This document shows positions 1 through 64,000 of a stretch of 64,000 nucleotides of DNA, piece after piece. The position numbers and the translations under genes are program-made. The stretch lies in the NCBI GenBank assembly GCA_947626105.1, contig CANQQY010000002.1:101083-165082 (forward strand), in the 5' to 3' direction. The DNA comes from an uncultured Clostridia bacterium. GTDB taxonomy: Bacteria; Bacillota; Clostridia; Christensenellales; Borkfalkiaceae. Positions within the stretch are counted from its first letter, which is position 1. Each line of letters starts with the position of its first letter. The notes beneath the pieces are model-generated. The model had not been told where the DNA came from and made no database searches. It saw nothing but the letters and a program-made list of their open reading frames with translations.

Positions 1-1
1 C

Positions 2-964
2 GAGCGGCTCGAAAAACTTGCCGCCCTCTATAACAGTAAAAAAGTGACCCCCGCCATCGTCGAATTTGTAGACATCGCGGGGCTCGTCAAGGGAGCGAGC
101 CGCGGAGAGGGGCTCGGTAATAAGTTTCTCTCGCACATCCGCGAATGCGACGCCATCGTGCACGTCGTGCGCTGTTTCGAGGACGAGAACGTCACCCACG
201 TCGAAAATTCCGTGGATCCCGTCCGCGACATCGAAACGATCAATTTAGAGCTCATTCTCGCCGATCTCGAAGCGGTGCAAAAGCGGCAGGACAGGATCAA
301 AAACGCCGCGCGCGGGGGCGCGGATAAGACAGCCGCCGCGGAATTTGCGTTTCTGGAAAAGCTGACGGCGCACCTCGAACAGGAACAGCCGGCGTCATGC
401 CTTCCCGTCAACGAGGATGAAAAAGTTTTGCTCGACAATCTCTTTTTGCTTTCCGCAAAACCCGTCGTCTATTGCGCCAATATTGCGGAAAAGGACATGG
501 GCGCCGACGAAAGCGGGCTTCCCCTCGTCCAAAAAGTGCGCAGTTATGCCGAAAAGCACGGCGCGGGCGTCATCGTCGTCTGCGCAAAGACGGAAGAGGA
601 GCTCGCCGAGATGGATCCCGCGGACGCGGCGGTGTTCCTCGAAGAGTTCGGGCTTAAAGAGAGCGGGCTCAACAAACTGATCAAGGCGTCCTACTCCCTT
701 CTCGGGCTGATCTCCTACCTCACGGCGGGCGAAAAAGAGACCCGCGCGTGGACGATCGTAAAGGGGACAAAGGCGCCGCAGGCGGCGGGAAAGATCCATA
801 CGGATTTTGAAAAAGGCTTTATCCGCGCCGAAGTCGTCGACTGGGAAACGCTACTCGAATGCGGCGGCCTTACGGGCGCGCGCGAGAAGGGCAAGGTGCG
901 CTCCGAAGGCAAAGATTATGTGATGAAGGACGGCGACGTCGTCTTGTTCAGATTCAACGTATAA
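2..964 (+). CDS. ychF: Ribosome-binding ATPase YchF, C-terminal ~320 aa (5' end lies outside the window)
   Basis: The frame is open from the window edge. Translation contains [40 protein letters not shown] and C-terminal GFIRAEV...[18 protein letters not shown], typical of YchF/OLA1. TAA at 962-964. Confidence 0.9.
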
Positions 965-965
965 A

Positions 966-1156
966 TCGCTCGATTTCTTTTGAAAGTCCGCCCTTTTCGG
1001 GCGGACTTTCAAAAGAAATACGAGCGAGGAAAGTTACTTTTTTGGGATATTGAGTCACTGTCTCGTTCGCTCGAAAGAACATGAAGTCGAAGGGGTTCGA
1101 CAAATTGAGTGCGCTGCCGCAAAAGCGTGGTTTTGCTTCGCGCAGTAATTTAGAAC
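966..1156 (-). repeat. Family D multi-hairpin element, copy D1 (diverged)
   Basis: Long stem TCGCTCGATTTCTTTTGAAAGTCCGCCC..GGGCGGACTTTCAAAAGAAATACGAGCGA abuts the ychF stop. The far end is GCGCAGTAATTTAGAAC, the reverse of the GTTCTAAATTAC junction motif. Confidence 0.75.
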
Positions 1157-1410
1157 AAAGGGCACCTCGGCTCCCCTCTTAGGGGAGCTGTCACGAGCTT
1201 GCGAGTGACAGAGGGGTTTCCGAAACCCCTTCGGCTCACTGCGTTCGCCACTTCCCCTAAAAGGGGCAGCAAGGGAGCAGTCCTCATCCCGAGGCGAAGC
1301 CGAGCGGATCTCATAGACCCACGGGCGTCCGTACTTACGAGGGGATTCACTCGCCCCTTACGGGGCTCGGAATGAGGGCCCCTCGGCTCCCCTCCCAAGG
1401 GAAGCAAGAA
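966..1410. repeat. Intergenic mosaic repeat cluster R1 (family D copy plus family A hairpin modules)
   Basis: Contains CCCCTCTTAGGGG, GTCAC-N-GTGAC and GAGGGGTTTCCGAAACCCCT palindromes that recur in 11 other intergenic clusters of this window. Confidence 0.85.
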
Positions 1411-1449
1411 GCCCCGAAAGAAAATTGCAAGCAGGGAATCGAAAATCGG

Positions 1450-1478
1450 TTGCTTTTTTTGCCGAAATGTGATATAAT
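1450..1478 (+). promoter_or_regulatory. Sigma-A type promoter for the MATE gene
   Basis: TTGCTT (1450-1455), 17-nt spacer, TGa-TATAAT extended -10 (1473-1478). Confidence 0.55.
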
Positions 1479-1504
1479 GATACTATCAAGTGAGTAGCAT
1501 TTTT

Positions 1505-1544
1505 GTGCGTAAGTCCGGCTTTGGGCTTACGCACTTATTTTTTT
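1505..1544 (+). terminator. Terminator-like hairpin inside the MATE leader (possible attenuator)
   Basis: GTGCGTAAG (1505-1513) pairs with CTTACGCAC (1526-1534), followed by TTATTTTTTT. It sits between the predicted promoter and the AAGGAG Shine-Dalgarno site at 1545-1550. Confidence 0.5.
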
Positions 1545-1555
1545 AAGGAGCCGAA

Positions 1556-2941
1556 ATGGAAGAGATCAAACAGAACAAAATGGAAACAACGCCGATGCAC
1601 AAACTCATATGGAAAATGGGATTGCCGATGATCGTATCCATGATCCTGCAATCCGTCTATAATATTGTAGACACGGCGTTCGTCATCAATATGGGCGAGG
1701 ACGGCATCGCGGGCAACCTTGCCCTTACCTATGCCTTCCCCATCCAACTGCTCATCATCGCAGTCGGCGTCGGAACGGGCGTCGGCATCAACGCCCTGCT
1801 CTCCAAAAAGTTGGGAGAAAAGGACGGCTGCGGGGCGACGCGGATCGTCGGCAACAGTATCTTTCTCGGCGTATGCATCTACGCCGTATTTCTCCTCTTC
1901 GGGCTGTTCGGCTGCCGATGGTTCATCTCCATGCAGGCAGGCGGAAACGCCAAAGCTGCCGAAATGGGCACGAGTTACTTAAAAATTTGCTGCTGTCTTT
2001 CCTTCGGCGCGATCGGCTTTACCGTTTACGAACGCTTTCTGCAAAGCACGGGCAAAACACTGTATTCCACGATCTCCCAGATCTCTGGTGCGATCCTGAA
2101 TATCGTGCTCGATTATGTCTTTATCTACCCCTGCCACATGGGCATTGACGGCGCCGCATGGGCGACGGTGATCGGCCAGATCGTATCCCTGATCGTTGCG
2201 ATGCTCTTCCACCACCTTGCAAACAGAGAGATCAAAAACAGCTTTAAAGCGATCAAGCCGAGCTGGGCGGTCATCAAAGGGATCTATAAGATCGGGATCT
2301 CCGCCGCGCTGATGCAGGGACTGCTCTCCGTGATGATGCTCGGCATGACAAGCATCCTCGGGACGGCCGAACAAACAGAGAGCGCCGAACTGTTGCAGGG
2401 CAGCTTCGGGATCTACTACAAGATCATGCAATTCGCGCTGTTTGCGTCCTTCGGGTTATCCAATACCATCATCTCGGTTTTGTCTTTTAATTACGGCTTG
2501 CAAAACAGACAACGCGTAAAGGAGTGCATCAAATTCGGGATCCTCGATTCTCTGATCGTTGCCGCCGCGATCACGGTGCTCTTCGAATGCCTCGCCGGCC
2601 CGCTCGCCAAACTGTTCGGCATGGCAAGCGGCGAGGGAAGCGAAGCCATCCGCTCCACCGTGACCGTCGCGATCCGAATTACGAGCCTCGGCTACATCTT
2701 TATGGCGTTCAGCGTTGCGGTACAGGGCGTTTTACAGGCGTTCCGCTACGCGCTGTTCCCCCTCCTCATTTCGTTTTTAAGGCTCTGCCTCTTTATTTTC
2801 CCCATGGCGTATCTGTTTACGCTTTCGGGCGACGTGAATACCGTCTGGTGGACATTCCCGATCACGGAAGTCGCAACGGCAGTTGTCTCCTCTTTGATCC
2901 TGAAATTCGCCTATCGCAAAAAAGTTTGCACGATCCCGTAA
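1556..2941 (+). CDS. MATE family efflux transporter
   Basis: 461 aa and about 12 TM segments. N-terminal KLIWKMGLPMIVSMILQSVYNIVDTAFV matches the MATE signature. AAGGAG lies 6 nt upstream of the ATG. Confidence 0.85.
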   Translation: MEEIKQNKMETTPMHKLIWKMGLPMIVSMILQSVYNIVDTAFVINMGEDGIAGNLALTYAFPIQLLIIAVGVGTGVGINALLSKKLGEKDGCGATRIVGNSIFLGVCIYAVFLLFGLFGCRWFISMQAGGNAKAAEMGTSYLKICCCLSFGAIGFTVYERFLQSTGKTLYSTISQISGAILNIVLDYVFIYPCHMGIDGAAWATVIGQIVSLIVAMLFHHLANREIKNSFKAIKPSWAVIKGIYKIGISAALMQGLLSVMMLGMTSILGTAEQTESAELLQGSFGIYYKIMQFALFASFGLSNTIISVLSFNYGLQNRQRVKECIKFGILDSLIVAAAITVLFECLAGPLAKLFGMASGEGSEAIRSTVTVAIRITSLGYIFMAFSVAVQGVLQAFRYALFPLLISFLRLCLFIFPMAYLFTLSGDVNTVWWTFPITEVATAVVSSLILKFAYRKKVCTIP

Positions 2942-2944
2942 AAT

Positions 2945-2971
2945 AACCCCTCGCCGAAGCGAGGGGTTTTT
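2945..2971. terminator. Bidirectional intrinsic terminator between MATE and the LRR gene
   Basis: AACCCCTCGC-CGAA-GCGAGGGGTT hairpin flanked by an A-rich tract (AAATAA) and a T-run. Confidence 0.7.
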
Positions 2972-2984
2972 CGATCGCAAAACG

Positions 2985-4406
2985 TCAGGAGATCACAGTT
3001 CCGTCCTTGGAGACCGTCCCGTCATTGCAAGAAATCGTGAACGTGATTTCTTGCGTGGGGTCCTCCGTGCCGCTGTCCCATCCCCAGCTCTTTTCGGTCA
3101 AGGCCTTCCAGTCATTCACCGAGCCCTTGAACACAATGTTTTTGAGCGCGGTGCATTCACTGAATAAGCCATATCCGAGCGACGTCACGCTCGCGGGGAT
3201 CTCAACGCTCGTAAGCGCGCTGCAGCCGGAAAATGCAATGCTGCCGATTACCGTCACGCCGTCGGGAATCGTAAAGCTCTCAAATGTACAACCTGAGAAG
3301 GCGTGTGCGCAGATCTCCGTCACACCTGCCGAAAGCGGGAACTTTGTATTGTTGCTCCCCAAAACCAGTTTGTTCGTTGCCGTCTCGATGAGGCAATCGG
3401 AGCCGTTTCCGTCGTTGTAGAAGGCATTTCCGCTCTCCACGGTGATGTGATCCAGATCGTGAATATCATTGAAGGCGTTCGACCCGATGATCTCCACATT
3501 TTTGGGGATGGTGAGGTTTTTAAGTCCCTCTCCCTTATAATCGTGAAGTCCCACCAGACTTGCTGGGAGAACAACTTCCGTCACGTCCCCGCTGTAAAGG
3601 AATGCGGCCTCTGCGATCGTCTTTGTCCCCTCGCGGACGGTGACTTTGCCCGAGACGGTCTCATCCACGGCGATCATATGATTGCCGACGTAGAGAATGC
3701 CGTCCGTCCAAAAACTTTTGTCGGTATAGATCTTGCTCTCTTCGAAGGTGTCGTCTTCGATGAGCCGCACGCTGTCGGGAAGGTTGACGTCAGTCAGCTC
3801 GGGGCAATAGCCGAACGTGGCCTTGCCGACCTCTTCCAGCTTACTGTTTTTGCCGAATGTGACGCTTTTGAGCACGGCATTCCCGCCGACCCCTTGAAAG
3901 AAGGTAACGCTGTCGGGAACTTTCAGCTCCGTCAGGGAATTGCAATCGCCGAATGCCGACCCCTCGATACGCTCTACCGTGGAAGGGATCTTGACCGCCG
4001 TAAAATTGCATTCAAAAAAGGCGCCGTAATCGATCACAGTCACCGCTTTTCCGTCATGATAGGCGGGGATATAGATCTTGGTCTCCGCCCCCGCCGTGCC
4101 GATGCCCGTCACGGCATAGGTGTCCGTCTCCTCGTCGAGCTCGTATTCGAGCCCTGCCGTCTCGGGAATGGTATAGCCGCATTCCGTGCAGGTGTTGCTG
4201 CCCTTGTAGACGTGGTCTCCATCGGCAAATGTTTCCCCGCAATCGGTACAGACCTTCCAGTGGACGTCCTCATCCGAGCCGAACGCCTCCGCGGTATGTA
4301 CATGACCGTTTTCACCGTTCCCCGTCTCGTTTCCGCACGCCGCGAGCCCGAACGCAAAACAAAGGGCGGAAATCGCCGCGGCAGAAATCAAAAGTTTTCT
4401 GTTCAT
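2985..4406 (-). CDS. Leucine-rich repeat (BspA-like) surface lipoprotein
   Basis: Lipobox LAACG after a signal peptide. Repeated ~23-aa units of the type IPSTVERIEGSAFGDCNSLTELKVPDSV. Start moved to ATG 4406, which has CAGGAGGA 4 nt upstream. Confidence 0.7.
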   Translation of the reverse strand: MNRKLLISAAAISALCFAFGLAACGNETGNGENGHVHTAEAFGSDEDVHWKVCTDCGETFADGDHVYKGSNTCTECGYTIPETAGLEYELDEETDTYAVTGIGTAGAETKIYIPAYHDGKAVTVIDYGAFFECNFTAVKIPSTVERIEGSAFGDCNSLTELKVPDSVTFFQGVGGNAVLKSVTFGKNSKLEEVGKATFGYCPELTDVNLPDSVRLIEDDTFEESKIYTDKSFWTDGILYVGNHMIAVDETVSGKVTVREGTKTIAEAAFLYSGDVTEVVLPASLVGLHDYKGEGLKNLTIPKNVEIIGSNAFNDIHDLDHITVESGNAFYNDGNGSDCLIETATNKLVLGSNNTKFPLSAGVTEICAHAFSGCTFESFTIPDGVTVIGSIAFSGCSALTSVEIPASVTSLGYGLFSECTALKNIVFKGSVNDWKALTEKSWGWDSGTEDPTQEITFTISCNDGTVSKDGTVIS

Positions 4407-4494
4407 TTGTTCCTCCTGAATTTTTTCTTCCATATTACATCATAAAGTGGTGTATGTCAAGCATTTTACATCACTTTGTGGAGATAATTTTACT

Positions 4495-4707
4495 ATGGAA
4501 CTCAGTAAAATCGTGGGAGAAAATCTGAAACAGGCGCGGAAGAGCTTAAAACTTACGCAAAAAGAAGTTGCGTCACACATGCTTATGACGCAACAACAGT
4601 ACAGCCGCTTTGAAAACGGCATTTTCGAATTGAATTACGCGCAGATCAAGGAGCTGTGCCGCTACCTGGATATCACGCCGAACGATTTGTTTGACTTTCA
4701 GCCGTGA
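4495..4707 (+). CDS. XRE-family helix-turn-helix transcriptional regulator (70 aa)
   Basis: LKQARKSLKLTQKEVASHMLMTQQQYSRFENG is a canonical HTH_3 core. GGAG lies upstream of ATG 4495. The upstream part of the track ORF (4447) has no support. Confidence 0.75.
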   Translation: MELSKIVGENLKQARKSLKLTQKEVASHMLMTQQQYSRFENGIFELNYAQIKELCRYLDITPNDLFDFQP

Positions 4708-4715
4708 CCCGACAA

Positions 4716-5882
4716 TCAGAGTTCGATCTTCATGTCGTCCTTCTTGATCCAGCCGATTTTGCGGAGAAGTTCGCTCACGCCGAACGCGATCGCGGCGGGA
4801 AGCACAAAGCAAATCAAAATCACGCCCAAAACGAGCCGCCATGTCGGGATCACGCCAGCGGACGCGCCCACCATGTCGATGACCCCCACGAGTCCCGCGG
4901 TACCCATGCCCGCGCCGACCGCTGTCGCCTGCAAACCGAACACGCATGTGGACATGGGGCCCACGACCGCGGAAGCGACGACGGCGGGGATCAAAATTTT
5001 AGGATTCTTCAAATTGGGAATTTGGAGCATGGAAGTCCCCAGCCCCTGCGCAATGAGTCCCGAAACTCTGTTCTCGCGGAAGCTCGCGACCGCAAACCCG
5101 ATCATATGCGCGCAGCAGCCCGCGACGCCCGCTCCTGCGGCGATCCCTTTGAGCCCGATGGAGACCCCGACCGCCGCGCTCGAGGTGGGAAGGGTCAACA
5201 GAAGCCCCATCACGACCGAAATGATGAGCCCCATCAGGAAGGGTTGGAGTTCGGTCGCCGCGTTGATGCCCGCGCCGATCTTGCCCATGAGCCATTCGAC
5301 GGGGGTGCCGAGCGACGCCGCGATGAGCCCGCCCGAGAGCATGCTCACGAGGGGCACGATCAAAATGTCGAGCTTCGTCTTGCCCGTCACAAGAGTGCCG
5401 AGCTCGCAAGCGACGACGACGGCGAGATAGCAAGTGATGGGATTCCCCGTCCCGACGAGGACGGAGGCGGAGAGCTTACTAAGGTCGCTTCCCGTGATAT
5501 AGTTGATCAACGTCGTAGCGTTCGCCGCAAAAATGCCGACGGCGACGCTGCACGCCATCACCATTTTGGGGCATTTGAAGGCATAGGCGATCCCTACCCC
5601 GATCCCCGCGCCCATCATGATCTTGGCGAACGTCCCGATTCCGTTCAAAAAACGGTAGCAGAGGTTGAGAAACTCTACCCCGCTTGTCCCGTCCCCGAAG
5701 AGGCGGGCGATCTGGCAGACGATCGTCCCCGCGATGAGCGTGCAAAAAAGCCCGTTCGCCATTCCCGCGAACGCGACGATAAAATACCTGTTTGCAAATT
5801 TTTTGAGAAGCGGCTTGACCTTCGGAGCTTTTTCAGGCTCTGTTTCGGGCTCTTTTTTTGCTTCTGTTTTAGGTTCTTCCAT
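4716..5882 (-). CDS. Polytopic membrane protein, PTS EIIC_2-like (tentative)
   Basis: 388 aa, Gly/Ala-rich multi-TM protein with a K/E/P-rich N-terminal tail. The resemblance to PTS_EIIC_2-type permeases is from memory only. Confidence 0.45.
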   Translation of the reverse strand: MEEPKTEAKKEPETEPEKAPKVKPLLKKFANRYFIVAFAGMANGLFCTLIAGTIVCQIARLFGDGTSGVEFLNLCYRFLNGIGTFAKIMMGAGIGVGIAYAFKCPKMVMACSVAVGIFAANATTLINYITGSDLSKLSASVLVGTGNPITCYLAVVVACELGTLVTGKTKLDILIVPLVSMLSGGLIAASLGTPVEWLMGKIGAGINAATELQPFLMGLIISVVMGLLLTLPTSSAAVGVSIGLKGIAAGAGVAGCCAHMIGFAVASFRENRVSGLIAQGLGTSMLQIPNLKNPKILIPAVVASAVVGPMSTCVFGLQATAVGAGMGTAGLVGVIDMVGASAGVIPTWRLVLGVILICFVLPAAIAFGVSELLRKIGWIKKDDMKIEL

Positions 5883-5962
5883 AATTGTATGGTATCATAG
5901 CACAAAAAGGGCGGGAATGCAAGCATTTTTTGAGATTTATGCGCTCCGCGGTTTGAAAGGCG

Positions 5963-6586
5963 CTACGCCCCGCTTCCCGAAAGATATCCCCTGACGAAGG
6001 AGAGAGGCAAAACTTTTGCGCCCTTCCCGAGGACGGCGCCGGGGGCGAGCACGCTGTTACAGCCCACCTGCGCGCCGTCTCCCGCAAACGCCCCTACCTT
6101 ATAGCGTCCCGTGGGGTATTTTTTCTCTCCGCGGATCAAAACCTCCCCGCGGTCGAGCCGCACGTTCGCGCAGACCGCCCCTGCGCCGAGATGGGCGCGG
6201 AAGCCGAGAATGCTGTCTCCGACATAGTTGAAATGCGGGACTTCCACGCCGTCGAACAAAATGCAATTTTTGAGTTCCGTGGAATTCCCGACGACGCACT
6301 TTTCCCCGACGAGGACGTTTCCGCGCACAAATGCGCCGCTCCGCACCTGCGTGCCCGCGCAGATGACGCAGGGCGCATGCAATTCCGCCGTCGGAGCGAT
6401 TTTCGCCGTACCATGTACAAAGACCCCCTCTCCGATTTCCAGAAATTCTTTGCCGAGCTTTTCCGGAAGAGAGCGCAAAAACGCCCCGAGGCCCCCGAGC
6501 GCTTCCCACGGATAGGTGAATTGTTTCAAAAAATCTTCGGCAAGCGTATGCGAAAGGTCGTAGAGCGCGGAAATTCTCAGATCCAT
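5963..6586 (-). CDS. Left-handed beta-helix (hexapeptide repeat) protein, GlmU C-terminal-like
   Basis: Repeated [LIV]-G-x-x-x-x hexapeptides, e.g. VGEKCVVGNSTELKNCILFDGVEVPHFNYVGDSILG. Confidence 0.55.
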   Translation of the reverse strand: MDLRISALYDLSHTLAEDFLKQFTYPWEALGGLGAFLRSLPEKLGKEFLEIGEGVFVHGTAKIAPTAELHAPCVICAGTQVRSGAFVRGNVLVGEKCVVGNSTELKNCILFDGVEVPHFNYVGDSILGFRAHLGAGAVCANVRLDRGEVLIRGEKKYPTGRYKVGAFAGDGAQVGCNSVLAPGAVLGKGAKVLPLSFVRGYLSGSGA

Positions 6587-6621
6587 GCCGCATTTTATGC
6601 CGCAGCAGACGAAAATTGTTC

Positions 6622-6650
6622 TTGCTATTTGCCCTCATCTGTGCTATAAT
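6622..6650 (+). promoter_or_regulatory. Sigma-A type promoter
   Basis: TTGCTA, 17-nt spacer, TGc-TATAAT. It lies inside the 5' extension of track ORF 6616, which argues for the downstream start at 6679. Confidence 0.55.
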
Positions 6651-6678
6651 GTGGGCAGAACCGTTTGGAGATGCTTTT

Positions 6679-7584
6679 ATGATCAAAACTGCGCTCAAAA
6701 ATTTCTTCGGCAATCTCGTCAATCTCTTTATTCCGATGGGGATCATCTATCTTTTCTTGCTCCTCGCGATCTTTGTCTTTCTCTCCGTCTTTTTGCAATC
6801 AAGTACGGAGATGATCGAACAGCTCGTTTCCCTGATCGAGGACTCCTCGGGAAAATCGAACGTCACCATCACGGAATTTCTGACTTTTGCGGTCGACCGT
6901 CTCGACACGAGCGGCGGCTTTTTCGACGCGATCGGGCAAATCTTTGACGGCGACTGGATCGGAGAGACGGTGCGCGGGTTCTTCCGCTCGCTCGGCGCGG
7001 GAAGCGGAGACTTCGAGGGACGGCTCAACGAGATCGTCGAAACGTATGTCGGAAAGCTGGGCGCCTCTCTTTCCGTCTCGGTCGTATTTATGTCCCTCGG
7101 GATCATCCTCGGATTTTATGCGACGGGTTACGCCGTGCGGCGCCGTTCGGCAAAGCGTGGATTCAAAAGGACGATCATTGCGCATACCGTCGTCCCCATT
7201 GCGGAGACGCTCATCATCGTCGGATGCCTGTTGCTCCTCAATGTCATCCGCTATTACAGCTTGCTCGTTCTCATCGTCAGCCTCATCTTTATGGGGATCG
7301 TCAACCTGACGAGCTCGTGGATCCTCTTCGGCAAGGGGAAGATCCCCTTCAACCGGATCGTCAAGGGGAAGAACATTCTGCTCCACATCGCCGTGATCGG
7401 GATCATCGGCGTGCTTGTGCTCGCCATCGCCGCGGGACTCTTTATGATCGACCCGCTCCTCGCGATCCTCCTCATGATCCCCATTCTCGTCTATTCGCTC
7501 GTCATCCTCGACGTCAATACGGATTCCTATGTCTCCCATCTGGCGGAAAAGTATGAGGGCGCGACGGAAAAGGAAAAGGCATAA
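6679..7584 (+). CDS. Integral membrane protein of unknown function
   Basis: 301 aa with several hydrophobic spans. GGAG lies 8 nt upstream of ATG 6679. I recognise no family. Confidence 0.6.
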   Translation: MIKTALKNFFGNLVNLFIPMGIIYLFLLLAIFVFLSVFLQSSTEMIEQLVSLIEDSSGKSNVTITEFLTFAVDRLDTSGGFFDAIGQIFDGDWIGETVRGFFRSLGAGSGDFEGRLNEIVETYVGKLGASLSVSVVFMSLGIILGFYATGYAVRRRSAKRGFKRTIIAHTVVPIAETLIIVGCLLLLNVIRYYSLLVLIVSLIFMGIVNLTSSWILFGKGKIPFNRIVKGKNILLHIAVIGIIGVLVLAIAAGLFMIDPLLAILLMIPILVYSLVILDVNTDSYVSHLAEKYEGATEKEKA

Positions 7585-7597
7585 AACAGCAAGAGAG

Positions 7598-7625
7598 AAG
7601 GGACGCCGCGGCGTCCCTTTTTTTC
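7598..7625 (+). terminator. Intrinsic terminator
   Basis: AAGGGACGCC-GC-GGCGTCCCTT followed by TTTTT. Confidence 0.75.
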
Positions 7626-7731
7626 AGCTTTGTCCCGTAGGAACAATGTCCTCTTCGTCCGGCTTTGCTGCGTCGGGCAGGATCATGCAGTAGCGCGGGT
7701 TGTGCGCATACGTTTTCTTTTTCTTTGCCAT
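7624..7731 (-). CDS. Possible 35-aa small protein (below the ORF-track cutoff)
   Basis: ATG 7731 is preceded by GGGGAGGGGAT. Translation: MAKKKKTYAHNPRYCMILPDAAKPDEEDIVPTGQS. It lies directly downstream of the CotF-like pair. Confidence 0.3.
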   Translation of the reverse strand: MAKKKKTYAHNPRYCMILPDAAKPDEEDIVPTGQS

Positions 7732-7774
7732 ATCCCCTCCCCTGACAGTATGTGCAGGCGGACGGCGTTCATAT

Positions 7775-8068
7775 TCAGGCGGATGCGATCTGCTTCTTCA
7801 CCTTGGAGAACTTGTCCGCGTTCTGGTCGATGAGCATCTTTGCGGCGGGCTGGACTTCGTAATAGCCGCGGGAGAGCATCTGCTCAAACACCTGAAATTG
7901 CGTGTCCGCATTCTGCGTGTAGTTTTTGAGGATCTCCTTGCGGAAGGGTTTGCAGCTGCCCTCGGTGAGCGCGGCGGCATAATAGCTCATGAGAAGTTTT
8001 TCGCAGTCGAGAAGATCCTGCAAGGCGTCCTTTTCGGCGAGTGTGGTTTCCTGTTTGCCCGTTTTCAT
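7775..8068 (-). CDS. Spore coat protein F (Coat_F domain) family protein
   Basis: KDALQDLLDCEKLLMSYYAAALTEGSCKPFRKEIL matches the Coat_F pattern. Start ATG 8068 overlaps the upstream stop (ATGA). Confidence 0.7.
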   Translation of the reverse strand: MKTGKQETTLAEKDALQDLLDCEKLLMSYYAAALTEGSCKPFRKEILKNYTQNADTQFQVFEQMLSRGYYEVQPAAKMLIDQNADKFSKVKKQIASA

Positions 8069-8259
8069 TGTTTCCCTCCGATCATCGCATAGAGCGCGGA
8101 GAATCTCTCCGCATGTGCGCAGGCGATACTTTCCATTTCCTGCGCAAGCGCCGCGTCCGTCAGCGTGTTGGCATAGAGCCTTGCCTTTTTGCACGCCATT
8201 TCTTCTCCCGTGAGTATTTGGACGAGTACATCCAGATCTTTTGCGGTAAGATTGGTCAT
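8065..8259 (-). CDS. Small helical protein co-transcribed with the CotF-like gene
   Basis: 64 aa. AAGGAGG lies 7 nt upstream of the ATG. The ATGA overlap suggests translational coupling to the downstream Coat_F gene. Confidence 0.55.
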   Translation of the reverse strand: MTNLTAKDLDVLVQILTGEEMACKKARLYANTLTDAALAQEMESIACAHAERFSALYAMIGGKQ

Positions 8260-8301
8260 AAAAAAACCTCCTTGGCGTTGTTATCGCCGAAGGAGGATCT
8301 T
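8260..8301 (-). terminator. nth terminator whose 3' arm carries the next gene's Shine-Dalgarno site
   Basis: Minus strand reads CCTCCTTCGGCG-ATAACAA-CGCCAAGGAGG-TTTTTTT-ATG. Confidence 0.6.
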
Positions 8302-8309
8302 TTTATACG

Positions 8310-8960
8310 TCATTGCTTCTTTCCGCCCCGCTTCTTTTCAGGATCCGTGAGGCCGCGGAAATACGCGCACCACGGGTTCAGGGTACAGCTGTTGCAGAGC
8401 GGTTTTTGGGAATGGCACACCCGCCGCCCGTGATAGATGAGCCAGTGGTGCGCCTTCGCCCATTTTTCCTTGGGGATCGCTTCCATGAGCCCCCTTTCCA
8501 CCTGCTCGGGTGTCTTTCCTTGGGCGAGTCCCGTCCTGTTTGCAACGCGAAACACATGCGTATCGACGGCGATCGCCGCCCCGCCGAATGCGACGGCATA
8601 GACGACGTTCGCAGTCTTTCTTCCCACGCCCGCAAGGCTCCTGAGCGCTTCGGGATCGCTTGGGACTTCTCCCGAAAATTTATCGAGAATATCCCGCGAG
8701 GCGGAGAGGATATGCGCCGCCTTATGATGATAAAATCCGCAGGAGAAGATGTATTTTTCGAGTTCTTCCTGCGAAAGCGTCACCATTTTTTGGGGCGTAT
8801 TGTATGTTTCGAAGAGCACGGCGGTGACCTTGTTGACCCGCTCGTCCGTGCACTGGGCGGAGAGGATCACCGCAACGAGAAGTTCATACGGGCTCCTGTA
8901 ATGTAGCGCGGGGCGGGCGTCGGGATACAGCCGCTCCAACTCCTTCAAAAGTTCTTCCAT
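8310..8960 (-). CDS. nth: Endonuclease III
   Basis: YELLVAVILSAQCTDERVNKVT and the HhH-GPD segment LAGVGRKTANVV, plus the C-terminal Cys cluster CHSQKPLCNSCTLNPWC (4Fe-4S). Confidence 0.9.
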   Translation of the reverse strand: MEELLKELERLYPDARPALHYRSPYELLVAVILSAQCTDERVNKVTAVLFETYNTPQKMVTLSQEELEKYIFSCGFYHHKAAHILSASRDILDKFSGEVPSDPEALRSLAGVGRKTANVVYAVAFGGAAIAVDTHVFRVANRTGLAQGKTPEQVERGLMEAIPKEKWAKAHHWLIYHGRRVCHSQKPLCNSCTLNPWCAYFRGLTDPEKKRGGKKQ

Positions 8961-9007
8961 GCCGCTATTTTACCATACCGCGGCAAAAAAAGCAAGGAAA
9001 ATCCCGC

Positions 9008-9250
9008 CTAAATGGAAACGTACCGTCCGCCCGCGCGCCGCATGTAGCCCGCAAAGGCGGAATAATTCTTCCTCTGTATGATCAGCCGCGCACGGGAAAG
9101 GAACCCGTCCTCGAAGCGGACGGAGATCCCGCAGCCCACTCTCGCCTCGGAGGGATTGGAGACCGGCTGCGCGGGGATCCCGCTACTACGGAACTCCGAA
9201 ATACAGTCAAGCGCCTGTGCGCGCGATTTGAAAACAGCTACGATCGTCAT
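9008..9250 (-). CDS. DUF3343-like small protein
   Basis: 80 aa with a GIPAQPVSNPSEARVGCGISVRF motif. This family often sits next to cysteine desulfurase-like genes. Confidence 0.5.
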   Translation of the reverse strand: MTIVAVFKSRAQALDCISEFRSSGIPAQPVSNPSEARVGCGISVRFEDGFLSRARLIIQRKNYSAFAGYMRRAGGRYVSI

Positions 9251-9303
9251 ACATCTTATCCTGCCCTCGTATAATAGATTATCTTTTTTGGGGGGTCAAA
9301 GCC

Positions 9304-10404
9304 ATGCTCTATCTCGACAACGCCGCAACGGAGGGCTCAAAGCCGGCTCAAGTCAGAGCCGCGGTTCTTGCCGCCATGAAGGTATGCGCCAATCCGGGGC
9401 GAAGCGGGCACCGCCTCTCCCTCGCCCACGCCGAACACGTTCTCGCGTGCAGACAGCTTCTTTCGGATGTGTTCGGGGGATACGGCTTCGAACGCGCCGT
9501 ATTCACGAGGAGCTGTACGGAAGCCCTCAACCTCGCCATTTTCGGTGTTCTCGGAGCGGGCGATCACGTCGTCTGCACCACCCTCGAGCACAACTCCGTG
9601 CTCCGTCCGCTCCATGCCCTCGCCGAACGCGGGGTCATCTCCTACGACGTCGCCCCGCTCACGGACGGAAAACTCCTGCCCGAAACGGTCGCCTCGCTCG
9701 TCAAAGAAAATACCCGCCTCGTCTGCGTGACGGCGGCGTCCAACGTGACGGGCGTCTCCTGCGACCTCAAAGCGGTGCGTTCGCTCCTGCCCGAAAAAGT
9801 GCTTCTGTTGACGGACGGGGCGCAGGGCGCGGGGCACATTCCCATTTCCATGAAGGGAGCGGGCATCGACCTCTTGGCGCTTGCGGGGCACAAGGGACTG
9901 CACGCCATCCAGATCGGCGCGCTGCTCTTTTCCGAACGCGTGGAGCCTCACCCCTTGATCTTCGGGGGCACGGGGAGCGAGAGCCTAAGCCTCGGCATGC
10001 CGTCCTTTTATCCCGACCGTCTCGAAAGCGGGACGCTCTCCTACCCTGCCGTCTGCTCCCTCTTTGAGGGACTTACCATCTTGAAGAGCGCGCGGCGGAG
10101 CGGACTCTATCAGGTCACCGCCGCCCTGCGGGAAGCCGTCGTGGAAATGCCCGCCTATGAGATCTTTTCCCCGCCCAATGCCTGCGGGATCTTTTCCTTC
10201 CGCCATAAGGGGATCCCTTCCGAGGAAGTCGCCTCCCTTCTTTCCGACCGCTTCGACATCGCCGTCCGCGGCGGACTGCACTGCGCCCCGCTCGCGCACA
10301 AGGCGCTGGGGACCCTCCCCGACGGGCTCGTACGGGCGTCCTTTTCTACTGCGCAGGGCATGCGGGAAGCGGCGATGCTCGTGAATGCGCTGAAAAAGAT
10401 CTAA
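9304..10404 (+). CDS. Class V aminotransferase / cysteine desulfurase family protein
   Basis: 366 aa. PLP-lysine context LALAGHKGLHA. N-terminal LYLDNAATE is typical of the fold. Confidence 0.75.
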   Translation: MLYLDNAATEGSKPAQVRAAVLAAMKVCANPGRSGHRLSLAHAEHVLACRQLLSDVFGGYGFERAVFTRSCTEALNLAIFGVLGAGDHVVCTTLEHNSVLRPLHALAERGVISYDVAPLTDGKLLPETVASLVKENTRLVCVTAASNVTGVSCDLKAVRSLLPEKVLLLTDGAQGAGHIPISMKGAGIDLLALAGHKGLHAIQIGALLFSERVEPHPLIFGGTGSESLSLGMPSFYPDRLESGTLSYPAVCSLFEGLTILKSARRSGLYQVTAALREAVVEMPAYEIFSPPNACGIFSFRHKGIPSEEVASLLSDRFDIAVRGGLHCAPLAHKALGTLPDGLVRASFSTAQGMREAAMLVNALKKI

Positions 10405-10661
10405 ATGCTTTTGAGTTTTTCGACGAGCTTTTGGAGCCTCTTTCGCTTGGGCGGATCGAGCATGGGCGAGAAACGGGCGAAAAATTCGTCGATCTGCGCG
10501 TTGGAGAGCGTTCCGTTGCGCTTCCCCTCCTCGGCGCGGGCGTAGATCTCCTTGATGAGATCGTTCTCGTTTTTCCCCGAAAGGTCTCCCGTGAGCTTTT
10601 CCGCTTCCTTCATGAGCGCCGCGCCCTCTTCCGTATTCTGAAAACTCGCAAAATCCTTCAT
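10401..10661 (-). CDS. Small hypothetical protein (86 aa)
   Basis: Only the 3' part of track ORF 10401..11093 looks coding. ATG 10661 has AAGAGGTG 4 nt upstream, and the composition is K/E/L-rich. Confidence 0.5.
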   Translation of the reverse strand: MKDFASFQNTEEGAALMKEAEKLTGDLSGKNENDLIKEIYARAEEGKRNGTLSNAQIDEFFARFSPMLDPPKRKRLQKLVEKLKSI

Positions 10662-10674
10662 ATACACCTCTTTT

Positions 10675-10721
10675 CCCATTGTATGCCCGTCACCCGCGAT
10701 TTGACAGCCGCATACAATGGG
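10675..10721. promoter_or_regulatory. Inverted repeat carrying two back-to-back -10 boxes
   Basis: CCCATTGTATGC (10675-10686) and GCATACAATGGG (10710-10721). Each arm reads TACAAT toward one of the divergent small genes. Confidence 0.4.
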
Positions 10722-10724
10722 AGC

Positions 10725-10988
10725 ATGGAAGTGATCCTCCTTGTTCTCTTTTTGATGAACGCAGACGATCGCACAAAGGAGTCTTTGAAGAATTTCCTCG
10801 ATTTTTACAGGGAAAACCGCACCCTCATCGCCACGCTTGCGGGGGCGGCGGGAACGACGGGTACGCCTGCGGCGGAGCCCGAACAGGCAAAACCGTCCGA
10901 GGCGGCGGAGGAAGAAAAAAACCGGCCCCGCAGCGAGGTCGGCGACAAAAATATTTTGGAAGAGTATCTGCGGCGGCTCGCAGGTTAG
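10725..10988 (+). CDS. Small hypothetical protein (87 aa), possibly leaderless
   Basis: MEVILLVLFLMNADDRTKESLKNFLDFYRENR... has protein-like composition. TACAAT ends 6 nt before ATG 10725. Confidence 0.4.
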   Translation: MEVILLVLFLMNADDRTKESLKNFLDFYRENRTLIATLAGAAGTTGTPAAEPEQAKPSEAAEEEKNRPRSEVGDKNILEEYLRRLAG

Positions 10989-12367
10989 ATCAAGCGGAGA
11001 AACTCCTCCGCTCCCGCCAATTTTTCGGCATGCACCGCATGGTCGCCATAGGCGCGGATCCCCACGTCGTGGATGGAATTTCCCTTCGGCCAAAAGATCT
11101 CCGCGACGGTGAGGCGGAGCGCCCTGCCGCCGGGGGCGGTAAAGGTGCTCTGCATGACGCCCTTCCCGTACGTCTTTGCAACTTCCTGTCCATTGTATGT
11201 GCTCACGCGCAGATAAATATCGTCTTGCGTGATCGTTCCGTAGTCGAGCATTGCGCCGATGAGCGCCTCGGAAGCGGAAGCCGTGCTCTCGTCCCCGAGC
11301 ACGCGGATGCGGGAATCCGCAGAGAAATATTTGCCGAAGTCGTTTCCGTCGGCGGTGTATTCTTCCGTCTTGCCGTCACGGTAGCGGGCGACGGCGACGA
11401 GCGGGCTGTTCCCCTCCGCATTCTTCAAAAGGTGCGCCGCGATCTCGCACAGCGTGGAGAGATACCCGCCGCCGTTGGAGCGCAGGTCGAGCACGAGATC
11501 CGTCCTTCCCCGCTCCTTCATCATTTCAAGGCAGGCTTCGAATTCCTCCGCGGCTCTTCCGTCAAATTCGGTGAGGCGGAGATATGCCGTTTTCCCGTCG
11601 AGCGCGGACATGCCCCCTCCGATCTGCGTGAGCGTGAGCGTATCCCCGCCGCGGAAGCGGAAACTTCCCTCACTGTCGCGGTACTCGCAATAGGAGCCCG
11701 CATAGCTCTCCCGCGCGACCGTCCCGACTTTCTTTTCTCCGTCCGCATAGCCGAATTCGAGGACGACGCTGTCATGGGAAGTCAAAAAGGCGTAGGCTTC
11801 CTCGGGCGTGCCTTCGCGGAGAGTCTCCGCGCTCTCGCCGAAACGGTAAATATACATGCCCGTTTCCATTCCCGCCCGCTCGCAGGGAGAATTGTAGACG
11901 ACGCGGGCAACGCGCGCATAATCTTCATAGACGAGACTGACGCCGTACCCCTCGTTGGAGCCTTTGCTTTCGTCTACGAGGCGGTCGTACGCGGAGGGAT
12001 TGTAGTAACTGCAATATTTGTCGAGTTCGAGCGCATGAAAGAGCTTGTCGTAGAGTTCGTCGTCGTCAAGTTCCCGATAATAGTTTTCTTCGACCCGCTC
12101 CGCAAGCCAAATGAGGTCGCGCGCACGCTCGTCGAAGTTCCCGAGGGCGAGATACCACCCGCCGAGAAATCCGCCGCATAAAAAAATGACCGCGAGAAGG
12201 ATCGCGCAGAGGATCGGGAGAACTTTTCTCTTCTTCTCCGCGGGCGCGGACGCGGCAAACCTGCTCTGTTCCGTCTCCTCGGACATGGTAGGCTCATTTT
12301 GTTCCGAGCCTTCGGACATGGTAGGCTCGTTTTGCTTCGGTTCGGACATGGTATCCTCTTGTTTCAT
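10985..12367 (-). CDS. S41 family C-terminal processing peptidase, membrane anchored
   Basis: LDLRSNGGGYLS and the ASASE serine region are present. There is an N-terminal TM segment and a repeated NEPTMSE tail. The start overlaps the upstream stop (ATGA at 12364-12367). Confidence 0.8.
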   Translation of the reverse strand: MKQEDTMSEPKQNEPTMSEGSEQNEPTMSEETEQSRFAASAPAEKKRKVLPILCAILLAVIFLCGGFLGGWYLALGNFDERARDLIWLAERVEENYYRELDDDELYDKLFHALELDKYCSYYNPSAYDRLVDESKGSNEGYGVSLVYEDYARVARVVYNSPCERAGMETGMYIYRFGESAETLREGTPEEAYAFLTSHDSVVLEFGYADGEKKVGTVARESYAGSYCEYRDSEGSFRFRGGDTLTLTQIGGGMSALDGKTAYLRLTEFDGRAAEEFEACLEMMKERGRTDLVLDLRSNGGGYLSTLCEIAAHLLKNAEGNSPLVAVARYRDGKTEEYTADGNDFGKYFSADSRIRVLGDESTASASEALIGAMLDYGTITQDDIYLRVSTYNGQEVAKTYGKGVMQSTFTAPGGRALRLTVAEIFWPKGNSIHDVGIRAYGDHAVHAEKLAGAEEFLRLI

Positions 12368-13326
12368 ACAATGCCTCCGCGGGAATTCAAGAGTTTTGAA
12401 AGGATCGTCATGACGCGGAAGGTGACCGCGTCGGAGAATTTACGGATATCGAGCCCCGTGAGACGCTCGATCTTATCGAGACGGTAGGAAAGGGTGTTGC
12501 GGTGGATGAAAAGGGCGCGGCTGGTTTCGGAGAGGTTGAGATCGCTCTCCAAAAAGACTTCCGCCGTCCCCGTAAGCTCCTCGTCGGCAAAGACGTTCTC
12601 CGCACCGCGGACGCCGAGCCGGACGGCATATTCTTCGAGCTGCCGTTCGGGGATCTCCGAGAGCATCCGGACGAGCAAATATTCGCGGTAGGAGTGCACT
12701 TCTCCCTTCTCGCGCAGCATGCCGCTCATGCGGTTCGCGCTCGCCGCCTGTTCGTAAGAGAGGGCGATCCCCGTAAAGGACTCCGCCTCGCACCCGACGC
12801 CGATCCGGGCGTGAACGCCCGTCTCCTCATAGAGAGATAAGTTAAGAAATTGCCCGAATTCGTAGGGAGTTTGCCCGTCCTCGGTGAATTTTACGACGGC
12901 GATACGGCTGCCGTCCATCAACACAGCGGCGTCCGATCCTTCGAGGCACCGCTCCACATGCTCCATGGCATCCGCGATCCGTTTCTCGGGGATCAGGTCG
13001 ATCGCAAAACAGGCTCCGTCCGTCATTTTGTACTTTGCAAGATAGCGGAATGCCTGCGCTCTTCCGCCCTCCCCGAGAAGCACGCTCTTCAAACGCTCTT
13101 TTCTGCTCCCCGCGGCGGGCGCGTCCGAAAGAAGATAGGCGATGAGCTTCGCCTCGCGCGCCGCCTCTTCCCCCGTCCCCGCGAGGTAGATCTCCCGCTC
13201 CGAACCGCCGAATCCGACGCGGAAGGAGGTCTCCTCCCCGCCGCGCGGCGACGGATAGACGTCGACCCCCGTCTTGGAACGGATGTCGGCAAGAAAAGCA
13301 TCGAACGCGGAAAGACGGCTTTCCAT
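12364..13326 (-). CDS. PucR/CdaR-like transcriptional regulator
   Basis: C-terminal HTH LNLSETSRALFIHRNTLSYRLDKIERLTGLDI. Start set at ATG 13326, which has AAGGGGGG upstream. The upstream part of the track ORF is AT-rich promoter DNA. Confidence 0.7.
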   Translation of the reverse strand: MESRLSAFDAFLADIRSKTGVDVYPSPRGGEETSFRVGFGGSEREIYLAGTGEEAAREAKLIAYLLSDAPAAGSRKERLKSVLLGEGGRAQAFRYLAKYKMTDGACFAIDLIPEKRIADAMEHVERCLEGSDAAVLMDGSRIAVVKFTEDGQTPYEFGQFLNLSLYEETGVHARIGVGCEAESFTGIALSYEQAASANRMSGMLREKGEVHSYREYLLVRMLSEIPERQLEEYAVRLGVRGAENVFADEELTGTAEVFLESDLNLSETSRALFIHRNTLSYRLDKIERLTGLDIRKFSDAVTFRVMTILSKLLNSRGGIV

Positions 13327-13518
13327 GGATCCCCCCTTGGGCGAAATATCGCCGTGCGGAAGTATTATACCATGACCGCGCGCAAATAGCAAGATACTTT
13401 TTTGCCCATTCCGCCGTAAAAAACGCGTTTTTGAGAAAAAATAGGCGTTTATGCACAAACTGTCAGTAAAATTATGTGTAAAAAACAGAGAGAATTCGGG
13501 GTTTTTTGCGCATACGTG

Positions 13519-13547
13519 TTGACACCTGTCATAAAACATGATATAAT
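13519..13547 (+). promoter_or_regulatory. Consensus sigma-A promoter
   Basis: TTGACA, 17 nt, TGa-TATAAT (13542-13547). Confidence 0.7.
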
Positions 13548-13606
13548 GAATAGGATTTTTGGAATACGGTACGGAAAAAACCGTATCAAAAGGGAGTTTA
13601 CCTCAT

Positions 13607-15331
13607 ATGGAAAACAATGTTTTTAACCCGGATGAAGGTATCAAGCAAGACGCGCCCAAGGCGGAGTCCAAGCCGAAGAAAGAGAAGAAGGCGAAGCCCG
13701 AAAAGGCTCCGAAAGCTCCTAAGCCCCAGAAACCCCCGAAGCCTTACGGCGTCGTCGCAGGGTATAGGGCTCTGGCGATCGCTACGCTCGTGCTCACGAT
13801 CGGCGGACTCTTTTTGGGACTGCTCGGCGATTCGATTGATTGGCTGGCGCACACGTTCTATTCCTCTGCGAACGCCAACACGATGCTTAATAGCCTATCT
13901 AATAGTCTGTCCTTCGAAGTTCCGAATCTTCTGCCCGGATCGCTGCTCAACTATGCCATCCTGTATCCTTTGGACACCCTTGCAAACATCGCCGATCAGT
14001 TTGCCGGCGGGGATTTCTTTGCGATCCTCGGCGGGCTCATCGAACTTCTGTTCCTGACCGGCGTATTCCTTCTCCTCATCGTTGCGATCGTTGCCGCGCC
14101 GATCTGCACGCTCGTTGCAGTCTGCTCTCGGAAACGCGCAAGAAGCGCGTCGATCGCGACCGCTATTCTGTCCTTCCTGTCCTACGGGCTCCTCTTCCTG
14201 TGGAATTTCAGTATTGAGCTTTTGAAAAATGGTTGGGACGGTGCGGATATCGACTTGCCCGTTGCGATCATCGCGGGGTGCCTCTTTGCGGGGCTCGTCG
14301 CGACGGCGATCCTCAGGAACAAGGTGCGCGGCGGCATGATGGTAGCGTCCGTGTGCTGCACATTCGCCTTGATCCTCGGTATCGTCTATCCTGTATCGAG
14401 CGCGTCTGAGGCTGTTTCGGGCTCCTTCCTGAACATTGCCGCCGATCCTTTCCTCTACGGCGTGGCGCTCGGCATGCACGTATGGCTGTTCTACCATGTG
14501 ATCGCGACTCTTAGGCGTATCACTGCCAAACAGAAATACGGATATGACATCGGCCGTTATGTTGTCATGCTCATATTGGTGCTCGCCTTCATCGTTGCGG
14601 TTTGCATGAGCGGCGGCGATTTCGACTTCTCCATTCCGTTCGAAAGCGATCTGACGAACAACCTTCTCTCCACCCTTCTTTTGCTCATCGGCTCCGTTGC
14701 GGGTCTCGGCGTCTCCATCACCGCAAAAGTGCTCGACAACAAAGAAAAGGCAAAGGAAGCCGCCGCAGCGCCGCAATACGATCCTTACCAGCAACAGCAG
14801 CCGCAGCAGAACCCTTACGGCTACGGGTACGATCAAGGCTATCCCTATGCGCCCGCATATGCGCCCCAGCCCCAATATTACAATCCCGCATATGTTCCCG
14901 TTGCGGTTCCCGTAGCGCCCGCGGCACAGCCCGAACCTCAAAGAGAGATGACCGATTTCGAGCGCGAGATGCTCTCGATCGCTTCCAAACCCGAAGCGGC
15001 GCCCGCGCCCGCACCTGCGGCGCAACCTACGCCCGTTTTCGTGCACAAGTCACAGCCCGCACCCAAAGCGCAGCCCGAAAAGTCCGCTTACGGCGACGGT
15101 TCCTACACCTACGATCCTTTCTTCACGATGCTCACCAACGCTGAAAAGGACGAATTCGGCGATCTGTTCATCGCGCACAAGAAGGGCGAATTCAGCGATC
15201 TGCCCACCTACGTCATCGGTGGCGACAATAAGGAATTCTTCAACAAGGTCTGGATCCGCTACTCGAGATACGACATGTCTCCCGAACTTAGAGAGAAGAT
15301 CTTCTCCTATGTCCGTTCGCAAAAGAAGTAA
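13607..15331 (+). CDS. Large polytopic membrane protein with a Pro/Gln-rich linker and a C-terminal soluble domain
   Basis: Start ATG 13607 follows AAGGGAG. Lys/Pro-rich N-terminal tail, about 10 TM spans, a PQYDPYQQQQPQQNPYGYGYDQGYPYAPAYAPQPQYYNPAY linker and a conserved-looking tail. Confidence 0.6.
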   Translation: MENNVFNPDEGIKQDAPKAESKPKKEKKAKPEKAPKAPKPQKPPKPYGVVAGYRALAIATLVLTIGGLFLGLLGDSIDWLAHTFYSSANANTMLNSLSNSLSFEVPNLLPGSLLNYAILYPLDTLANIADQFAGGDFFAILGGLIELLFLTGVFLLLIVAIVAAPICTLVAVCSRKRARSASIATAILSFLSYGLLFLWNFSIELLKNGWDGADIDLPVAIIAGCLFAGLVATAILRNKVRGGMMVASVCCTFALILGIVYPVSSASEAVSGSFLNIAADPFLYGVALGMHVWLFYHVIATLRRITAKQKYGYDIGRYVVMLILVLAFIVAVCMSGGDFDFSIPFESDLTNNLLSTLLLLIGSVAGLGVSITAKVLDNKEKAKEAAAAPQYDPYQQQQPQQNPYGYGYDQGYPYAPAYAPQPQYYNPAYVPVAVPVAPAAQPEPQREMTDFEREMLSIASKPEAAPAPAPAAQPTPVFVHKSQPAPKAQPEKSAYGDGSYTYDPFFTMLTNAEKDEFGDLFIAHKKGEFSDLPTYVIGGDNKEFFNKVWIRYSRYDMSPELREKIFSYVRSQKK

Positions 15332-15341
15332 ATAAGCATCC

Positions 15342-15374
15342 AAAAAGCCGTCGGCTGGGCCGACGGCTTTTTTG
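15342..15374. terminator. Bidirectional intrinsic terminator
   Basis: AAAAAGCCGTCGG-CTGGGC-CGACGGCTTTTTT. Confidence 0.8.
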
Positions 15375-15381
15375 TATATCC

Positions 15382-15738
15382 TTATTTCGTGAGCAAGACG
15401 ACGATGCCGTCCTCCTCGCTGTAAGATCTTCGGAAGGAGAGGGCGTCCACGAGATACAGCCCCCTGCCGCGCTCCTCGTCCACGGCGGAGCAGACGCTCT
15501 GCTTAGGGGGACGGAATGCCCGCTCTCCCCGTACGCGGATCTCGATATATTCCGCAAGGCAGACGGAAAGATACGCCCGCCCGCCGCCGTGCTGCAACAC
15601 GTTGGAGACAAGCTCGTCCACGACGACTTTACAGTCGAACACCCGCCCGTCCGGGACTCCCTGCGCGGCGATCTCCCCGCAGATCTTCGAAAGTGCCTCC
15701 CTTAGCGCAAGAAAATTGTCGATCTCAAACCGCATCAT
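15382..15738 (-). CDS. HATPase-type anti-sigma regulatory factor-like protein (118 aa)
   Basis: N-box DELVSNVLQHG and G2-like GRGLYLV are present. The G1 DxGxG box is replaced by VRGERAF. The start overlaps the sigma gene stop (ATGA). Confidence 0.6.
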   Translation of the reverse strand: MMRFEIDNFLALREALSKICGEIAAQGVPDGRVFDCKVVVDELVSNVLQHGGGRAYLSVCLAEYIEIRVRGERAFRPPKQSVCSAVDEERGRGLYLVDALSFRRSYSEEDGIVVLLTK

Positions 15739-16457
15739 TCCGCCATGCTCTTTTTGAGCCTCTCCCTTAGTTTTTCCAGGATGCGCCGTTCCATGCGCGA
15801 CACATACATCTGCGAAACGCCTAACTTTCGGGCGGTGTCCGCCTGTGAAAGCTCCTGGCGGAACCGGTAATCGACAACAGTGCGTTCGGCGTCGTTTAAC
15901 TCTTTGAGCGCGGCGGACAGCTCGTCGTGCGTTTCGAGACGCTCAAAGATGTCGCTGTCGTCGGGGATCACCTCGTAAAAGCTCAAATCTTCTTCGCCCG
16001 AGGGTCTGTCGAGGGAGACGACCCCGCCCGCCTCCGCGGACATGAGCACTTCTTCCTCCGTCACGGAGAGCCGCTCTGCGATCTCGGCGGCGGTGGGCTT
16101 GCGCCCCAGCTCATGCGTGAGTTCTTCGGACGCCTGCGCGATCCTTGCGCGAAGTTCGGAGACCTTCCGCGGCAGATGGATGAGGCGGGAGCGGTCGCGG
16201 AAGTAATTCTTGATCTCCCCCGTGATCGTGGGCGTAATGAATGTGGAAAATTTCAGACCTTTGCGCTCGTCAAAGCGATCCACCCCCTTGATGAGCGCCA
16301 AGGAGGCGACCTGATAGAGATCGTCGTATTCCACGCCGCGCCCCACAAACTTTTTTGCGATGATCGCGGCTATGTAAAGGTATTTTTCGACGATGAGATT
16401 GCGAACGGCAACATCCCCCGTCTCCCGATACCTTGCGAAAAGTTCGTTTTCCGTCAT
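15735..16457 (-). CDS. Group 3 sigma-70 factor of the SigB/SigF/SigG type
   Basis: Region 2 DDLYQVASLALIKGVDRFD and FSTFITPTITGEIKNYFRD. Region 4 LSQADTARKLGVSQMYVSRMERRILEKLR. ATGA overlaps at both ends. Confidence 0.8.
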   Translation of the reverse strand: MTENELFARYRETGDVAVRNLIVEKYLYIAAIIAKKFVGRGVEYDDLYQVASLALIKGVDRFDERKGLKFSTFITPTITGEIKNYFRDRSRLIHLPRKVSELRARIAQASEELTHELGRKPTAAEIAERLSVTEEEVLMSAEAGGVVSLDRPSGEEDLSFYEVIPDDSDIFERLETHDELSAALKELNDAERTVVDYRFRQELSQADTARKLGVSQMYVSRMERRILEKLRERLKKSMAE

Positions 16458-16819
16458 GCCTGTTCCCCGCATGCAAAGGTGAAGGCGGAAAGTTTCCCGT
16501 CTTGTTCTTCCGTCTCGAGATCGGAAAGAAGGGCATTGAGAAGCGCAAGCGAGATCTCGTCCTCGCTCGTCTCCTCCGCCTTGCCTTCCCCTTCGCCCGA
16601 AATGCGGACGCGGAGCCCCCCGTCCTCATAAAAACGGACGTGTGCGTTGAGATATCCCCTGTGTTTGAGCAGGAGCAAGCTCTCGGTCACGCAAACCTTG
16701 CAATCCTCGCTCGCGTCGAGATCCATACCCTTCATGGCGCAGACGCCGCCGACCGCAAGACGCACCGTCGTCATCACCTCGCTCAAAAGGGGAAAATTCA
16801 GTTCGAATACGTTTTTCAT
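16454..16819 (-). CDS. SpoIIAB/RsbW-like anti-sigma factor lacking kinase motifs
   Basis: The N-terminus aligns by eye with SpoIIAB (MKN..EL.F..LSE...VRL.V). The N-box Asn and the G1/G2 boxes are absent (VTESLLLLKHRGY; RISGEGEG). Confidence 0.55.
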   Translation of the reverse strand: MKNVFELNFPLLSEVMTTVRLAVGGVCAMKGMDLDASEDCKVCVTESLLLLKHRGYLNAHVRFYEDGGLRVRISGEGEGKAEETSEDEISLALLNALLSDLETEEQDGKLSAFTFACGEQA

Positions 16820-17121
16820 CCCTCTATCTCCATGATGGTATCGAGCGCGCAGATCACGAACAGCTTTTTGAGCTGCGGGCGCAGTGCGGTGAGCTTCAAG
16901 GCATGCCCGTCCGCTTTGAGCTCTTTCATGATCTTGACGAATACGCCGAGTGTCGTCGAATCAATAAACGTAAGGCGGGCGCATTCGAAAACGACGTCCC
17001 GCGGGAGACGGCGGTAGACGTCCATGACTTCCGCATACAACTCATCGGAATTTTCGGAGTCGATCTCTCCCGCCAGCGAAAAGGTGAGGGGGTCTCCCCC
17101 TACAACTGTAACTTCCTGCAT
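16816..17121 (-). CDS. STAS-domain anti-anti-sigma factor
   Basis: ARLTFIDSTTLGVFVKIM carries the phosphorylatable Ser/Thr motif. Start ATG 17121 follows GGAGGATGTT. Confidence 0.75.
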   Translation of the reverse strand: MQEVTVVGGDPLTFSLAGEIDSENSDELYAEVMDVYRRLPRDVVFECARLTFIDSTTLGVFVKIMKELKADGHALKLTALRPQLKKLFVICALDTIMEIEG

Positions 17122-17192
17122 AACATCCTCCGCCGCCGCATTGGCGGTCTTTTTTTCCGCCCCGCAGGGGACGGTTCTGTCTTTTCGGATAT

Positions 17193-17221
17193 AGTGTATC
17201 AAAAAAGCGGGAAAATGTCAA
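17193..17221 (-). promoter_or_regulatory. Candidate promoter of the STAS-sigma operon
   Basis: Minus strand reads TTGACA (17221-17216), 17 nt, TACACT (17198-17193). It overlaps the terminator-like hairpin at the end of the upstream HAD gene. Confidence 0.45.
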
Positions 17222-18006
17222 TCCCCGCTGAAAATATCGTTAAAATCTTCGAGAACGAGATCGGGCTTGTCCGTAAAATTTTTCATGCTTTCGCGGGTCG
17301 TCTCGCCCGAAAGGACGAGGACGCTCCGCATGCCGCAGCGGTTCCCGAACCGGACGTCCGTGTGCATTCTGTCCCCGACCATGCACATCTCCCCCGCGGG
17401 AACGCCCGTGAGCCGCGCAAGATACTCCCCCATCGTCGGGTACGGCTTCCCGATCACGACCGCCTTGCGGCGGGAAGAATGCTCGAACATGGCGAGGAAG
17501 GAGCCGACGTCGGGCATCGAGCCGTAAGAGGTCGGACACACGTCGTCGGGATGGGTCGCAAGAAATGGCACGCCGCGCTGCAAGAATGCGTCGAGCCGCT
17601 TGATCTTCGCAAAGGTGAGCTCGGTATCATATGCGAGCACGCACACGTCGGGCGTATCGTCGGTGAGCGCGATCCCCGCCCTGCGGAATTCCGCCCGCAC
17701 CGCCTCGGTGGCGACAAGACACACCTTCGCCGCGGGGTATCTCTCTTTGAGATAGGAGACGGTCGCCATCGCCGAAGTATAGACGAGATCCCCCTTGCCG
17801 AACAGCCCGAGACGGGTGAGGCGCATACGGTACTCCTCTTCCGTCTTTGAAGAGTTGTTCGTCACAAAGACGAGCCGCTTTCCGCCCGCCCTAAGTTTTT
17901 TGAGCGTTGCGGGCATATCGCCGATGGGCTTTCCGTCCAGATAGACCGTCCCGTCGAGGTCGAGCAAAAATATTTTGACGGAGCGCAAGATCTCTTCCCT
18001 TGTCAT
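17218..18006 (-). CDS. HAD-IIA (NagD/AraL-like) sugar phosphatase
   Basis: FLLDLDGTVY (motif I), VFVTNNSS (motif II), GKP and GDRMHTDV (motifs III/IV). The real start MTREEIL at 18006 overlaps the upstream stop. The track ORF to 18975 is an artefactual extension. Confidence 0.8.
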   Translation of the reverse strand: MTREEILRSVKIFLLDLDGTVYLDGKPIGDMPATLKKLRAGGKRLVFVTNNSSKTEEEYRMRLTRLGLFGKGDLVYTSAMATVSYLKERYPAAKVCLVATEAVRAEFRRAGIALTDDTPDVCVLAYDTELTFAKIKRLDAFLQRGVPFLATHPDDVCPTSYGSMPDVGSFLAMFEHSSRRKAVVIGKPYPTMGEYLARLTGVPAGEMCMVGDRMHTDVRFGNRCGMRSVLVLSGETTRESMKNFTDKPDLVLEDFNDIFSGD

Positions 18007-19055
18007 AGTTCCTCCAAGAGCCCGAAGTCGCGGACGACGGCGGACAGCCCCGCGGCGCGCTCGGGCAGAGCGGAAAGCTCCGCGGGCGGGACTTTCTCCT
18101 CCTTCCCGCCGAAGGAGAGATAATTTCTCCTGTATGTAGCCATGTTCCGCGTGATAAATCCGAGTTCGCGCAAAAACTCCGCCCGCCGCCCGCCGAGCGC
18201 GAGAGACCGTCTCGTAAAATCCTCTTCCGTGGGGGGAAGGACGGGGGGAACGCCTGCCCGCCGCGCCCGCGCCGCATAATCCGCCACAACGTAGTGGCGC
18301 GGCTGTCCGCAGCGGAAAAAGGCGGTATACAGAGCGGTGAGCGCACAGAACGCCCCGAAGGAGGAGCTCCTCCGCGCGAGGACGATCCCCTCGCCAATGC
18401 CGTCCCCTTCCGTACGGCGGAGCGCCGCATTCTTTTGAAGGATCTCTTCCGCGCCGATCCCGTTGAGGTCGGCGAGCAGGGCATACCGCCGCTCCGAAGG
18501 GGCGGGCGTACGGTCGAAGATGGAGAGCGCACGCTGTTCGAAAAGGGCAAGGCGGTCGAGCAGCAGCCGCGCATAACCTTCCGCAAGGGAAGGGGCAATG
18601 AGCGCCCTGTCCACGCAGACTTCCGCCTCCGCGAGCGGAAAGGAAAGTTTTTCCCCGTCGAGCCCGACCTCTCCCTCCTTGCAGAACACGCCGTCGAAGG
18701 CGCTCTCCGCGGGAAGAAGCATGCAGGGGGTCCTGCGCACCTTCGCAAACAGGCGCGCCGATTTGAGGGTATCTGCGCCCCCTGCGGCGAGGACGCCGCC
18801 CACGACGTCGGGCATCGAGAAGAGCGGCAGGGCGTTTCCCTCGATCACGACGGTCATGACGCGCGGCATTCGCGACGCAAAGGAGAGCGCGGCGCAGCTT
18901 TTTTTGTCCAGAACGAGCAAGATCTTTCCCGCCGTCCTCTCCGCAAAGCGGGCGGCGCACTCCCCCGACGGGCAAAAAGAAAACCCGCCGTCCTCTCCGT
19001 ACCCCTTCCCATCTGCGGGATTTCTCTTCGGTACGGTAACATCGGCGAGTAACAT
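18003..19055 (-). CDS. Glycerol-1-phosphate dehydrogenase (AraM)/DHQS-fold-like protein (tentative)
   Basis: 350 aa. AAGGADTLKSARLFA resembles the GGGSxxDxAK segment of iron-ADH/G1PDH folds. Adjacency to an AraL-like HAD mirrors B. subtilis araL-araM. Confidence 0.35.
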   Translation of the reverse strand: MLLADVTVPKRNPADGKGYGEDGGFSFCPSGECAARFAERTAGKILLVLDKKSCAALSFASRMPRVMTVVIEGNALPLFSMPDVVGGVLAAGGADTLKSARLFAKVRRTPCMLLPAESAFDGVFCKEGEVGLDGEKLSFPLAEAEVCVDRALIAPSLAEGYARLLLDRLALFEQRALSIFDRTPAPSERRYALLADLNGIGAEEILQKNAALRRTEGDGIGEGIVLARRSSSFGAFCALTALYTAFFRCGQPRHYVVADYAARARRAGVPPVLPPTEEDFTRRSLALGGRRAEFLRELGFITRNMATYRRNYLSFGGKEEKVPPAELSALPERAAGLSAVVRDFGLLEEL

Positions 19056-19069
19056 GAATTCACCTCATA

Positions 19070-20116
19070 TCAAATTGAAAAGATCCTGACGGCCGCACAG
19101 CCCGCATAGCCGACGGCGACGCCGAATAAAAACATGCCGATCAGGATCAGAAACGCATTCTTTACGCTTTCGCGCCCGCGGAAGAGCGCAAGATATCCGA
19201 GACCCGCGTTCGCCACAAGTCCCCCGAGCAATCCGCCGAACCCGATGCCGCCGAGCGCGTAGACGTCCGCAAGCACGACGGACGAAGCGCAATTCGGAAT
19301 GAGCCCGACGGCGGAGCAGAGGAGCGGCTGGAACCAATATCCCGCGCCGCTCATGAACGCCCCGATCTTTTCCGCGCCTGCGTCCGCGTTTCCCCCGCCG
19401 ATCCCGAAAAAGATAAATCCGAACAGAAGATTCACGAGAAGCACGAACCCCGCAACTTCCAGCGCATGCAGAAGCGGCGAAAGGAAAAACAGACTGAAAG
19501 TACTCTCGTGCTTGTGCTCGCACACGGAGAGTTCCGCGCACTCACAGCTCCCGTCCTCATGCGCATGTTCACCCTCTTCCCAGACATGGTGGGCATGTTT
19601 TTCGTCCTCTGCGTGAGGTTCGCAGACATGGTCGTGCTCTTCCTCATGAACATGGACATGGGTATGCTCTTTTCCGTCATCATGGACATGGTGCTCGGGA
19701 ATGGGAAGCGGCTTTTTCGCCGTAAAGGCGTCGAGAAGATACCCCGCCCCGACGCCGAGCGCGAACTTACTCAAAAGGAGTGCCAAAAGCGACCAGAGTT
19801 TGAGATCCCACGCCGCATTCGAAAGGAGCAGGACGAGGAGCCCCTCGTCGCTCGTCGCGACAAAGACGGCAACGAGCGTTCCGAGCGTCAGATGGCGGTG
19901 CGCATAGAGCTTTGCCGCCATCACCGAAAATCCGCACATGGGCACAAGTCCCGTGGCCGCCCCGATGAGCGGCGCGGCTTTCCCCGAAAGAAGGCGGGAC
20001 GGATGCCCCATCCGCGTCTTATGCTCCATGAGTTCGATCAGGATATACAGCAAAAGGAGGAACGGAAAAAGTTTCAACGTGTCCAAGAGTGCGTCCAAGA
20101 TCACGTCATACCACAT
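19070..20116 (-). CDS. Polytopic permease (ArsP_2/putative metal transporter-like) with a His-rich loop
   Basis: About 10 TM spans. Central loop HHVHDDGKEHTHVHVHEEEHDHVCEPHAEDEKHAHHVWEEGEHAHEDGSCEC. Start ATG 20116 follows AAAGGAGG. Confidence 0.5.
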   Translation of the reverse strand: MWYDVILDALLDTLKLFPFLLLLYILIELMEHKTRMGHPSRLLSGKAAPLIGAATGLVPMCGFSVMAAKLYAHRHLTLGTLVAVFVATSDEGLLVLLLSNAAWDLKLWSLLALLLSKFALGVGAGYLLDAFTAKKPLPIPEHHVHDDGKEHTHVHVHEEEHDHVCEPHAEDEKHAHHVWEEGEHAHEDGSCECAELSVCEHKHESTFSLFFLSPLLHALEVAGFVLLVNLLFGFIFFGIGGGNADAGAEKIGAFMSGAGYWFQPLLCSAVGLIPNCASSVVLADVYALGGIGFGGLLGGLVANAGLGYLALFRGRESVKNAFLILIGMFLFGVAVGYAGCAAVRIFSI

Positions 20117-20136
20117 ACTCGACCTCCTTTGAATGT

Positions 20137-20165
20137 ATCTTACATGCTTTCCCCGCAAAAGTCAA
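20137..20165 (-). promoter_or_regulatory. Sigma-A type promoter of the permease operon
   Basis: Minus strand reads TTGACT, 17 nt, TAAGAT. Confidence 0.5.
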
Positions 20166-20186
20166 CCGTTTTGTCCTGAAAACCGC

Positions 20187-20219
20187 AAAAAAGAGCGCCC
20201 GCGGGGCGGACGCTCTTTT
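20187..20219 (-). terminator. Intrinsic terminator after the ABC ATPase gene
   Basis: Minus strand reads AAAAGAGCG-TCCGCCCCGCGG-GCGCTCTTTTTT. Confidence 0.7.
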
Positions 20220-20228
20220 GTACTTCGC

Positions 20229-21638
20229 TTATTCCTTCGGTTCTTCCGTAGGTTCTTCTTCCGTATTCTCGGCAGGCTCTGCCGCGGGTTCTGCCGCCGC
20301 CTCTGCGGATTCCGCAGCCGCGCGTCTTGCAGCCATCTTTTCGTCGCGTCTCATCTGCTTCTTCATTTCCTTGGTGACAACGCGCGCCGCGTCGATCTGC
20401 GCCTTCATTTCCTGGGGCGTAGGAGGCACGAAAGCCGCGCCCTCCGCGTTTTCGGGAATGACGTCGTAGTGCTCGTCGCGTTCGAGAAGGGTCGCCTCGG
20501 TGTAACCGTCGAAGAGATGGACGTGGCGGGCGTCGAATGCGAGTTTGACGACCTGCCCGAGCTCGACCGTCGCACGGGAGGAGATCTTCGCGACCATCTG
20601 CGCCGCATTTTCGACGACGGAGGTCTTTTCGCTCTCATAATCGAGGTCGCAGTAGATCTGCATCTCGGCGCCGAGCTTTTCGATGACGTCGATCTTGGCG
20701 GTGACGACGGTTTCGGGCGAGGTCGCGATGAACCGCTCATCCTCGTGGATATCCTCGGGACGGACGCCGAGCGTGACCGTCTTGCCCGTGTTCTTATACT
20801 CGTCAAGATTCTTGATGCGCTTCACCATCGTCTCGGGAAGAAGGATCTTGTTCCCGCCGATGAAGTTCACATAGATCTTCCCGTCCACTTCCGTGATCGT
20901 GGATTCCTTGAAGAAATTCATCTGGGGCGTGCCGATGAAGCCCGCAACGAAGAGGTTGATGGGATAGTCATAGAGGTTCTGGGGGGTATCGACCTGCTGC
21001 ATGAAGCCGTCCTTCATGACAACGATACGGGTACCCATCGTCATCGCCTCGATCTGGTCGTGCGTGACATAGATGAAGGTCGTGGCGAGGCGGACGTGGA
21101 GCTTACTGATCTCGGTACGCATCTGCGCACGGAGCTTCGCGTCCAAGTTGGACAGAGGCTCGTCGAGAAGGAATACCTTGGGCTCGCGGACGATGGTACG
21201 CCCGAGCGCGACACGCTGGCGCTGACCGCCGGAGAGCGCCTTCGGCTTACGGGACAGATAATCCGTGATGCCGAGGATCTTTGCGGCTTCTTTGACGCGC
21301 CTGTCGATCTCGTCCTTCGCGATCTTGCGGAGCTTCAAGCCGAACGCCATATTGTCGTAAACGGACATATGGGGATAGAGTGCGTAGTTCTGGAAAACCA
21401 TCGCGATGTCTCTGTCCTTGGGGACGACGTCGTTGACCAGCTTGTCGCCGATGTAAAGTTCGCCCGAAGAGATCTCTTCGAGGCCCGCGATCATGCGGAG
21501 CGTCGTGGACTTGCCGCAGCCGGAGGGGCCGACAAAGACCATGAATTCCTTATCCCTGATTTCGAGGCAGAAGTTGAACACCGCCTGGTTGCCGCCGGGA
21601 TAGATCTTGTTGATGCCTTTGAGTAAAAGACCGGACAT
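20229..21638 (-). CDS. MalK/MsmK/UgpC-type sugar ABC transporter ATP-binding protein with a ~100-aa C-terminal tail
   Basis: Walker A GPSGCGKST, signature LSGGQRQR, Walker B FLLDEPLS and a TOBE-like domain. Start ATG 21638 follows GGGAGGA. There is no permease gene next to it. Confidence 0.85.
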   Translation of the reverse strand: MSGLLLKGINKIYPGGNQAVFNFCLEIRDKEFMVFVGPSGCGKSTTLRMIAGLEEISSGELYIGDKLVNDVVPKDRDIAMVFQNYALYPHMSVYDNMAFGLKLRKIAKDEIDRRVKEAAKILGITDYLSRKPKALSGGQRQRVALGRTIVREPKVFLLDEPLSNLDAKLRAQMRTEISKLHVRLATTFIYVTHDQIEAMTMGTRIVVMKDGFMQQVDTPQNLYDYPINLFVAGFIGTPQMNFFKESTITEVDGKIYVNFIGGNKILLPETMVKRIKNLDEYKNTGKTVTLGVRPEDIHEDERFIATSPETVVTAKIDVIEKLGAEMQIYCDLDYESEKTSVVENAAQMVAKISSRATVELGQVVKLAFDARHVHLFDGYTEATLLERDEHYDVIPENAEGAAFVPPTPQEMKAQIDAARVVTKEMKKQMRRDEKMAARRAAAESAEAAAEPAAEPAENTEEEPTEEPKE

Positions 21639-21675
21639 AAATTTCCTCCCTGTTGATACAGATTTATATACTGTA

Positions 21676-21704
21676 ATTTTACGAAATTCCGAGCCTTTTT
21701 TCAA
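21676..21704 (-). promoter_or_regulatory. Sigma-A type promoter of the ABC ATPase gene
   Basis: Minus strand reads TTGAAA, 17 nt, TAAAAT. Confidence 0.5.
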
Positions 21705-21762
21705 GAGAAAAACCGACCAAACTTCCGACCCGATTTTGTACAATTTGCACAAAGGGGAATCA

Positions 21763-22135
21763 ATGACGCGGTTGCCCCTTTGGCGCTCCCTTGAGGGGGA
21801 GCTGGCACCGCAGACGCCCCCCTTGGCGCCCCTCTTAGGGGAGATGTCACGAGCTTGTGAGTGACAGAGGGGTTTCTTGGCTCCCCTTATAGGGGAGCTG
21901 GCGCGTTGCCCTTGCGCGACTGAGGGGGTGTCGTTCTAAATTACGTCACCCTGAGCCGCCGCTGACAAAAGCGGCGTGTCGAAGGGTCACCGCATTATCA
22001 TAAGGTGATGGTTCGACTGCGCTCACCATGACGTGATTACCCCCTCAGTCACGCGTCCTTGTGAGACTGATGGGGTTCCGAAACCCCTTTCCCCTCACTA
22101 TGTTCGGGGACTTCCCCTGAAAGGGGCAACGATCG
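21763..22135. repeat. Intergenic mosaic repeat cluster R2
   Basis: Family A modules (CCCCTCTTAGGGGAGATGTCACGAGCTTGTGAGTGACAGAGGGGTTTC), the junction motif GTTCTAAATTAC and a family C unit. Confidence 0.85.
21943..22034. repeat. Family C TIR-bounded hairpin unit, copy C1
   Basis: ACGTCACCCTGAGC...GCTCACCATGACGT termini, with an internal GGTCACCGCATTATCATAAGGTGATGG hairpin. Confidence 0.75.
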
Positions 22136-22144
22136 ACACTACAC

Positions 22145-22176
22145 ACAAAAAAGGACGACTGTTCTCCGTCGTCCTT
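22145..22176 (-). terminator. Intrinsic terminator after the rubredoxin-fusion gene
   Basis: Minus strand reads AAGGACGAC-GGAGAACA-GTCGTCCTT-TTTTTG. Confidence 0.7.
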
Positions 22177-22183
22177 GAAAAAA

Positions 22184-22963
22184 TTATTTTACCTCGGTAA
22201 AGGCACTCTTGGGTTCGCCGCATAAGGGGCAGACCCAGTCGTCTGGCAGTTCCTCAAAGGGGATCTTTCCGTCGTACTCATATCCGCAGACCGTACAGCG
22301 GTACTTCTTTTCCGCGGCCCCGCCGATCTTCATGAACATGTCTTTTCCCACGCCGCAAAGGGGGCATACCCAATCGTCGGGCAGATCCTCGAAGGGCACG
22401 TCGCCGTCGTACTCGTAGCCGCACACCTTGCAGACGTACCGCGCGCCCGTCCCCTTTTTGGGCTCCTCTTTGACATATGTGGGCGCGTTCACGCTCGTCT
22501 TTCCCTTCAATACCTTATGATAATAGGCATATGTCATGGGATCGCCGCCGTGCAAAACCTGCGCGTCGTACACCTCGCCCAAAAAGACGGTATGGGTGGA
22601 AGTTTCCATCTTCCCGATCACCTTGCAAGCGAAATAGCACAGGCAATCGTCCACAACGGGAAGTTTGGAGCGCACCGCATAGGCCGTCTCCGCAAACTTA
22701 TCGACGTCCCGCGAGGAGCGGAATCCGAAATTGCCCACGAGTTTGGGATCGACGTTTTCACCGAGCACGCAAATCGCAAAATACCCCGAATCGCCGATGC
22801 ACTTATGGGTATAATTGGCCTTATTGACGCTTACGGCGATCGTCGCGGGATCGGCAGTGATCTGCATGGCACTGTTGGCGACGCAGCCGACCGGCCTGCC
22901 CTCGTCCCATGTGGTGGCAAGATACACTCCGTATGATAATTGATAGAATGCAGTTTGATTCAT
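22184..22963 (-). CDS. Flavin reductase-like domain fused to two rubredoxin domains (Hrb-like)
   Basis: N-terminal FMN-binding split-barrel-like region. Two copies of CxxCG...[10 protein letters not shown] ([12 protein letters not shown]...; [12 protein letters not shown]...). Start set at ATG 22963 rather than the TTG at 22981. Confidence 0.75.
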
Positions 22964-22981
22964 AGGATCCCCTGACGACAA

Positions 22982-23010
22982 AAAAGGCGGACAAAAGCGT
23001 CCGTCCTTTG
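22982..23010 (-). terminator. Terminator after rpmF
   Basis: Minus strand reads AAAGGACGGAC-GCTTTT-GTCCGCCTTTTTT. Confidence 0.6.
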
Positions 23011-23014
23011 TTTG

Positions 23015-23203
23015 TTACTTCTTTTCGACAGGTTCGGGGACAACTTCTTTCCCGTCATACCAGCCGCAGTTCTTGCATACCCTGTGCGCAACTTTGAGTT
23101 CATGGCAATGGGGGCACTCTACAAGCGTCGCCGCCGTTGCCTTGTAGTTTGCAAAGCGCTTATCCGTTCTGCTCTTGGATTGTTTTCTCTTGGGAACCGC
23201 CAT
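23015..23203 (-). CDS. rpmF: 50S ribosomal protein L32
   Basis: MAVPKRKQSKSRTDKR... plus the CxxC...CxxC zinc knuckle. AAGAGGTG lies upstream. Confidence 0.95.
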   Translation of the reverse strand: MAVPKRKQSKSRTDKRFANYKATAATLVECPHCHELKVAHRVCKNCGWYDGKEVVPEPVEKK

Positions 23204-23224
23204 CTTACACCTCTTATTTTCTCG

Positions 23225-23635
23225 TTATTCGTTCTTTGTTTCATCTTCCGCACAGGCCTTGCACAGAAGTCTTTGGGGAAGCGCGAACAGGACCGTATCG
23301 CGCAGGAACTCCCGTAAATCGACGTATCCGTTTGCGTACCCGTACTCCTCATCCTCGGGGGAGGGCGAAAACACTCCTTCCGCAGGAAACACGATCTCCT
23401 CTTCCGCCGTGGCAAGGCAACGGGAACACAGCCCTTTGAGGGCAAACGTTACGGTGCCCGTCACTTCCGCTTTATCGTCAGAAAAGATCTCGTAGGAAAG
23501 CGCCGCCTTGACGGGAGAAGCAAACTCCACATAGGGAATATCCAGCCATGTTTCGTCCGCATCGAACGAAAAATCGAGTTTCCCCGTGAAATTTTTCCTC
23601 GCGGAACAGCCGCGGACGTCGATCCTCGGAATCAT
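23225..23635 (-). CDS. yceD: YceD/DUF177 family protein
   Basis: It sits immediately upstream of rpmF, as in most bacteria. CSRCL motif and an acidic tail. Confidence 0.7.
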   Translation of the reverse strand: MIPRIDVRGCSARKNFTGKLDFSFDADETWLDIPYVEFASPVKAALSYEIFSDDKAEVTGTVTFALKGLCSRCLATAEEEIVFPAEGVFSPSPEDEEYGYANGYVDLREFLRDTVLFALPQRLLCKACAEDETKNE

Positions 23636-23645
23636 TGACTGTCTT

Positions 23646-23674
23646 ATTATATTTTATTTGCGGCCTTCTGTCAA
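23646..23674 (-). promoter_or_regulatory. Consensus sigma-A promoter for yceD-rpmF
   Basis: Minus strand reads TTGACA, 17 nt, TATAAT. The -10 box ends 10 nt before the ATG, so the leader would be only 3-4 nt. Confidence 0.6.
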
Positions 23675-23721
23675 TCGTTTTTGCCTGCAATCTGCCCTGT
23701 TTTTCGCAATTTGCAAGAAAA

Positions 23722-24915
23722 TCAGAGGAGAGCCGCCGTCTCGCGGGCGATGACGAGCTCCTCGTTGGTGGGAATGACGAGGATCTTCACCTTGGAATCC
23801 GCCGCCGAGAGGTCGTGGATCGCGCCGTCGTTTTTATAGACGTTTTTCGCCTTGTCAAGCTTGACGCCGAACGCTTCCAGACCGTCGAGGATCCCTTCGC
23901 GCACCGAGGGGGTATTCTCCCCGACGCCCGCCGTAAAGACGATGACGTCCAGCCCGCCGAGCGCGGCCATATACGCGCCGACGTACTTCTTGCACGAATA
24001 GGAGAACATGTCGAGGGCGAGCTGCGCTCTCTCATTCCCCTCTTCCGCCGCCGCGCACAGATCGCGGAAATCCGACGAAACGCCCGAAACGCCCAACATG
24101 CCGCACTTTTTATTGAGATAGTTCACGCCCTCCGCAAAGCTCATCCCCTTCTTCTTGCAGAGGAACTCCACCGCCGCGACGTCGATGTCCCCGCTGCGCG
24201 TTCCCATGGGGACGCCCGCAAGGGGGGTGAAGCCCATCGTCGTGTCGATGCACTTTCCGCCCTTCACGGCGGAGATGGAAGAGCCGTTGCCGAGATGGCA
24301 GGTGATGATTTTCAACTCTTCGGGCTTTTTGCCGAGGTACTCCGCCGCCGCCGCGGATACAAACTTATGCGACGTGCCGTGGAAGCCGTATTTTCTCACC
24401 TTATAGTTTTTGTAATCGTCGTAGTCGATGCCGTAGAGATAGGCGTAGGGCGGCATGGTGGAGTGGAAGGACGTATCGAACGCCATCGCCATCTTCTTGC
24501 CGGGCATGATGGCGCGGCAAGCGTTGATCCCGAGGATCGCGGCGGGGTTGTGGAGGGGCGCGAGCTCGGAAAGCGGCTCGAGCTCCTTCATCGTTTCATC
24601 CGTGACGAGGGTGGTTTTCGTGAACGTCTCGCCCGAAGCGACGACGCGGTGCCCGACGGCGTCGATCTCGTCCATGGATTTGATCACGCCCGCTGTTTCG
24701 TCAACGAGTTCTTTGAGGACGAGGGAGATCGCGGCAGTGTGGTCGGGAAGCTCCTGCTCGATGACGTACGTCTCCCCGTGCGCCTTATGCGTGAGCTTGC
24801 CGCCGTCAATGCCGATGCGCTCGCACCCGCCTTTTGCGATGACTTCCTCGGTCTCCATATTGATGAGCTGGTATTTCAGGGAAGAGCTCCCCGCGTTGAT
24901 GACAAGTATTTTCAT
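23722..24915 (-). CDS. ackA: Acetate kinase
   Basis: MKILVINAGSSSLKYQL N-terminus; 397 aa. Confidence 0.95.
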   Translation of the reverse strand: MKILVINAGSSSLKYQLINMETEEVIAKGGCERIGIDGGKLTHKAHGETYVIEQELPDHTAAISLVLKELVDETAGVIKSMDEIDAVGHRVVASGETFTKTTLVTDETMKELEPLSELAPLHNPAAILGINACRAIMPGKKMAMAFDTSFHSTMPPYAYLYGIDYDDYKNYKVRKYGFHGTSHKFVSAAAAEYLGKKPEELKIITCHLGNGSSISAVKGGKCIDTTMGFTPLAGVPMGTRSGDIDVAAVEFLCKKKGMSFAEGVNYLNKKCGMLGVSGVSSDFRDLCAAAEEGNERAQLALDMFSYSCKKYVGAYMAALGGLDVIVFTAGVGENTPSVREGILDGLEAFGVKLDKAKNVYKNDGAIHDLSAADSKVKILVIPTNEELVIARETAALL

Positions 24916-24925
24916 AAAGACTCCT

Positions 24926-25963
24926 TTACTTTACCGTCTGCAAAGCCGTGATCGCGACCGCGCAAACGATATCGGCGGTCTTACAGCCGCGCGAAAGATC
25001 GTTGAGTGGTTTGGCAAACCCTTGGCAGATGGGACCGATCGCCTGGAACCCGCCCAGCCGTTCGGCGATCTTATAGCCGATATTGCCCGATTGGAGATCG
25101 GGGAAGATCAGGACGTTCGCATGCCCCGCCACCGTCGAATCGGGCGCTTTCAGCTTCGCGACTTCGGGGACGAGCGCCGCGTCGAATTGGAGCTCACCGT
25201 CGAGCATGAGATCGGGCGCCTTCTCCTTGGCGATGCGCGTCGCTTCCTGCACGAGGGTCACGTTGTCGTGCTTCGCGCTGCCCTTGGTGGAGAAGGAGAG
25301 CATGGCGACTCTGGGTTCGATCCCCGCGATCTCCTTCGCGCTCTTTGCGGTCGCGATGGCGCAGTCCGCAAGTCCTTCCGCCGTATATGTAGGATTCAGC
25401 CCGCAATCGGCGAACACGAGCACGTTGTCCTCCACATATTGATTCCTGCCCACCATGAGGTTGAAGCTGGATACGGCGGAAACGCCAGGCGCGGTCTTGA
25501 TGATTTGAAGCCCGGGACGGAGGGTGTTCGCCGTGGAATGGCATGCGCCCGAGACGAACCCGTCCGCATCGCCGCTTTTGAGCATGAGCGCGCCGAAGAA
25601 AGTATTGTCCTTCGCCTGCTCCTTTGCCTGCTCTTCCGTCATGCCCTTCGCCTTACGGAGTTCATACAGAAGATTTGCGTAGTCCGCAAGTTTTTCGCTC
25701 GTCTCGGGATCAATGATCTCCACGCCGCTAAGATCGACGTCGGGGTTGTCGAGCTTGATCCTGTCGGGATTGCCGAGCAAAACGATCCGCGCGACGCCGT
25801 CCTGCACGCAGATGGACGCCGCTTCGACGACGCGGCGGTCCTCGCCTTCGCAGAGGACGATCTTTTTGTTGATGGCGCCCGCCTTCTTCTTGATCTCGCC
25901 GACCAGCGTGCCGCTCTCCGCAACAGTTCTGCCGAATGCTTTCATTTTGTCTTTGAATGCCAT
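24926..25963 (-). CDS. pta: Phosphate acetyltransferase (short form)
   Basis: KKIVLCEGEDRRVVEAA ... DLSRGC motifs. It lies upstream of ackA. Start ATG 25963 follows GGAGAAAAA. Confidence 0.9.
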   Translation of the reverse strand: MAFKDKMKAFGRTVAESGTLVGEIKKKAGAINKKIVLCEGEDRRVVEAASICVQDGVARIVLLGNPDRIKLDNPDVDLSGVEIIDPETSEKLADYANLLYELRKAKGMTEEQAKEQAKDNTFFGALMLKSGDADGFVSGACHSTANTLRPGLQIIKTAPGVSAVSSFNLMVGRNQYVEDNVLVFADCGLNPTYTAEGLADCAIATAKSAKEIAGIEPRVAMLSFSTKGSAKHDNVTLVQEATRIAKEKAPDLMLDGELQFDAALVPEVAKLKAPDSTVAGHANVLIFPDLQSGNIGYKIAERLGGFQAIGPICQGFAKPLNDLSRGCKTADIVCAVAITALQTVK

Positions 25964-26008
25964 ATGATTTTTCTCCGTTGAACGCTTTATTTTTCGCTCC
26001 GCTTCGTG

Positions 26009-26044
26009 TATAATGGAAGCAAAGGAAATTTCCGTACCATTATA
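26009..26044. promoter_or_regulatory. Overlapping promoters of pta and tmcAL encoded by an inverted repeat
   Basis: GTATAATGG (plus strand, -10 at 26009-14) and CCATTATAC (minus strand, -10 at 26039-44), both with TGn. The predicted 5' ends overlap by roughly 10 nt. Confidence 0.45.
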
Positions 26045-26073
26045 CAACAATCGTCGGAAATTGTAAAGGGAAA

Positions 26074-27252
26074 ATGAAATTTTGTGCGGTAATTTGCGAA
26101 TACAATCCTTTTCATGCGGGGCATGCCTATCTGTTTTCCAAGATCCGGGAAGCCGGATACGGGCATATCCTCTGCATCATGAGCGGAAACTTCACGCAGC
26201 GCGGGGAAGCCGCCCTCTTTCAGAAGTACGTCCGCGCCCGCCATGCGGTGGAAAACGGCGCGGACGCCGTGATAGAGCTTCCCGCCGCCTTTGCCGTCTC
26301 CCCCGCCGAACTCTTTGCGGGCGGCGCCGTGCATATCCTCTCCGCACTTGAAAACGTCGAAGCGCTCGCCTTCGGGTGTGAGAGCGGGACGCGGGAGGAG
26401 TTTTTGCGCACCGCCGAAGCGCTCCTGCGCGAGGACAAGCCTTTCCGTGCCGCCCTGAAAGAGAATCTCAAAGACGGGACGTCCTATATCCGCGCCCGCA
26501 ACGCCGCGCTGCTTGCGACCCGTTCGGATGTGGACGAAAAACTGCTTTCCTCCCCCAATAATATCCTCGGAATTGAATACTGCCGCGCTCTTCTTTCGGA
26601 AAAGAGCGGGATCCTCCCCCTGCCCATCGCCCGCGTCGGGAGCGGGCACGGGGACGCGGAGCTCAAAAAGAATTACTCCTCCTCGACCGCCATCCGCGAA
26701 GCCATCCGCCGCGGAGAGAGACGGGATAAGAAAATGCTCAAAGCGAATCTTCCCGAAAACGTCTACCGGGATGTGTCGGACTGCACCTTTCCACCCTTTG
26801 AAGAGGCGGCGCTCGCCATGCTCTTTGCGCGGACGCGGGAAGAGATCGCAAAGACGCCCGATTGCGCCGAGGGGCTCGAAAACAGGCTTGTCTCCATGGC
26901 GAAGAGCAATCCGCGCTACGGCGACCTGCTCCAAAAGGTCGTCTCCAAGCGGTATACCCTTTCCCGCCTGAAACGCATCCTCGCGCAGAATTTTTTGGGA
27001 GTGGATCTCGAAGCGGTTCGGGAGTATCTCTCCGCGCCCCTCTACGCCAACGTGCTGGCGGTCAATGGGCAGAATGCCGAGGAGATCCTGTCCTCTCTTT
27101 CGGGCTCGATCCCCGTCATCGCGCGCAAGAGCGACTACTCGATGCTCAAAAAGGACGCGCTGGACTGTTTCACCCTCGACATCCGTGCGAACGACCTCTA
27201 TAACGTCCTCACGGGAACGTACACGAACGAATTTCTGACGCTGTTTGTGTGA
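26074..27252 (+). CDS. tmcAL: tRNA(Met) cytidine acetate ligase (UPF0348/YlbM family)
   Basis: MKFCAVICEYNPFHAGHAYL nucleotidyltransferase motif; 392 aa. Confidence 0.8.
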   Translation: MKFCAVICEYNPFHAGHAYLFSKIREAGYGHILCIMSGNFTQRGEAALFQKYVRARHAVENGADAVIELPAAFAVSPAELFAGGAVHILSALENVEALAFGCESGTREEFLRTAEALLREDKPFRAALKENLKDGTSYIRARNAALLATRSDVDEKLLSSPNNILGIEYCRALLSEKSGILPLPIARVGSGHGDAELKKNYSSSTAIREAIRRGERRDKKMLKANLPENVYRDVSDCTFPPFEEAALAMLFARTREEIAKTPDCAEGLENRLVSMAKSNPRYGDLLQKVVSKRYTLSRLKRILAQNFLGVDLEAVREYLSAPLYANVLAVNGQNAEEILSSLSGSIPVIARKSDYSMLKKDALDCFTLDIRANDLYNVLTGTYTNEFLTLFV

Positions 27253-27720
27253 GCTCGGCTCCCCCTCGTTCCTTGCTGCCCCTCTTAGGGGAAGTCCCCG
27301 AACAACGTGAGGGGAAAGGGGTTTCCAAAACCCCTCTGTCACTCACTGCGTTCGTGACATCTCAGGCGGAAAAGGCTCCAAAAATAGAATGGTCGCCTTT
27401 TCCTGCCATCCCTAAGGAAGGACCCTACAAGGGGCGACAAGGTTGGACTCCGTTCTTCGGGATCCTTCGGGCTTCGCCCTCAGGATGACGCGGTAAATCG
27501 GGGCAACTAGGTTCGCCCTTCGTTCTGAATTACTGCGCGAAGCAAAACCACGCTTTTGCGGCAGCGCACTCAATTTGCCGAACCCCTTCGGCTTACTGTC
27601 CTGTGAAACAAAACAGGGGCGGCCGAATTGTAATTACAAGGCAGAAATTTTAACCCCTCGCTCGTATTTATTTTTGAGCACGCGCCCACAAGGCGCGGAC
27701 GAAAAAAGAAATCGCGCGAA
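27253..27720. repeat. Intergenic mosaic repeat cluster R3
   Basis: Family A module, family H unit (CTCAGGCGGAAAAGGCTCCAAAAATAGAATGGTCGCC..., inverted copy at 40545-40605), half of a family B unit, and family D copy D2. Confidence 0.85.
27522..27719 (+). repeat. Family D multi-hairpin element, copy D2
   Basis: GTTCTGAATTAC, then TGCGCGAAGCAAAACCACGCTTTTGCGGCAGCGCA, CAATTTGCCGAACCCCTTCGGC, CCTGTGAAACA, GGCCGAAT, and CTCGCTCGTATTT...AAGAAATCGCGCG. Confidence 0.8.
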
Positions 27721-27763
27721 AAAAACTCCCGCTCCTGTGCAAAACAGGAGCGGGAGATTTTTT
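27720..27763. terminator. Bidirectional terminator downstream of GH43
   Basis: A-run, CTCCCGCTCCTGT-GCAAA-ACAGGAGCGGGAG, T-run. Confidence 0.75.
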
Positions 27764-27768
27764 GCTTG

Positions 27769-30057
27769 TCAGCCGACGAGGTTGCCGCCCGTGAGGGTGG
27801 AGTAGTTGTTCATGAACATCGCCATGTTGCGGTCGCCCGCGTCGCTGCCGAGGCAGGTGATCGTGAACCCGGACTTGTTCTGGTCGCCCAGCCATGCGGG
27901 ACGGACGACGCCGTAGAATTCCTTATTCCCGCTGTCCTTATTGTTTGTGCCCTTGAGCGTGGCGTCGAAGGTGAACTTGATGTACCCCTTTCCGTACATC
28001 TTCCACGTGCCGATCTTGGAGCCGTTCGCTTCCGTGATGGTGTGATCGGATTTCAGATATACATCGCGGGATTCGTTCTGGATCGCATAGAAGTTTTTGC
28101 TTGCCGTGTCGCGCTGGTTGATCATGACGACCATCTTGAACTTATACGCGCCCTCGGACGCCGTCTGGGTATAGGCGAGGAGCTCCTCTTCGGACACCGC
28201 CCTGTCGATCTCCTTCCCGTAGCGGTTGGGGTTGATGACGATATGCCCGAGGCTGTTGAGATAGTATTGGTGCACCTGCGACATGAACGTACCCGTGTTC
28301 TCGGGGTCATTCTCCTTGGGAATGCGGGTGATGTACGCCGCAAGGCTCACCCCGTCCTGCGTCGTGTAGAGGTCGTTATGGCCGGGCAGGATGATGTCGT
28401 ATTCCTTCACGCCCTCGGACTTATTCGTCCAGCGGAATGCGCCCATGTATTTATTCCCCGAGTTCTTGTTGTTCCCGGGACCGACATTGCGGACGATGCC
28501 GCCGCCGACGGAACGATAGGTGCCCCAGACGCTCTCGCTTCTGCCGCCCCACATCTGGTAGTTATCGCCGAGGCCGTCATAGGAGTGCATAGAGTAGTAG
28601 TAAGTCTTGCCGCTGCCTTCGAGGAGCTGTTCGTTCTCGTCCATGAGCGTCACATTATCGTGACGGGCGATGACGGGCGCTTCCATGTTGGCTTTGGAGA
28701 TGTTTTTGCCGTAATAATCGTGTTCCCAGCCGACGCTGTCGCTCGACACGCTGCCGTAATCGTCTTGGATATCCTCCTCGATGTATTTACGGATCTGTTC
28801 GTGCGTCTGCCAGCCCTTTCCGTCCTTGCGCATCCCCGTTGCGGGATCGAGTTCGATCATATAGTCGCCCGAGCCGAAGGAGCCGTACGCCATATACATC
28901 TTCCCGTCCGTATCGTAGATGATCTGCGGGTCGATGCCGTTGACGTCCGCCACGCTCTCGCCGCGCTGAATGGAGGACTGCATCAGGACGACGGGATCGC
29001 CGTTTGCGTCCTTCACGGGCTTGAAGGAACCGGCGCGGAGCGTCTTGGAATAATAGAGAAGGATGCATGCGCGCGCATATTTGCCGCCCCCGATCTGCAT
29101 GCCTTCCTGTCTTTCCCTATTGTCTTCCGAGCCGTCGACGACGCAGGTGTACAGCCAGTAGCCGCCCGTAGGGCAGGGCACGATGTCGGGCGCCCACCAG
29201 CTTGCGTCCTCTTCGGAATAGCCCTGGCAGTAACCGTCATACAGCCACTTGCCAGCCTTGGTGGTCACGAAATCCTCGTCGCGGGTCGCCGCGTCGAACG
29301 TTCTGCCCACGTAGTTCCAGGTAATAAGGTCGGTAGACGAGTGGATCGCGTTACCGTACGTTCTGACGCCGTCATCCGTCGTCTGATCCGCCCAACCCGT
29401 GGAAAACAGATAATAGGTGGACTTTCCGCTCTTACTGACGGACTCCACAAAGGACGGGTCGTGCGTTCTGCCGAGGTATTTGCTGGTAGATTCGCTCGCG
29501 TCGTTCCCGAGGTCGGTGTACTGGTTGCCGGGATCTTCGACATAGGCGGGCACGACGGTGATCCTGCCGTAATCGCCGTCCTCTTCCTCATAGCCGATCG
29601 TCCCCGCGCCGACCGCCGTAAACGTACCCGTCTCCGCGTCATAGGTCGCAACGTCCGTGTACTTTTTGGATCTCGGCGTGACGGAGAATTTGGTTACGTC
29701 CAGCCCCTTCGCCGCAACGACTTTGGTATCCTCTTCGGAAAGAGAGATGTTGTCGTCGGGCAGATTGTCGTAACAGATGATCTTTCCGCCCGTAAAGACG
29801 GGGTCGGGATTGGTTTCTCCGCCGGGATCGGGAGTTTCGCCGGAACCGGGAGTTTCGCCGGGGCCTGGATTCGTTCCTTCACCGGGATTGGGATTCGTTC
29901 CTTCACCGGGATTGGGATTCGTTCCCTCACCGGGATTCGTCGTGTTCTGATCGGTGTTGCCGCTTTCGTCCTTCGATCCGTTGTCGCAGCCCGCAAAGAG
30001 CGAGACGGCAAGGATCGCGCCGAGCGAAAGCGCAAGGATCTTCTGATACTTCTTCAT
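27769..30057 (-). CDS. GH43-family glycoside hydrolase lipoprotein (arabinanase/xylosidase-like)
   Basis: Lipobox LFAGC, a GEGTNPNP linker repeat, WAPDIV, GIDPQIIYDTDGKMYMAYGSFG and further beta-propeller motifs. Start ATG 30057 follows AAGGGGGAA. Confidence 0.65.
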   Translation of the reverse strand: MKKYQKILALSLGAILAVSLFAGCDNGSKDESGNTDQNTTNPGEGTNPNPGEGTNPNPGEGTNPGPGETPGSGETPDPGGETNPDPVFTGGKIICYDNLPDDNISLSEEDTKVVAAKGLDVTKFSVTPRSKKYTDVATYDAETGTFTAVGAGTIGYEEEDGDYGRITVVPAYVEDPGNQYTDLGNDASESTSKYLGRTHDPSFVESVSKSGKSTYYLFSTGWADQTTDDGVRTYGNAIHSSTDLITWNYVGRTFDAATRDEDFVTTKAGKWLYDGYCQGYSEEDASWWAPDIVPCPTGGYWLYTCVVDGSEDNRERQEGMQIGGGKYARACILLYYSKTLRAGSFKPVKDANGDPVVLMQSSIQRGESVADVNGIDPQIIYDTDGKMYMAYGSFGSGDYMIELDPATGMRKDGKGWQTHEQIRKYIEEDIQDDYGSVSSDSVGWEHDYYGKNISKANMEAPVIARHDNVTLMDENEQLLEGSGKTYYYSMHSYDGLGDNYQMWGGRSESVWGTYRSVGGGIVRNVGPGNNKNSGNKYMGAFRWTNKSEGVKEYDIILPGHNDLYTTQDGVSLAAYITRIPKENDPENTGTFMSQVHQYYLNSLGHIVINPNRYGKEIDRAVSEEELLAYTQTASEGAYKFKMVVMINQRDTASKNFYAIQNESRDVYLKSDHTITEANGSKIGTWKMYGKGYIKFTFDATLKGTNNKDSGNKEFYGVVRPAWLGDQNKSGFTITCLGSDAGDRNMAMFMNNYSTLTGGNLVG

Positions 30058-30085
30058 TCTTTCCCCCTTAAAAGATATTTTTTTC

Positions 30086-30114
30086 ATTTTACCATGAAAT
30101 GCGCTTGTTTGCAA
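30086..30114 (-). promoter_or_regulatory. Sigma-A type promoter of the GH43 gene
   Basis: Minus strand reads TTGCAA, 17 nt, TGg-TAAAAT. Confidence 0.55.
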
Positions 30115-30270
30115 TAGATTTTTTGAAAAATTCACGAAATAAAGCAAAGCGCAACCGCAAATGCAGCTGCGCTCCGCTTAGAGAGAATATGAAAAAATAT
30201 GGAGTGGTCGTCTTTGTACCTTTATGATACATGCCGAACGTGTCCGTTTCGTGACAGGCGCATTAAATCT

Positions 30271-31794
30271 TTATAAAAGGTATTTCCGCGCGATCGTCTC
30301 GGCGACCCTGAGCCCGTCCGCCGCCGCGGAGGTGATCCCGCCCGCGTAGCCGCAGCCCTCTCCGCAGGGGTAAACGCCTTCCTTCCCCGCCGCCCGAAAG
30401 CTCTCATCGCGCACGATGCGCACGGGCGAACTCGTCCGCGACTCCACGCCCGTCAGAACGGCGTCGAAAGCGGAAAAGACGGAAAACCGCCGTGCCATGT
30501 CCGGGATCCCCGCGCGGAGAGAGGAGACGACGACGGGCGGCAGATAGCTTTCGAGAGGCGCGAACGCAGTCCCCCGCGCATAGGAAGGCCGCACGGATCC
30601 GAAATAATAGCTCTCCTTTCCCGCAAGGAAATCCCCCATGAGCTGGACGGGCGCGAGATAATTCCCGCCTGCGGCACGGAAGGCCGCGCGCTCGAGTTTG
30701 CGCTGGAATTCCACGCCCGCCAAGGGATGCTCCGAGCCGAAATCGGAGGGGATGACCTGCGCAATCAGGGCGGAATTTGCGTTTCTCTCATCGCGGGCAT
30801 AGTTGCTCATCCCGTTGGTGACGACGCCCCCTCCCTCGCTCGCGGCGGGGATGACGACCCCGCCCGGGCACATGCAGAAGGTGAATACCGCCCGCTCACC
30901 CGCATGGGAGACGAGTTTATAGTCCGCGGGTGGAAGGGCGAGATAGCCGCTCCCGTACTGCGCTTTGCCGATCTCCGATTGCAGATGCTCCACCCTTACG
31001 CCGACCGCAAAGGGCTTCTGTTCAATGAGAAATCCGCGCGAGAGGAGCATTTCAAAGGTGTCCCTCGCGCTGTGCCCGACGGCGAGAACGAGCTCGTCCG
31101 CCTCCTCCTGTTCCCCGTTGACAAAGACCGCGGAGAGCTTTCCGTCCTTGATCTCCACGTCCGTGAGCGCAGACAGAAAGCGCACTTCGCCCCCCTGTGC
31201 GAGGATATAGTTGCGCATTTCGGCGACGATCTTCCTTAAATTGTCGCTCCCGATGTGCGGTTTGTTGAGATAGGCGATCTCCGCGGGCGCGCCGAAGCGC
31301 ACAAAGAGATCGAGCACGTCGCGGTTCAGGGGGCTGTTCGTCTGCGTGTTGAGTTTTCCGTCCGAAAACGTCCCCGCGCCCCCCTCGCCGAACTGTACGT
31401 TGCTGCCCGCGTCGAGCGCGCCGCCCGCGCGGAAGTTCTCCACATCCTTGATGCGCTCCTCCACGGGCTTGCCGCGCTCCAAGAGAACGGGACGGATCCC
31501 GTGGTCCAAAAGGCGCAAGGCGCAAAAAAGCCCCGCGGGGCCGCTCCCCGCGATATAGACGCGGGGCTGGGGGCAGGAGATCTTCGCAAAGACGGGCTCC
31601 TCCCGCCGCTCTTCCCTGTCCGAGCACTCCACGCTGTAAACCCAACGGATATCCCCTTTATCGCGGGCGTCCAGCGATTTTTTGAGGATACGGAACTCCT
31701 TTACGGGCGCATGGAGCTTCTGCCCGCAAATTTTGAGGAGCTTCCCCTCCCGTTCGTGGGGGCGCAGGACGAGATTGTTCAAAACAAGTTTCAT
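30271..31794 (-). CDS. FAD-dependent oxidoreductase (COG2509-like)
   Basis: VYIAGSGPAGLFCALRL dinucleotide-binding motif; 507 aa. The start overlaps the upstream stop (ATGA at 31791-31794). Confidence 0.6.
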   Translation of the reverse strand: MKLVLNNLVLRPHEREGKLLKICGQKLHAPVKEFRILKKSLDARDKGDIRWVYSVECSDREERREEPVFAKISCPQPRVYIAGSGPAGLFCALRLLDHGIRPVLLERGKPVEERIKDVENFRAGGALDAGSNVQFGEGGAGTFSDGKLNTQTNSPLNRDVLDLFVRFGAPAEIAYLNKPHIGSDNLRKIVAEMRNYILAQGGEVRFLSALTDVEIKDGKLSAVFVNGEQEEADELVLAVGHSARDTFEMLLSRGFLIEQKPFAVGVRVEHLQSEIGKAQYGSGYLALPPADYKLVSHAGERAVFTFCMCPGGVVIPAASEGGGVVTNGMSNYARDERNANSALIAQVIPSDFGSEHPLAGVEFQRKLERAAFRAAGGNYLAPVQLMGDFLAGKESYYFGSVRPSYARGTAFAPLESYLPPVVVSSLRAGIPDMARRFSVFSAFDAVLTGVESRTSSPVRIVRDESFRAAGKEGVYPCGEGCGYAGGITSAAADGLRVAETIARKYLL

Positions 31795-32897
31795 ATTCCC
31801 TCCGCGGCGACATAGGCGGATGTGAACGCCCATTGCAGATTATAGCCGCCGCACATGCCGTCTACGTTGAGGATCTCTCCCGCGAAAAACAGCCCATCGC
31901 GTTTGAGGCTCATGAGATTTTCATCCGTCTCGCCGAGGGGGATCCCGCCCCGCGTCGCCTGCGCGTAGTCGAAGCCGAGCGTGCCCGTCACGGTCAGTTC
32001 GAACCGCTTACAGAGCTCCGCCGCCCTCCCCCGCGCCGCAAGAACGCGTCCAAGCCCGTTGTTGACGACGCAGAGCATGCCGCCCCGCTCCGCCGCCGCC
32101 GCGACGCGACCGTAGTCCACATCGGGGAGAAAATCGAGGACGATCGTATCCCCCTTTTCCGCAAAAGAGGAAGCGCGGAACACGGCGTCCCCCGAAAGTC
32201 CGCTCTCGGTGAAGAGGATATCCCCCCGCGTCGCGTAAATTTCTTTCCCGTCCCGCAGAAGGACGAGGGCGGCGTCCGCACGGATCCCCTTTAAGCCGCG
32301 CACCGCCTTGGGATCGCAGCGGAGCCGGACGAGCACGGGAGAAAGCGGGGTGACGGTATGCCCGAACCCCTGCGCTAAGGCGTAGGCGGAGCCGTCCGTG
32401 CCGAAATTCTTCGCCGCTTTTCCGCCCGCCGCAAGCACAACTGCGTCCGCACGCATCTGTCCCCCCGCCCATGCGAGGCGGAAATCCCCGTCATATGCGA
32501 GAGAGGACACTTGTGCGCCGAATAAAACGTTCACGCCGAGGCGCGCGATCTCCCGCCGCAAAAGGTCGGTCACGGCGGAAGCCTGCCGTCCCGCGGGATA
32601 TACTCTGCCGCGGCTGTCGGGCAAAAAGATGCCACCCATGTCCTCGAAGAAGGCGACGGTATCGCTTGCCGAAAAGCGCGAAAGGGCGCGGGCGACCTTC
32701 CCGTTGTCGTCCGAAAAATAGTACTCCGCGCCCATGTTGACGTTTGTAACGTTTCCCTGCCCGTTCCCGGTCGCTGACAGCTTTCTGCCGAGGCGCTCCC
32801 CCCGTTCGAGGAGCGTCACGGCGCGTCCCTTCCGCGCGAGCAGGACGGCGCACGCCATTCCCGCCGCGCCGCCGCCGATCACCGCAATTTTTTCCAT
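31791..32897 (-). CDS. HI0933/YhiN(BaiN)-like flavoprotein
   Basis: IAVIGGGAAGMACAVLLARKG ... GRKLSATGNGQGNVTN is characteristic of the HI0933 family. Confidence 0.75.
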   Translation of the reverse strand: MEKIAVIGGGAAGMACAVLLARKGRAVTLLERGERLGRKLSATGNGQGNVTNVNMGAEYYFSDDNGKVARALSRFSASDTVAFFEDMGGIFLPDSRGRVYPAGRQASAVTDLLRREIARLGVNVLFGAQVSSLAYDGDFRLAWAGGQMRADAVVLAAGGKAAKNFGTDGSAYALAQGFGHTVTPLSPVLVRLRCDPKAVRGLKGIRADAALVLLRDGKEIYATRGDILFTESGLSGDAVFRASSFAEKGDTIVLDFLPDVDYGRVAAAAERGGMLCVVNNGLGRVLAARGRAAELCKRFELTVTGTLGFDYAQATRGGIPLGETDENLMSLKRDGLFFAGEILNVDGMCGGYNLQWAFTSAYVAAEGI

Positions 32898-32903
32898 ATT
32901 TCT

Positions 32904-32932
32904 ATCTTACCGCAATCAAAATTTTTTGTCAA
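32904..32932 (-). promoter_or_regulatory. Promoter with leaderless geometry for the flavoprotein operon
   Basis: Minus strand reads TTGACA (32932-32927), 17 nt, TAAGAT (32909-32904), then 6 nt and ATG 32897. No Shine-Dalgarno site. Confidence 0.5.
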
Positions 32933-32935
32933 ACA

Positions 32936-32964
32936 TTGACAGTTCGATTTTTTCGTGTTACAAT
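32936..32964 (+). promoter_or_regulatory. Promoter of the YegP-domain gene
   Basis: TTGACA (32936-41), 17 nt, TGt-TACAAT (32959-64). The two -35 boxes form the palindrome TGTCAA-ACA-TTGACA. Confidence 0.55.
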
Positions 32965-32990
32965 ATAGAACATAAAAGGAGCGTCATATC

Positions 32991-33881
32991 ATGAATACAA
33001 CTTTGAATGCAACATTTTGGGAATATATCACGGACAAGGCGAACCTGCCCCTTCTGATCGTGCTCGCCGCGATCGTCGTCGCGATCCTCGTGCTTGTCAT
33101 CGTGATGATCGTCCTCTCCGTCAAGGCGAAGAAGCGCAGCAGGTTGGAGGCGGAAGAGGCCGTCCGCGCGCTTGCGAACGTCCCGCCCGACGAAGAATAT
33201 ACCCCCGTCACGGCGGCGGAGAGCGCTTCTGCGCAAGAGGAAGCCGAAGAAAGCGCGGAAAGCCCTTCATCGGAACCCTTAGCGGAGCCGATCGCCGAAC
33301 CCGCGGAGGAGACGGAAACGCCCGCAGGATCTGCGGAACCTTTACAGATAAAAGAGGAGGAAACGGAAATGGCAGAAAAGAAACAACCTACGCCCGCCCA
33401 AAAGGACGTAAAGAAGCCCGAGCCCAAGAAGGCGGAACCCGTCAAAAAGGACGTGAAAAAGCCCGAGCCTAAAAAGGCGGAGCCTGTGAAGAGCGACGCC
33501 AAAAAGCCCGAGCCCAAGAAGGCGGAACCCGCCAAGGTCTCCGCTGCGAACGGCAAATGGGTCATCGAAACGGTCAAGGGCAAGTATTGGCTCAGCCTTA
33601 TCGCCCCCAACGGACAGGTCATGCTCGAAAGCCCCACCCCTTATGCGTCCCTTTCGAGCGCGAGATCGGGCATCAAGACCTATCAGGACAACATCGCCGC
33701 CGATCGCCTCGAAATCACCGAACACAAGAACGGCGATTCGCAGGTGCAGGTGCTCACCGCCGGCGGCAGACTTCTTGCGACGAGCTCGACCTACTCGTCC
33801 CGTTCGCAAGCGGACAGCGCGAAGGAATCCATCAAGCGTTGGGCTTCCACGACCGCCGTCGAAGAAGTCCCCGAAAAGTAA
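32991..33881 (+). CDS. Membrane-anchored protein with tandem YegP/DUF1508-like domains
   Basis: N-terminal TM, acidic segment, KKPEPKKAEPVK repeats, then KGKYWLSLIAPNGQVMLESPTPYASLSSARSGI and QVQVLTAGGRLLATSSTYSSRSQADSAKESI. Confidence 0.6.
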   Translation: MNTTLNATFWEYITDKANLPLLIVLAAIVVAILVLVIVMIVLSVKAKKRSRLEAEEAVRALANVPPDEEYTPVTAAESASAQEEAEESAESPSSEPLAEPIAEPAEETETPAGSAEPLQIKEEETEMAEKKQPTPAQKDVKKPEPKKAEPVKKDVKKPEPKKAEPVKSDAKKPEPKKAEPAKVSAANGKWVIETVKGKYWLSLIAPNGQVMLESPTPYASLSSARSGIKTYQDNIAADRLEITEHKNGDSQVQVLTAGGRLLATSSTYSSRSQADSAKESIKRWASTTAVEEVPEK

Positions 33882-33899
33882 CATAAGTTGCGAAAAATC

Positions 33900-33931
33900 A
33901 AAAACAGCGGCTCTTTCGCCGCTGTTTTTTT
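33900..33931 (+). terminator. Intrinsic terminator
   Basis: AAAAACAGCGGC-TCTTTC-GCCGCTGTTTTTTT. Confidence 0.8.
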
Positions 33932-33944
33932 ACAAGAAACCAAA

Positions 33945-34040
33945 CACTTGCTTCCCCTCTTAGGGGAAGTACCCGCACTCTCCTCACTTGCTTCCCCTCT
34001 CAGGGGAAGTACCCGCGCAGCGGGGGAAAGGGTTTCCAAG
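33945..34040. repeat. Intergenic repeat cluster R4 (family A modules)
   Basis: Two copies of CACTTGCTTCCCCTCTTAGGGGAAGTACCCGC, then GCGCAGCGGGGGAAAGGGTTTCC. Confidence 0.8.
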
Positions 34041-34062
34041 TAGAGAGCAGCGCCAAAAGTAA

Positions 34063-34908
34063 TTATTTTGCGCGGTTTTCGATGAGACGGGATCTCTCGA
34101 TCTGCGCAAAGATCTCCGCAAGGGGATCGGTGTCCGCCTCCTCGATCCTGCCGCCGTCTGCAAGGGTCCGCGTCGCTTCGGAAAGCGGCAACCGCGCCGC
34201 CGCGGGGAAGCCATATTTCTCTTTCAGCCCCTCTACGCGGCTTGCGCCGAAGATCTCATGCGCCTTCCCGCAATCGGGGCAGACATAATAACTCATGTTT
34301 TCGGCAATGCCGAGCAGCGGGATCTCCATCATCTTCGCCATATTCACCGCCTTGCCTACGATCATCTCCACGAGATCCTGCGGCGTCGTCACGACGACAA
34401 CGCCCGAAAGCGGAATGGATTGGAATACGGTGAGCGGCACGTCGCCCGTTCCGGGGGGCATGTCGATGAACATCATGTCGAGATCCCCCCATTCGACGTC
34501 CGTCCAGAACTGCGTCGCCGCGCCCGCGATCAGAGATCCGCGCCAGACGACGGGGTCGTCCTCATGCTCCAAAAGGGTGTTCATGGACATGAGTTTGATG
34601 CCGCTCTTCGCCACGACGGGCTGGATCGCACCGTCTGTCCCATAGGCATGTCCGAGAACCCCGAACGCTTTCGGAATGGAAGGACCCGTGATGTCTGCGT
34701 CGAGGATCCCGACATGGTACCCCCGCGCCGCCGCGCGCACCGCCAAAAGCGCCGTGACGAGCGATTTTCCGACGCCGCCCTTGCCGCTTGCCACGGCGAC
34801 GACGCGCTTGACGCTCGCATGCTTGTTGATCGGCTTGATGAAAGAATTTTTGCTTCTCGTCCCGCAGTTCGAGCTGCAAGTGGAACAGTCATGCGTACAG
34901 TTTGCCAT
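34063..34908 (-). CDS. Mrp/NBP35 (ApbC-like) Fe-S cluster carrier ATPase
   Basis: VVAVASGKGGVGKS deviant Walker A and a CPDCG motif. The N-terminal Cys-rich tail begins at ATG 34908 after AAGGAGA. Confidence 0.8.
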   Translation of the reverse strand: MANCTHDCSTCSSNCGTRSKNSFIKPINKHASVKRVVAVASGKGGVGKSLVTALLAVRAAARGYHVGILDADITGPSIPKAFGVLGHAYGTDGAIQPVVAKSGIKLMSMNTLLEHEDDPVVWRGSLIAGAATQFWTDVEWGDLDMMFIDMPPGTGDVPLTVFQSIPLSGVVVVTTPQDLVEMIVGKAVNMAKMMEIPLLGIAENMSYYVCPDCGKAHEIFGASRVEGLKEKYGFPAAARLPLSEATRTLADGGRIEEADTDPLAEIFAQIERSRLIENRAK

Positions 34909-34926
34909 AATTCTCCTTTTGCAAGC

Positions 34927-34955
34927 ATTATAGCACGGATCACTCCCCTTGGCAA
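34927..34955 (-). promoter_or_regulatory. Sigma-A type promoter of the Mrp gene
   Basis: Minus strand reads TTGCCA, 17 nt, TGc-TATAAT. Confidence 0.55.
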
Positions 34956-35057
34956 GCATTTTCACGGCTTGTCCCTACCCTCGGCTCCCCCTCGTCCCCG
35001 CCTTTCAGAACCATTGCCCACCCTCCTACTCCCCTTCCTTGGGAGGGGGCATGCCCC

Positions 35058-35148
35058 CGCGTCATTCTGAGGCGTAGCCGAAGAATCCCGAGGATGAAAG
35101 TTCGGACTCCGTTCTTCGGGATCCTTCACATTCGTTCAGGATGACGCG
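35058..35148. repeat. Family B TIR-bounded hairpin unit, copy B1
   Basis: CGCGTCATTCTGAGG...TTCAGGATGACGCG termini, with an internal GAAGAATCCCGAGGA / CTTCGGGATCCTTC complement. Confidence 0.75.
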
Positions 35149-35410
35149 GAAAACGGTGGCAGGTCTTGCCCTCGCTGCCCCTCTTAGGGGAAGTCCCCGA
35201 ACGTAGTGAGGGGAAAGGGGTTTCGGAAACCCCTCTGTCACTCGCAAGCTCGTGACATCTCCCCTACATGGGGCGACAAGACAACCCCCACCTGACGCGC
35301 TTCGCGCGCCACCCGCCCCCTTCAAAGGGGGCAGGTTTCGGACTCCGTTCTTCGGGATCCTTCACATTCGTTCAGGATGACGCGATATAACGGGCAAAGA
35401 GCCACCCTTT

Positions 35411-35610
35411 ATTCCAAAATCACTTGCCTTAGGCGGAATTCACTTCCGCCGTGGGCGCCCCCATTTGGCACCCTACGGGAGCCTTAATGTCCTGTGAAAC
35501 AGAACAGGGACGGCCGAATCGCTTCTACAAGGCAAAAGCATTAATCCCTCGTTCGATTTCTTTTTGAGCATGCGCCCAAAGGCACAGACGAAAAAAGAAA
35601 TCGAACGAAA
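35411..35610 (+). repeat. Family D multi-hairpin element, copy D3
   Basis: ATTCCAAAATCAC, then AGGCGGAATTCACTTCCGCC, ATTTGGCACCCTACGGGAGCC, CCTGTGAAACAG, GGCCGAATCG, TACAAGGCA, and ...AAGAAATCGAACGAAA. Confidence 0.8.
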
Positions 35611-35620
35611 TAAAAAACGC

Positions 35621-35649
35621 TTGCTTTTTCCGCGAAAATAGCGTATACT
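35621..35649 (+). promoter_or_regulatory. Promoter of the SRP RNA gene
   Basis: TTGCTT, 17 nt, TATACT. It starts 10 nt after the end of D3. Confidence 0.55.
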
Positions 35650-35655
35650 GTGTAT

Positions 35656-35905
35656 GCTGTGATAGGTGGGGAGTTAGCGGTGCCCTGAATCTGCAATCCG
35701 CTATAGCAGAGCCGAACGCTTTTCTCGGTGCCGTCTATGGGAGGCTGCGCGGGGTAAGCAGTGATGATCGCAAGGTCTTATGCAACGCGCGTCCGCGAAC
35801 CGTGTCAGGGTAGGGATACAGCAGCACTAAACGGTGCCGCGCGTGTGCCATGAGGTAGCTTTGCGGGAGCCGGCTGCCACGTTACCGCTCCGGTAGGTTG
35901 CAACA
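35656..35905 (+). ncRNA. ffs: Signal recognition particle RNA, long (Bacillus-type, with Alu domain)
   Basis: GUGUCAGGGUAGGGAUACAGCAGC and GCGUGUGCCAUGAGGUAGCU match the domain IV strands of E. coli 4.5S (GUCAGGUCCGGAAGGAAGCAGC; GCGUGUGCCGGGAUGUAGCU). The 5' GGUGGGGAGUUAGCGGUGCC is Alu-domain-like. The ends are approximate. Confidence 0.75.
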
Positions 35906-35937
35906 AAAAAAGCCCTCACAGTTTTTTTGAAAAGATT

Positions 35938-35972
35938 CCGCCCGACGTTTCCGTCGGGCGGGTGTTATTTTT
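35938..35972. terminator. Terminator between the SRP RNA and the AT-rich island
   Basis: CCGCCCGACG-TTTC-CGTCGGGCGG followed by GTGTTATTTTT. Confidence 0.65.
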
Positions 35973-36960
35973 ATGATTTCTTTTGCACTTTCATCAACGT
36001 TTTTACAATTATTCTTTTTTTAATTTTCTTGGTAGCAACTTGAATCAGAATTGCTACGGCAAGGATGATTCCCGCCCACAACAAGAACGGCCACCAATCT
36101 ATCTTAAAGTTGTTCGTAAAAATTGTAACGCCGTTACTGTCTGTTTCAAATTTGCCATAAATTACACTTCTCATAAAAGACATTATCATGTCCTTGCCCC
36201 AACACGCAAAGAATATTTCCAGCACACACCATGCCAGTTCAGAAACAAATTGTATTACCGCAAGCAAATATGCCTTGTTGGGATTCGTCGCAATAAAACA
36301 TGCAGAATCCATTCTTTCGATATTTTTCTCTTCCTTGGCTTCCCTAATTTCCCGATTGAGACTAAATTCCTCATCGTCGTCCTTTTTCTCTTTTTTTGCG
36401 GCACTTCGTGAGATAGCAGAATTGATCGCTTGCGAAATATCTATGCGGTTAGACCGTATCCATTTCCCAAAATTAAAGTCACGGAAGAAAGCGACCAATA
36501 CATTCATGACAATCGAAATTATATACATGAACACAAGCATGTAAAATAGCGTGTCTAGTCGAGCGACATCTGAAGCGTAAGAAGCCATCGCGCGCAAATA
36601 TTTTTCGGGCGTTATGTTTAAATAATTATCGAAAGATTGAAAGACCCAGACCAGGCCATAAATTAACGGAATTACCATGAGGCATGCCGAAAGAACACCA
36701 AATATGATTTTTTTCGTTTTTTCCTCCGGGACACTTTCATTCCATCGTTCGAATAAATTTTTCTTGCTTTCGTCCTTATTTGAATCGGGGGAGGTCGCTT
36801 TTTCCTCGGGCAAAACGTAGCCACATAGTTTGCACGATCCATTTCCCAAATTGATATGACCGCATTCGGGACACACAAAAATTTTTACGCCGCAATGCGG
36901 ACATGTGGTTGCTTGATCTGAAATTTCCTGCCCACACTCGGGACATTTGATCATTGCCAT
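35971..36960 (-). CDS. Double zinc-ribbon membrane protein (329 aa), unknown function
   Basis: MAMIKCPECGQEISDQATTCPHCG and VCPECGHINLGNGSCKLCG, then about 4 TM spans and a KKEKKDDDEE loop. Strongly AT-rich codon usage, unlike the neighbouring genes. Confidence 0.7.
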   Translation of the reverse strand: MAMIKCPECGQEISDQATTCPHCGVKIFVCPECGHINLGNGSCKLCGYVLPEEKATSPDSNKDESKKNLFERWNESVPEEKTKKIIFGVLSACLMVIPLIYGLVWVFQSFDNYLNITPEKYLRAMASYASDVARLDTLFYMLVFMYIISIVMNVLVAFFRDFNFGKWIRSNRIDISQAINSAISRSAAKKEKKDDDEEFSLNREIREAKEEKNIERMDSACFIATNPNKAYLLAVIQFVSELAWCVLEIFFACWGKDMIMSFMRSVIYGKFETDSNGVTIFTNNFKIDWWPFLLWAGIILAVAILIQVATKKIKKRIIVKTLMKVQKKS

Positions 36961-36972
36961 TTTTTCTCCTTA

Positions 36973-37542
36973 CTACAAATATAAATCTGGATTTATATTT
37001 TCAAAATATTTTTTGTCTTTCTTGTTTAAACCTGTAAAATCTACTTTCTTCGAAATATTCTTCTCATTCAAAAGCCACACCTGATATAATTTTTCGTATA
37101 GAAGATATTTAGCGATTAACTTTTTGGATTTTATCGTATAGTTTATACAGAATGCAGCACCGATAAAAATGGTCAAAACAGCAACAAGCACGATCGGACC
37201 TATAATCATCAGCATAGTATCGTCACTATTTAAATCCAAAACTTTCGTTTGTATCAAAATTAAAAACAAAAAATCTATTGCTCCTGCACCACAAATAATT
37301 CTACTGAAGATCGTATACTTTCTGCGGCACTTTAACGCTTTTTGCTTCGCGTAAGGACACATGTACTTCGGATATTTCTTCTGAAACTCTTCTTCAAGAT
37401 TATTTTGCTTGATCTTGTCGAAGGTTTGAAAGTCAACCGCAGAATTTTTTTGTTTTTCTTTGATAAGTTTACCGCAATGAATACATCGCTCTACGGTATC
37501 GCTTACCTGCCCGCCACAGTGTGGACAAACAATCAATGCCAT
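36973..37542 (-). CDS. Zinc-ribbon membrane protein (189 aa), unknown function
   Basis: MALIVCPHCGGQVSDTVERCIHCG and two TM spans. GGAGGA lies 6 nt upstream of the ATG. AT-rich. Confidence 0.7.
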   Translation of the reverse strand: MALIVCPHCGGQVSDTVERCIHCGKLIKEKQKNSAVDFQTFDKIKQNNLEEEFQKKYPKYMCPYAKQKALKCRRKYTIFSRIICGAGAIDFLFLILIQTKVLDLNSDDTMLMIIGPIVLVAVLTIFIGAAFCINYTIKSKKLIAKYLLYEKLYQVWLLNEKNISKKVDFTGLNKKDKKYFENINPDLYL

Positions 37543-37583
37543 ATAAAATCCTCCACTTAAACGCGTTCGCGTTATTCGACACC

Positions 37584-37612
37584 ATTATAGCAATATTTTG
37601 TTATTATGTCAA
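37584..37612 (-). promoter_or_regulatory. Consensus sigma-A promoter of the zinc-ribbon genes
   Basis: Minus strand reads TTGACA (37612-37607), 17 nt, TATAAT (37589-37584). Confidence 0.65.
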
Positions 37613-37630
37613 GAATTTTTATCACAATCG

Positions 37631-37639
37631 TGTTAAAAT
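37631..37639 (+). promoter_or_regulatory. Extended -10 box giving a leaderless XRE transcript
   Basis: TGt-TAAAAT (37634-37639), then 6 nt (AATAAT) and ATG 37646. No Shine-Dalgarno site. Confidence 0.45.
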
Positions 37640-37645
37640 AATAAT

Positions 37646-37981
37646 ATGGAAAAAATGACGATCAATGAAAGAATCAAGGAATTGCGAACGGAAAATGGAT
37701 TGACGCAGAAACAGCTCGCAGATGCGGTCGGGATCCCACAAACGACGGTTGCGTGCCATGAAAAGTCGCATGACCCGAATATCTATATTTTGATGAAGTA
37801 TGCCGATTTTTTTGAGTGCTCGCTCGATTATTTGGCGGGACGGGAACAGGCGCCTCTGCCCTATGCGCTCTCGCCGCAGGAGCGGGAACTCGTTCAGAAA
37901 TTCCGCTCTTTGAAGCCGCCGCTCCGCTCCTTTGCCTTTGAACAATTAAAACTTCTCTCCGAATCGGAAATCAACTGTTAA
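37646..37981 (+). CDS. XRE-family helix-turn-helix regulator (111 aa)
   Basis: RIKELRTENGLTQKQLADAVGIPQTTVACHEKS HTH_3 core, followed by a C-terminal extension. Confidence 0.75.
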   Translation: MEKMTINERIKELRTENGLTQKQLADAVGIPQTTVACHEKSHDPNIYILMKYADFFECSLDYLAGREQAPLPYALSPQERELVQKFRSLKPPLRSFAFEQLKLLSESEINC

Positions 37982-38014
37982 ACTCCCGTCTGCATCGGCG
38001 GGAGTTTTGTTTTG
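37981..38014 (+). terminator. Intrinsic terminator closing the island
   Basis: AACTCCCG-N10-CGGGAGTT followed by TTGTTTTG. Confidence 0.6.
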
Positions 38015-38024
38015 TCGCTTTTTT

Positions 38025-38207
38025 CTTGGCGCCCTGTTCTACGCGTCATTCCAAATCACGTCATCTTGAGCCTGTCGAAAGATCACCGCATTATAATAAG
38101 GTGATGCTTCGACTATGCTCAGCATGACGTATTTTTATGACACCCCTTCCGTCACGGCAAGGACAGCCGTGCCACCCACCCCTCGAGGGGTGGGCAAGGA
38201 TGAGCTC
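38025..38207. repeat. Intergenic mosaic repeat cluster R6
   Basis: Junction motif CATTCCAAATCAC, family C copy, and a family F-like GCCACCCACCCCTCGAGGGGTGGGCAAGG. Confidence 0.8.
38058..38130. repeat. Family C TIR-bounded hairpin unit, copy C2
   Basis: ACGTCATCTTGAGC...GCTCAGCATGACGT, with an internal GATCACCGCATTATAATAAGGTGATGC hairpin. Confidence 0.8.
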
Positions 38208-38273
38208 AATAGTCATTCAAATGCATAAAATAGCATATGTTATATAACGCATGTTATGAATGGAGAACAGAAA

Positions 38274-38304
38274 ATATGCCCGCGGCGGAACGCCGCGGGC
38301 ATAT
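38274..38304 (-). terminator. Terminator after pnp
   Basis: ATATGCCCGCGGCG-GAA-CGCCGCGGGCATAT. On the minus strand it is followed by TTTCTGTTC. Confidence 0.6.
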
Positions 38305-38315
38305 GATTTTACCTT

Positions 38316-40412
38316 TTAATTGAGTTTTTCGAGAAGTTTGAAGTCGATGCCCTTCTCGCCGATCTTGATGATCTTGACCTTGACCGTATCGCCGATGTTC
38401 AGGACGTCCTCGACCTTTTCGACGCGCTTATCGGACAGCTTGGAGATATGGATCATGCCGTCCTTGCCGGGAGCAAACTCTACGAACGCGCCCATCGTGG
38501 AGAGCACGCGGACGACTCTGCCGATGAACATATCGCCGACCTCGGGGTCGTGGACGATGCTCTCGATGATCGCCTTTGCCTTCTGCGCCGCCTCTGCGTC
38601 CCCGTAGGAAGCGATGCAGACGGTGCCGTCCTCTTCGATGTCGATCTTGGTGCCCGTCTCGGCAATGATCGAATTGATGACCTTGCCCTGCTTGCCGACG
38701 ACGTCGCCGATTTTCTCGGGGTCGATCGTGAAGAAGATGATGCGGGGTGCATACTTCGAAAGTTCGGGCGCGACTTCGGGCACGCATTCGAGCATCTTGC
38801 TCAAAATGAACTGTCTGCCCTCGTTCGCCTGTTCGATCGCCGTATGCATGATCTCTTCGGAGATGCCCTTGATCTTGATATCCATCTGGATCGCGGTAAT
38901 TCCCTTGGTGGTGCCTGCGACCTTGAAGTCCATATCGCCGAGGAAGTCCTCGAGCCCCTGGATATCGGTCATGACGCGGAACTCGCCCGTCTCCTGGTTC
39001 TTGATGAGTCCCATCGCGACGCCCGCAACGGGAGCCTTGATCGGAACGCCGGCGTCCATGAGCGCCATCGTCGAGCCGCAGACGGAAGCCATCGAGCTCG
39101 AACCGTTGGACGAAAGGATGTCGTTGACGACGCGGATCGCATAAGGGAATTCTTCTTTGGAAGGAATGACGGGCTCGAGGGCGCGCTCTGCAAGGGCGCC
39201 GTGGCCGATCTCGCGCCTGCCGGGGCTGCGGAGCGCCTTCGCTTCACCCGTGCAGTAGCCGGGGAAGTTGTATTGGTGCATGTAGCGCTTCTCTGTCTCG
39301 TCGTCAAGGCCTTCCAGCTTCTGCGCCGCGGCGAGCATATCGAGGGTGCAGGTCGTGAGGGTCTGCGTTTGGCCGCGGGTGAACACCGCCGAGCCGTGCG
39401 CACGGGGCAGGACGCTCCTCTCGCACCAGATGGGGCGAATGTCTTTGAGGCCTCTGCCGTCGGGGCGGATGCCCTTGTCGAAGATCTTTGCGCGGACCTT
39501 CTCCTTCGTCAGATAATAAATGGAATCGTTGATCTCGCGCGTGTTGTCGGGATAGATATCCTTAAAATGTTCCAAAACTTCCGCGCCGACCTGATCCTGA
39601 CGGGACTGCCGCTCTTGACGGTCGAAGGTGTCGAGCGCCCAGTCGAGCTTTTCGCTTGCGTATGCGCGGACGGCTGCGTCGATCTCTTCGGGAATGTGGT
39701 AGAGCTCGATCTCCTTCTTCGCCTTGCCGACGGCGGGAACGATCTCATTCTCGATTTGAAGGCAGATCTTGGCGATCTCGGCTTGTCCGAACATGATCGC
39801 GCCGACCATCTCGTCGTTCGTGACCTCGTTCGCGCCCGCTTCGATCATGAGAATGGCGTCCTTGGTGCCCGCAAGATTGAGGTGGATGGTGCTCTTTTCG
39901 CGCTGGGCGGCGTCGGGATTGATGACGTACTGTCCGTCAACGAGTCCCACGACGACGGAACCCGTCGGACCCGCCCACGGAATGTCCGAAATGGCGAGCG
40001 CAATGGAGGAGCCGATCATGGCGAGGGGCTCGGGCGCAACGTCGGGCTCGACGGAAAGGGCGGTCGCCGTAACGACGACGTCGTTGAAAAGCCCCTTCGG
40101 GAAGAGCGGACGCAGGGGTCTGTCGATGAGGCGGGCGGTGAGGATCGCCTTATCGGACGCTCTGCCCTCTCTGCGTTTGAATCCGCCCGGGATCTTGCCG
40201 ACCGCGTACATCTTCTCTTCATAATCCACTTGAAGAGGGAAGAAGTCGATGCCCTCGCGGGGAGTCGCCGACATGCAGACGTTGACCATGACGGCAGTCT
40301 CGCCGCAGCGGACGACGCAGTGGCCGTTCGTCTGCTCTGCATACTTGCCCGTCTCTACGGTGACCTCTCTGCCGCCGACCGACAGCTTAAATTCTTTGTA
40401 GTTTGGTGTCAT
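38316..40412 (-). CDS. pnp: Polyribonucleotide nucleotidyltransferase (PNPase)
   Basis: 698 aa with two RNase PH domains, KH and S1 (GDMFIGRVVRVLSTMGAFVEFAPGKDGMIHISKL). Confidence 0.95.
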   Translation of the reverse strand: MTPNYKEFKLSVGGREVTVETGKYAEQTNGHCVVRCGETAVMVNVCMSATPREGIDFFPLQVDYEEKMYAVGKIPGGFKRREGRASDKAILTARLIDRPLRPLFPKGLFNDVVVTATALSVEPDVAPEPLAMIGSSIALAISDIPWAGPTGSVVVGLVDGQYVINPDAAQREKSTIHLNLAGTKDAILMIEAGANEVTNDEMVGAIMFGQAEIAKICLQIENEIVPAVGKAKKEIELYHIPEEIDAAVRAYASEKLDWALDTFDRQERQSRQDQVGAEVLEHFKDIYPDNTREINDSIYYLTKEKVRAKIFDKGIRPDGRGLKDIRPIWCERSVLPRAHGSAVFTRGQTQTLTTCTLDMLAAAQKLEGLDDETEKRYMHQYNFPGYCTGEAKALRSPGRREIGHGALAERALEPVIPSKEEFPYAIRVVNDILSSNGSSSMASVCGSTMALMDAGVPIKAPVAGVAMGLIKNQETGEFRVMTDIQGLEDFLGDMDFKVAGTTKGITAIQMDIKIKGISEEIMHTAIEQANEGRQFILSKMLECVPEVAPELSKYAPRIIFFTIDPEKIGDVVGKQGKVINSIIAETGTKIDIEEDGTVCIASYGDAEAAQKAKAIIESIVHDPEVGDMFIGRVVRVLSTMGAFVEFAPGKDGMIHISKLSDKRVEKVEDVLNIGDTVKVKIIKIGEKGIDFKLLEKLN

Positions 40413-40657
40413 TGTTTCTCTTTCTCCTTACTCCTTGATTTCTTTGCCCCGTGATCCCGTGACCACGGGAGCGATTTTCTTGTTTGATGCTTTGTTGGCG
40501 CCCCGGAATCCCCTTAGCGCCCCCTTGAGGGGTCCTTCCTTAGGGATGGCGGGAAAAGGCGACCATTCTATTTTTGGAGCTTTTTCCGCCTGAGCTGTCG
40601 CGCGCCCTTGCGCGACTGATGGGGTGTCGTTCCGGTTACCTGAGGGTGTTCCCGATC

Positions 40658-40732
40658 ACGTCATGGTGAGCCTGGTCGAACCATCACTTTATTTATAATG
40701 CGGTGATGCTTCGACTACGCTCAGCATGACGT
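40658..40732. repeat. Family C TIR-bounded hairpin unit, copy C3
   Basis: ACGTCATGGTGAGC...GCTCAGCATGACGT, with an internal CCATCAC..GGTGATG hairpin. Confidence 0.8.
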
Positions 40733-40801
40733 ATTTTGGAACCATTGCCCACCCCCCTACCCCCCTCCTTGGGAGGGGGCATGTTCAGAGAGTCTGCCCT
40801 T

Positions 40802-40996
40802 CGTTCCCAATCACGGTGCGAGGCGGGTCTCCCGCCGCTGCACGCCCCCATTTGGTACCCTACGGGAACCTTAATGTTGTGTGAAACAGAAACGGGACGG
40901 CCGAATCGTACTACAAGGCAAAAGTCTTAACCCCTCGCTCGTATTTGTTTTGCGCTCGCGCCGACAAGGCGCGAGCTCAAAAGAAATCGAGCGAAA
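40802..40996 (+). repeat. Family D multi-hairpin element, copy D4
   Basis: CGTTCCCAATCAC, then GGTGCGAGGCGGGTCTCCCGCCGCTGCAC, ATTTGGTACCCTACGGGAACC, GTGTGAAACAG, GGCCGAATCG, and CTCGCTCGTATTTGTTTTGCGCTCGCGCC..GGCGCGAGCTCAAAAGAAATCGAGCGAAA. Confidence 0.8.
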
Positions 40997-41000
40997 TGCG

Positions 41001-41030
41001 AAAAAAAAGGCGGCAAAAAACCCGCCCTTT
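41001..41030 (-). terminator. Terminator after rpsO
   Basis: Minus strand reads AAAGGGCGG-GTTTTTTG-CCGCC-TTTTTTTT. Confidence 0.6.
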
Positions 41031-41037
41031 CTGTTCG

Positions 41038-41292
41038 TTATTTACGAAGTCCGAGCTGTTCGACAATGGCTCTGTAACGCTCGATATCCTTCGCTTTGAG
41101 GTAGTCCAAGAGCCCGCGGCGCTTACCGACCATCTTCAAGAGCCCGCGGCGGGAGTGATTGTCCTGCTTGTGGATCTTGAGGTGCTCGTTGAGGTGGTTG
41201 ATGCGTTCGGTGAGGAGCGCGATCTGAACTTCGGGCGAACCCGTATCCCCCTCGTGCTGGGCATACTTTGCGATGATTTCTTGCTTTTCCAT
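41038..41292 (-). CDS. rpsO: 30S ribosomal protein S15
   Basis: [51 protein letters not shown]. Confidence 0.95.
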
Positions 41293-41373
41293 TTGCGTTT
41301 ATCCTCCTATGGAATGTGTTGCGTTACGCCAAGAATAGCGTGGAGAGCGCAATTCCTCGCGTACGTCAAACAT

Positions 41374-41402
41374 AGGATATCATATTTCGGAGAATAAGTC
41401 AA
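41374..41402 (-). promoter_or_regulatory. Promoter of rpsO (leader of about 75 nt follows)
   Basis: Minus strand reads TTGACT, 17 nt, TGa-TATCCT. Confidence 0.5.
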
Positions 41403-41447
41403 AGGATTTTAGGGGCAATTCGGAAAATTTACCATTCACTCCCTCGG

Positions 41448-41665
41448 CGCCCCCTTGAGAGGCGGCGCGACCGCCCTTGGCTCGACTGAGGGGTTTTCCG
41501 CGTCATCCTGAGCCAGTGAGTTGTACGTAGTCTGAAACGCAATACCGCGAAGGATCCCGAAGAACGGAGTCCGAACCTTCATCGTCGGGATTCTTCCCCT
41601 TCGACTACGCTCAGGGTCAGAATGACGCGTTGTCCCTCGGCTCCCCTCGAAGGGGAGGAGCGGCT
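41448..41665. repeat. Intergenic mosaic repeat cluster R8
   Basis: CCCTCGGCGCCCCCTTGAGAGG, GCGCGACCGCCCTTGGCTCGACTGAGGGG, a full family B unit and CCCTCGGCTCCCCTCGAAGGGGAGG. Confidence 0.8.
41499..41629. repeat. Family B TIR-bounded hairpin unit, copy B4 (long form)
   Basis: CGCGTCATCCTGAGC...GCTCAGGGTCAGAATGACGCG. The interior contains GAAGGATCCCGAAGAACGGAGTCCGAAC, the reverse of the B1 core. Confidence 0.75.
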
Positions 41666-41670
41666 GTATT

Positions 41671-43101
41671 TCAGCCCTCGGGATAGGGCAAAGCGTTCTC
41701 GGGCGGGACGACCTTCGTCTTGCCGTAGTCATAATAACAATGATAGACGTCTTTCGAAATGTTATCACTCCTCCAATGGACATACGCGACGCGTCCCTCT
41801 GTAAATTTGAGCTCTACATATTTCAAGTTCGTTCCCATCCCGTCGCCGGCTGTAAATCTGAACTTTAAGCCGTCCGATCCCTCGGGCGCTTCATAAAGAT
41901 ATGCGCCGAGCTCCTCGTTATAGGTAAACTCTTTGTAATAATCGGAAAAATCCGTCGCAATCAGAGTAGCATAGAAGAAGGAATACTCCCCGTCCAACAT
42001 CATATATTCCTCCCACTCCGCCAATTTTTCCGGCGTAAACCCGTATTGCATATAATAGATCTGCTTGTCAAAGGTTTGATACTGCGTGCAGACGCCGTTC
42101 TCAATCATCTGGCCTCCAACAGAATCGTACTCCCCGTCCGGCGTCGGAATGGTGACCACAGACAACATTTTGAAACGCCCTTCCAAAGTCATACGTGTCT
42201 CCTCCCAGTCGAGATACATTTTTGCGCGTTGGTCGTCCGCGCCTCCGATGTCGCCGCGCGTCTCTCTCAAAGTCACGTTCTTGAAATTCTCTTCGGAATA
42301 GATCGCTCTCCACTCCTCTTCCGTCACCCGATCGGAAACGAGCGCCTCAAAATCGGTATCCTCCGTGAGCGTGATGTGCTGATGCTCTCCGCCGTCAAAC
42401 GTCACGCTCGCCTTGCCGAAATCATAGACGATGCAATCCACGGCAGACGTCCCGAGTTCGGGACGTCCTTCCTCATTCAACACGTCTGCCCAAATACCGC
42501 AGAGTACGCCGTCCTTAATGATAACGCCCGTCGTCCCTTCGGAAAGAAACACCGCTTCCGTCGTCGTATAGCACTTCTTGGCCGCGTCATATACGAAAGA
42601 GGAATACTTCTCTTTCAGCGCGAGAATATAAGCGCGGTACGAATAGGGGATCTCTCCGCTTTCGGGGGTATAGTCGTCCCCGTCAAAGACCAACTCGCCC
42701 TCGATCTCATTCCATGCCGAAACCTCCCCATCCGTCTCCGACATCAACATGTGTTGCCCGAGCATTTTTTCGCCGTCCTCCAAAATACGATACATCGAGA
42801 AATCCGCTTTTTTCCCGTCGAACGCGCCCTCAACGTACGCGTCCTCGTAGGGAGTATCGTATGTATATGTTAAGAGGAAATTGTCGAACTTTTCCGCCGC
42901 AAATACCGCCTTCCATTCCTCCCCCGTCACCTCGTCGGACGTGAGCGAACGAAGATCGGTCTCCTTCGTCATCGTAAATCCCGCGCTGTCCGCAGGATCG
43001 TGCCCGCCGTTCTCTTCACCTTGATTGTCGCCGCACGCCCCGCACAGCCCGAGCGCAAACATCGCGGCAAGCGAGACTGCCAAAATTCCAAACTTTTTCA
43101 T
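41671..43101 (-). CDS. Lipoprotein of unknown function with an internal duplication
   Basis: Signal peptide and lipobox LGLCGAC. Two similar halves (TKETDLRSLTSDEVTGEEWKAVF... and TEDTDFEALVSDRVTEEEWRAIY...). Confidence 0.6.
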   Translation of the reverse strand: MKKFGILAVSLAAMFALGLCGACGDNQGEENGGHDPADSAGFTMTKETDLRSLTSDEVTGEEWKAVFAAEKFDNFLLTYTYDTPYEDAYVEGAFDGKKADFSMYRILEDGEKMLGQHMLMSETDGEVSAWNEIEGELVFDGDDYTPESGEIPYSYRAYILALKEKYSSFVYDAAKKCYTTTEAVFLSEGTTGVIIKDGVLCGIWADVLNEEGRPELGTSAVDCIVYDFGKASVTFDGGEHQHITLTEDTDFEALVSDRVTEEEWRAIYSEENFKNVTLRETRGDIGGADDQRAKMYLDWEETRMTLEGRFKMLSVVTIPTPDGEYDSVGGQMIENGVCTQYQTFDKQIYYMQYGFTPEKLAEWEEYMMLDGEYSFFYATLIATDFSDYYKEFTYNEELGAYLYEAPEGSDGLKFRFTAGDGMGTNLKYVELKFTEGRVAYVHWRSDNISKDVYHCYYDYGKTKVVPPENALPYPEG

Positions 43102-43144
43102 CTCTTGTCTCCTTATAAAATTTTTTAGAACTGTTTATAATTAT

Positions 43145-43163
43145 AGTCCTAATTTTTAGGACT
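43145..43163. promoter_or_regulatory. Perfect 8-3-8 palindrome, candidate XRE operator
   Basis: AGTCCTAA-TTT-TTAGGACT between the divergent lipoprotein and XRE genes. A further half-site GTCCTAAA at 43176-43183 and TTAGAACTG at 43126-43134. Confidence 0.45.
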
Positions 43164-43204
43164 GTCAAGCAATCCGTCCTAAATTTTGATACTTAATTTT
43201 TGCA

Positions 43205-43444
43205 ATGAAAAATAAATTTGCCATGCGGCTTAGCGAACTTATTGCCGAAAGCGGAAAAACGCAGAACGCTATCTGCTCGGATCTGCATATCGCGAAACAA
43301 AAACTTTCTAATTGGAAAACGGGTTACACGGAACCCTGTATGGATGATCTCATGATGCTTGCCCTCTATTTCGAAGTGACGAGCGACTACCTCTTGGGGT
43401 TGGAGGACGAGACGGGCGCAAAGCACGATTTTGAGGAAAAATAG
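43205..43444 (+). CDS. XRE-family helix-turn-helix regulator (79 aa)
   Basis: RLSELIAESGKTQNAICSDLHIAKQKLSNWKTG HTH_3 core. No Shine-Dalgarno site upstream. Confidence 0.7.
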   Translation: MKNKFAMRLSELIAESGKTQNAICSDLHIAKQKLSNWKTGYTEPCMDDLMMLALYFEVTSDYLLGLEDETGAKHDFEEK

Positions 43445-43445
43445 C

Positions 43446-43498
43446 AAAAAACAAGCCGCGGGGCGTGCAGATGTTGCACGCCCCGCGGCTTGTTTTTT
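43446..43498. terminator. Long bidirectional terminator
   Basis: AAAAAACAAGCCGCGGGGCGTGCA-GATG-TTGCACGCCCCGCGGCTTGTTTTTT. Confidence 0.8.
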
Positions 43499-43499
43499 G

Positions 43500-44912
43500 T
43501 TACCCGCCGAACAGTTCGTTCTTTTCTTCGATGAGTTTTTCCACCTTTTGAAGGTAGGTCGGGATGTCCTTGGGGGACCCGCAACGCTCGATACGCTCCT
43601 CCTTCAAAAAGAGCTTTTTGGTGATCGCGTTCGCGCCGACGGCGAGATTGTCGCAAATTTCCTCCATCACGTCCACGTTGTAGACGCACGCCTTGCCCGG
43701 TTTCGTCCAGCCGACGTTCTCATGCGCGCCCGCCATGTATTTTTGGCGGTACAGATAGTAGGGTTCATATCCCGCCGCCGTGAGTTTTTCACGGGAATAG
43801 GCGATCATGTCGGACAAGAGCCCGTCGGGAAGAACGTCGAGCGCGGGCTTCCCGCTTCCCTCTGCCGCTTGCCCGAGCCGCTCCTCTTTGAGCTTCGCCC
43901 CCTTTTTGAGGCAGAGCGTATGGACGGTGATATTTTCGGGGGAGAGGGAAATGGCGGTATCGACGCTGTTTTTGAATTCTTCGAAACTCTCTCCCGTGAG
44001 TCCCGCGATGAGGTCGCAGTTCACGTCGAATCCGTAGGGCGACGCCGTTTCAAAGGCGGAGAGGACGTCCTGCGCCGTGTGCTTCCTGCCGATCGCGGCG
44101 AGCGTCCTGTCCGAAAAGCTCTGCGCGTTGATACAGATACGGGTCACGCCGTATTTCTTACATATGTCGAGTTTTTCCGCCGTAAAAGTATCGGGCCGCC
44201 CCGCTTCCACCGTAAATTCACAGCCGTTTTCGCGCAGAGGAGAGATCGCCTTCAAGACCCTTTCCAGCTCCTCCGCCTCGATTGCGAACGGCGTCCCCCC
44301 GCCCACATAGACCGAGCGAAGATTTTTGATGAGCGGCTTTGCGGCGGAGAGCTCCCTTTCGAGCGCGTCGAGATAGGCGGGCATGTATTGCCGCGTGCGC
44401 GCGATCGGCGCGGTGATGAAAGAGCAATACACGCATTTTGTCGGGCAGAACGGGAGTGAGACGAAGAGATCGACGTTGCCCTCTTCCCGAACGTAGATCC
44501 CCTTCTGTCCTTCGATCACTCTGCCGACGAGCGCAGTATTTTCCTCGGAGACGAGGAGTTTTTGAAAGAGCGGCACAAACTCCCCCGTCTTTTCCATCTG
44601 CTGATAGGCAAGCCGCGTGGGACGGATGCCTGTAAGCGACCCCCACGGCAGACTCTTGCCGTAGTATCCCGAGAGAAGTTTGTAGAGGGAGAGCTTCGCA
44701 TAACGTTTGATGAGGCTCTTCTGTTCCAAAGGCGTACGGGAGACGTCCTCGTCGGAATAGAAAAAGTCCCGTCCGCCGAAGCGGAAGGTATTCCGGAACG
44801 CCGCGCCGCAGCAGTCGGAGCTATGCCCGATCTCGAGCGATTCCGCGCCCTCGAACAGGCGCACGACGTCCATGAGTTCGGGCTCTAACCATTTTAGCGT
44901 TGATACGATCAT
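43500..44912 (-). CDS. hemZ: HemZ-type radical SAM coproporphyrinogen dehydrogenase-like protein
   Basis: CPTKCVYCSF radical SAM cluster motif and a HemN-like core after an N-terminal extension (LMDVVRLFEG). The start is ambiguous (44912 or 44957). Confidence 0.6.
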   Translation of the reverse strand: MIVSTLKWLEPELMDVVRLFEGAESLEIGHSSDCCGAAFRNTFRFGGRDFFYSDEDVSRTPLEQKSLIKRYAKLSLYKLLSGYYGKSLPWGSLTGIRPTRLAYQQMEKTGEFVPLFQKLLVSEENTALVGRVIEGQKGIYVREEGNVDLFVSLPFCPTKCVYCSFITAPIARTRQYMPAYLDALERELSAAKPLIKNLRSVYVGGGTPFAIEAEELERVLKAISPLRENGCEFTVEAGRPDTFTAEKLDICKKYGVTRICINAQSFSDRTLAAIGRKHTAQDVLSAFETASPYGFDVNCDLIAGLTGESFEEFKNSVDTAISLSPENITVHTLCLKKGAKLKEERLGQAAEGSGKPALDVLPDGLLSDMIAYSREKLTAAGYEPYYLYRQKYMAGAHENVGWTKPGKACVYNVDVMEEICDNLAVGANAITKKLFLKEERIERCGSPKDIPTYLQKVEKLIEEKNELFGG

Positions 44913-45033
44913 ATTTGATACCGTTTTCGGCGTCTCCGCCGCTTTTCCCCCACCCATGTCCGCGAACCTATGCGGATTTTAGAAGTGAAGCAACCCCAAG
45001 GATCCGACCGCCCTCTCGCTACCCATTTTATGA

Positions 45034-45366
45034 GAAGTACCCGACCACCCCCTTGCTTCCCCTCTTAGGGGAAGTACCCGCGCAGCGGGGGATAGGGTTT
45101 CCGGAAACCCCTCTGTCACTCACTACGTTCGTGACATCTCCCCTAAAAGGGGCGACAAGGCGAGCCCTTCGTTCTAAATTACGGCGCGTGGTAGGGTCTC
45201 CCTGCCTAAGCGCACTCAATTTGCCGAACCCCTTCGGCTTAATGTCCTGTGAAACAGAACGTCGGCGGCCGAATCGTTTTTACAAGGCAGAAGTCTTAAC
45301 CCCTCGCTCGTATTTCTTTTGCGCTTGCGCCGACAAGGCGCAAGCGCAAAAGAAATCGAGCGAAAC
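45034..45366. repeat. Intergenic mosaic repeat cluster R9
   Basis: Family A module (CTTCCCCTCTTAGGGGAAGTACCCGCGCAGCGGGGGATAGGGTTTCCGGAAACCCCTCTGTCACTCACTACGTTCGTGACATCTCCCCTAAAAGGGGCGAC) followed by D5. Confidence 0.85.
45171..45365 (+). repeat. Family D multi-hairpin element, copy D5
   Basis: GTTCTAAATTAC, then GGCGCGTGGTAGGGTCTCCCTGCCTAAGCGCA, CAATTTGCCGAACCCCTTCGGC, CCTGTGAAACAG, GGCCGAATCG, and CTCGCTCGTATTTCTTTTGCGCTTGCGCC..GGCGCAAGCGCAAAAGAAATCGAGCGAAA. It abuts the relA stop. Confidence 0.85.
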
Positions 45367-45368
45367 CG

Positions 45369-47495
45369 TCAGTTGCTCATTCTTCTTACGCTGATGATCT
45401 TATCTCTCGATGAAAGGCGGGAGATGATGACCTCGATGTCCTGCTTGCTCAAAAGCGACACCGTGACCTCGACGAGCGCGTCGCCGTTCTTGTCGTACCG
45501 TCCGTTGATCGACGTCAACGAAAGTTTCATGTCCGAAAGTACGGAAGAGATCGCCGCAAGCGCCGCGCCCTGCTCTTCCGCCGTAACGAGGAGTCCCGCT
45601 TTGAAGCGCGCCTCCCCCTCCTGTTTCGTCCACTCGGCGGGTTGGAGTCTGTCCTCTTCCGCATTTTTGAGGTTGGGGCAGTCCCTTCTGTGGATCACGA
45701 TGCCCCTGCCGCGGCTGACGAACCCGACGATGTCGTCGCCGGGAACGGGCGAACAGCACCCCGCGAAGGAGACGAGGAGCCCCCCCATGCCCTTGATCGT
45801 GACGGCGCCCTTGGCATTCTTCTCACGGAAGGGTTGCAAAACGGGCGTGGGCACTTCCTTGCGGAAGTAGTCGACGAGCCTGAAAAAGACCTGGTTGACG
45901 GAGACCGCGCCGTATCCGACGGCGGAAAACATCTCGTCCTGCGTATCGAAGGAGAATTTTTCGGAGACTTTCTTGAAGCTCTCGGGGGTGAGGAGTTCGG
46001 AGAGCTGGTATCCCTTGCGCTTTGCCGCGTCCTCGAGCATGCTCTTGCCGAGCTTGATATTGTCCTCCCGCATCGCCTTCTTGAAGAACGCCTTGATCTT
46101 CGCCTTGGCAGAGGGAGATTTTACGAATTTGAGCCAGTCGCGCGAGGGTCCCTTGCTCGTGGGCGAGGTGATGATCTCGACGACGTCGCCGAGTTCCAGC
46201 ACGGAGTCGAGCGGGACGATCTTCCCGTTGACCTTCGCGCCCGTACAGCGGTTGCCGACTTCGGAGTGGATGGCGTATGCAAAGTCCACGGGCGTGGCGT
46301 TTTCGGGAAGGGAGATGACCTTGCTCTGCGGGGTGAACACGAGGAGTTCGCTCGAATAGAGCTCCTCTTTGACGCTGTTCATGAACTCCTTGGAGTCGCG
46401 GAATCCCCCCTGCAATTCCATCATTTCACGGATCCACGACATCCTTTGATCCAAAGTCGTCTCCGTGTCGCGCTGTTCCTTATATTTCCAGTGCGCGGCG
46501 ATACCGTACTCCGCCGTGCGGTGCATCTCCTCCGTCCTGATCTGGATCTCGAAGGGCTGCCCGAAGTTTGTGACGACGGTGGTATGCAGCGATTGGTACA
46601 TGTTGGGCTTGGGGGTCGCGATATAGTCTTTGATGCGCCCCGGCACGGGCTTCCACTTCTTGTGGATCTTGCCGAGCACTTCGTAGCACTCGTCCACCGT
46701 CGCGACGATGACGCGCACCGCGGTGAGATCGTAGATCTGGTCGAGCGTCTTGTGCTTCGTCGTCATCTTCTTATAGATGGAGTAAAAGTGCTTGGGACGC
46801 CCGAACACCTCGCCCGGGATATTCGATTCGGACAGGATCCCGTTGATCTCCTCGACGACGAAATCGACGAACCGGTTGCGCTCTTCGAGTTTTTGATGAA
46901 TGTTCTCCACGAGGAATTCGAACGCCTCGGGGTCGAGATATTTGAGGCAAAGATCTTCGAGCTCGCATTTGATCTGGCTGATACCGAGCCTGCCCGCGAT
47001 GGGCGCATAGATATCGAGGGTCTCCTTCGCCATCTTGTGCTGCCGTTCCTCGGAGAGGAAGTTGAGGGAGCGCATGTTGTGGAGACGGTCGGCAAGTTTG
47101 ATGATGATGACGCGGATATCCTTCGCCATCGCGATGAAGATCTTGCGGAAATTCTCCGCCTCCTCCTCTTCCTGCGACTTGAAAACGATCTTATCGAGTT
47201 TTGTCACGCCCGAAACGAGGGTCAAGACCTCTTCGCCGAACTCACGCCTGATATCCTCCTCGGTGGCGGGGGTATCCTCGATGACGTCGTGAAGAAGGGC
47301 GGCGGCGACGGTCGCCCCGTCCAGCCCGAGATCCACCAAGATCTCCGCAACGGCGCAGGGATGGATAAAGTAGGGCTCCCCCGACGCACGCTTTTGGTTC
47401 TTGTGGGCGCGGGAAGCAAAGTCGAATGCGCGGAGCAGCATATCCCTGTCCTCGCCGACATAGTACTCATAGATCTTCATCAGAATGGGTTCCAT
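45369..47495 (-). CDS. relA: Bifunctional (p)ppGpp synthetase/hydrolase (RSH)
   Basis: HD domain (HPCAVAEIL..HDVIEDT), synthetase domain, TGS and ACT. Start ATG 47495 lies 1 nt after the recJ stop, with GGGAGGA upstream. Confidence 0.9.
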   Translation of the reverse strand: MEPILMKIYEYYVGEDRDMLLRAFDFASRAHKNQKRASGEPYFIHPCAVAEILVDLGLDGATVAAALLHDVIEDTPATEEDIRREFGEEVLTLVSGVTKLDKIVFKSQEEEEAENFRKIFIAMAKDIRVIIIKLADRLHNMRSLNFLSEERQHKMAKETLDIYAPIAGRLGISQIKCELEDLCLKYLDPEAFEFLVENIHQKLEERNRFVDFVVEEINGILSESNIPGEVFGRPKHFYSIYKKMTTKHKTLDQIYDLTAVRVIVATVDECYEVLGKIHKKWKPVPGRIKDYIATPKPNMYQSLHTTVVTNFGQPFEIQIRTEEMHRTAEYGIAAHWKYKEQRDTETTLDQRMSWIREMMELQGGFRDSKEFMNSVKEELYSSELLVFTPQSKVISLPENATPVDFAYAIHSEVGNRCTGAKVNGKIVPLDSVLELGDVVEIITSPTSKGPSRDWLKFVKSPSAKAKIKAFFKKAMREDNIKLGKSMLEDAAKRKGYQLSELLTPESFKKVSEKFSFDTQDEMFSAVGYGAVSVNQVFFRLVDYFRKEVPTPVLQPFREKNAKGAVTIKGMGGLLVSFAGCCSPVPGDDIVGFVSRGRGIVIHRRDCPNLKNAEEDRLQPAEWTKQEGEARFKAGLLVTAEEQGAALAAISSVLSDMKLSLTSINGRYDKNGDALVEVTVSLLSKQDIEVIISRLSSRDKIISVRRMSN

Positions 47496-47496
47496 A

Positions 47497-49794
47497 TCAA
47501 TCCTCCCTGAGGCGGAGCGCCGCCGCATAGATCGCAGAATCCATGAGCTCCTTCCTCGGCCCGCGCACCACCTTCACGGCGCCGTCCTCGAGACGGACGA
47601 GCCCGAGCTGCGAAAAGACCGCCAGCGCGAAGAGGAGCTGATCCTCCCCGAAGCCGAGCCCGCCGCAACTGCATGCCGCCTCCGCAAGGGTCCCGCCGCG
47701 AAGAGAACTGCTTTTGACTGCGGCGAAGATCTCGAGAAGTTTCTCCCGCCCGACCTCGGAGGAACGCACGCGCTCGTAGCCGCAGATCTCGCGGTTGATT
47801 TTGAGTTTTGCATGCCCCGTGACGCACGGAGCCCCCGCGGGACGGTCCAAAAATACGACGTCGCGGTAGGCGGAAAGATCGCACCCGTCCTCGGGCGCAA
47901 AGAGCACCGTATTCGTGATATTGGCGGAAGAGAGGCGGAAGATCTCCACGGGAAGCCCGCTTAGCGACGGGAATTTTTTGAGCGTCTCTCTCGAAAAACA
48001 GACGGCGGCGAGCCCGTAGGCACAGCTGCGCAGCTGCTGACCGATGAACGCGTCGAGTCCCGCCGTATCGAGCGCCTCCGCTTCGGGCTCTATGCCGAGC
48101 GTGAAGAGCTGCCCCTCAAAGGCGTCGAGCTCCACTTCCCTGCCGCTCAACCCCTCCGCGAGAACGGCGCGCACAAAACCCTTTAAGTACTCCCTGCCGC
48201 GGAACAGGGAAAGATTATATTCGTAGACGACCGTCTTGATAACGTCGCTTCTCAAAAGTTTTAGGTCTTTGAGACCGCCGAAATACATAAAGTTGAGACC
48301 GCCGAGCGCAAAGGAGAGGTGCGGCGAGCCCGCTTTCACGGGAGCCGCGTCCACCTTCCCCGCCCTCATGCAGAAGAGCGGCCTGCGGTTGCCCATGCCG
48401 AAGGGTTCGAGGCGGACGAGCTCATGCGCGACCCGTTCCGCATTCTCCGCCGCCTCGCAGACGGGCAAAACGGAGTCAAAGTCCTCCCGCGTGTAGTGCG
48501 TACCGATATATTCGTCGAGCGCGTCTTTGAGCGCGCCGAAATTTTCCGCTTTGATGTTGATCCCCGCCGCCTGCGCATGCCCGCCGAACTCTTCGATGTA
48601 CTGCGAGCACGCTTTGAGCGCCTCGAAGATGTTGACGGCTTCGATGCTCCGCGCGCTCCCTTTCAGCATATCGCCGTGGCGCACGAACAGAAGCGCGGGG
48701 CGGGAAAATTCCTCGGCGATGCGGGCGGCGACGATCCCGACAAATCCCGCATTCCAATTTTCCCCCGCGAGCATGACGACGTTGCCGTACGCTCCCCCGG
48801 CGCGGATCTCGGCGGAAGCCTGCGCATACAGCTCGTCGCAGCACCGCTGCCGTTCTGAATTATAGAGATTGAGCTTTTCGGCAAGGGGCGCGACCTCTTC
48901 GGGGATCTCCGTCGTAAAGAGGCGGAGCGCCGCATGCGCGTCCCCCATTCTCCCCGCCGCATTGACGCGGGGCGCAACGGTGAAGGCGAGCGTCTGCGCC
49001 GAGATCTCGCTTGTCTTTCCGAGAAGCGCCGAAAACGCGGGACGGGGGCTCTTTTCGATGAGTTTCAAGCCCTCGGCAACGATGTCGCGGTTTTCGCCGA
49101 GAAGCGGCACGCTGTCCGCCACGGTGGAGAGCGCCGCGAAATCGAGGTAGGCGTACGCCCTCTCCCCGATCAGGGCGCAGGCGAGCTTAAAGGCGACGCC
49201 GGCGCCGCAGAGGTTGTCGTAAGGGTAATCGTCTTTGAGTTTGGGATTGACGACGATGCAATCGGGAAGCCGCGGCGGGAGCTCGTGATGGTCGGTAACG
49301 ATGACGTACGCCCCCTGCTCCTTGATGTATTCCACTTCCTCCGCGTTGGAGATGCCGCAGTCCACCGTCACGATGAGATCGGGCAGGAAATCGTCGAAAA
49401 TGGAGTCGATGGCGGCGACGCTGAGCCCGTACCCCTGCGTCCGCTCGGGGACAAAGACGTAAGGTTCGATCCCGAACACCCTGAGCGCGCGGGAAAGGAT
49501 CGCGCATGCGCCGATCCCGTCCGCATCGTAATCGCCGAAGATCGCGACGCGCCATTCCTCGTCGCGGGCGCGCTTCAAGAGTTCCGCCGCCTCCCGCATG
49601 CCCTGCATCAGGAAGGGAGACAGGAAGTGCGCCTTCCCGGGCTCCAAAAAAGAGATCATCTTCTCCTCGGTATCCATGCCGCGCGCAAAGAGCAGGCTTG
49701 CCGTCGTCTCCGTGAGCGACAGCCGCCTTGCAAGCATTCTCACCGTATTCAGTTGTTCGGGCGAAAATTCGTATTCGCGGACAAGTTTTTTCAT
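47497..49794 (-). CDS. recJ: Single-stranded-DNA-specific exonuclease RecJ
   Basis: DHH motifs (IFGDYDADGIGA; VTDHH) and DHHA1. The N-terminus aligns with B. subtilis RecJ from residue 1. Confidence 0.9.
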   Translation of the reverse strand: MKKLVREYEFSPEQLNTVRMLARRLSLTETTASLLFARGMDTEEKMISFLEPGKAHFLSPFLMQGMREAAELLKRARDEEWRVAIFGDYDADGIGACAILSRALRVFGIEPYVFVPERTQGYGLSVAAIDSIFDDFLPDLIVTVDCGISNAEEVEYIKEQGAYVIVTDHHELPPRLPDCIVVNPKLKDDYPYDNLCGAGVAFKLACALIGERAYAYLDFAALSTVADSVPLLGENRDIVAEGLKLIEKSPRPAFSALLGKTSEISAQTLAFTVAPRVNAAGRMGDAHAALRLFTTEIPEEVAPLAEKLNLYNSERQRCCDELYAQASAEIRAGGAYGNVVMLAGENWNAGFVGIVAARIAEEFSRPALLFVRHGDMLKGSARSIEAVNIFEALKACSQYIEEFGGHAQAAGINIKAENFGALKDALDEYIGTHYTREDFDSVLPVCEAAENAERVAHELVRLEPFGMGNRRPLFCMRAGKVDAAPVKAGSPHLSFALGGLNFMYFGGLKDLKLLRSDVIKTVVYEYNLSLFRGREYLKGFVRAVLAEGLSGREVELDAFEGQLFTLGIEPEAEALDTAGLDAFIGQQLRSCAYGLAAVCFSRETLKKFPSLSGLPVEIFRLSSANITNTVLFAPEDGCDLSAYRDVVFLDRPAGAPCVTGHAKLKINREICGYERVRSSEVGREKLLEIFAAVKSSSLRGGTLAEAACSCGGLGFGEDQLLFALAVFSQLGLVRLEDGAVKVVRGPRKELMDSAIYAAALRLRED

Positions 49795-49803
49795 AAAATT
49801 ACC

Positions 49804-49831
49804 AAAAACGGCGGGAAATCTCCCGCCGTTT
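49804..49831 (-). terminator. Terminator-like hairpin between secF and recJ
   Basis: Minus strand reads AAACGGCGGGA-GATT-TCCCGCCGTTTTT, then GGTAATTTT and the recJ ATG. No Shine-Dalgarno site and no promoter is visible in between. Confidence 0.55.
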
Positions 49832-49844
49832 AACGCTTAGATGA

Positions 49845-50834
49845 TCACTCTTCTTCCGTCTGTTTTTGCTTGCCGACATATTTTGCCTTTCCCTTCCGCG
49901 AGAACTTATCGAAGCAACGCTTGACGGGAATATGAAGGGCGGGGCCGAGCAGGAGAGAAGAGTAGAGCGCGACCGCCACGCAGAGAAGCATGGGCAGGAA
50001 GAACGCTCTCACGCCCGCCGTGGCAATGACGCCGCAGAGCAGGAGCGCGACCGCGACAATTCCCGCAAAGAGAAGGATCTTCTTCCAGGAACTGCGGAAA
50101 CTCTCTTCGACTGCCTCCTCCGCGCCGACGGAGCCTTGCGACTCCTTCTTGATATCGCGGAGCTTCATGCAATGGATGAGCCAGAACACGACGAAGAGCG
50201 CTGCCGCGATCCCCGCATACAGGACGGGAGCCGCTGCATACACGGGAATACGCGTGATGGCGAAAATGGAGAGCGTAAAAAGCGCGTCATGCACGGAAAG
50301 GGCAAGCCCCGTGAGCGCACTGCCGACGCCGAAGCGGAAGCCGACATATACGAGCGCCACGACGAGCCCGACCGCGATCGCACCGCGCCAGACGGCGCCC
50401 GCGCCGCTCTGCAAAGCCTCATGATGCCATACGGTATAGACTTCGGTGAGAGGTTCTTTGAAGAGTTCCTTCACGCCCGCGTCAATGTCTTCCTTCACTT
50501 TTGCCTGCGTTTCGGCGGAGACGTCGGGGGAGAACTTGAACACAAAGGCGTCCCAGTCCTGTCCGTCGCCCAAGCCCTGCGTCTTTTGCATTTCGCAGGC
50601 GGAGATATTGTTCTTTCCGAACACGTCCTCGCAGAGAGTTTCAAGCTGCTCCTGCGGTTCTTCGGACTTGATGATGGTGATATTATACCGAACTTCGAGT
50701 TGCAGGGTTTCGGGATCGTCGGAGGCGGTATTGAAGCCGAGAAGCGCCATCAGGATCACACCGGCAATGATGACGACCGCCGAGACTGCAAGCCAGATTT
50801 GCAGAAGTTTCCAAGGTCTGAAATTCTTATTCAT
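49845..50834 (-). CDS. secF: Protein translocase subunit SecF
   Basis: The real start MNKNFRPWKLL overlaps the secD 3' end by 8 nt. Six TM spans with the SecD/F C-terminal pattern. Confidence 0.8.
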   Translation of the reverse strand: MNKNFRPWKLLQIWLAVSAVVIIAGVILMALLGFNTASDDPETLQLEVRYNITIIKSEEPQEQLETLCEDVFGKNNISACEMQKTQGLGDGQDWDAFVFKFSPDVSAETQAKVKEDIDAGVKELFKEPLTEVYTVWHHEALQSGAGAVWRGAIAVGLVVALVYVGFRFGVGSALTGLALSVHDALFTLSIFAITRIPVYAAAPVLYAGIAAALFVVFWLIHCMKLRDIKKESQGSVGAEEAVEESFRSSWKKILLFAGIVAVALLLCGVIATAGVRAFFLPMLLCVAVALYSSLLLGPALHIPVKRCFDKFSRKGKAKYVGKQKQTEEE

Positions 50835-52350
50835 CTTCGACCTCCTCTCTCTTGAAGTTGCAGAAGGCTCCCTTCTTCGGGGTGTACGCCATGAGGATCG
50901 CCCAGTTGAACCTGTTGACGATGAGCGCACCGAGCCCCGAGAATACCGACGTCAGGCCGAGCACAAAGGCAAAGGAGCTGAACGGAGGCAGGGCGACAAA
51001 GAAGGTGAAGAAGCCGATGAGCGCAAGCACGATGTGCAGGTCGAAGAGCTTCCACATGCACTTCTTATAACCCGTCTTCACGGAAGACGTCATTGTCTTG
51101 CCGAGCGCATATTCCTTCCGCGCGTTTTCAAACGTGATTGCATCCGAAACGCTGAGGAGCACAGACGTCAGAAGGAACGCCGTGAACGTCTCTGTGCTCA
51201 GCGTCAGGAACGGGATCGCCCAAACGCAGAGGACGGAAGCGCACACAAAGAGCAGGTAGGTATACAGATGCGCAAACGCCAGAAGGCGGTATCTCACAAA
51301 GAAGAACACCAGCATGACGAGCGTGAGCACCGCATAGACGATATAGAGCATCATGAGCGCGTTCTCGCCGTACTGCGCGTGGTGAATGGTTTGATCGGCG
51401 ATCTTGAAGGTAAGATCGGTCGAAACGCTGTTGAGCGTGGTATCGATGAGGATCGAGCGAGTCTTTGCTTCCATCTCGGTCATTGTCGTGCTCGAGATCG
51501 TGAGCGAACTCTCGTCGAGAGGCTGGGACACGCCCATGGGAAGGATCGTGGTATCTCCGATCATGAAGAAGATCGTGAGAGTCGCGTCTTCCGTCGCCCC
51601 TTCCGTTGCGGTGCGAAGCGCAGCCCTGCCCTTCTCCGTAAGTTCGATGGTGACGGCGCTCACCCCGTTCACGCCCGAACGGGTCCCCGCGCTCTTGACA
51701 TAGTCGCTTATGACGTCATCCTTTCTCTCGGTCGCGGGCATGATCTGCGTCGCGGAGGAAGCGTCGCTCCCCGAACCGCTCTTGATGACGAGATCTTCCG
51801 TGTAGGAGAAATACTCAAAGCAGGAAGTGTACGCCTGAGGCGAAGTGTACGCCTGAGGCGCAAAGACGCGGATCGTGTAGTCGTCGAGCACGCTCACGCG
51901 GACGTCCTCTTTGCCGAGGCGCTCAAAGCGCTCCGTGACGAGCTCCGCCGCATTTTGGAAGTCCGCCGCAAACGTTTCATTGGGCTTCCCATCCTCGAGC
52001 TTGATCTTGTCCTTCTCGAAATAGAGAGAACCGACCTTGCCGTACTTTTCCGCGTACTTGGTCTTGTCCGCTTCGTTTTCTTTACCCCCGAGCGTCGCTT
52101 CATACTCCTCCGCGGAGATGACGCCCTCGGGATAGTAGACCACGGAATAACCGCCGCCGAGATATCTTTCGCTCTTGTCGTCTTTTCCGCCGTAAGCCAT
52201 ACCGAGATCCGCGTCTTTATCCGTCATTGAAAGAATGGAATTAAACGTGCTGATATCGCTCACGGGAAAGGACACGAAACATATCAGACATAATCCGGCG
52301 ACCAACAGGGTCATGAGTACCAAACAAATCGCCGATTTTACTTTGCTCAT
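50827..52350 (-). CDS. secD: Protein translocase subunit SecD
   Basis: 507 aa: N-terminal TM, a large periplasmic-type domain and a C-terminal 5-TM bundle. GGAGGAGG lies upstream. Confidence 0.8.
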   Translation of the reverse strand: MSKVKSAICLVLMTLLVAGLCLICFVSFPVSDISTFNSILSMTDKDADLGMAYGGKDDKSERYLGGGYSVVYYPEGVISAEEYEATLGGKENEADKTKYAEKYGKVGSLYFEKDKIKLEDGKPNETFAADFQNAAELVTERFERLGKEDVRVSVLDDYTIRVFAPQAYTSPQAYTSCFEYFSYTEDLVIKSGSGSDASSATQIMPATERKDDVISDYVKSAGTRSGVNGVSAVTIELTEKGRAALRTATEGATEDATLTIFFMIGDTTILPMGVSQPLDESSLTISSTTMTEMEAKTRSILIDTTLNSVSTDLTFKIADQTIHHAQYGENALMMLYIVYAVLTLVMLVFFFVRYRLLAFAHLYTYLLFVCASVLCVWAIPFLTLSTETFTAFLLTSVLLSVSDAITFENARKEYALGKTMTSSVKTGYKKCMWKLFDLHIVLALIGFFTFFVALPPFSSFAFVLGLTSVFSGLGALIVNRFNWAILMAYTPKKGAFCNFKREEVEDE

Positions 52351-52421
52351 TGCCTCCTCCTATCTGAACGCGGGGGGGATCCCCGCAGGAAAATCTCCGA
52401 TCGGAAAAATTCCACTTAACC

Positions 52422-52450
52422 ATTATATATAAAATGCGGGATATCGTCAA
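52422..52450 (-). promoter_or_regulatory. Promoter of secDF
   Basis: Minus strand reads TTGACG, 17 nt, TATAAT. Confidence 0.6.
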
Positions 52451-52482
52451 GCCGAAATACGCGCATTTTCATATTTTTTCGT

Positions 52483-53778
52483 CTAAATTTCTTTTGATTT
52501 GCGTGCAGCGAGCACCCGCATGGCGCACTCGACGCGTTTTTTCATCATCGCGCAGGTGATCTCGTACGGTTTTTCGATGTCGCCGTTGAAGTGATAGTTG
52601 TTCGCGCTGCATCCGCCCGAGCAGATGAACTTCGCAAAACAGTCCTTGCACTTCTCCCGCGTGAACAGACAGCTGTTTGCGAATTTCCCCCTGATCGCGG
52701 GATCGAGCGTCCCTTCGAAGACGTTGCCCATCTTCCATTTGGGATCCCCCGCAAACTGGTGGCAGGGATAGATGTCGCCGCTGGGCACGACGGAGAAATA
52801 TTCGTTCCCCGCGCCGCAGGCGGAGACCCGCTTTTCGAGGCAGGGTCCCCCTTCGAGATCCACATTGAAGTGGAAGAAGTTGAAGCCCTTCCCCTCCTTT
52901 TCGCGCTCGATATAGGCGTCGCAGAGGGCGTCGTACTCCTGTTCGATGACGGGAAGATGCTCCTCTTTGATCTCCAAATCGGGGATCTCCGTGACGACGG
53001 GCTCCACCGAAAGGGAATCGAAGCCCTGATCGGCGAGGAAGAGCACGTCTTTCGAAAAATCGAGATTCTTCGCCGTAAATGTGCCCCGCACATAATAGTG
53101 CTTGTCCCCTCTCGCACGCACGAACTTTTTGATCTTTTCGATCACGGCGTCGAAGCTCCCCTTGCCGTTCACCGTCTTGCGCACTTCGTCGTGCACCTCT
53201 TTTCTGCCGTCGAGGGAAAGGACGACGTTCTCCATCTCCTCGTTGAGGAATCGAATGGTCTCGTCGTCGAGAAGAAGGCCGTTCGTCGTCGTCGTGAAGA
53301 GGAAGCGCTTGCCGCGCTTTGCCGCTTCTTCCTTGGCATAATAGACGGTGCGTTTGACGACGTCGAAGTTCATGAGCGGTTCGCCGCCGAAGAAGTCCAC
53401 TTCGAGCACTTTTCTCTTCCCGCTCTTTTCGAGGAGGAAGTCGATCGCCGCCTTCGCCGTTTCAAAGGACATCATCTCGCGCGCGGCATGGTAGGCGCCC
53501 TCGTCCGCAAAGCAATATTTGCAGCGAAGGTTACAATCGTGACAGATGTGAAGGCAGAGCGCCTTGATCTCCTCCCGCTTGATGGGACGGGCGTCCGTTT
53601 CGGGGGCGTCCAAGAGTCCCTCCGCTTTCAGAGCGGCGATCTCGGCGAGCTCTTCGTCCGTGAGACAAACGGGCTCCCCCCCGAGATACTTCGCCGTGCG
53701 CTCGTCTGCGACGTGCAGACTGCCGCTGCCCGTGTCGTAAACGTAATAATCGTCGTGGTATTGAAAAACGTGTATCAT
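52483..53778 (-). CDS. scfB: Radical SAM/SPASM thioether-forming SCIFF peptide maturase
   Basis: CHDCNLRCKYCF radical SAM motif, C-terminal SPASM cysteines (CGAGNEY..; CKDCFAKFICSGGC), and position directly downstream of a SCIFF precursor. Confidence 0.85.
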   Translation of the reverse strand: MIHVFQYHDDYYVYDTGSGSLHVADERTAKYLGGEPVCLTDEELAEIAALKAEGLLDAPETDARPIKREEIKALCLHICHDCNLRCKYCFADEGAYHAAREMMSFETAKAAIDFLLEKSGKRKVLEVDFFGGEPLMNFDVVKRTVYYAKEEAAKRGKRFLFTTTTNGLLLDDETIRFLNEEMENVVLSLDGRKEVHDEVRKTVNGKGSFDAVIEKIKKFVRARGDKHYYVRGTFTAKNLDFSKDVLFLADQGFDSLSVEPVVTEIPDLEIKEEHLPVIEQEYDALCDAYIEREKEGKGFNFFHFNVDLEGGPCLEKRVSACGAGNEYFSVVPSGDIYPCHQFAGDPKWKMGNVFEGTLDPAIRGKFANSCLFTREKCKDCFAKFICSGGCSANNYHFNGDIEKPYEITCAMMKKRVECAMRVLAARKSKEI

Positions 53779-53792
53779 GAGAACATACAGGA

Positions 53793-53819
53793 AAAAAGCG
53801 ACGCGACGCGCCGCTTTTC
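53793..53819 (-). terminator. Attenuator-type hairpin between the SCIFF precursor and the maturase
   Basis: Minus strand reads AAGCGGCGC-GTC-GCGTCGCTT-TTTT (one G-U pair). Confidence 0.5.
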
Positions 53820-53835
53820 AATTTTCGCGTAAGAT

Positions 53836-53991
53836 TTACTTCTGCCCGTCGATCTTCTGTTCCCTCGTAATGCGCTCGCAGGACTGGTTCCCAACCGTGC
53901 AGCTGGTCTTGCAGGCGGATTGGCAGGTGCTTCTGCACTCACCGCAGCCGGTGATCTTTTTTTCCTGGGGCTTTGCAATCGTCTTGATCAT
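53836..53991 (-). CDS. scfA: SCIFF (six cysteines in forty-five residues) ranthipeptide precursor, 51 aa
   Basis: Not in the ORF track. Translation MIKTIAKPQEKKITGCGECRSTCQSACKTSCTVGNQSCERITREQKIDGQK carries the family core GCGEC..SCQSACKTSCTVGNQ.CE. GGGAG lies 6 nt upstream of the ATG. Confidence 0.9.
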   Translation of the reverse strand: MIKTIAKPQEKKITGCGECRSTCQSACKTSCTVGNQSCERITREQKIDGQK

Positions 53992-54017
53992 AACAATCTC
54001 CCGTAAGGTTTTTTCTT

Positions 54018-54046
54018 ATTATACACCGCCGCGGGAAAATTTGCAA
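54018..54046 (-). promoter_or_regulatory. Promoter of the SCIFF operon
   Basis: Minus strand reads TTGCAA, 17 nt, TATAAT. Confidence 0.55.
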
Positions 54047-54054
54047 GTATTTTT

Positions 54055-54432
54055 TTACGCTTTGCGCAATTTTGCGCCGAGAAGTGCGCCCGCGCCCCCG
54101 AGGATCCCGCAGACGACGAGTTCGAGCAAAAAGAAAGCGTCGAAGTGCCACCCGCCGATGAAGGAAAAGAGAATGAGCGCGAGGACCGCATACAGCACGC
54201 CCGCGCCGACTCCTTTCAGCAGCGCGCGTTCCCCCTTGATGAAGATACAGGAAGAGAGAAACGCCGCAACGCACTTGACGCACCAATTCACCGCCGTGAC
54301 GACCGTCTCGGGCGGGAGAAAGACCTTCACGAAGATCGCCGCGACCGAGAGCGCGAACAGCGAAAAGAGCGCGGCGGCAAACGCCGCAATGAGAAGCTGT
54401 ACCGCCGTCCCCTTCCAAAAACCTTTTTCCAT
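54055..54432 (-). CDS. TIGR04086-family small membrane protein
   Basis: Four TM spans and the usual yajC-SCIFF neighbourhood. Start ATG 54432 follows GGAGG plus 6 nt. Confidence 0.6.
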   Translation of the reverse strand: MEKGFWKGTAVQLLIAAFAAALFSLFALSVAAIFVKVFLPPETVVTAVNWCVKCVAAFLSSCIFIKGERALLKGVGAGVLYAVLALILFSFIGGWHFDAFFLLELVVCGILGGAGALLGAKLRKA

Positions 54433-54481
54433 AAAAAACCTCCGCACACCGTAAGGTATGCGGAGAGAGAACGCATTATGC

Positions 54482-55093
54482 TCAATCTTTCGTTTCTTCC
54501 CTTTGGGCTCCGTCCGCCCTTTCGGGCGCGGCTTCCTCGGGCTTTTCGGGCGCTTCGGAAGGCTCGGAGGTCTCGGGCGTTTCGGGCGCGGGATCCTCTT
54601 TGGCGGCGAGTTTTGCCTCTTTCTCCGCCTTCCTTCTCAATTCCGCCTCCTCGCGCGCAAGCTGGGTGGGGCCCTTGGCGTCCGTCTCGAAGATGCACTC
54701 CTTCATGAGCTTGAAGTGAGATTTTCCCGAGGCTTCGCTGCCCGTCTCGATGATGACGGTATTGTCGTCGCAGACTTCCACGACGATCCCGCAGAGCCCG
54801 CCGCGGGACTTCACCTTGTTCCCGGGTCTGATCGCGTCGATCTGCTCGACATATTCTTTGTCCCTCGCGCGGTTCTTTCTTCCGGAGAGAAAGAGCCAGC
54901 CGATGATGAGCACAAAGAGCGCGACGACCACGATGGTCAGCGGCCAGTTAAAGGTCGAACCGCCGCCGTCCTTGTTCTGATCGTTGGTTTGGTTGTCTGT
55001 GGGCTGTTCGGTTTGTTCGCCCTCGGCGGTTTCCGCCCCGAGGAGCTCCGCGCCGTGGACAAGTTCATAGGTTTCGGATACTTGTAATCTCAT
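54482..55093 (-). CDS. yajC: Preprotein translocase subunit YajC with long N- and C-terminal tails
   Basis: Core LFVLIIGWLFLSGRKNRARDKEYVEQIDAIRPGNKVKSRGGLCGIVVEV. AAGGAGA lies upstream. Confidence 0.8.
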   Translation of the reverse strand: MRLQVSETYELVHGAELLGAETAEGEQTEQPTDNQTNDQNKDGGGSTFNWPLTIVVVALFVLIIGWLFLSGRKNRARDKEYVEQIDAIRPGNKVKSRGGLCGIVVEVCDDNTVIIETGSEASGKSHFKLMKECIFETDAKGPTQLAREEAELRRKAEKEAKLAAKEDPAPETPETSEPSEAPEKPEEAAPERADGAQREETKD

Positions 55094-55194
55094 TCAGTTC
55101 TCCTTATTTCCCCTCTATCATACTATATCGAAGGCATTTTTGGCAAGCGATTTACAATGCCTTTTTTGCCTTTCACGCGAATTTCATGCGCGGA

Positions 55195-56349
<1,155 letters not shown>

Positions 56350-56845
56350 TTATTTCGCTAATTTCTTTGCTCGTCCGCGCGTAAGGCCTACCCCTTGGGG
56401 TGGAGGCTCCCTAGGAGGAACCATGCCCCCTCCTGAGGAGGGGGAGAGGGGGGTGGGCAAGACCTGCCCCTGTTTACGGGGGCGGGTGGCGCGCAAAGCG
56501 CGTCAGGTGGGGGTTTCTTGCTTCCCCTCTTAGGGAAAATTTTGCACTTCTGCCAAAGATTGATAATCTTTGGCGCAAAATTTTCTTGGCATTTGCCCAT
56601 TTGTTCGGGCAAATGCTGACCGAACGCGGGTCTCTACCCGCGTGAGACAGTACCCGCGCAGCGGGGGATAGGGTTTCAAAACCCCTCTGTCACTCACTGC
56701 GTTCGTGACATCTCCCCTAAGAGGGGCGACTAGATCCTCTGTCACTCACTGCGTTCGTGACAGCTCCCCTACAAGGGGCGACAAGATCCTCTGTTGCTCA
56801 CTACGTTCGCGACAGCTCCCCTACAAGGGGCGCCGAGGGGGGCTC
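56350..56845. repeat. Intergenic mosaic repeat cluster R10
   Basis: Degenerate D end, family F and G units, family E unit, then three 52-nt tandem family A units reaching to within about 12 nt of the queA stop. Confidence 0.85.
56517..56674 (+). repeat. Family E unit, left arm of an inverted pair flanking queA
   Basis: Its reverse complement matches 58643-58800 at 157 of 158 positions (hand alignment). Internal hairpins: GCCAAAGATTGATAATCTTTGGC, GCATTTGCCC..GGGCAAATGC and CGCGGGTCTCTACCCGCG. Confidence 0.9.
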
Positions 56846-56856
56846 CATGTCGCCGC

Positions 56857-57876
56857 TTAAAGGAACAGGCACGCGTCGCCGAACGAGAAGAAACGGTATC
56901 TCTCTTTTACGGCGATCTCGTAGACGGACAAAATTTCCTCGCGGGAGCAGAGGCAGCTCACGAGCATTAAAAGCGTGCTCTCGGGAAGGTGGAAATTGGT
57001 GATGAGCGCATCCACGCACTTCATCTTATAGGGCGGATAGATAAAGATGGAAGTATCGCCGCTGCCCGCCTGTACGGTGCCGTCGTCGCGGGCGACCGTC
57101 TCGAGCGTGCGCACCGAGGTCGTTCCCACGCAAATGACCCGTCTCCCCTCCCGCTTTGCCGCGTTGATCGTCTCCGCCGCCTCCGCGCTCACCTCATAGT
57201 ATTCGCTGTGCATGACGTGCTTTTCGACGTCGTCCACTTTGACGGGGCGGAAGGTGCCGAGCCCCACATGGAGAAGCACTTCGACGATCTCGACCCCCAT
57301 CGCGCGGATCTTATCGAGAAGTTCGGGCGTGAAATGGAGCCCTGCGGTGGGAGCCGCCGCCGAACCGTTTTCACGGGAATAGACCGTCTGATAACGTTCG
57401 GGATCCTTTAATTTTTCATGGATATAGGGCGGAAGAGGCATGGCGCCGACACGGGAGAGGATCTCCTCAAACGCGCCTTCGTAAAAAAACCGTACATGCC
57501 GCTCGCCCGATTCGGTGACGGAGAGCACTTCGAGCGAAAGTTCCCCGTTTACAGTCAATTTCGTTCCCGGGCGGCACTTCTTCCCGGGGCGGACGAGGAC
57601 TTCCCATGTGTCGAGCTCCAAACGTTTTAAGAGCAGGATCTCGACTTTTCCGCCGTTTTCCGTCTTGGCGAAGAGGCGGGCGGGAAGCACGCGCGTGCGG
57701 TTGACGACGAGCACGTCCCCTTTTTTGAGGTAATCGGTGACATCGCGGAAAATGCGGTGGTCGATGCGTTTTGTGTCCCGATGATAGACGAGAAGCCTCG
57801 CGCTGTCCCGCGGGTTTGCGGGCGTCTGGGCGATGAGTTCTTCGGGCAGTTCATAATAAAAATCGGAGGTTTTCAT
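56857..57876 (-). CDS. queA: S-adenosylmethionine:tRNA ribosyltransferase-isomerase
   Basis: [20 protein letters not shown]-terminus; 339 aa. Confidence 0.9.
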
Positions 57877-57886
57877 AGGAGAAGTT

Positions 57887-58063
57887 GTTTCGCTCGATTT
57901 CTTTGCTGCGCAAAGAAATACGAGCGAGGGGTTAAGTTTTTTGCGTTGTAATTACAATTCGGCCGCCCCTTTTCTGTTTCACAGGACAGTAAGCCGAAGG
58001 GGTTCGGCAAATTGAGTCGCCCACGGCGGAAGTGAATTCCGCCTAAGGCTAGTAATTTCAAAC
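57887..58063 (-). repeat. Family D multi-hairpin element, copy D6
   Basis: GTTTCGCTCGATTTCTTTGCTGCGCAAAGAAATACGAGCGAGGGGTTAAG ... GCCGAAGGGGTTCGGCAAATTGAG ... GGCGGAAGTGAATTCCGCC ... AGTAATTTCAAAC. Confidence 0.85.
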
Positions 58064-58065
58064 TT

Positions 58066-58294
58066 GTTTCGCTCGATTTCTTTGCTGCGCAAAGAAATAC
58101 GAGCGAGGGGTTAGTTCTTTTGCCTTGTAAAAGCAATTCGGCCACCCCTTTTCTGTTTCACACGACATGAAGCCGAAGGGGTTCGGCAAATTGAGTCGCC
58201 CTACTTCGCCCTGCGGGCTCGTGCCGCGCTTAGTGCAATAGAATGCGCGCGGGGCGGCGGAAGTGAATTCCGCCTAAGGCAAGTTATTTGGAAC
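58066..58294 (-). repeat. Family D multi-hairpin element, copy D7 (with an insertion of about 60 nt)
   Basis: Same ends as D6. Extra segment around 58198-58256 (GCCCTACTTCGCCCTGCGGGCTCGTGCCGCGCTTAGTGCAATAGAATGCGCGCGGGGC). Confidence 0.85.
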
Positions 58295-58296
58295 TT

Positions 58297-58467
58297 GTTT
58301 CGCTCGATTTCTTTGCTGCGCAAAGAAATACGAGCGAGGGGTTAAGTTTTTTGCGTTGTAATTCGGCCGCCCCTTTTCTGTTTCACAGAACATTAAACCG
58401 AAGGGGTTCGGCAAATTGAGTGCGCTGCCGCAAAAGCGTGGTTTTGCTTCGCGCAGTGATTTAGAAC
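58297..58467 (-). repeat. Family D multi-hairpin element, copy D8
   Basis: Same 5' stem as D6/D7. The distal hairpin is of the TGCGCTGCCGCAAAAGCGTGGTTTTGCTTCGCGCA type, as in D1/D2. It ends with GTGATTTAGAAC. Confidence 0.85.
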
Positions 58468-58642
58468 AGAGTCCACCCTTGTCGCCCCTCTTAGGGGAGA
58501 TGTCACGAACGCAGTGAGTGACAGAGGATTCTTGTCGCCCCTCTTAGGGGAGATGTCACGAACGCAGTGAGTGACAGAGGGGTTTCCGAAACCCCTTTCC
58601 CCTCACTTTGTTCGGGGACTTCCCCTAAGAGGGGCAGCGAGG

Positions 58643-58800
58643 ACCCTATCCCCCGCTACGCGGGTACTGTCTCACGCGGGTAGAGACCCGCGTTCGGTCA
58701 GCATTTGCCCGAACAAATGGGCAAATGCCAAGAAAATTTTGCGCCAAAGATTATCAATCTTTGGCAGAAGTGCAAAATTTTCCCTAAGAGGGGAAGCAAG
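58643..58800 (-). repeat. Family E unit, right arm of the inverted pair flanking queA
   Basis: See 56517-56674. Track ORFs 56388..56612(-) and 58705..60000(+) share an identical 32-aa N-terminus because of this repeat. Confidence 0.9.
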
Positions 58801-58845
58801 ATAAGCCTTTGCCCTGCGGGTAAAAGGGGAAGCAAGGCGAGCATC

Positions 58846-59892
58846 CTATTCATCGAACACAGAGAGCTGTTTTTTGACGGATTCGGGCATCTTTATGCCC
58901 ATGTGTTCATAGCCGCCTTTCAGGCAGATCCTGCCGCGGGGCGTGCGGGCGATAAAACCGAGCTGGATAAGGTAAGGCTCGTAGACGTCGAGAATGGTGT
59001 TGACGTCCTCGTTGATCGTCGCGGCGAGCGTATCCAGCCCCGCGGGCCCGCCGTTGAATTTTTCAATCAAGGCGCGAAGCAGATTTCTGTCCGTCTCGTC
59101 GAGCCCGAGCCCGTCGATCTCCATTTTGCGGAGCGCGCTGTCCGCGTCCTCTACCGTGATCGCACTGCTCCCGCGCACGGCGGAAAAGTCGCGCACCCTC
59201 TTCAAAAGCCTGTTCGCGATACGGGGAGTCCCGCGGCTGCGGCGGGCGATCTCGTAGCTTCCGCCTTCCTCGACGGAGATCCCGAGCGTCTTTGCCGAAC
59301 GCGCAACGATCTTTTGGAGCTCCGAAGGGGTATACATGTCGAGGCGGCACATGATGCCGAACCTGTCGCGCAGGGGGCTCGAAAGCATGCCCGCCCGCGT
59401 CGTCGCCCCGATCAGGGTGAACCGTTTGAGGGGGAGGCGGATATTCCGCGCCATGGGTCCCTTCCCCACGATGATATCGAGGGCGTAATCCTCCATGGCG
59501 GAATAGAGCGTTTCCTCCACCGTGCGGTTGAGGCGGTGGATCTCATCGATAAAGAGGACGTCGCCCTCGTTCAGATTGGAGAGAATGGCGGCGAGATCCC
59601 CCTGCCGCTCAATGGCGGGTCCCGAAGTCAGTTTGATCTGCGCGCCCATGGTGTTTGCAATGATGTGCGCGAGCGTCGTCTTTCCGAGCCCCGGGGGGCC
59701 GTACAGGAGAACGTGGTCGAGCGCCTCGCCGCGCTGCTTTGCCGCCGCCATGTAGACTTTGAGGTTCTCCTTGACCTTATCCTGCCCGACGTAATCTTCG
59801 AGCGTCCGCGGGCGGAGAAGGTTTTCCTCCATGTCGTATTCATTTTTTTCGCCGGAGAGGAACCGCTCCCCGCCGAATTCTTCATCAAACAT
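58846..59892 (-). CDS. ruvB: Holliday junction branch migration helicase RuvB
   Basis: [14 protein letters not shown] Walker [11 protein letters not shown] Walker B; 348 aa. Confidence 0.95.
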
Positions 59893-59902
59893 ATGTCACT
59901 CC

Positions 59903-60505
59903 TCACATGCCTTTCAGGGCGGCGGCAAGGATCTCCTCGACGCTCTTCGCGCCGCCGCCGCGGGCGCGCTCGACGGCACGGACGCTCTCCTGCCGCGTAA
60001 ATCCCAGCCCCATCAGCGCGGAGACCGCCTCGTCGTCCGAGGGATCTGCGGGCACGGACGCCCTGACCCCCCCGCCGTCTGCGCCGAGAAGTTCGTCCGC
60101 GGAGATCTTTCCGTGAAGTTCCAAGATGATGCGTTCCGCCGTCTTTTTGCCGAGCCCCTTGACGGCGCACAGCCGCTTGCTGTCTGCGGAGGCGATCGCC
60201 TCGGAGACCTCCGAGGGGCGCATGGAGGAGAGCACGCTCATCGCAAGCCTTGCCCCGACGCCCTGCACGGACGTGAGCCGTAAAAAGAGCGCCTTCTCCT
60301 GCGGATCCGCAAAGCCGAAGAGAGTAACGTCGTCCTCCGACACTTTGAGATAGGTATACACCTCTCCCTCTTCCCCTTTGGGAACGCCCGAGAGGCGGGA
60401 AAACGCCGCGCCCGAGCATATGACTTCATATCCCACCCCGCCCACTTCGACGAGCACGTACGATGGATCCAGATATTTTACCGTTCCTTTCAAGTAACCG
60501 ATCAT
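59903..60505 (-). CDS. ruvA: Holliday junction branch migration complex subunit RuvA
   Basis: MIGYLKGTV... followed by the HhH segment VQGVGARLA. Confidence 0.9.
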   Translation of the reverse strand: MIGYLKGTVKYLDPSYVLVEVGGVGYEVICSGAAFSRLSGVPKGEEGEVYTYLKVSEDDVTLFGFADPQEKALFLRLTSVQGVGARLAMSVLSSMRPSEVSEAIASADSKRLCAVKGLGKKTAERIILELHGKISADELLGADGGGVRASVPADPSDDEAVSALMGLGFTRQESVRAVERARGGGAKSVEEILAAALKGM

Positions 60506-60536
60506 AGAAAACTCCTTACTTTTTCGGCGGGAAAAT

Positions 60537-61034
60537 CTATCTTACGCCGAACAGCGACGAAAATCTGCTGGTAAACGCATGGCAGAGCGCGACGGCGAGG
60601 GCGTCGGCGGCGTCGTCGGGACGGGGGATCTCTTTCAGGCGCAGATGGGAAGCCGTCACCCGCTGCATCTGCTGTTTATCCGCCGCCCCGTAGCCCGTGA
60701 GCGCCTGTTTGATCTGGTTGGGGGTATACTCGAAGATCTTCCCGCACCGCTTGTTGCAGGTGAGAAGCATCACCCCTCTCGCATGGGCGACGGCAATGCC
60801 CGTCGTGATGTTTTTGGAGAAGAACAGCTCCTCCATGGCGGCTTCCTCGGGCGCGAATTTATCGAAGATCGCATTGAGCTTTTCTTCGAGAATACACAGC
60901 CTGACGGGAAAACTTTCGCCCGCGGGCGTTTTGATTGCGCCGAAGTCCACGGGGAAGCAATTCCCCCGCGCGTCCTTTTCGATGACGCCGTATCCCATCG
61001 TGCCGTATCCCGGATCAAGCCCCAAAATGATCAT
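60537..61034 (-). CDS. ruvC: Crossover junction endodeoxyribonuclease RuvC
   Basis: MIILGLDPGYGTMGYGVI and the C-terminal DAADALAVALCH. Confidence 0.9.
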   Translation of the reverse strand: MIILGLDPGYGTMGYGVIEKDARGNCFPVDFGAIKTPAGESFPVRLCILEEKLNAIFDKFAPEEAAMEELFFSKNITTGIAVAHARGVMLLTCNKRCGKIFEYTPNQIKQALTGYGAADKQQMQRVTASHLRLKEIPRPDDAADALAVALCHAFTSRFSSLFGVR

Positions 61035-61040
61035 GCGTTT

Positions 61041-61070
61041 ATTTTACAATAAAAAACGCCTTTCTGTCAA
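61041..61070 (-). promoter_or_regulatory. Promoter with leaderless geometry for ruvC
   Basis: Minus strand reads TTGACA, 18 nt, TAAAAT (61046-61041), then 6 nt and ATG 61034. No Shine-Dalgarno site. Confidence 0.45.
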
Positions 61071-61077
61071 GGGACGC

Positions 61078-61106
61078 TTGCTTTTTTTCGGGAAAAGATG
61101 TACAGT
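61078..61106 (+). promoter_or_regulatory. Promoter of the YggS-family gene
   Basis: TTGCTT, 17 nt, TACAGT. It overlaps the track ORF start at 61098, which argues for the start at 61125. Confidence 0.45.
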
Positions 61107-61124
61107 AATTGCGGAGAAAACAAC

Positions 61125-61835
61125 ATGATCGAAGAAAACGTCCGTAAAATCTTACACGAGATCGAAGGCGGCAACGGGAAGGGAGAGAAGATCACTCTCG
61201 TCGCCGCGACCAAGACGCGCACGCCCGAAGAGATCTGCCGCGCGGTGCAGGCGGGGATCGAAGCGGTCGGCGAAAACAAGGTGCAGGAGTTTTGCGCCAA
61301 ATATGACCTGATCCGCGGCGCAGAGCGGCACTTTATCGGCAATTTGCAGACGAATAAGGTGAAATATCTCATCGGACGGTGCGATCTCATCCACTCGGTG
61401 GGCAGCATGCGCCTTGCGGAGGAGATCTCCCGCCTGTCCGTCCGCGGAAACGTCACGCAGGACATCCTCATCGAGATCAACGTCGGCGGGGAGACGTCCA
61501 AGGGCGGCTTCCCCTATGAAGAGGCGGAAACCGCGCGCAGACAGATCTCCGCGCTCGGCGGGATCTCCGTCAGGGGCTTTATGGCGATGCTTCCCGAAAG
61601 CGGCGATCCCTCCCTTCTCACCCCTCTCGCAGTAAAAATGCGCCGCCTCTTCGAGAGTGCGCGGGAGAGCGACGAAAAAATCTCTTTCCTCTCTATGGGA
61701 ATGAGCGGCGATTGGCGTCTGTGCGTAGAGCAGGGCTCCAACATGATCCGCCTCGGCACGGCGATCTTCGGGGAGAGAAACTATGCGCGGGACTTGCCGC
61801 ACGGCACGGTTATTTCCCCTTCCGACGGGGAATAA
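61125..61835 (+). CDS. yggS: YggS-family pyridoxal phosphate homeostasis protein
   Basis: LVAATKTRTPEEI, FIGNLQTNKVKYL and MGMSGD motifs. GGAG lies upstream of ATG 61125. Confidence 0.85.
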   Translation: MIEENVRKILHEIEGGNGKGEKITLVAATKTRTPEEICRAVQAGIEAVGENKVQEFCAKYDLIRGAERHFIGNLQTNKVKYLIGRCDLIHSVGSMRLAEEISRLSVRGNVTQDILIEINVGGETSKGGFPYEEAETARRQISALGGISVRGFMAMLPESGDPSLLTPLAVKMRRLFESARESDEKISFLSMGMSGDWRLCVEQGSNMIRLGTAIFGERNYARDLPHGTVISPSDGE

Positions 61836-61854
61836 ATGAGGAGAAGGAGAACTT

Positions 61855-62688
61855 ATGCCGTCCGCTATCACACATGAACTCATTGCAAAGAGCGCCCTCG
61901 CCCTGCTCCCGAAAGAGGAGCGGGCCTGTGCGGAAGCCGCGCCCGATTATTTTTATCTCGGGGCGCAGGGTCCCGACCTCTTTTTCTTCTACCGTCCCCT
62001 CTCGAAGGAATACAACTTCGGGAAACTCTTGCACCGCGGAAGGCTGTACGAATGGTTCTCCGCGCTCCTCGAAGGCCTAAAAACGCGGCAGGGGGAGACG
62101 CTTGAAAAGTGCCGCGCCTATGCGCTGGGCTTTTGCACCCACCTCGAGGGGGATTCCGCCTTCCACCCTTTCGTCTATACCTATATGGAGGAGAACGACC
62201 TCAAAAAACGGGAGCACCAGCGGATCGAAAACGATTGGGACGTCTATTTCGCGGCGACTTTGGAAGAAAAGACGGTCTATGGGTACGATTTCCCCTTCGA
62301 TCTGAAAAAAATCGCCCGCGAAGGCGTCCTGTACGAGTATGTCTCCGAAGCCGCCGCCCGCATGGGCAGAACGTTTGAAAAGAGAGCGTTTTCGCAGATG
62401 ATGCTTCTCTTCCGCCGCTACCTCATTCATTTCCACAAGAGACATCTGCGCTTTCTTTTGCCCTTTGCCTCCAAACTCTACCCCAAAAAGATCCCCGATC
62501 AAGGCGTGATCGGGGGAGAAGAATTTTTCAGGCAGAGCGGAGAAAAGGCGGCGGACGCGGACGACTTATTCCTCGCCTCGGCAGACGCCGCCGCCCGCCG
62601 CATGCAGGATTTTTTGCGTGCGGCGGAAGGGTCACCTCTCCCCCATACCTTTTCGCGCCATCTCTTGACGGGGGAAATCATGGAGTGA
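61855..62688 (+). CDS. Zinc-dependent phospholipase C-like family protein
   Basis: 277 aa. N-terminal SAITHELIA and GAQGPDLFFFY His/Asp motifs. Assigned from memory of the family. Confidence 0.45.
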   Translation: MPSAITHELIAKSALALLPKEERACAEAAPDYFYLGAQGPDLFFFYRPLSKEYNFGKLLHRGRLYEWFSALLEGLKTRQGETLEKCRAYALGFCTHLEGDSAFHPFVYTYMEENDLKKREHQRIENDWDVYFAATLEEKTVYGYDFPFDLKKIAREGVLYEYVSEAAARMGRTFEKRAFSQMMLLFRRYLIHFHKRHLRFLLPFASKLYPKKIPDQGVIGGEEFFRQSGEKAADADDLFLASADAAARRMQDFLRAAEGSPLPHTFSRHLLTGEIME

Positions 62689-62691
62689 GGG

Positions 62692-63170
62692 GGCAGATAA
62701 GGCTCCTCCCAAGGAGGAGCTGTCACCGCAAGGTGACTGAGGCGGGCATCTCGGCGCCCCTTCCAGGGGAGCTGTCTCGAACGTAGTGAGTGACTGAGGG
62801 GTTTCGAAACCCCTTTCCCCCTCGCAAGCTCGGGGGACTTCCCCTAAAAGGGGCAGCAAGGAATAAGGTGACGTAATCAGAACCATTGCCCACCCCCTTA
62901 ATCCCCCTCCTCGGGAGGGAGCATGGCTCCTCCCAAGGAAGAGCTGTCACCGCAGGTGACTGAGGTGGGCACGCTCTAAATCACGGTGCGAGGCGGGTTT
63001 CCCGCCGCTGCACGCCCACATTTGGCACCCTACGGGAGCCTTAATGTCCTGTGAAACAGAACGGGGACGGCCGAATCGCTTCTACAAGGCAAATGCACTA
63101 ACCCCTCGCTCGTATTTATTTTGAAAGTCCGCCCTACTCGGGCGGACTTTCATAAAGAAATCGAGCGAAA
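62692..63170. repeat. Intergenic mosaic repeat cluster R12
   Basis: Family A modules (GAGGGGTTTCGAAACCCCT), a family F unit (GAACCATTGCCCACCCCC...GGGAGGGAGCATGG), and D9. Confidence 0.85.
62973..63170 (+). repeat. Family D multi-hairpin element, copy D9
   Basis: GCTCTAAATCAC, then GGTGCGAGGCGGGTTTCCCGCCGCTGCAC, ATTTGGCACCCTACGGGAGCC, CCTGTGAAACAG, GGCCGAATCG, and CTCGCTCGTATTTATTTTGAAAGTCCGCCC..GGGCGGACTTTCATAAAGAAATCGAGCGAAA. It abuts the queH stop. Confidence 0.85.
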
Positions 63171-63176
63171 TAAAAA

Positions 63177-63764
63177 CTATCTCTTCGAATAAACGCATCC
63201 GCAGTAGTTCTGGCGGTAAAGGCCGTACTCCCGCGAGAGTTCTACGGAGCGCAGATACCCGCCCCGCTTTTTGAAATCGGACGGAAGGTAGGGAACGCCG
63301 TACTTTTCCGCCGCCGCAAACCCGATTTTGTTGATCGCGTCGCTGTTTTTGAGCGGGGAGACGGTGAGCGTCGTCCCGAACAGGTCGAACCCGTGCTCCT
63401 TTGCGGCCGCCGCCGTCCGTTCGAGACGGAGCGCAAAACAGCGCATGCACCGTGCCCCGCCCTCCTTTTCGTTTTCATAGCCGCGGGCGGCGGCGGAAAA
63501 CGCCTCGCTCTCGTAGTCGCAGTCGAGAAGGTCGGCAAGCCCCGTCTCTTTCAGGAGCCTCACTTGCTCCCCCTTGCGGCGAAGGTACTCCTCTTCGCTG
63601 TCGAGATTTGGATTGAAGTAAAAGACCGTCGTCCGAACAAGAGGCGCGACCTGCGTGAGGCAATAAGAGGAGCAGGGCGCACAGCAGCTGTGCAGAAGAA
63701 GCCGCTCCCCCGCATGCGCCTTTAAGACGGCGAGCATCTCTTTGTCGTAATTGATTTGATTCAT
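63177..63764 (-). CDS. queH: Epoxyqueuosine reductase QueH
   Basis: LLLHSCCAPCSSYCL and the C-terminal YRQNYCGC motifs of DUF208/QueH. Confidence 0.85.
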   Translation of the reverse strand: MNQINYDKEMLAVLKAHAGERLLLHSCCAPCSSYCLTQVAPLVRTTVFYFNPNLDSEEEYLRRKGEQVRLLKETGLADLLDCDYESEAFSAAARGYENEKEGGARCMRCFALRLERTAAAAKEHGFDLFGTTLTVSPLKNSDAINKIGFAAAEKYGVPYLPSDFKKRGGYLRSVELSREYGLYRQNYCGCVYSKR

Positions 63765-63767
63765 AAC

Positions 63768-63802
63768 AAAAGCCTCTTCGCGCGGAAGAGGCGTTATTTT
63801 TT
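63768..63802 (-). terminator. Terminator of the upstream DUF1292 gene, ending 7 nt before the queH ATG
   Basis: Minus strand reads GCCTCTTC-CGCGC-GAAGAGGC-TTTTGTT-ATG. Confidence 0.6.
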
Positions 63803-63815
63803 CTGCGGTGAGCGT

Positions 63816-64000
63816 TTACTCCTCGCCGCCGTCGAGTTCCGCCGCTTCGTCCGCGTCCTCGAAATCCTCGTACTGGTTGCAGAATTCCGCAAATACCTCG
63901 TCGAGAAGTTCGTCGTCCTCGATGGTCTCGAGCTCTTCGTTGTCCTCATCGCCGACGATATGGTAGATGGCGATCTCTTCGCCCTCATCATCGTTTTCCG
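63816..64000 (-). CDS. DUF1292-like acidic protein, C-terminal part (5' end outside the window)
   Basis: Frame not listed in the track. It translates ...ENDDEGEEIAIYHIVGDEDNEELETIEDDELLDEVFAEFCNQYEDFEDADEAAELDGGEE with TAA at 63816-63818. Confidence 0.55.
   Translation of the reverse strand, partial: ENDDEGEEIAIYHIVGDEDNEELETIEDDELLDEVFAEFCNQYEDFEDADEAAELDGGEE

Follow-up and report, generated by a model that had tools for sequence, protein, structure and literature searches.

A putative repressor-gated cargo slot beside the SRP RNA gene ffs in rabbit-gut Clostridia

We analysed an AT-rich block next to the SRP RNA gene ffs in a window of 64 kb, the whole stretch of DNA under study. Our preferred reading, to which we assign a probability of about 0.42, is that the block is the local variant of a repressor-gated cargo slot that is specific to this clade, lies beside ffs, and may serve in phage or competitor conflict. 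The slot contains two zinc-ribbon membrane protein genes, A and B, and a divergent XRE repressor gene, arranged as follows.

35657..35921, plus strand: ffs, large bacterial SRP RNA (Rfam RF01854, 162.9 bits, full length)
35937..35962, no strand: G+C-rich hairpin, bidirectional terminator of ffs and the B-A operon (terminator scan, both strands)
35971..36960, minus strand: gene A, zinc-ribbon membrane protein of 329 aa (ORF list)
36973..37542, minus strand: gene B, zinc-ribbon membrane protein of 189 aa (ORF list)
37560..37573, no strand: O2, palindrome AACGCG-TT-CGCGTT, presumed operator (sequence)
37584..37612, minus strand: P_BA, cargo promoter, TTGACA-17-TATAAT with TG (12 of 12 positions)
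37619..37639, plus strand: O1, palindrome TTATCAC-AATC-GTGTTAA (sequence)
37646..37981, plus strand: XRE/Cro-C1-type repressor gene, 111 aa (HTH_3, 2.2e-11)
37980..38007, plus strand: terminator hairpin of the XRE gene (terminator scan)

An earlier note on this DNA had described a 2-kb AT-rich block beside the SRP RNA gene, and windowed G+C agreed with that description. The G+C content of 37% over 35971-37542 was the lowest in the 64 kb; 1.6-kb windows gave 0.367 on the block, where the mean of the 64 kb was 0.565 (sd 0.039, z = -4.9), and 300-nt windows over 35.97-37.65 kb gave 0.32-0.41, compared with about 0.55-0.65 on either side. The G+C content was 0.40 in gene A and 0.335 in gene B. The A/T-rich third codon positions of the same description were also recovered, with GC3 values of 0.43 for A and 0.37 for B; in the flanks, pnp reached 0.80, mrp 0.74, and a yegP-like gene 0.72. 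The XRE gene was intermediate in composition (GC 0.485, GC3 0.58). Since contigs from four other samples were 100% identical to the window across both junctions (from 35214/35282 to 38616/39049), an assembly chimera at the junctions was ruled out.

At least 10 related species from the rabbit gut had the XRE/B/A cassette next to ffs, AT-rich in each case; the G+C content of the cargo genes across alleles was 0.33-0.46 against about 0.60 in the flanks. The ffs gene itself was 88-100% identical among these relatives and always adjoined the cassette, on either side. The order was pnp-XRE-B-A-ffs-mrp in the related loci L010/L195 and XRE-B-A-ffs-mrp in L094/L194, L200, and L203; L199 carried the same cassette without B, and a mirror arrangement with ffs on the XRE side was found in L201, L192, and L104. 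It is likely that ffs is the recombination anchor of a hot spot. Presence/absence variation of the cassette is possible, given an apparent empty site in L014, whose contig ends inside ffs so that a cassette may lie on the far side of ffs. The earlier note had proposed a horizontally acquired island. The foreign-like composition stands, but the acquisition is neither recent nor private, because a cassette of the same low G+C lies beside ffs in many related species. Occurrence of the genes at this locus across the clade with similar composition, which the note had set against recent acquisition, was thus found in part, but inheritance was not simply vertical, since the alleles show mosaicism and long predate the genomes that carry them.

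In comparison with L190, dS was 0.118 for mrp and 0.067 for the C-terminus of pnp (0.07-0.12 for the flanks), whereas the XRE gene had a dS of 0.81 and a dN of 0.147 and the membrane genes could not be aligned. By this measure, the cassette alleles are 7-10 times older than the flanks and about ten times older than the host genomes. PNPase was 96.6% identical to that of L010, compared with 38% for B and 34% for A. In comparison with L103, the XRE-promoter block was 92-99% identical, after which identity dropped to about 40%; the cargo was unalignable except for an island of 78% identity at the zinc ribbon of A. The same mosaic pattern was observed between L010 and L094. Similarities of the XRE gene and its surroundings were incongruent: XRE was 92% identical in L188, where PNPase was 91% identical, and 79% in L190, where the PNPase fragment was 100% identical. 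Breakpoints fell at the conserved flanks, at the promoter region, and at the 5' ends coding for the zinc ribbons. These alignments show a history of repeated allelic replacement at a hot spot, in which cargo was swapped many times among rabbit-gut Clostridia and the repressor module was sometimes replaced too. In other species the same XRE gene and promoter were accompanied by unrelated membrane proteins of 102/139 aa and 184 aa, or by a peptide of 44 aa, and Pfam scans of these alternative cargo proteins gave nothing. In some species the cargo behind the XRE gene is not a membrane protein at all, so the repressor has no fixed link to A and B. The locus resembles capsule/O-antigen loci and defence-island hot spots in its conserved flanks (here ffs, pnp, and mrp) with unalignable alleles between them, and in alleles that are older than the host, atypical in G+C, mosaic, and possibly variable in presence. 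It differs from them in its tiny size (about 2 kb, one to three genes), its small membrane cargo, and its own conserved repressor-promoter module, which serves as an internal recombination anchor.

The product of the divergent 111-aa gene is an XRE/Cro-C1 HTH_3 regulator, as had been noted earlier: HTH_3 matched residues 10-63 at 2.2e-11 and 44.1 bits (cut-off 23), and the helix-turn-helix part (residues 1-65) is followed by a conserved C-terminal helical tail. The protein resembles the repressors ImmR, P22 C2, and CapH. Its best solved relative was ImmR of ICEBs1 (7t8i, 5.6e-8), and the PADLOC capH model matched over its full length (E = 4.4e-10, 38.6 bits), mostly through the helix-turn-helix. 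With ImmR, phage cI/C2, and CapH it shares small size, the helical tail, a gene divergent from its presumed targets, and palindromic candidate operators over both promoters; in contrast to them, it has no adjacent ImmA/CapP-type protease gene, CBASS operon, or mobile-element genes. Among the ORFs listed for 33.5-40.5 kb, which were XRE, B, A, pnp, and mrp alone, there was no CapP/ImmA/IrrE-type peptidase; no protease or anti-repressor partner was encoded nearby, and no peptidase gene was called in the related loci. A CapH-CapP regulator of CBASS or defence was rejected, as neither an adjacent peptidase nor a defence operon was found at the locus. Two other XRE genes in the window (43205 and 4447) were not close paralogues. 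With omega values of 0.04-0.18, the XRE gene is under strong purifying selection.

The promoter of the membrane genes described in the earlier note, TTGACA-17-TATAAT, was confirmed on the minus strand (37612..37584), matching at 12 of 12 positions and carrying a TG. Both hexamers of this promoter, P_BA, were invariant across 7 aligned cassettes, and P_BA would be a strong promoter of the sigma-70 type. The leaderless geometry claimed for the XRE gene was likewise present: its extended -10 box TGtTAAAAT has its last base at 37639, the ATG follows after 6 nt at 37646, and there is no SD. This arrangement of -10 box, 6 nt, and ATG recurred in 20 of 21 loci, and the XRE mRNA is probably leaderless. 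The palindrome O1 (consensus TTAGCAC-N4-GTGCTAA) was present in all 21 orthologous loci, overlaps the extended -10 box of the XRE gene, and is separated by 6 nt from the -35 box of P_BA, on its upstream side; in L097 a two-sided change preserves the palindrome (GCAT..ATGC). The second palindrome, O2, lies downstream of the cargo -10 box and upstream of the SD of B. It was found in this place in 21 loci, in three symmetric variants (types a, b, and c) that correspond perfectly to the helix-turn-helix types of XRE; this match could reflect plain linkage, since only about 100 bp lie between O2 and the XRE gene. We presume that O2 is a repressor operator, and it may alternatively form an RNA hairpin. 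XRE dimers would bind O1, over the -10 box of their own gene, as well as O2, thereby limiting XRE expression and silencing B and A until some signal removes the repressor. To speak of a repressor facing small membrane proteins describes the arrangement fairly.

Such an arrangement could also serve addiction or stabilisation in a toxin-antitoxin-like manner, with membrane proteins that become toxic upon derepression, XRE as their transcriptional antidote, and selfish persistence as the outcome. XRE regulators of the HipB, HigA, and MqsA types are common antitoxins and gave weak NCBIfam matches here, small helical membrane proteins are often toxins, and the strong cargo promoter, rare codons, and tight predicted control fit such a module. 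Several points make it unlikely in our view: type II toxin-antitoxin genes are co-transcribed but those here are divergent, the XRE gene is retained where the cargo is the 44-aa soluble peptide, the cargo can be lost, and there is no sign of protein-protein neutralisation. A type II pair with an XRE antitoxin was rejected on the separate promoters and the lack of a match of A or B to any toxin family.

The two membrane proteins had the features assigned to them in the earlier note. For the 329-aa protein A, two N-terminal zinc ribbons were supported by Pfam matches above the gathering threshold to Zn_ribbon_3 (PF13248; 1.4e-11, 43.9 bits, cut-off 27) and DZR (PF12773; 2.4e-6, 28.1 bits, cut-off 27.3), and four hydrophobic spans were found at about 85-103, 141-159, 232-250, and 292-310. 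The protein begins with two C4 zinc ribbons in residues 1-47, which are predicted to be cytoplasmic; a conserved pre-TM helix with an ERW motif and four TM helices follow, and a conserved KWIR motif stands after TM2. Outside the ribbons only W73, W167, and G269 were invariant. The AF2 model of A had a mean pLDDT of 77.8. Its membrane domain has no Pfam family and was represented by only 32 clusters at 50% identity among 1.84 billion representatives. The 189-aa protein B starts with a single zinc ribbon, which keeps the invariant CPxCG...CxHCG motif although its match to Zn_Ribbon_1 was weak (22.1 bits, below the threshold of 25). A helical linker leads from there to a hairpin of two TM helices, and the protein ends in a conserved tail, LLxxKLFQxWL; in the AF2 model of B (mean pLDDT 82.8), long helices span residues 65-98 and 107-161. 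The claimed relatedness of the N-termini of A and B was borne out by 13 identical residues out of 24 (E = 3e-8). No relationship beyond the ribbon was found by hhalign between the B family and the A membrane domain, which ruled out that A is a duplicated B. The two genes were adjacent in most alleles, and here B and A are predicted to be co-transcribed, with a gap of 12 nt and an SD for each gene. One protein, P0141, is a fusion of B to an A-type membrane domain. The locus also defines a small family of membrane proteins with a double zinc ribbon and four TM helices, whose zinc-ribbon two-TM partner is either a separate protein or fused to them.

Neither A nor B showed catalytic or conserved polar residues, and searches of Pfam, PADLOC, PHROGs, and NCBIfam returned for them just zinc ribbons, the unannotated phrog_6586, and sub-threshold SLATT and TcaA models. 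The SLATT model NF033634 scored 14.1 bits on residues 64-127 of B (cut-off 41, E = 0.035), which is at the level of compositional matches, and a SLATT two-TM effector was not accepted. The TcaA model NF053815 scored 19.5 bits (cut-off 550) within ribbon residues 3-27 only, and the teicoplanin-associated membrane protein TcaA was dismissed because the match did not run over its full length, extracellular domain included. Foldseek with the models of A and B found nothing at E < 0.01 in PDB or BFVD, and likeness to the alpha-pore-forming toxins ClyA and AhlB was discarded as evidence because E exceeded 1 and TM-scores were below 0.25. No description of the A/B family was found in literature searches. 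We conclude that A and B belong to an undescribed membrane family without a domain model or structural neighbour.

The Bacillus subtilis pspA-ydjGHI operon encodes two interacting integral membrane proteins, YdjG and YdjH, of which one begins with a zinc ribbon (PMC8581546). A and B are likewise a membrane protein pair with zinc-ribbon starts, whose members may interact, and both pairs are probably membrane platforms. They differ in that A and B have neither an SPFH (YdjI) nor a PspA partner, in that sequence similarity ends at the ribbon, and in that the locus is under XRE rather than sigma-W control, hypervariable, and clade-restricted. No SPFH or PspA gene was called in the neighbourhood of the locus or in any related locus, and a PspA-YdjGHI (SamGHI) membrane-stress module was rejected on that absence. 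A and B could still be an envelope-associated accessory scaffold without a conflict role, a fast-drifting anchor pair controlled by a stress-responsive XRE regulator. Their zinc ribbons would recruit a conserved partner in the cytoplasm, and their diversity would have arisen from weak constraint on simple helical membrane segments and ordinary recombination. The cytoplasmic position of the conserved parts (ribbons, pre-TM helix, and KWIR motif) agrees with this, as do omega values of about 0.5-0.6 for A and B in one 98.5%-identical pair, which fit relaxed constraint, and the precedent of YdjG, which starts with a zinc-ribbon-like CPxC and with YdjH anchors soluble partners (PMC8581546). Per-region identity also agrees, since TM helices and loops varied about equally; there was no excess in the predicted outside loops, and an arms race over an external ligand is therefore unsupported. 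A scaffold nevertheless appears somewhat unlikely to us. SPFH and PspA genes are missing nearby, drift alone leaves the 7- to 10-fold older alleles and the sharp DNA breakpoints unexplained, the persistence of low GC3 where the genome has a GC3 near 0.8 speaks against a long and quiet stay, and the slot takes unrelated cargo.

In the preferred reading of a repressor-gated slot, B and A would form a single complex in the membrane, with the conserved zinc ribbons and the juxtamembrane helices on the cytoplasmic side. A function in conflict, be it phage exclusion, abortive infection, or a similar membrane effector, has in our estimate somewhat less than an even chance. The cytoplasmic zinc-ribbon heads would then be the conserved interaction part and the helical-hairpin bundle the variable, membrane-acting part. 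Possible presence/absence variation (L014), AT-rich codon usage, and the likeness of XRE to ImmR, phage C2, and CapH point in this direction; counted against it are the lack of a PADLOC match, of catalytic residues, and of structural neighbours for A and B, and the missing signature of external-ligand selection in the outside loops. More specifically, though improbably, the locus may be a so far unrecognised type of minimal immunity system acting at the membrane, kept as a trans-species polymorphism. In such a system, the conserved cytoplasmic zinc-ribbon heads of B and A would sense a component of an invading phage or element, the interchangeable helical-hairpin parts would collapse or block the membrane, and the co-varying XRE-operator types (O2 a, b, and c) would act like phage-immunity groups, each allele being privately regulated. 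If the cargo does act in conflict with phages or competitors, it adds a very compact type of repressor-gated membrane effector and helps to explain the recurring small cassettes of XRE and zinc-ribbon membrane genes in gut Firmicutes. If it does not, the locus still offers a useful natural example of co-variation between operator and repressor and of AT-rich codon usage long retained in a high-G+C genome.

The prophage remnant suggested in the earlier note was not supported. N-terminal zinc ribbons are, to our knowledge, not a feature of Sie/SieA-type exclusion proteins. Lactococcal Sie and P22 SieA (PMC10883804) resemble A and B as small, AT-rich, fast-evolving membrane proteins that are encoded next to a repressor gene and have no enzymatic domain, but here the genes lie outside a prophage and are divergent from the repressor gene, not co-transcribed with it. 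A recently acquired island or a decayed lysogeny module, in which the repressor and superinfection-exclusion-type morons had come to lie next to ffs, would account for the foreign-looking composition, the resemblance of the repressor to ImmR and P22 C2, and the match of phrog_6586 to residues 1-159 of A (5e-9). We regard it as very unlikely: the cassette lies at ffs in at least 10 species, phage genes were not found, and the divergent gene order is unlike that of int-sie-cI modules. In agreement with the earlier note, none of the ORFs of 33.5-40.5 kb was integrase-like; att-like flanking direct repeats were not found, tblastn against phage and plasmid collections matched only the 25-residue zinc ribbon, and no structural neighbour in viral or PDB libraries was significant. 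On these grounds, integrase-mediated insertion of an island or prophage at a small-RNA gene was also rejected.

The block had been described as bounded by hairpins on both sides, and both hairpins are present (35937-35962 and 37980-38007). The left one is the ffs terminator, used in both directions, and not a border of the block, because it is kept 3' of ffs in L014, L191, and L196, all without an A or B gene there. The right one, the XRE terminator, is part of the conserved XRE module, and homology to L190 spans 37505-38113 at 79%. On the left, homology to relatives reaches 35962-35971. The slot of 2 kb is cleanly bounded, with regulator and promoter retained, cargo exchanged among species, and breakpoints that can be mapped to the base.

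Windowed composition bore out the AT-rich island that the earlier note had described at this locus, with two zinc-ribbon membrane genes (A and B) and a divergent repressor-like gene (XRE). In 300-nt windows, G+C was 0.32-0.41 at 35.97-37.65 kb vs 0.55-0.65 on either side, and 1.6-kb windows of the island formed the minimum of the 64 kb (0.367 vs a mean of 0.565, z = -4.9). GC3 was 0.43 in A, 0.37 in B and intermediate in XRE (0.58), as against 0.80, 0.74 and 0.72 in the flanking pnp (PNPase), mrp and yegP-like genes; the compositional contrast resides in codon usage, beyond amino-acid content. Since both island junctions were 100% identical in contigs from four other rabbit samples, an assembly chimera was ruled out as its origin. 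The three ORFs, the perfect cargo promoter and the start of XRE, which has no SD, were all found as they had been described:

35657-35921, SRP RNA gene (ffs)
35937-35962, hairpin
35971-36960, minus strand, A (329 aa)
36973-37542, minus strand, B (189 aa)
37560-37573, palindrome O2, between the cargo -10 box and SD
37612..37584, minus strand, cargo promoter TTGACA-17-TATAAT, 12/12 match
37619-37636, palindrome O1, TTATCAC-AATC-GTGTTAA
37646-37981, plus strand, XRE (111 aa), with the extended -10 box TGtTAAAAT ending 6 nt upstream of its ATG

The hairpin, previously taken as the left boundary of the island, is also present 3' of ffs in relatives that have no A or B gene there, and therefore belongs to ffs.

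A contains two C4 ribbons (Zn_ribbon_3, 1.4e-11; DZR, 2.4e-6) and four hydrophobic spans, and B a single ribbon plus two long TM helices. Over the first 24 residues the two proteins share 54% identity, and profile comparison detected no shared similarity outside the ribbon. When 5.8 billion proteins were searched by word index, about ten full-length relatives of A (21-70% identity) appeared; the remaining matches had only the ribbon in common. In GTDB species representatives, full-length relatives of A were confined almost exclusively to uncultured Clostridia MAGs from rabbit gut ('Lapin'). With the membrane part of A (alignment A2), an exhaustive profile search of 1.84 billion representatives gave 32 clusters at 50% identity, nearly all of 300-340 aa with the architecture of A; B gave 14 clusters. 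AF2 models (mean pLDDT 77.8 for A and 82.8 for B) showed small ribbon knuckles, then very long helical hairpins (residues 78-114, 118-171, 227-267 and 289-328 of A; 65-98 and 107-161 of B), for which Foldseek found no significant neighbour in PDB and BFVD, the ribbon match aside. The ribbons, a pre-TM helix (ERW...NP) and a KWIR motif after TM2 are conserved in A, and the TM helices, the two predicted outside loops and the loop on the cytoplasmic side are about equally variable. Besides the ribbons, only W73, W167 and G269 are invariant, with no polar or catalytic signature among the conserved residues. The cargo proteins belong to a new, undescribed membrane-protein family. In the metagenomic protein P0141 (478 aa), a B-type protein (zinc ribbon, two TM helices and WL tail) is fused to an A-type four-TM domain, supporting the view that A and B work as one complex, which would assemble in the membrane with its zinc-ribbon heads in the cytoplasm. 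The ribbons of the A-type part of P0141 are decayed.

XRE orthologues (66-92% identity) were found in 16 rabbit-gut Clostridia species; by PNPase, the neighbours of the genome are Candidatus Gallimonas and MAGs resembling Christensenellales. The order pnp-XRE-B-A-ffs-mrp was shared by the related loci L010/L195, and XRE-B-A-ffs-mrp by L094/L194, L200, L203 and, minus B, L199. The cassette (XRE plus cargo) is found on the opposite side of ffs in L201, L192 and L104/L109 (e.g. mrp-A-XRE-ffs), so that, compared with 35657-37981 here, one of the two, the cassette or the 265-nt RNA gene, has switched sides with all orientations kept. In L201:7001-7657, ffs shares the strand of XRE and begins 57 nt past the stop codon of that gene. 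Cargo genes had 0.33-0.46 G+C in every such locus, in genomes of about 0.6. The recent acquisition proposed earlier thus agrees with the foreign-like composition but not with the recurrence of the cassette at ffs with similarly low G+C: position and composition are conserved, whereas content has been inherited separately from the flanks. The location is ancestral, and the gene content is not.

Identity between the window and L010 was 96.6% for PNPase, 82% for Mrp, 72% for XRE, 38% for B and 34% for A. Against L190, the flanks were 92-97% identical in DNA (dS was 0.118 in mrp and 0.067 in the end of pnp, vs 0.81 in XRE, where dN was 0.147), and the cargo there is one unalignable 377-aa protein that combines two ribbons with an A-type membrane domain; homology ends exactly at the A stop codon (35971) and restarts 38 nt within B (37505). 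Against L103, the XRE-promoter block was 92-99% identical and cargo identity dropped abruptly to about 40%, with a 78% blip where the zinc ribbon of A is encoded; L010 and L094 form a similar mosaic. XRE and flank similarity were also discordant (PNPase 91% and XRE 92% in L188; PNPase fragment 100% and XRE 79% in L190). The low cargo identity, mosaics and discordance require repeated allelic exchange by recombination, with breakpoints in ffs and the flanks, the promoter region and the ribbon-coding 5' ends; the exchanged alleles exceed the host genomes in age by a factor of roughly 7-10. XRE was under strong purifying selection (omega 0.04-0.18; pnp, 0.04-0.08), and omega was about 0.5-0.6 for A and B, on few substitutions in one near-identical pair (L268, 98.5% DNA identity). 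The spacer from the XRE terminator to pnp (38025-38221; L014:10193-10666) is filled with MITE-like repeat modules, which differ between close relatives and make the variable block less sharply bounded on its pnp side.

Other species keep XRE, promoter and operators with different cargo: an unrelated 139/102-aa membrane protein (L196:169-588 and L191:1021-1329, minus strand) or a 184-aa two-TM protein (L189:22-576, minus strand), all without zinc ribbons and higher in G+C than A and B, or a 44-aa soluble peptide, MSVEEFITLLQVELKDDVIGAIIRKENVITVTFTDGTVRTIAVS in L197 (1051-1224, minus strand) with a homologue in L198 (just upstream of 7001, minus strand). None of these proteins matched a Pfam family; the peptide might serve as a small anti-repressor or in signalling. 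A occurs without B in L099 and L199. In L014 (PNPase 95%), nothing but 620 bp of MITE-like repeats separates pnp from ffs, and the MAG yielded no XRE gene; it possibly lacks the cassette, its contig ending inside ffs and leaving the far side uncovered. These results demonstrate a repressor-promoter module with exchangeable AT-rich membrane-protein cargo at an ffs-anchored recombination hot spot. Hypervariable loci replaced by recombination are known; a conserved repressor module of its own and the undescribed membrane family are new. As an example of such evolution the locus is unusually clean, in hosts that are uncultured.

The cargo promoter hexamers and the XRE extended -10 box (TGnTAAAAT) were conserved in 21 orthologous loci, and the spacing to the XRE ATG was 6 nt in 20; the exception, L191, has ATA at the start position and the next ATG 9 nt further. 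O1 (consensus TTAGCAC-N4-GTGCTAA) overlaps the XRE -10 box and sits a short way upstream of the cargo -35 box. O2 has three symmetric variants: type a, TTAGCACGTTCGTGCTAA, identical to O1; type b, AACGCGTTCGCGTT, found in the window; and type c, AACaAAnnTTTGtT. The O2 type agreed with the XRE helix-turn-helix type in 21/21 loci (a, QTTVAAYE(R/K)SH; b, QTTVA(C/S)HEKSH...DPNIYIL), a split not followed by cargo type. Such a match is what repressor-operator specificity groups would be expected to show, although linkage across about 100 bp could also account for it, and O2 is possibly a 5'-UTR hairpin rather than an operator. With both palindromes as operators, XRE would repress both B-A and its own gene. 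The cargo -35 box (37607-37612, minus strand) overlaps the candidate XRE -35 position (37611-37616), where AAGAAT is a poor match, so the XRE promoter depends on the extended -10 box, and competition between the two promoters for RNA polymerase is possible.

Among solved structures, XRE was closest to ImmR of ICEBs1 and then to P22 C2 repressors, and it matched the PADLOC capH model (4.4e-10), with no ImmA/CapP-type protease gene next to the cassette. This phage/ICE-type repressor, together with allele turnover, possible presence/absence variation, foreign-like codon usage and small non-enzymatic membrane cargo, favours a role in conflict, such as phage exclusion or abortive infection, which we hold tentatively, at a probability of about 0.4. 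Rival readings are that B and A form a membrane scaffold outside conflict, like YdjG/YdjH (PMC8581546), or that the cassette is a selfish toxin-antitoxin-like module; the prophage remnant suggested earlier is the least supported of all. A more distant pair of B-like (183 aa) and A-like (306 aa) genes, also AT-richer than its flanks in a low-G+C host, is flanked by a 70-aa HTH_26 gene and a 196-aa HTH_3 gene in L107:399-2858, a contig of about 40% G+C from SRR33322321.

Follow-up and report, generated by a model that had tools for sequence, protein, structure and literature searches.

What the locus raises as a question

Our interest in this locus arose from a short A/T-rich motif, TTCYMAATYAC, that stands directly in front of two hairpin modules (families C and D) that look unrelated to each other. 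The window, by which we mean the whole stretch of 64,000 nucleotides that was analysed (G+C about 57%), had been described in a first-pass annotation as holding twelve intergenic clusters assembled from common modules, with the motif as a pre-existing target for single-strand cargos of the IS608 kind. The descriptive part of that account was borne out. The twelve clusters, which sum to 5186 nt, do draw on common modules as BIME/BOX-like mosaics, the motif variants quoted are all correct, and a general kinship with REP-type hairpin repeats is supported. The clusters fold far better than shuffles (z -7 to -10), and the exact motif occurs six times in the window against 0.19 expected, a count reached in 0 of 100 shuffles. 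The proposal that the motif is a landing site fared differently. It is probably a built-in A/T-rich terminal arm of the C and D repeat units, which are arranged in BIME-like mosaics.

The setting of the best-studied cluster is given by the following genes.

35657-35921: SRP RNA gene (Rfam match)
38316-40412, minus strand: pnp, polynucleotide phosphorylase of 698 aa (Pfam families)
41038-41292, minus strand: rpsO (Pfam families)

The mosaic at 40495-40997 occupies the rpsO-pnp spacer, which is a classical one, and the pnp orthologues in related loci L045 and L048 carry RNase_PH, PNPase, KH and S1 domains. The SRP RNA gene was the sole Rfam 15 match in the window; a search of 40400-41700 at E values up to 10 returned no credible match, and no Rfam family matched D, C or the motif at gathering or permissive threshold.

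Comparisons were made in a total sample of about 1.08 Mb, comprising the window and 159 loci (numbered with the prefix L) fetched by pattern or protein identity. Within it, a D-ascertained set of 328 kb consists of the window and 44 loci from three rabbit-gut 'uncultured Clostridia' metagenome-assembled genomes (MAGs). A collection-wide scan for motif plus C returned at least 109 loci in at least 27 species-level MAGs, nearly all of them rabbit-gut Clostridia; these loci were chosen by motif plus C itself, and counts from them are biased accordingly. The pattern also matched once each in a Candidatus Magasanikbacteria locus (L154) and a Terrimicrobiaceae locus (L157), which may reflect chance, contamination or a wide spread of CGTC-type hairpins. 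Logan contigs assembled from public reads are broken up by the repeats and too fragmented for clean indels, and a search of public RNA runs found none containing the region.

The motif seldom stands by itself. The related MAG loci (328 kb) contain 56 exact copies, all but about three of which stand before the 5' hairpin of a D copy or before a GTCAYNNTGAGC unit, and 203 of the 212 exact copies in the 1.08 Mb, a count that carries the bias of the loci chosen by motif plus C, precede a C or D unit. In 5 of 15 cases an H-type module (..GGGTGGGCAATGG) has a motif-like TTCTGATTGC or TTCTGAATTAT after it, with neither C nor D beyond, and upstream modules such as ..GACTGAGGTGGGCA lack the motif where no D follows (6 of 17 cases). 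One candidate solo motif, at window position 41425, was rejected; it is part of unique DNA near a promoter, and this DNA is conserved even where strains lack the cluster.

The motif flanks family C on both sides

The C units of the window and their flanks are as follows.

21934-21944, plus strand: motif copy before C unit 1 (21945-22032)
38049-38059, plus strand: motif copy before C unit 2 (38060-38128)
40649-40659, plus strand: motif copy TTCCCGATCAC, left arm of C unit 3
40660-40730, no strand assigned: C unit 3, two inverted CGTC+AT hairpin arms
40731-40741, minus strand: inverted motif, reading TTCCAAAATAC on that strand, right arm of C unit 3

All three units have the motif directly 5' when up to two changes are allowed, as the first-pass annotation had stated. 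It had not recorded the inverted motif on the far side of C, exemplified by 40731-40741 on the minus strand. The right flank of C unit 1, GTGATTAC, is a truncated inverted motif with an outer stem GACTGAGGGGGT/ACCCCCTCAGTC, and that of C unit 2, GTATTTTTATGA, is a degenerate one. C unit 3 and its motif arms together form a single long hairpin when folded (dG -26 kcal/mol, z -6.7).

To classify C and B ends we anchored on the internal ends GTCAYNNTGAGC and GCTCANNRTGAC only. Ends that follow GC define family B (GC then GTCATYCTGAGC), which is without the motif, a difference that the first-pass annotation had overlooked, and ends that follow AC define family C. In the D-ascertained set a motif-like sequence is present at 19 of 19 such AC/GTCA ends, on both flanks of each unit and in inverted orientation. 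Among the matches listed, 59-64 complete C units from at least 27 MAG species have a left consensus, gCgTTCCtAATCAC, that is the reverse complement of the right one, GCaTTCccAATcAC, and in several species the DNA beyond these arms looks unique. The mirrored arrangement identifies the motif at C as a terminal inverted repeat, or basal stem, and a one-sided insertion target therefore cannot account for it. The left (F) and right (R) arms were compared across the C units of L056-L160 and the window in a search for pairing covariation, and none was found; Watson-Crick pairs at F9/R3' amount to 0.30 against 0.53 expected. Since the variable positions mismatch above chance, the arms of C are systematically imperfect inverted repeats.

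The motif is the conserved 5' terminus of family D

Family D is represented in the window by nine copies.

963-1155, minus strand: D copy 1, motif 1145-1155; overlapping at its 3' end with the stop codon of the gene that ends at 964
27523-27722, plus strand: D copy 2, motif 27523-27533; 3' end adjoins the terminator of a convergent gene
35412-35611, plus strand: D copy 3, motif 35412-35423 (12-nt variant TTCCAAAATCAC), TTGCC-type hairpin; 3' end beside the SRP RNA promoter
40804-40814, plus strand: motif copy TTCCCAATCAC, 5' terminus of D copy 4
40804-40997, plus strand: D copy 4, covariance model R1 187 bits; 3' hairpin end adjoins the convergent rpsO terminator
45172-45366, plus strand: D copy 5, motif 45172-45182; 3' end 2 nt from a convergent stop codon
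57887-58466, minus strand: tandem D copies 6-8, motifs 58052-58062, 58283-58293 and 58456-58466; the array adjoins the queA start codon
58203-58254, minus strand: module I (CCCCGCGCGC..GCGAAGT) in the 5' hairpin of D copy 7
62974-63171, plus strand: D copy 9, motif 62974-62984 (CTCTAAATCAC); 3' tail adjoins a convergent stop codon

The motif directly precedes every one of the nine copies when up to two changes are allowed, in agreement with the original description. A covariance model built on these copies recovered about 69 full copies in the window and the 44 loci, and the motif (up to two edits) heads 57 of 69 D copies in the lineage of the window and 14 of 22 in other species. Copies without it are either decayed, interrupted by an insert in their 5' hairpin, or located at tandem junctions, where AATYAC survives. 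In a profile of 62 copies the motif positions AAT and AC hold 1.5-1.9 bits, equal to the core of D. Diverged full-length copies occur in at least 13 MAG species, and in L045 the hairpins of D have changed by compensation and GTTCCCAATTAC has been retained.

Variation within the motif follows the subtype of D. A 12-nt variant with four A residues is found in 8 of 17 copies with the TTGCC hairpin and in 2 of 44 others (Fisher p = 2.7e-4), and this linkage, which holds across several upstream contexts, indicates that D carries the 3' part of the motif along with it. The 5' half (TTCC or TTCT, and position 5) follows the upstream context, which fits a mosaic in which linkage decays with distance, and could partly belong to the upstream neighbour.

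D carries the motif at one end only. A possible hidden right arm inside it (GTGAAACAGAAC) was rejected with a PWM score of 6.2, the 95% level of the null being 8.8. In other species the usual order is ..TGAC, GTGATTTRGAAY, a loop of 12-14 nt, TTCCNAATSAC and D, so arranged that the motif of D pairs with the inverted arm of the upstream C unit; the lineage of the window has extra modules between these R and F arms (40742-40803).

A mechanism that would join these observations can be sketched from the two unit structures. C reads (C)(R)TTCYNAATYAC, two inverted CGTC+AT hairpin arms of about 70 nt, and GTRATTNRGAA(Y)(G), with the motif arms forming the base of one long hairpin and serving as the terminal inverted repeat of a REPIN/MITE-like unit. 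D is a chain of four to five hairpins, about 190 nt in all, with the motif as its fixed 5' terminus, and the layout of most related species is C, R arm, 12-14-nt loop, F arm and D, the D motif pairing with the inverted copy of C. The same motif would then precede two seemingly unrelated modules because both carry the same end, either through the same putative trans-acting machinery or through descent from one composite C-D unit. The arm itself may act as a recognition or structural element. Clusters would grow and reshuffle as small modules become nested in stems and loops, as units are duplicated in tandem, and as the repeated arms recombine or delete what lies between them.

Orthologous sites and the landing-site proposal

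At every orthologous site available, D or a 3' stub of D adjoins the same unique flank, often with another variant of the internal sequence. In all six haplotypes of the rpsO-pnp spacer (478-1113 nt) D lies beside the rpsO terminator, the position of D copy 4 being kept throughout. At window position 56350 a D stub stands alone where L011 and L033 have a full D. The polymorphic D copies are second, tandem ones only: relatives carry one, two or three D copies upstream of queA, L025 and L043 have an additional D after copy 9, and L006 has one next to the SRP promoter, the latter two being absent from the window. No orthologous site without the first D or without a C unit was found, so the boundary of a single insertion is never seen directly.

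For C, a flank-to-flank search for empty sites returned paralogous module contexts and filled orthologues only. The pair L062 and L119 differ by the presence of a whole block (spacer, F, C and R), with one R arm left. As a separate observation, the entire C-containing cluster at 38025-38207 (AT-rich island to pnp) is missing from the Lapin-014 bin44 MAG (L018:2450-2509), where a terminator and about 60 nt are all that is present. Recombination and deletion involving the repeated arms account for the patterns of presence and absence no less well than transposition does.

These comparisons bear on the original proposal, in which AATYAC is a pre-existing target and C and D are non-autonomous elements of IS200/IS605 type, or RAYT-mobilised single-strand elements, moved in trans without target duplication. 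Several features agree with it. The hairpin begins directly after the motif in both families and target duplication is seen nowhere. D is asymmetric, with nothing but unique DNA or a further D on its 3' side, as expected of a left-end target, an element and a unique flank, and at one orthologous position the close relatives L045 and L052 share the same upstream sequence and motif, which are followed by D in the former and by C, an inverted arm and a D remnant in the latter. Module I shows that duplication-free, site-biased insertion does take place within the same system. Nevertheless, the motif is mirrored beyond C, D never follows the many interior motif copies, and no motif-only empty site exists in the 1.08 Mb. 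The first-pass annotation had predicted empty sites ending in AAT(T/C)AC. The two available for D, both from second tandem copies, end ..GAAATAAAAA(A)C, reading GAGCGAAATAAAAAC followed by TATCTC and CGAACGAAATAAAAAAC followed by GCTTGC, and both are without TYAC.

The comparison with IS608 points the same way. IS608 inserts 3' of TTAC (PMC3201880, PMC5027513), and its TnpA, which binds similar subterminal palindromes at the two ends, cuts at some distance from these palindromes (PMC3201880). The present repeats resemble the IS200/IS605 family in lacking target duplication, in their hairpin-rich ends, in the asymmetry of D and in a conserved ..TYAC 5' of the first hairpin. They differ in the mirrored motif around C and in empty sites without it, and the 5' hairpin of D lies 0-1 nt after the motif and is unrelated to its 3' hairpin. 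Neither TnpA nor TnpB was seen in the DNA sampled. An HUH..Y regular expression matched 0 of 1553 sampled ORFs, a phmmer search of 8884 ORFs (3230 and 5654, 1.08 Mb) with E. coli RayT gave no hit better than E = 2, no RAYT gene lay within 8 kb of about 105 motif-plus-C sites among the matches listed, and all-against-all clustering of 2712 ORFs yielded only orthologous housekeeping genes as multi-copy families. We consider a pre-existing target unlikely. The motif instead behaves essentially as an internal part of a larger co-inherited unit, the outcome that the annotation itself had set against its proposal, as seen in its two-sided placement at C, its conservation as the D terminus and the linkage of its variants to the D hairpin.

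A related proposal places the target in a hairpin loop. A resident F-loop-R or R-loop-F hairpin would receive C, H and other modules in its loop or centre, giving nested 'Russian-doll' palindromes. Cargo-free R-loop-F hairpins do lie upstream of D in many species, and the additional modules of the window lineage sit between R and F. L022:5315 reads GGGGTGTC, 14 nt and GACACCCC, and L028 and L006 have a C unit inside the same stem. Di Nocera et al. (2013, PMC3733652) likewise describe REP dimers nested in longer conserved palindromes, free copies of which are absent. However, an F arm followed directly by an R arm, which is the empty centre, occurs nowhere in the 1.08 Mb, the 'empty' loop of L022 holds only half a motif, and the evidence is paralogous rather than orthologous. 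A loop target is thus improbable, and the motif as a terminal arm of both units remains our preferred reading.

Module I provides clean insertion polymorphisms in these mosaics. It is a discrete insert of 52-57 nt (CCCCGCGCGCATTCTATTGCACTAAGCGCGG..GCGAAGT) without target duplication, situated always between ..YG and AG.. and often within a GTCAYNNTG/AGC arm or a D hairpin. Close relatives differ in its presence: it is absent between window positions 40668 and 40669 and present there in L048, L024 and L046, and further polymorphisms were found in L045 and between L060 and L089.

Folding and possible function of family D

The 3' end of D (..AAAGAAATCGAGCGAAAY) is followed by unique flank in 51 cases, by another D in 16, and by another module in 0 of 67, a regularity that the first-pass annotation had not recorded. 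The median distance is 5 nt to a convergent stop codon (37 cases) and 12 nt to a co-directional start codon (18 cases), with window positions 963, 40997, 45366, 57887 and 63171 as examples of such coding boundaries. The 3' terminus 'stutters' in places, for example as ..GAACGAAAT then CGAGCGAAAC, at window 56350-56381, at L043:640-670 and in L034, L023, L005 and L020; these stutters look like remnants of tandem D copies deleted between GAAAT microhomologies.

Folding was examined in 95 aligned copies of D, drawn from at least 13 MAG species. The paired share of cells is 92.4%, compared with 42-57% in slid controls, double changes occur in 32 of 35 pairs, compensatory cells number 401 against 121 in shuffles, and the D-sense strand has 124 G.T pairs against 27 A.C pairs; since related copies were aligned by fitting them to the model, the covariation and the G.T excess are a hint, not proof, of an RNA. 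The excess suggests, from sequence, that the D-sense strand is the one that folds.

The motif-capped D may accordingly be viewed as a strand-specifically folded functional boundary element and not mere selfish DNA, a reading that we regard as rather unlikely. In one form it could be an RNA that terminates, insulates or stabilises a neighbouring transcript. In a bolder form it could be an orphan scaffold resembling a guide RNA, with the unique flank as guide and the 5' ..TYAC as target-adjacent motif. A functional D would explain why gene boundaries are kept despite replaced sequence, why the hairpins covary and why the 3' flank is unique.

It is also conceivable, if decidedly improbable, that the motif itself is a functional single-stranded RNA or DNA signal kept by selection beside stable hairpins; it could be an A/U-rich site for an RNase or a binding protein, or belong to a promoter that drives a D-sense RNA. 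The motif is A/T-rich and unpaired or weakly paired between GC-rich hairpins, and the strong covariation of the D hairpins, the bias towards G.T on the D-sense strand and the upkeep of D at gene boundaries while its sequence is replaced would suit such a signal. Against this, there is no conserved -35 element, the upstream contexts differ, no Rfam family matches, and the two-sided inverted layout at C is simpler as an inverted repeat. A promoter proper was rejected, the sequence 17 bp upstream not being conserved.

Comparison with known repeat families

The BIMEs of enterobacteria are composed of REP hairpins and short conserved linker motifs. The present clusters are similar in being intergenic and built from few hairpin modules in varying order and orientation, in having constant short non-palindromic segments between the hairpins, and in being placed mostly behind genes and in the gaps of convergent gene pairs; in BIME fashion, the motif alternates between F and R arms around C and ahead of D. 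They differ in having hairpins without a GTAG tag, in belonging to Clostridia, in the lack of any RAYT within the sampled DNA, and in a large multi-hairpin module of 190 nt, D, that always forms one edge of the cluster. REPINs consist of two inverted REPs forming one long hairpin and are thought to be mobilised by RAYTs. Family C resembles them as an inverted doublet of about 70-100 nt that forms one long hairpin and has many dispersed copies. Unlike REPINs, it has no flanking RAYT gene in the sample, its tag differs, and its units lie in mosaics rather than being mostly solitary.

BOX elements of Streptococcus pneumoniae have the structure boxA-boxB(n)-boxC, and share with the present repeats a modular unit, segments swapped between copies and tandem sub-repeats. 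The polarity of D, in contrast, is fixed towards the ends of coding sequences, and its 5' arm is common to a second, palindromic family. Classical DDE-type MITEs share inverted repeats with C, but the outer flanks of C are inverted complements or unrelated and never direct repeats, and D is without a second arm.

In the tag itself there is a resemblance to the CGTC-tagged REP superfamily, which has no known transposase and for which Di Nocera et al. list phyla that do not include Firmicutes (PMC3733652). As in the examples given there, the B and C arms start with CGTC and then AT, occur as inverted pairs, and the pairs lie in a longer conserved palindrome. Single C and B arms fold weakly alone (z -0.9 to -2.1), and membership of this superfamily is therefore treated as unproven.

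What the arrangement means

The motif and its hairpin families add a new example to a kind of bacterial mosaic repeat that is already known. The account in terms of single-strand transposition is best abandoned unless a Y1 enzyme comes to light. In its place, a clade of uncultured gut Clostridia can be said to carry CGTC-type hairpin doublets inside a conserved palindrome, and its genomes hold unusually dense and fast-reshuffling mosaics. Two pieces have been isolated from these mosaics, a covarying element of 190 nt that hugs the ends of coding sequences and a module I with clean insertion polymorphisms, and the latter could reveal how such repeats move.

Follow-up and report, generated by a model that had tools for sequence, protein, structure and literature searches.

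Gene content and repeat layout of the queA locus

We analysed a 64,000-nucleotide stretch of DNA (the window) from an uncultured Clostridia bacterium, in which queA, encoding tRNA preQ1(34) S-adenosylmethionine ribosyltransferase-isomerase (56857..57876, minus strand; NF001140, 483.5 bits, cut-off 324), lies between ruvB (58846..59892, minus strand) and tgt (55195..56343, minus strand). The direction of queA was the same as that of ruvC, ruvA, ruvB, tgt and yajC. The genes between 50.8 and 64 kb were ruvCAB, queA, tgt, yajC, a DUF3792 gene, a SCIFF maturase gene, a YggS-like gene, Zn_dep_PLPC, queH and one unknown gene, and no recombinase or transposase, RAYT/IS200-type included, was found in this interval. 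The spacers, that between ruvB and queA included, contained no promoter or terminator signal above chance.

A repeat search revealed two inverted arms of 159 nt, at 56516-56674 and 58643-58801, that were complementary at 158/159 positions (99%) and separated by 1968 nt containing queA and three tandem units of repeat family D (57882..58432, between queA and the right-hand family A units). An earlier note on this DNA had reported a near-perfect inverted repeat (157/158) bracketing queA and the triple D array; the repeat is real and encloses what was described, running one base further at each end. The same note had held that the repeat, termed family E, occurred in the window as this pair only, and this is true of full-length E. 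The left arm (56516..56674, plus strand) occupies the queA-tgt spacer, downstream of which lies tgt, and is antisense to the queA/tgt transcript. The right arm (58643..58801, minus strand) begins 44 nt downstream of the ruvB stop codon and would be sense in a putative ruvB read-through transcript. Neither arm contained an open reading frame. On the plus strand the sole mismatch between the arms was C at 56659 versus A at 58658 (the GCTGCGCGGG / GCTACGCGGG difference of the earlier note). The mismatch falls on the central base of the loop in the final hairpin, CCCGC-GNA-GCGGG, where other family members vary too.

The resemblance between the two sides was found to continue past E. The inner side of the left arm carried three tandem 52-nt family A units (56684..56839, plus strand), each with the hairpins GTCAC-N11-GTGAC and CCCCT-NNN-AGGGG, and the inner side of the right arm carried two tandem 53-nt A units (58478..58580, minus strand); this array has the opposite orientation to the left one, with 94-98% complementarity to units 1-2 of the latter. 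After a 62-nt indel, positions 56679-56734 were 98% complementary to 58530-58585, a stretch made up of a GGGTTTC..AAACCCC palindrome and one 52/53-nt A unit. A 62-nt module between E and the A units (58581..58642, minus strand; short-frame match at 58634, minus strand) was present in the right cluster only, and consisted of an empty frame, as defined below. Since the homology extends beyond E, the arms are composites of about 215-330 nt.

Soundness of the assembly

The locus lies in a repeat-rich metagenome assembly, and short-read contigs of public runs break at every repeat cluster, so we considered whether the second arm could have arisen by mis-joining of contigs at a collapsed repeat. The sequence of queA, of the A units and of the left arm recurred at 100% in three ENA contigs from different samples, which also confirmed the left inner junction (L001 to L003; L002 corresponding to 58025..56516 and L001 to 58349..56636, both at 100%). 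A fourth, L107, matched 63123..58579 at 99.8% and crossed the whole right arm with both flanks and ruvB. The outer junction on the tgt side was crossed by Logan contigs of run X1 (56485-56528 and 56499-56545) at single-copy depth. The left arm together with both flanks was seen in the window assembly alone, other yajC contigs ending inside tgt and a look-up of the identical Tgt protein giving no record. Taken together, the independent ENA contigs and the X1 junction contigs agree with the window and make an assembly artefact very unlikely indeed.

Architecture and fold of family E

The earlier note had also described E as a chain of hairpins, and all of the hairpins that it named were present. 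We found that E consists of five hairpins, organized as a common frame and a 112-nt core. The 5' part of the frame is the H0 hairpin CCCT-CTT-AGGG (56525..56535, plus strand, as are the following left-arm positions), which stands ahead of the core in the large majority of listed copies. The core, of about 112 nt (56540..56651), is an optional cassette between H0 and the 3' frame hairpin. It comprises the extended hairpin H1 (56534-56585), with the inner palindrome GCCAAAGATTGATAATCTTTGGC at 56552-56574, as well as H2 (56587-56616) and H3 (56624-56643). The core is followed by H4, CCCGC-GCA-GCGGG (56653..56665), the hairpin that closes the frame on its 3' side. H4 behaves as a cassette that varies among family members, and it holds the mismatch at 56659.

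The frame also occurred by itself, with H0 and a 3' hairpin and no core. Nine frames in the window lacked the core and two contained it, the short form was also found in relatives, and a metagenome joint from 56539 to 56652 skipped 112 nt, that is, the core. In the upstream sequence of about 90 copies, the same H0 hairpin, adjoining unique DNA, opened nearly every copy listed, and the 3' frame hairpin could be swapped between copies among the matches listed. No terminal inverted repeat linking both ends of E was revealed by the repeat search, and comparison of the short and full forms showed no target duplication at the frame/core junctions. Among the retrieved loci there was no split, kilobase-scale 'autonomous' E, the gaps between E parts being just 60-90 nt. 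The Rfam search gave no match to E and merely two sub-threshold miRNA look-alikes at 58537-58635.

The predicted fold of E was strongly stable on both strands (-71.3 kcal/mol, z = -6.2 on the plus strand; -69.5 kcal/mol, z = -7.3 on the minus strand). When 35 full copies were analysed for covariation, 94.7% of cells were paired, and 14 pairs had changed on both sides, compared to 6.0 +/- 0.8 in shuffles and 2-5 in slid controls. Thus, compensatory changes maintain the E hairpins.

Distribution of family E

The E hairpin pattern was found at more than 103 loci, all but two of them in nine 'Lapin' Clostridia MAG species, among the matches listed. These listed loci lie on contigs other than that of the window. 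The carriers are uncultured rabbit-gut Clostridia, E being multi-copy in at least nine related species, with at least 8 to at least 23 copies per relative genome among the matches listed. Summed word depth in the metagenome, which mixes organisms, was 390-545 for E hairpin words and 4-5 for unique flanks, a difference of about 100-fold. How many E copies the window's own genome has, and how alike these are, is estimated from the relatives and from this organism-mixing depth. The earlier note had allowed that E might turn out to be a common, dispersed repeat, in which case its position around queA would be coincidental, and this is largely what the loci in nine species and the depth ratio indicate. 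Viral contigs contained no E match, and the eight matches in JGI metagenome contigs were to the 23-nt palindrome alone and represent chance palindromes.

Gene context was assigned using a codon-usage-scored gene caller that reproduces the known genes. Among the matches listed, 89 of 92 cores were intergenic, and the 59 fully classified cores lay between co-directional (42), convergent (16) or divergent (1) genes. Within the co-directional group, 27 cores were sense and 15 antisense; over all 92 of these listed cores the figures were 50 and 42, indicating no orientation bias relative to transcription. A previous count placing 40 of 92 cores inside genes was an artefact of stop-to-stop ORF calling and was superseded by the codon-usage-scored calls. 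Inverted E pairs 2.5-3 kb apart were also present in relatives (L075, L084).

The queA locus in relatives and strains

The gene order ruvCAB-queA-tgt-yajC-SCIFF was conserved in every relative examined, and queA was co-directional with ruvB and tgt in all five (L110-L114). The repeats were variable. Downstream of ruvB, E was found in a single relative, L112, the sister species Lapin-024__bin61 (L112:733-890), at the site of the right arm, in the same orientation and with 97.5% identity. None of the four relatives covering the queA-tgt spacer (L111-L114) had a full E there; L111 and L112 held just an empty frame in the opposite orientation, and the left cluster was wholly different from its counterpart in relatives. 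Even in strain L110, whose ruvB was about 99% and whose queA 5' end was 99.65% identical to those of the window, other modules replaced the right arm. The number of D units also varied by strain, with three in L110 and two in L125. These data showed that E content turns over fast between species and even between strains. Because a conspecific strain lacks one arm, the bracket layout is not conserved.

The comparison of queA orientation and flanks, proposed in the earlier note as a check on inversion, thus gave a uniform orientation and a bracket that is not shared. Nevertheless, the arms do have features expected of an invertible segment, in which RecA-type recombination would flip the 1.97-kb queA and D array and switch queA expression. 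They provide 159 nt matching at 158/159 positions plus 56 nt at 98%, inverted and 2 kb apart, and this homology exceeds the length generally required for homologous recombination. Furthermore, as no promoter-like site above chance was found between ruvB and queA, the orientation of queA could matter for its expression. However, the two assemblies that span an arm with its flanks, the window and L107, had the same orientation, although contigs are blind to a minority orientation, and there is no invertase gene nearby (50.8-64 kb). Programmed switches also differ in kind: a recombinase dedicated to the task acts on short inverted repeats, and what is turned round is usually a promoter and not an entire housekeeping gene. 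Together with the uniform orientation in relatives and the strain lacking one arm, these observations make a queA switch quite unlikely. Joints on 'opposite strands' in Logan contigs were examined as evidence of inversion and rejected; they had multi-copy depth and derive from other repeat copies, and since the words of these contigs are shorter than the arm, the two orientations look alike in them. General homologous recombination over about 159-215 nt could occasionally invert queA, without any sign that such events are programmed or under selection.

The layout, with near-identical inverted ends flanking a gene, had also led the earlier note to suggest a composite element built around a housekeeping gene, in which the arms would bound a mobile unit with queA as its cargo. 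Apart from the layout itself, the evidence went against this suggestion. The arms have no open reading frame, the 50.8-64 kb interval has no transposase or recombinase, queA keeps its place in the gene order of every relative, and relatives carry the arms singly or not at all. A composite transposon is therefore hardly conceivable here.

Predicted pairing of the arms in RNA

In a minimum-energy fold of the 2.5-kb RNA from the ruvB stop to the tgt start, all 159 arm positions paired with each other (268 when extended). The predicted duplex had -332 kcal/mol, compared to a predicted -141 kcal/mol for arms folded locally. Given that the spacers have no terminator or promoter above chance, the arms could in principle meet in a ruvB-queA-tgt read-through RNA, where a stem of about 160-270 bp would loop out queA and might lead to RNase III-type processing or to altered translation or stability. 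Against this, the local hairpins are strong and would be favoured as the RNA folds during transcription, and a long-range stem would have to form against ribosomes translating queA. The arrangement was missing from the sister species and from the 99% strain, and E showed no orientation preference relative to transcription across the family, among the matches listed. We consider such an RNA device decidedly improbable.

Age and origin of the pair

To place the 99.4% identity of the arms, we compared it with that of other copies. Among the matches listed, full-length E copies within one relative genome were mostly 85-95% alike, with medians of 92-94%, while one relative held E pairs at 100%. The arms were each other's closest copies (99.4%), followed by the same-site copy of L112 (97.5-98.1%), among the matches listed. 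The same-site E in the sister species was 97.5% identical, whereas codon third positions of ruvB and queA were 84-86% identical. Slow evolution of E, together with the 100% pairs in one relative, makes the 99.4% less extreme than it appears. The earlier proposal of recent duplication or ongoing conversion is thus reasonable in that the arms are mutual nearest copies and no full E occurs in the spacer of L111-L114, and is weakened by the slow evolution of E. Of the two arms, the one downstream of ruvB is the older, because the sister species has a copy at the same site while relatives have no full E in the queA-tgt spacer. The sequence comparison therefore favours, as the most likely history, that the left arm is a recent copy of the right arm.

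Collectively, these data suggest that the arms are probably two copies of a dispersed, non-coding hairpin-chain repeat in a REP/BIME-like mosaic, and that the bracket is a by-product. According to this model, family E, here joined to A units, would be part of a mosaic repeat system that occupies intergenic spacers in rabbit-gut Clostridia, and the left copy would have been made recently from the right copy or from the same source. The copying would be the work of whatever process shuffles these modules, which may be trans-mobilisation of hairpin DNA or else conversion or a template switch between clusters whose frames and A units were already homologous. On this view, the inverted arrangement at queA would be a by-product of copying, not a device. 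Among the relatives compared there was no clean pair of filled and empty orthologous sites with insertion boundaries or target duplications.

A further reading gives the core more independence. The 97.5% identity of E against 84-86% at synonymous positions hints at a selected function beyond what turnover would explain. The E core might be a discrete selected cassette that enters one frame position, directly 3' of the CCCCT-NNN-AGGGG hairpin, and thus an undescribed single-stranded-DNA mobile element or a structured RNA, a possibility that we regard as unlikely. It draws on the 97-98% identity at about 15% synonymous divergence, the compensatory stem changes and the lack of terminal repeats or target duplication. 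If it were true, gut Clostridia would possess a hairpin-guided mobile element or RNA family, and at queA a copying event would have been caught shortly after it happened.

Comparison with known repeat systems

BOX elements of Streptococcus pneumoniae are modular boxA-boxB-boxC repeats with a fixed A-(B)n-C grammar. Like them, E is a strongly structured, non-coding intergenic repeat of Firmicutes, assembled from a handful of module types whose number and order vary. However, E has a core cassette inside a pair of frame hairpins and an exchangeable 3' hairpin, and the likeness described here is one of organization. Invertible switches (fim, hin and gut 'invertons') have short repeats, an adjacent dedicated recombinase and usually a promoter that flips, with both orientations found in populations. 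At queA inverted repeats bracket a segment too, but the arms are long, there is no serine or tyrosine recombinase in 50.8-64 kb, and one orientation was seen in the two spanning assemblies. A composite transposon has transposase-encoding insertion sequences as its ends and is mobile as one unit; in contrast, E arms encode no transposase and queA is syntenic in all relatives.

The closest likeness was to the REP/BIME repeats of Proteobacteria, which are palindromic, non-coding modules of high copy number that form intergenic mosaics (PMC2817692, Nunvar et al. 2010; PMC3733652, Di Nocera et al. 2013), and with which REPINs (Bertels and Rainey 2011, PMC3116915) belong in this comparison. The E system likewise consists of non-coding palindromic modules, probably in many copies per genome, that form mosaic clusters in gene spacers, mostly co-directional or convergent ones downstream of coding regions and rarely divergent ones. 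Both orientations of the units are found, neighbouring units that are inverted to each other are able to pair, and the content changes quickly. A REP unit, however, measures 20-40 bp and has on one side an unpaired GTAG or CGTC tag (PMC3733652, Di Nocera 2013). E comprises five hairpins in a row over 159 nt, and these are bordered by AGT, ACG or the like in place of GTAG/CGTC, while TGTC opens the neighbouring A units. The host, a Clostridia lineage, is also different. MITEs such as Correia of Neisseria, RUP and ERIC/IRU (Delihas 2011, PMC3184786) resemble E in being non-autonomous intergenic elements of 100-200 nt with long hairpins that are often co-transcribed, but E lacks both terminal inverted repeats and target-site duplication.

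Implications

As the arms are copies of a common intergenic hairpin repeat, the queA bracket seems to reflect normal turnover of repeats and not a gene switch or a transposon. For annotation this removes a false lead, and similar brackets are to be expected by chance in any place where such repeats are dense. In almost every spacer the mosaic repeats interrupt short-read assembly, and because they differ between 99%-identical strains they may serve as strain markers. In summary, this rabbit-gut Clostridia lineage carries a rich, fast-changing mosaic of a type, REP/BIME, that is known mainly from Proteobacteria, and the conservation and covariation of the E core would leave room for a real function or a further mobilisation route.

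Two copies of family E bracket queA

A repeat search of the window located two copies of family E, a non-coding chain of hairpins, on either side of queA at 56516-56674 (plus strand) and 58643-58801 (minus strand). The arms are 159 nt each, are complementary at 158 of 159 positions and are separated by a gap of 1968 nt, in line with an earlier note that had described a near-perfect inverted repeat around this gene. The sole mismatch (on the plus strand, C at 56659 and A at 58658) lies at the centre of the loop in the final hairpin of E, a position that is variable in other family members too. Furthermore, homology outlasts E: past a 62-nt module that the left side lacks, 56679-56734 is complementary to 58530-58585 at 98%, each stretch consisting of a GGGTTTC..AAACCCC palindrome and one 52/53-nt tandem-repeat unit (A unit), and more A units lie inward of the arms (three left, two right). 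The pair had also been claimed to be unique in the window, and no other full-length E was found there.

Three ENA contigs from different samples matched 58349..56636, 58025..56516 and 58025..56782 at 100%, and a further contig, L107, reproduced 63123..58579 at 99.8%, running from ruvB through the whole right arm into its arm-specific inner flank. The tgt-side junction was crossed by short Logan contigs at single-copy depth (56485-56528 and 56499-56545). These matches make an assembly artefact very unlikely.

The surrounding minus-strand genes are ruvC (60537-61034), ruvA (59903-60505), ruvB (58846-59892), queA (56857-57876), tgt (55195-56343), a yajC-like gene (54482-55093), a DUF3792 gene and a SCIFF maturase gene (52483-53778); a YggS-like gene, a zinc phospholipase C-like gene and queH lie farther right of ruvC. 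A 507-aa protein encoded at 50827-52350 (minus) had good coding statistics and matched no Pfam entry at E <= 1e-5. In relatives and conspecific contigs, gene calling marked a 51-aa Pfam SCIFF product immediately upstream of the radical SAM maturase (window 53836-53991, minus; L112:5223-5378, L113:7825-7980, L114:5702-5857 and L115:2268-2423, L-numbers denoting fetched loci), supporting a separate claim that the SCIFF precursor had been missed here. In two relatives, an LRR_5 (BspA-like leucine-rich repeats) gene of ~250-263 aa interrupts the otherwise conserved ruv-queA string (L111:1469-2260 and L114:630-1382), in the ruvA/ruvB gap of one and the ruvB/queA gap of the other; the window is without it.

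Family E is a common dispersed repeat

When species-representative genomes were scanned with the E hairpin GCCAAAGATTNNNAATCTTTGGC, at least 103 stretches matched, and nine 'Lapin' (rabbit) uncultured Clostridia MAG species held all but two of the matches listed. Whole-arm BLAST demonstrated that these were true E copies, with up to at least 23 per species. The pattern had zero matches in viral contigs and eight chance matches in JGI metagenome contigs, none extending beyond the palindrome. In rabbit gut runs containing the window, E hairpin words reached a summed depth of 390-545, compared with 4-5 for unique flanks. Given these counts and depths, E is a common dispersed repeat, an outcome that the earlier note had itself listed as counting against its reading. 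Inverted E pairs 2.5-3 kb apart and ~93% alike or less enclose other genes in relatives (L075:4118-4275 (+) and 6792-6949 (-); L084:2553-2676 (-) and 5856-6018 (+)), so gene bracketing by E is not special to queA.

E is built of a common frame and an optional core

Both strands of E fold into five hairpins (-71.3 kcal/mol, z = -6.2, and -69.5 kcal/mol, z = -7.3). Across 35 aligned full copies, 94.7% of cells were paired and 14 pairs carried changes on both sides, compared with 6.0 +/- 0.8 when shuffled and 2-5 with slid partners. Compensatory variants were found in the third core hairpin, H3 (ACGCGGG/CCCGCGT, ATGCGGG/CCCGCAT and GGGCGGG/CCCGCCC), and in the outer stem of H1 (AAATTTTGC/GCAAAATTT compared with GCAACGCG/CGCGTTGC).

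The flanks of ~90 listed copies revealed that nearly every copy opens with the same small hairpin, CTYGC..CCCCT-NNN-AGGGG, abutting unique DNA. The outer limit of the inverted repeat around queA therefore coincides with the 5' boundary of the family itself. The final hairpin behaves as a cassette that can be exchanged, and one subfamily has another 3' module past position 83 of the 112-nt core query (E position 107). We also found a shortened version with its first and last hairpins fused directly (...AGGGGAA|GT...), leaving a frame minus the 112-nt core, both in relatives' queA-tgt spacers and at nine other window sites (1266, 22126, 27279, 33954, 33994, 35178, 45059, 58634 and 62853), where the CCCCT-NNN-AGGGG hairpin is followed directly by GT and a 3' hairpin. 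A metagenome contig contains the identical 112-nt skip (56539->56652). These short forms and the skip establish E as a common frame with an optional core, and this accounts for the recurrence of its ends across the window when the whole unit had seemed unique. In the window only the two frames at queA hold the core; in the fetched relative loci 77 frames were empty and 56 filled.

Using a codon-usage-scored gene caller that reproduced known genes, we placed 89 of 92 cores among the listed copies between genes. Co-directional gene pairs held 42 (27 sense, 15 antisense), convergent pairs 16 and divergent pairs only 1. REPs have been described with intergenic placement of the same kind (PMC3733652). 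Relative to the gene reading into the core, 50 were sense and 42 antisense, an absence of preferred orientation that speaks against an RNA role tied strictly to one strand.

The bracket is neither conserved nor fixed

Each of the five loci compared (L110-L114) has queA co-directional with ruvB and tgt. Only the sister species Lapin-024__bin61 (L112:733-890) had a full E 3' of ruvB at the site and orientation of the window's right arm. The queA-tgt spacer of L111-L114 contained no full E, L110 ending inside queA with this spacer outside its span; in L111 and L112 it holds an empty frame in opposite orientation. L110 is a conspecific strain (ruvB ~99%, RuvB protein identical, first 287 nt of queA 99.65% identical) with quite different modules where the right arm has E and A units, and L125, a second contig of this strain type, diverges from the window right after the queA stop. 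The queA bracket thus lacks conservation between species and is not fixed even within this one. At other sites common to the window and its closest relative, the clusters likewise differ wholesale.

In these strains, ~99% identical in ruvB and queA, the other module set between the two genes (L110:1870-2670, L125:1-470) has no E or A units, and three (L110) or two (L125) D units, the tandem repeats of window 57882..58432. Its ~280-nt replacement resembles a module string 3' of queA in Lapin-005__bin37 (L111:5200-5470).

At low frequency, homologous recombination across the 159-215 nt of inverted homology is physically plausible and would flip the queA segment. The public runs with the window are available as assembled contigs, which break at repeats and whose words are shorter than the arm; two assemblies (the window and L107) run through an arm and its flanks on either side, and they agree on one orientation. 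An inversion switch is unsupported: no recombinase or transposase occurs among the genes of 50.8-64 kb, the layout is not conserved, and what the arms enclose is an entire housekeeping gene rather than a promoter. The spacers contained no promoter or terminator above chance. Alternatively, the arms might pair in RNA read through from the ruvB stop to the tgt start, looping out queA. The minimum-energy fold of minus-strand RNA from 56344-58845 pairs all 159 arm positions and 268 of the extended arms, with a predicted duplex of -332 kcal/mol compared with -141 kcal/mol for locally folded arms; these values reflect thermodynamics only, local hairpins would fold first, and the arrangement is absent in close relatives.

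The pair probably reflects recent copying

Among listed copies the arms are mutual nearest relatives (99.4%), followed by the copy at the equivalent site in L112 (97.5-98.1%) and one from bin37 (~97%). Full copies inside single relative genomes are mostly 85-95% alike (medians 92-94%). Judged from these identities, recent copying is the best reading of the pair. The right arm would be the probable source, copied either by trans-mobilised insertion or by conversion or template switching via shared frame and A-unit homology. Pairs of 98.6-100% identity also exist inside single relative genomes. Moreover, the right arm is 97.5% identical to L112:733-890, compared with 85.9% (ruvB) and 83.5% (queA) at third codon positions and 57% over the 44-50 nt from the ruvB stop to E. 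E thus evolves slowly and is either under purifying selection or homogenised by conversion. Thus the recent duplication or gene conversion proposed in the earlier note is plausible, with a near identity less extreme than first apparent; its repeat pair stands and its composite element around queA is rejected.

The E system is similar to the modular BOX elements of pneumococci. Neither terminal inverted repeats nor target duplications were seen for E, which thereby departs from the definition of a MITE, and its 159-nt unit and hairpins without a GTAG or CGTC tag depart from that of a strict REP. In behaviour, the E system resembles REP/BIME mosaics (PMC2817692, PMC3733652, PMC3116915), and its covarying, conserved core might be the part worth more work.
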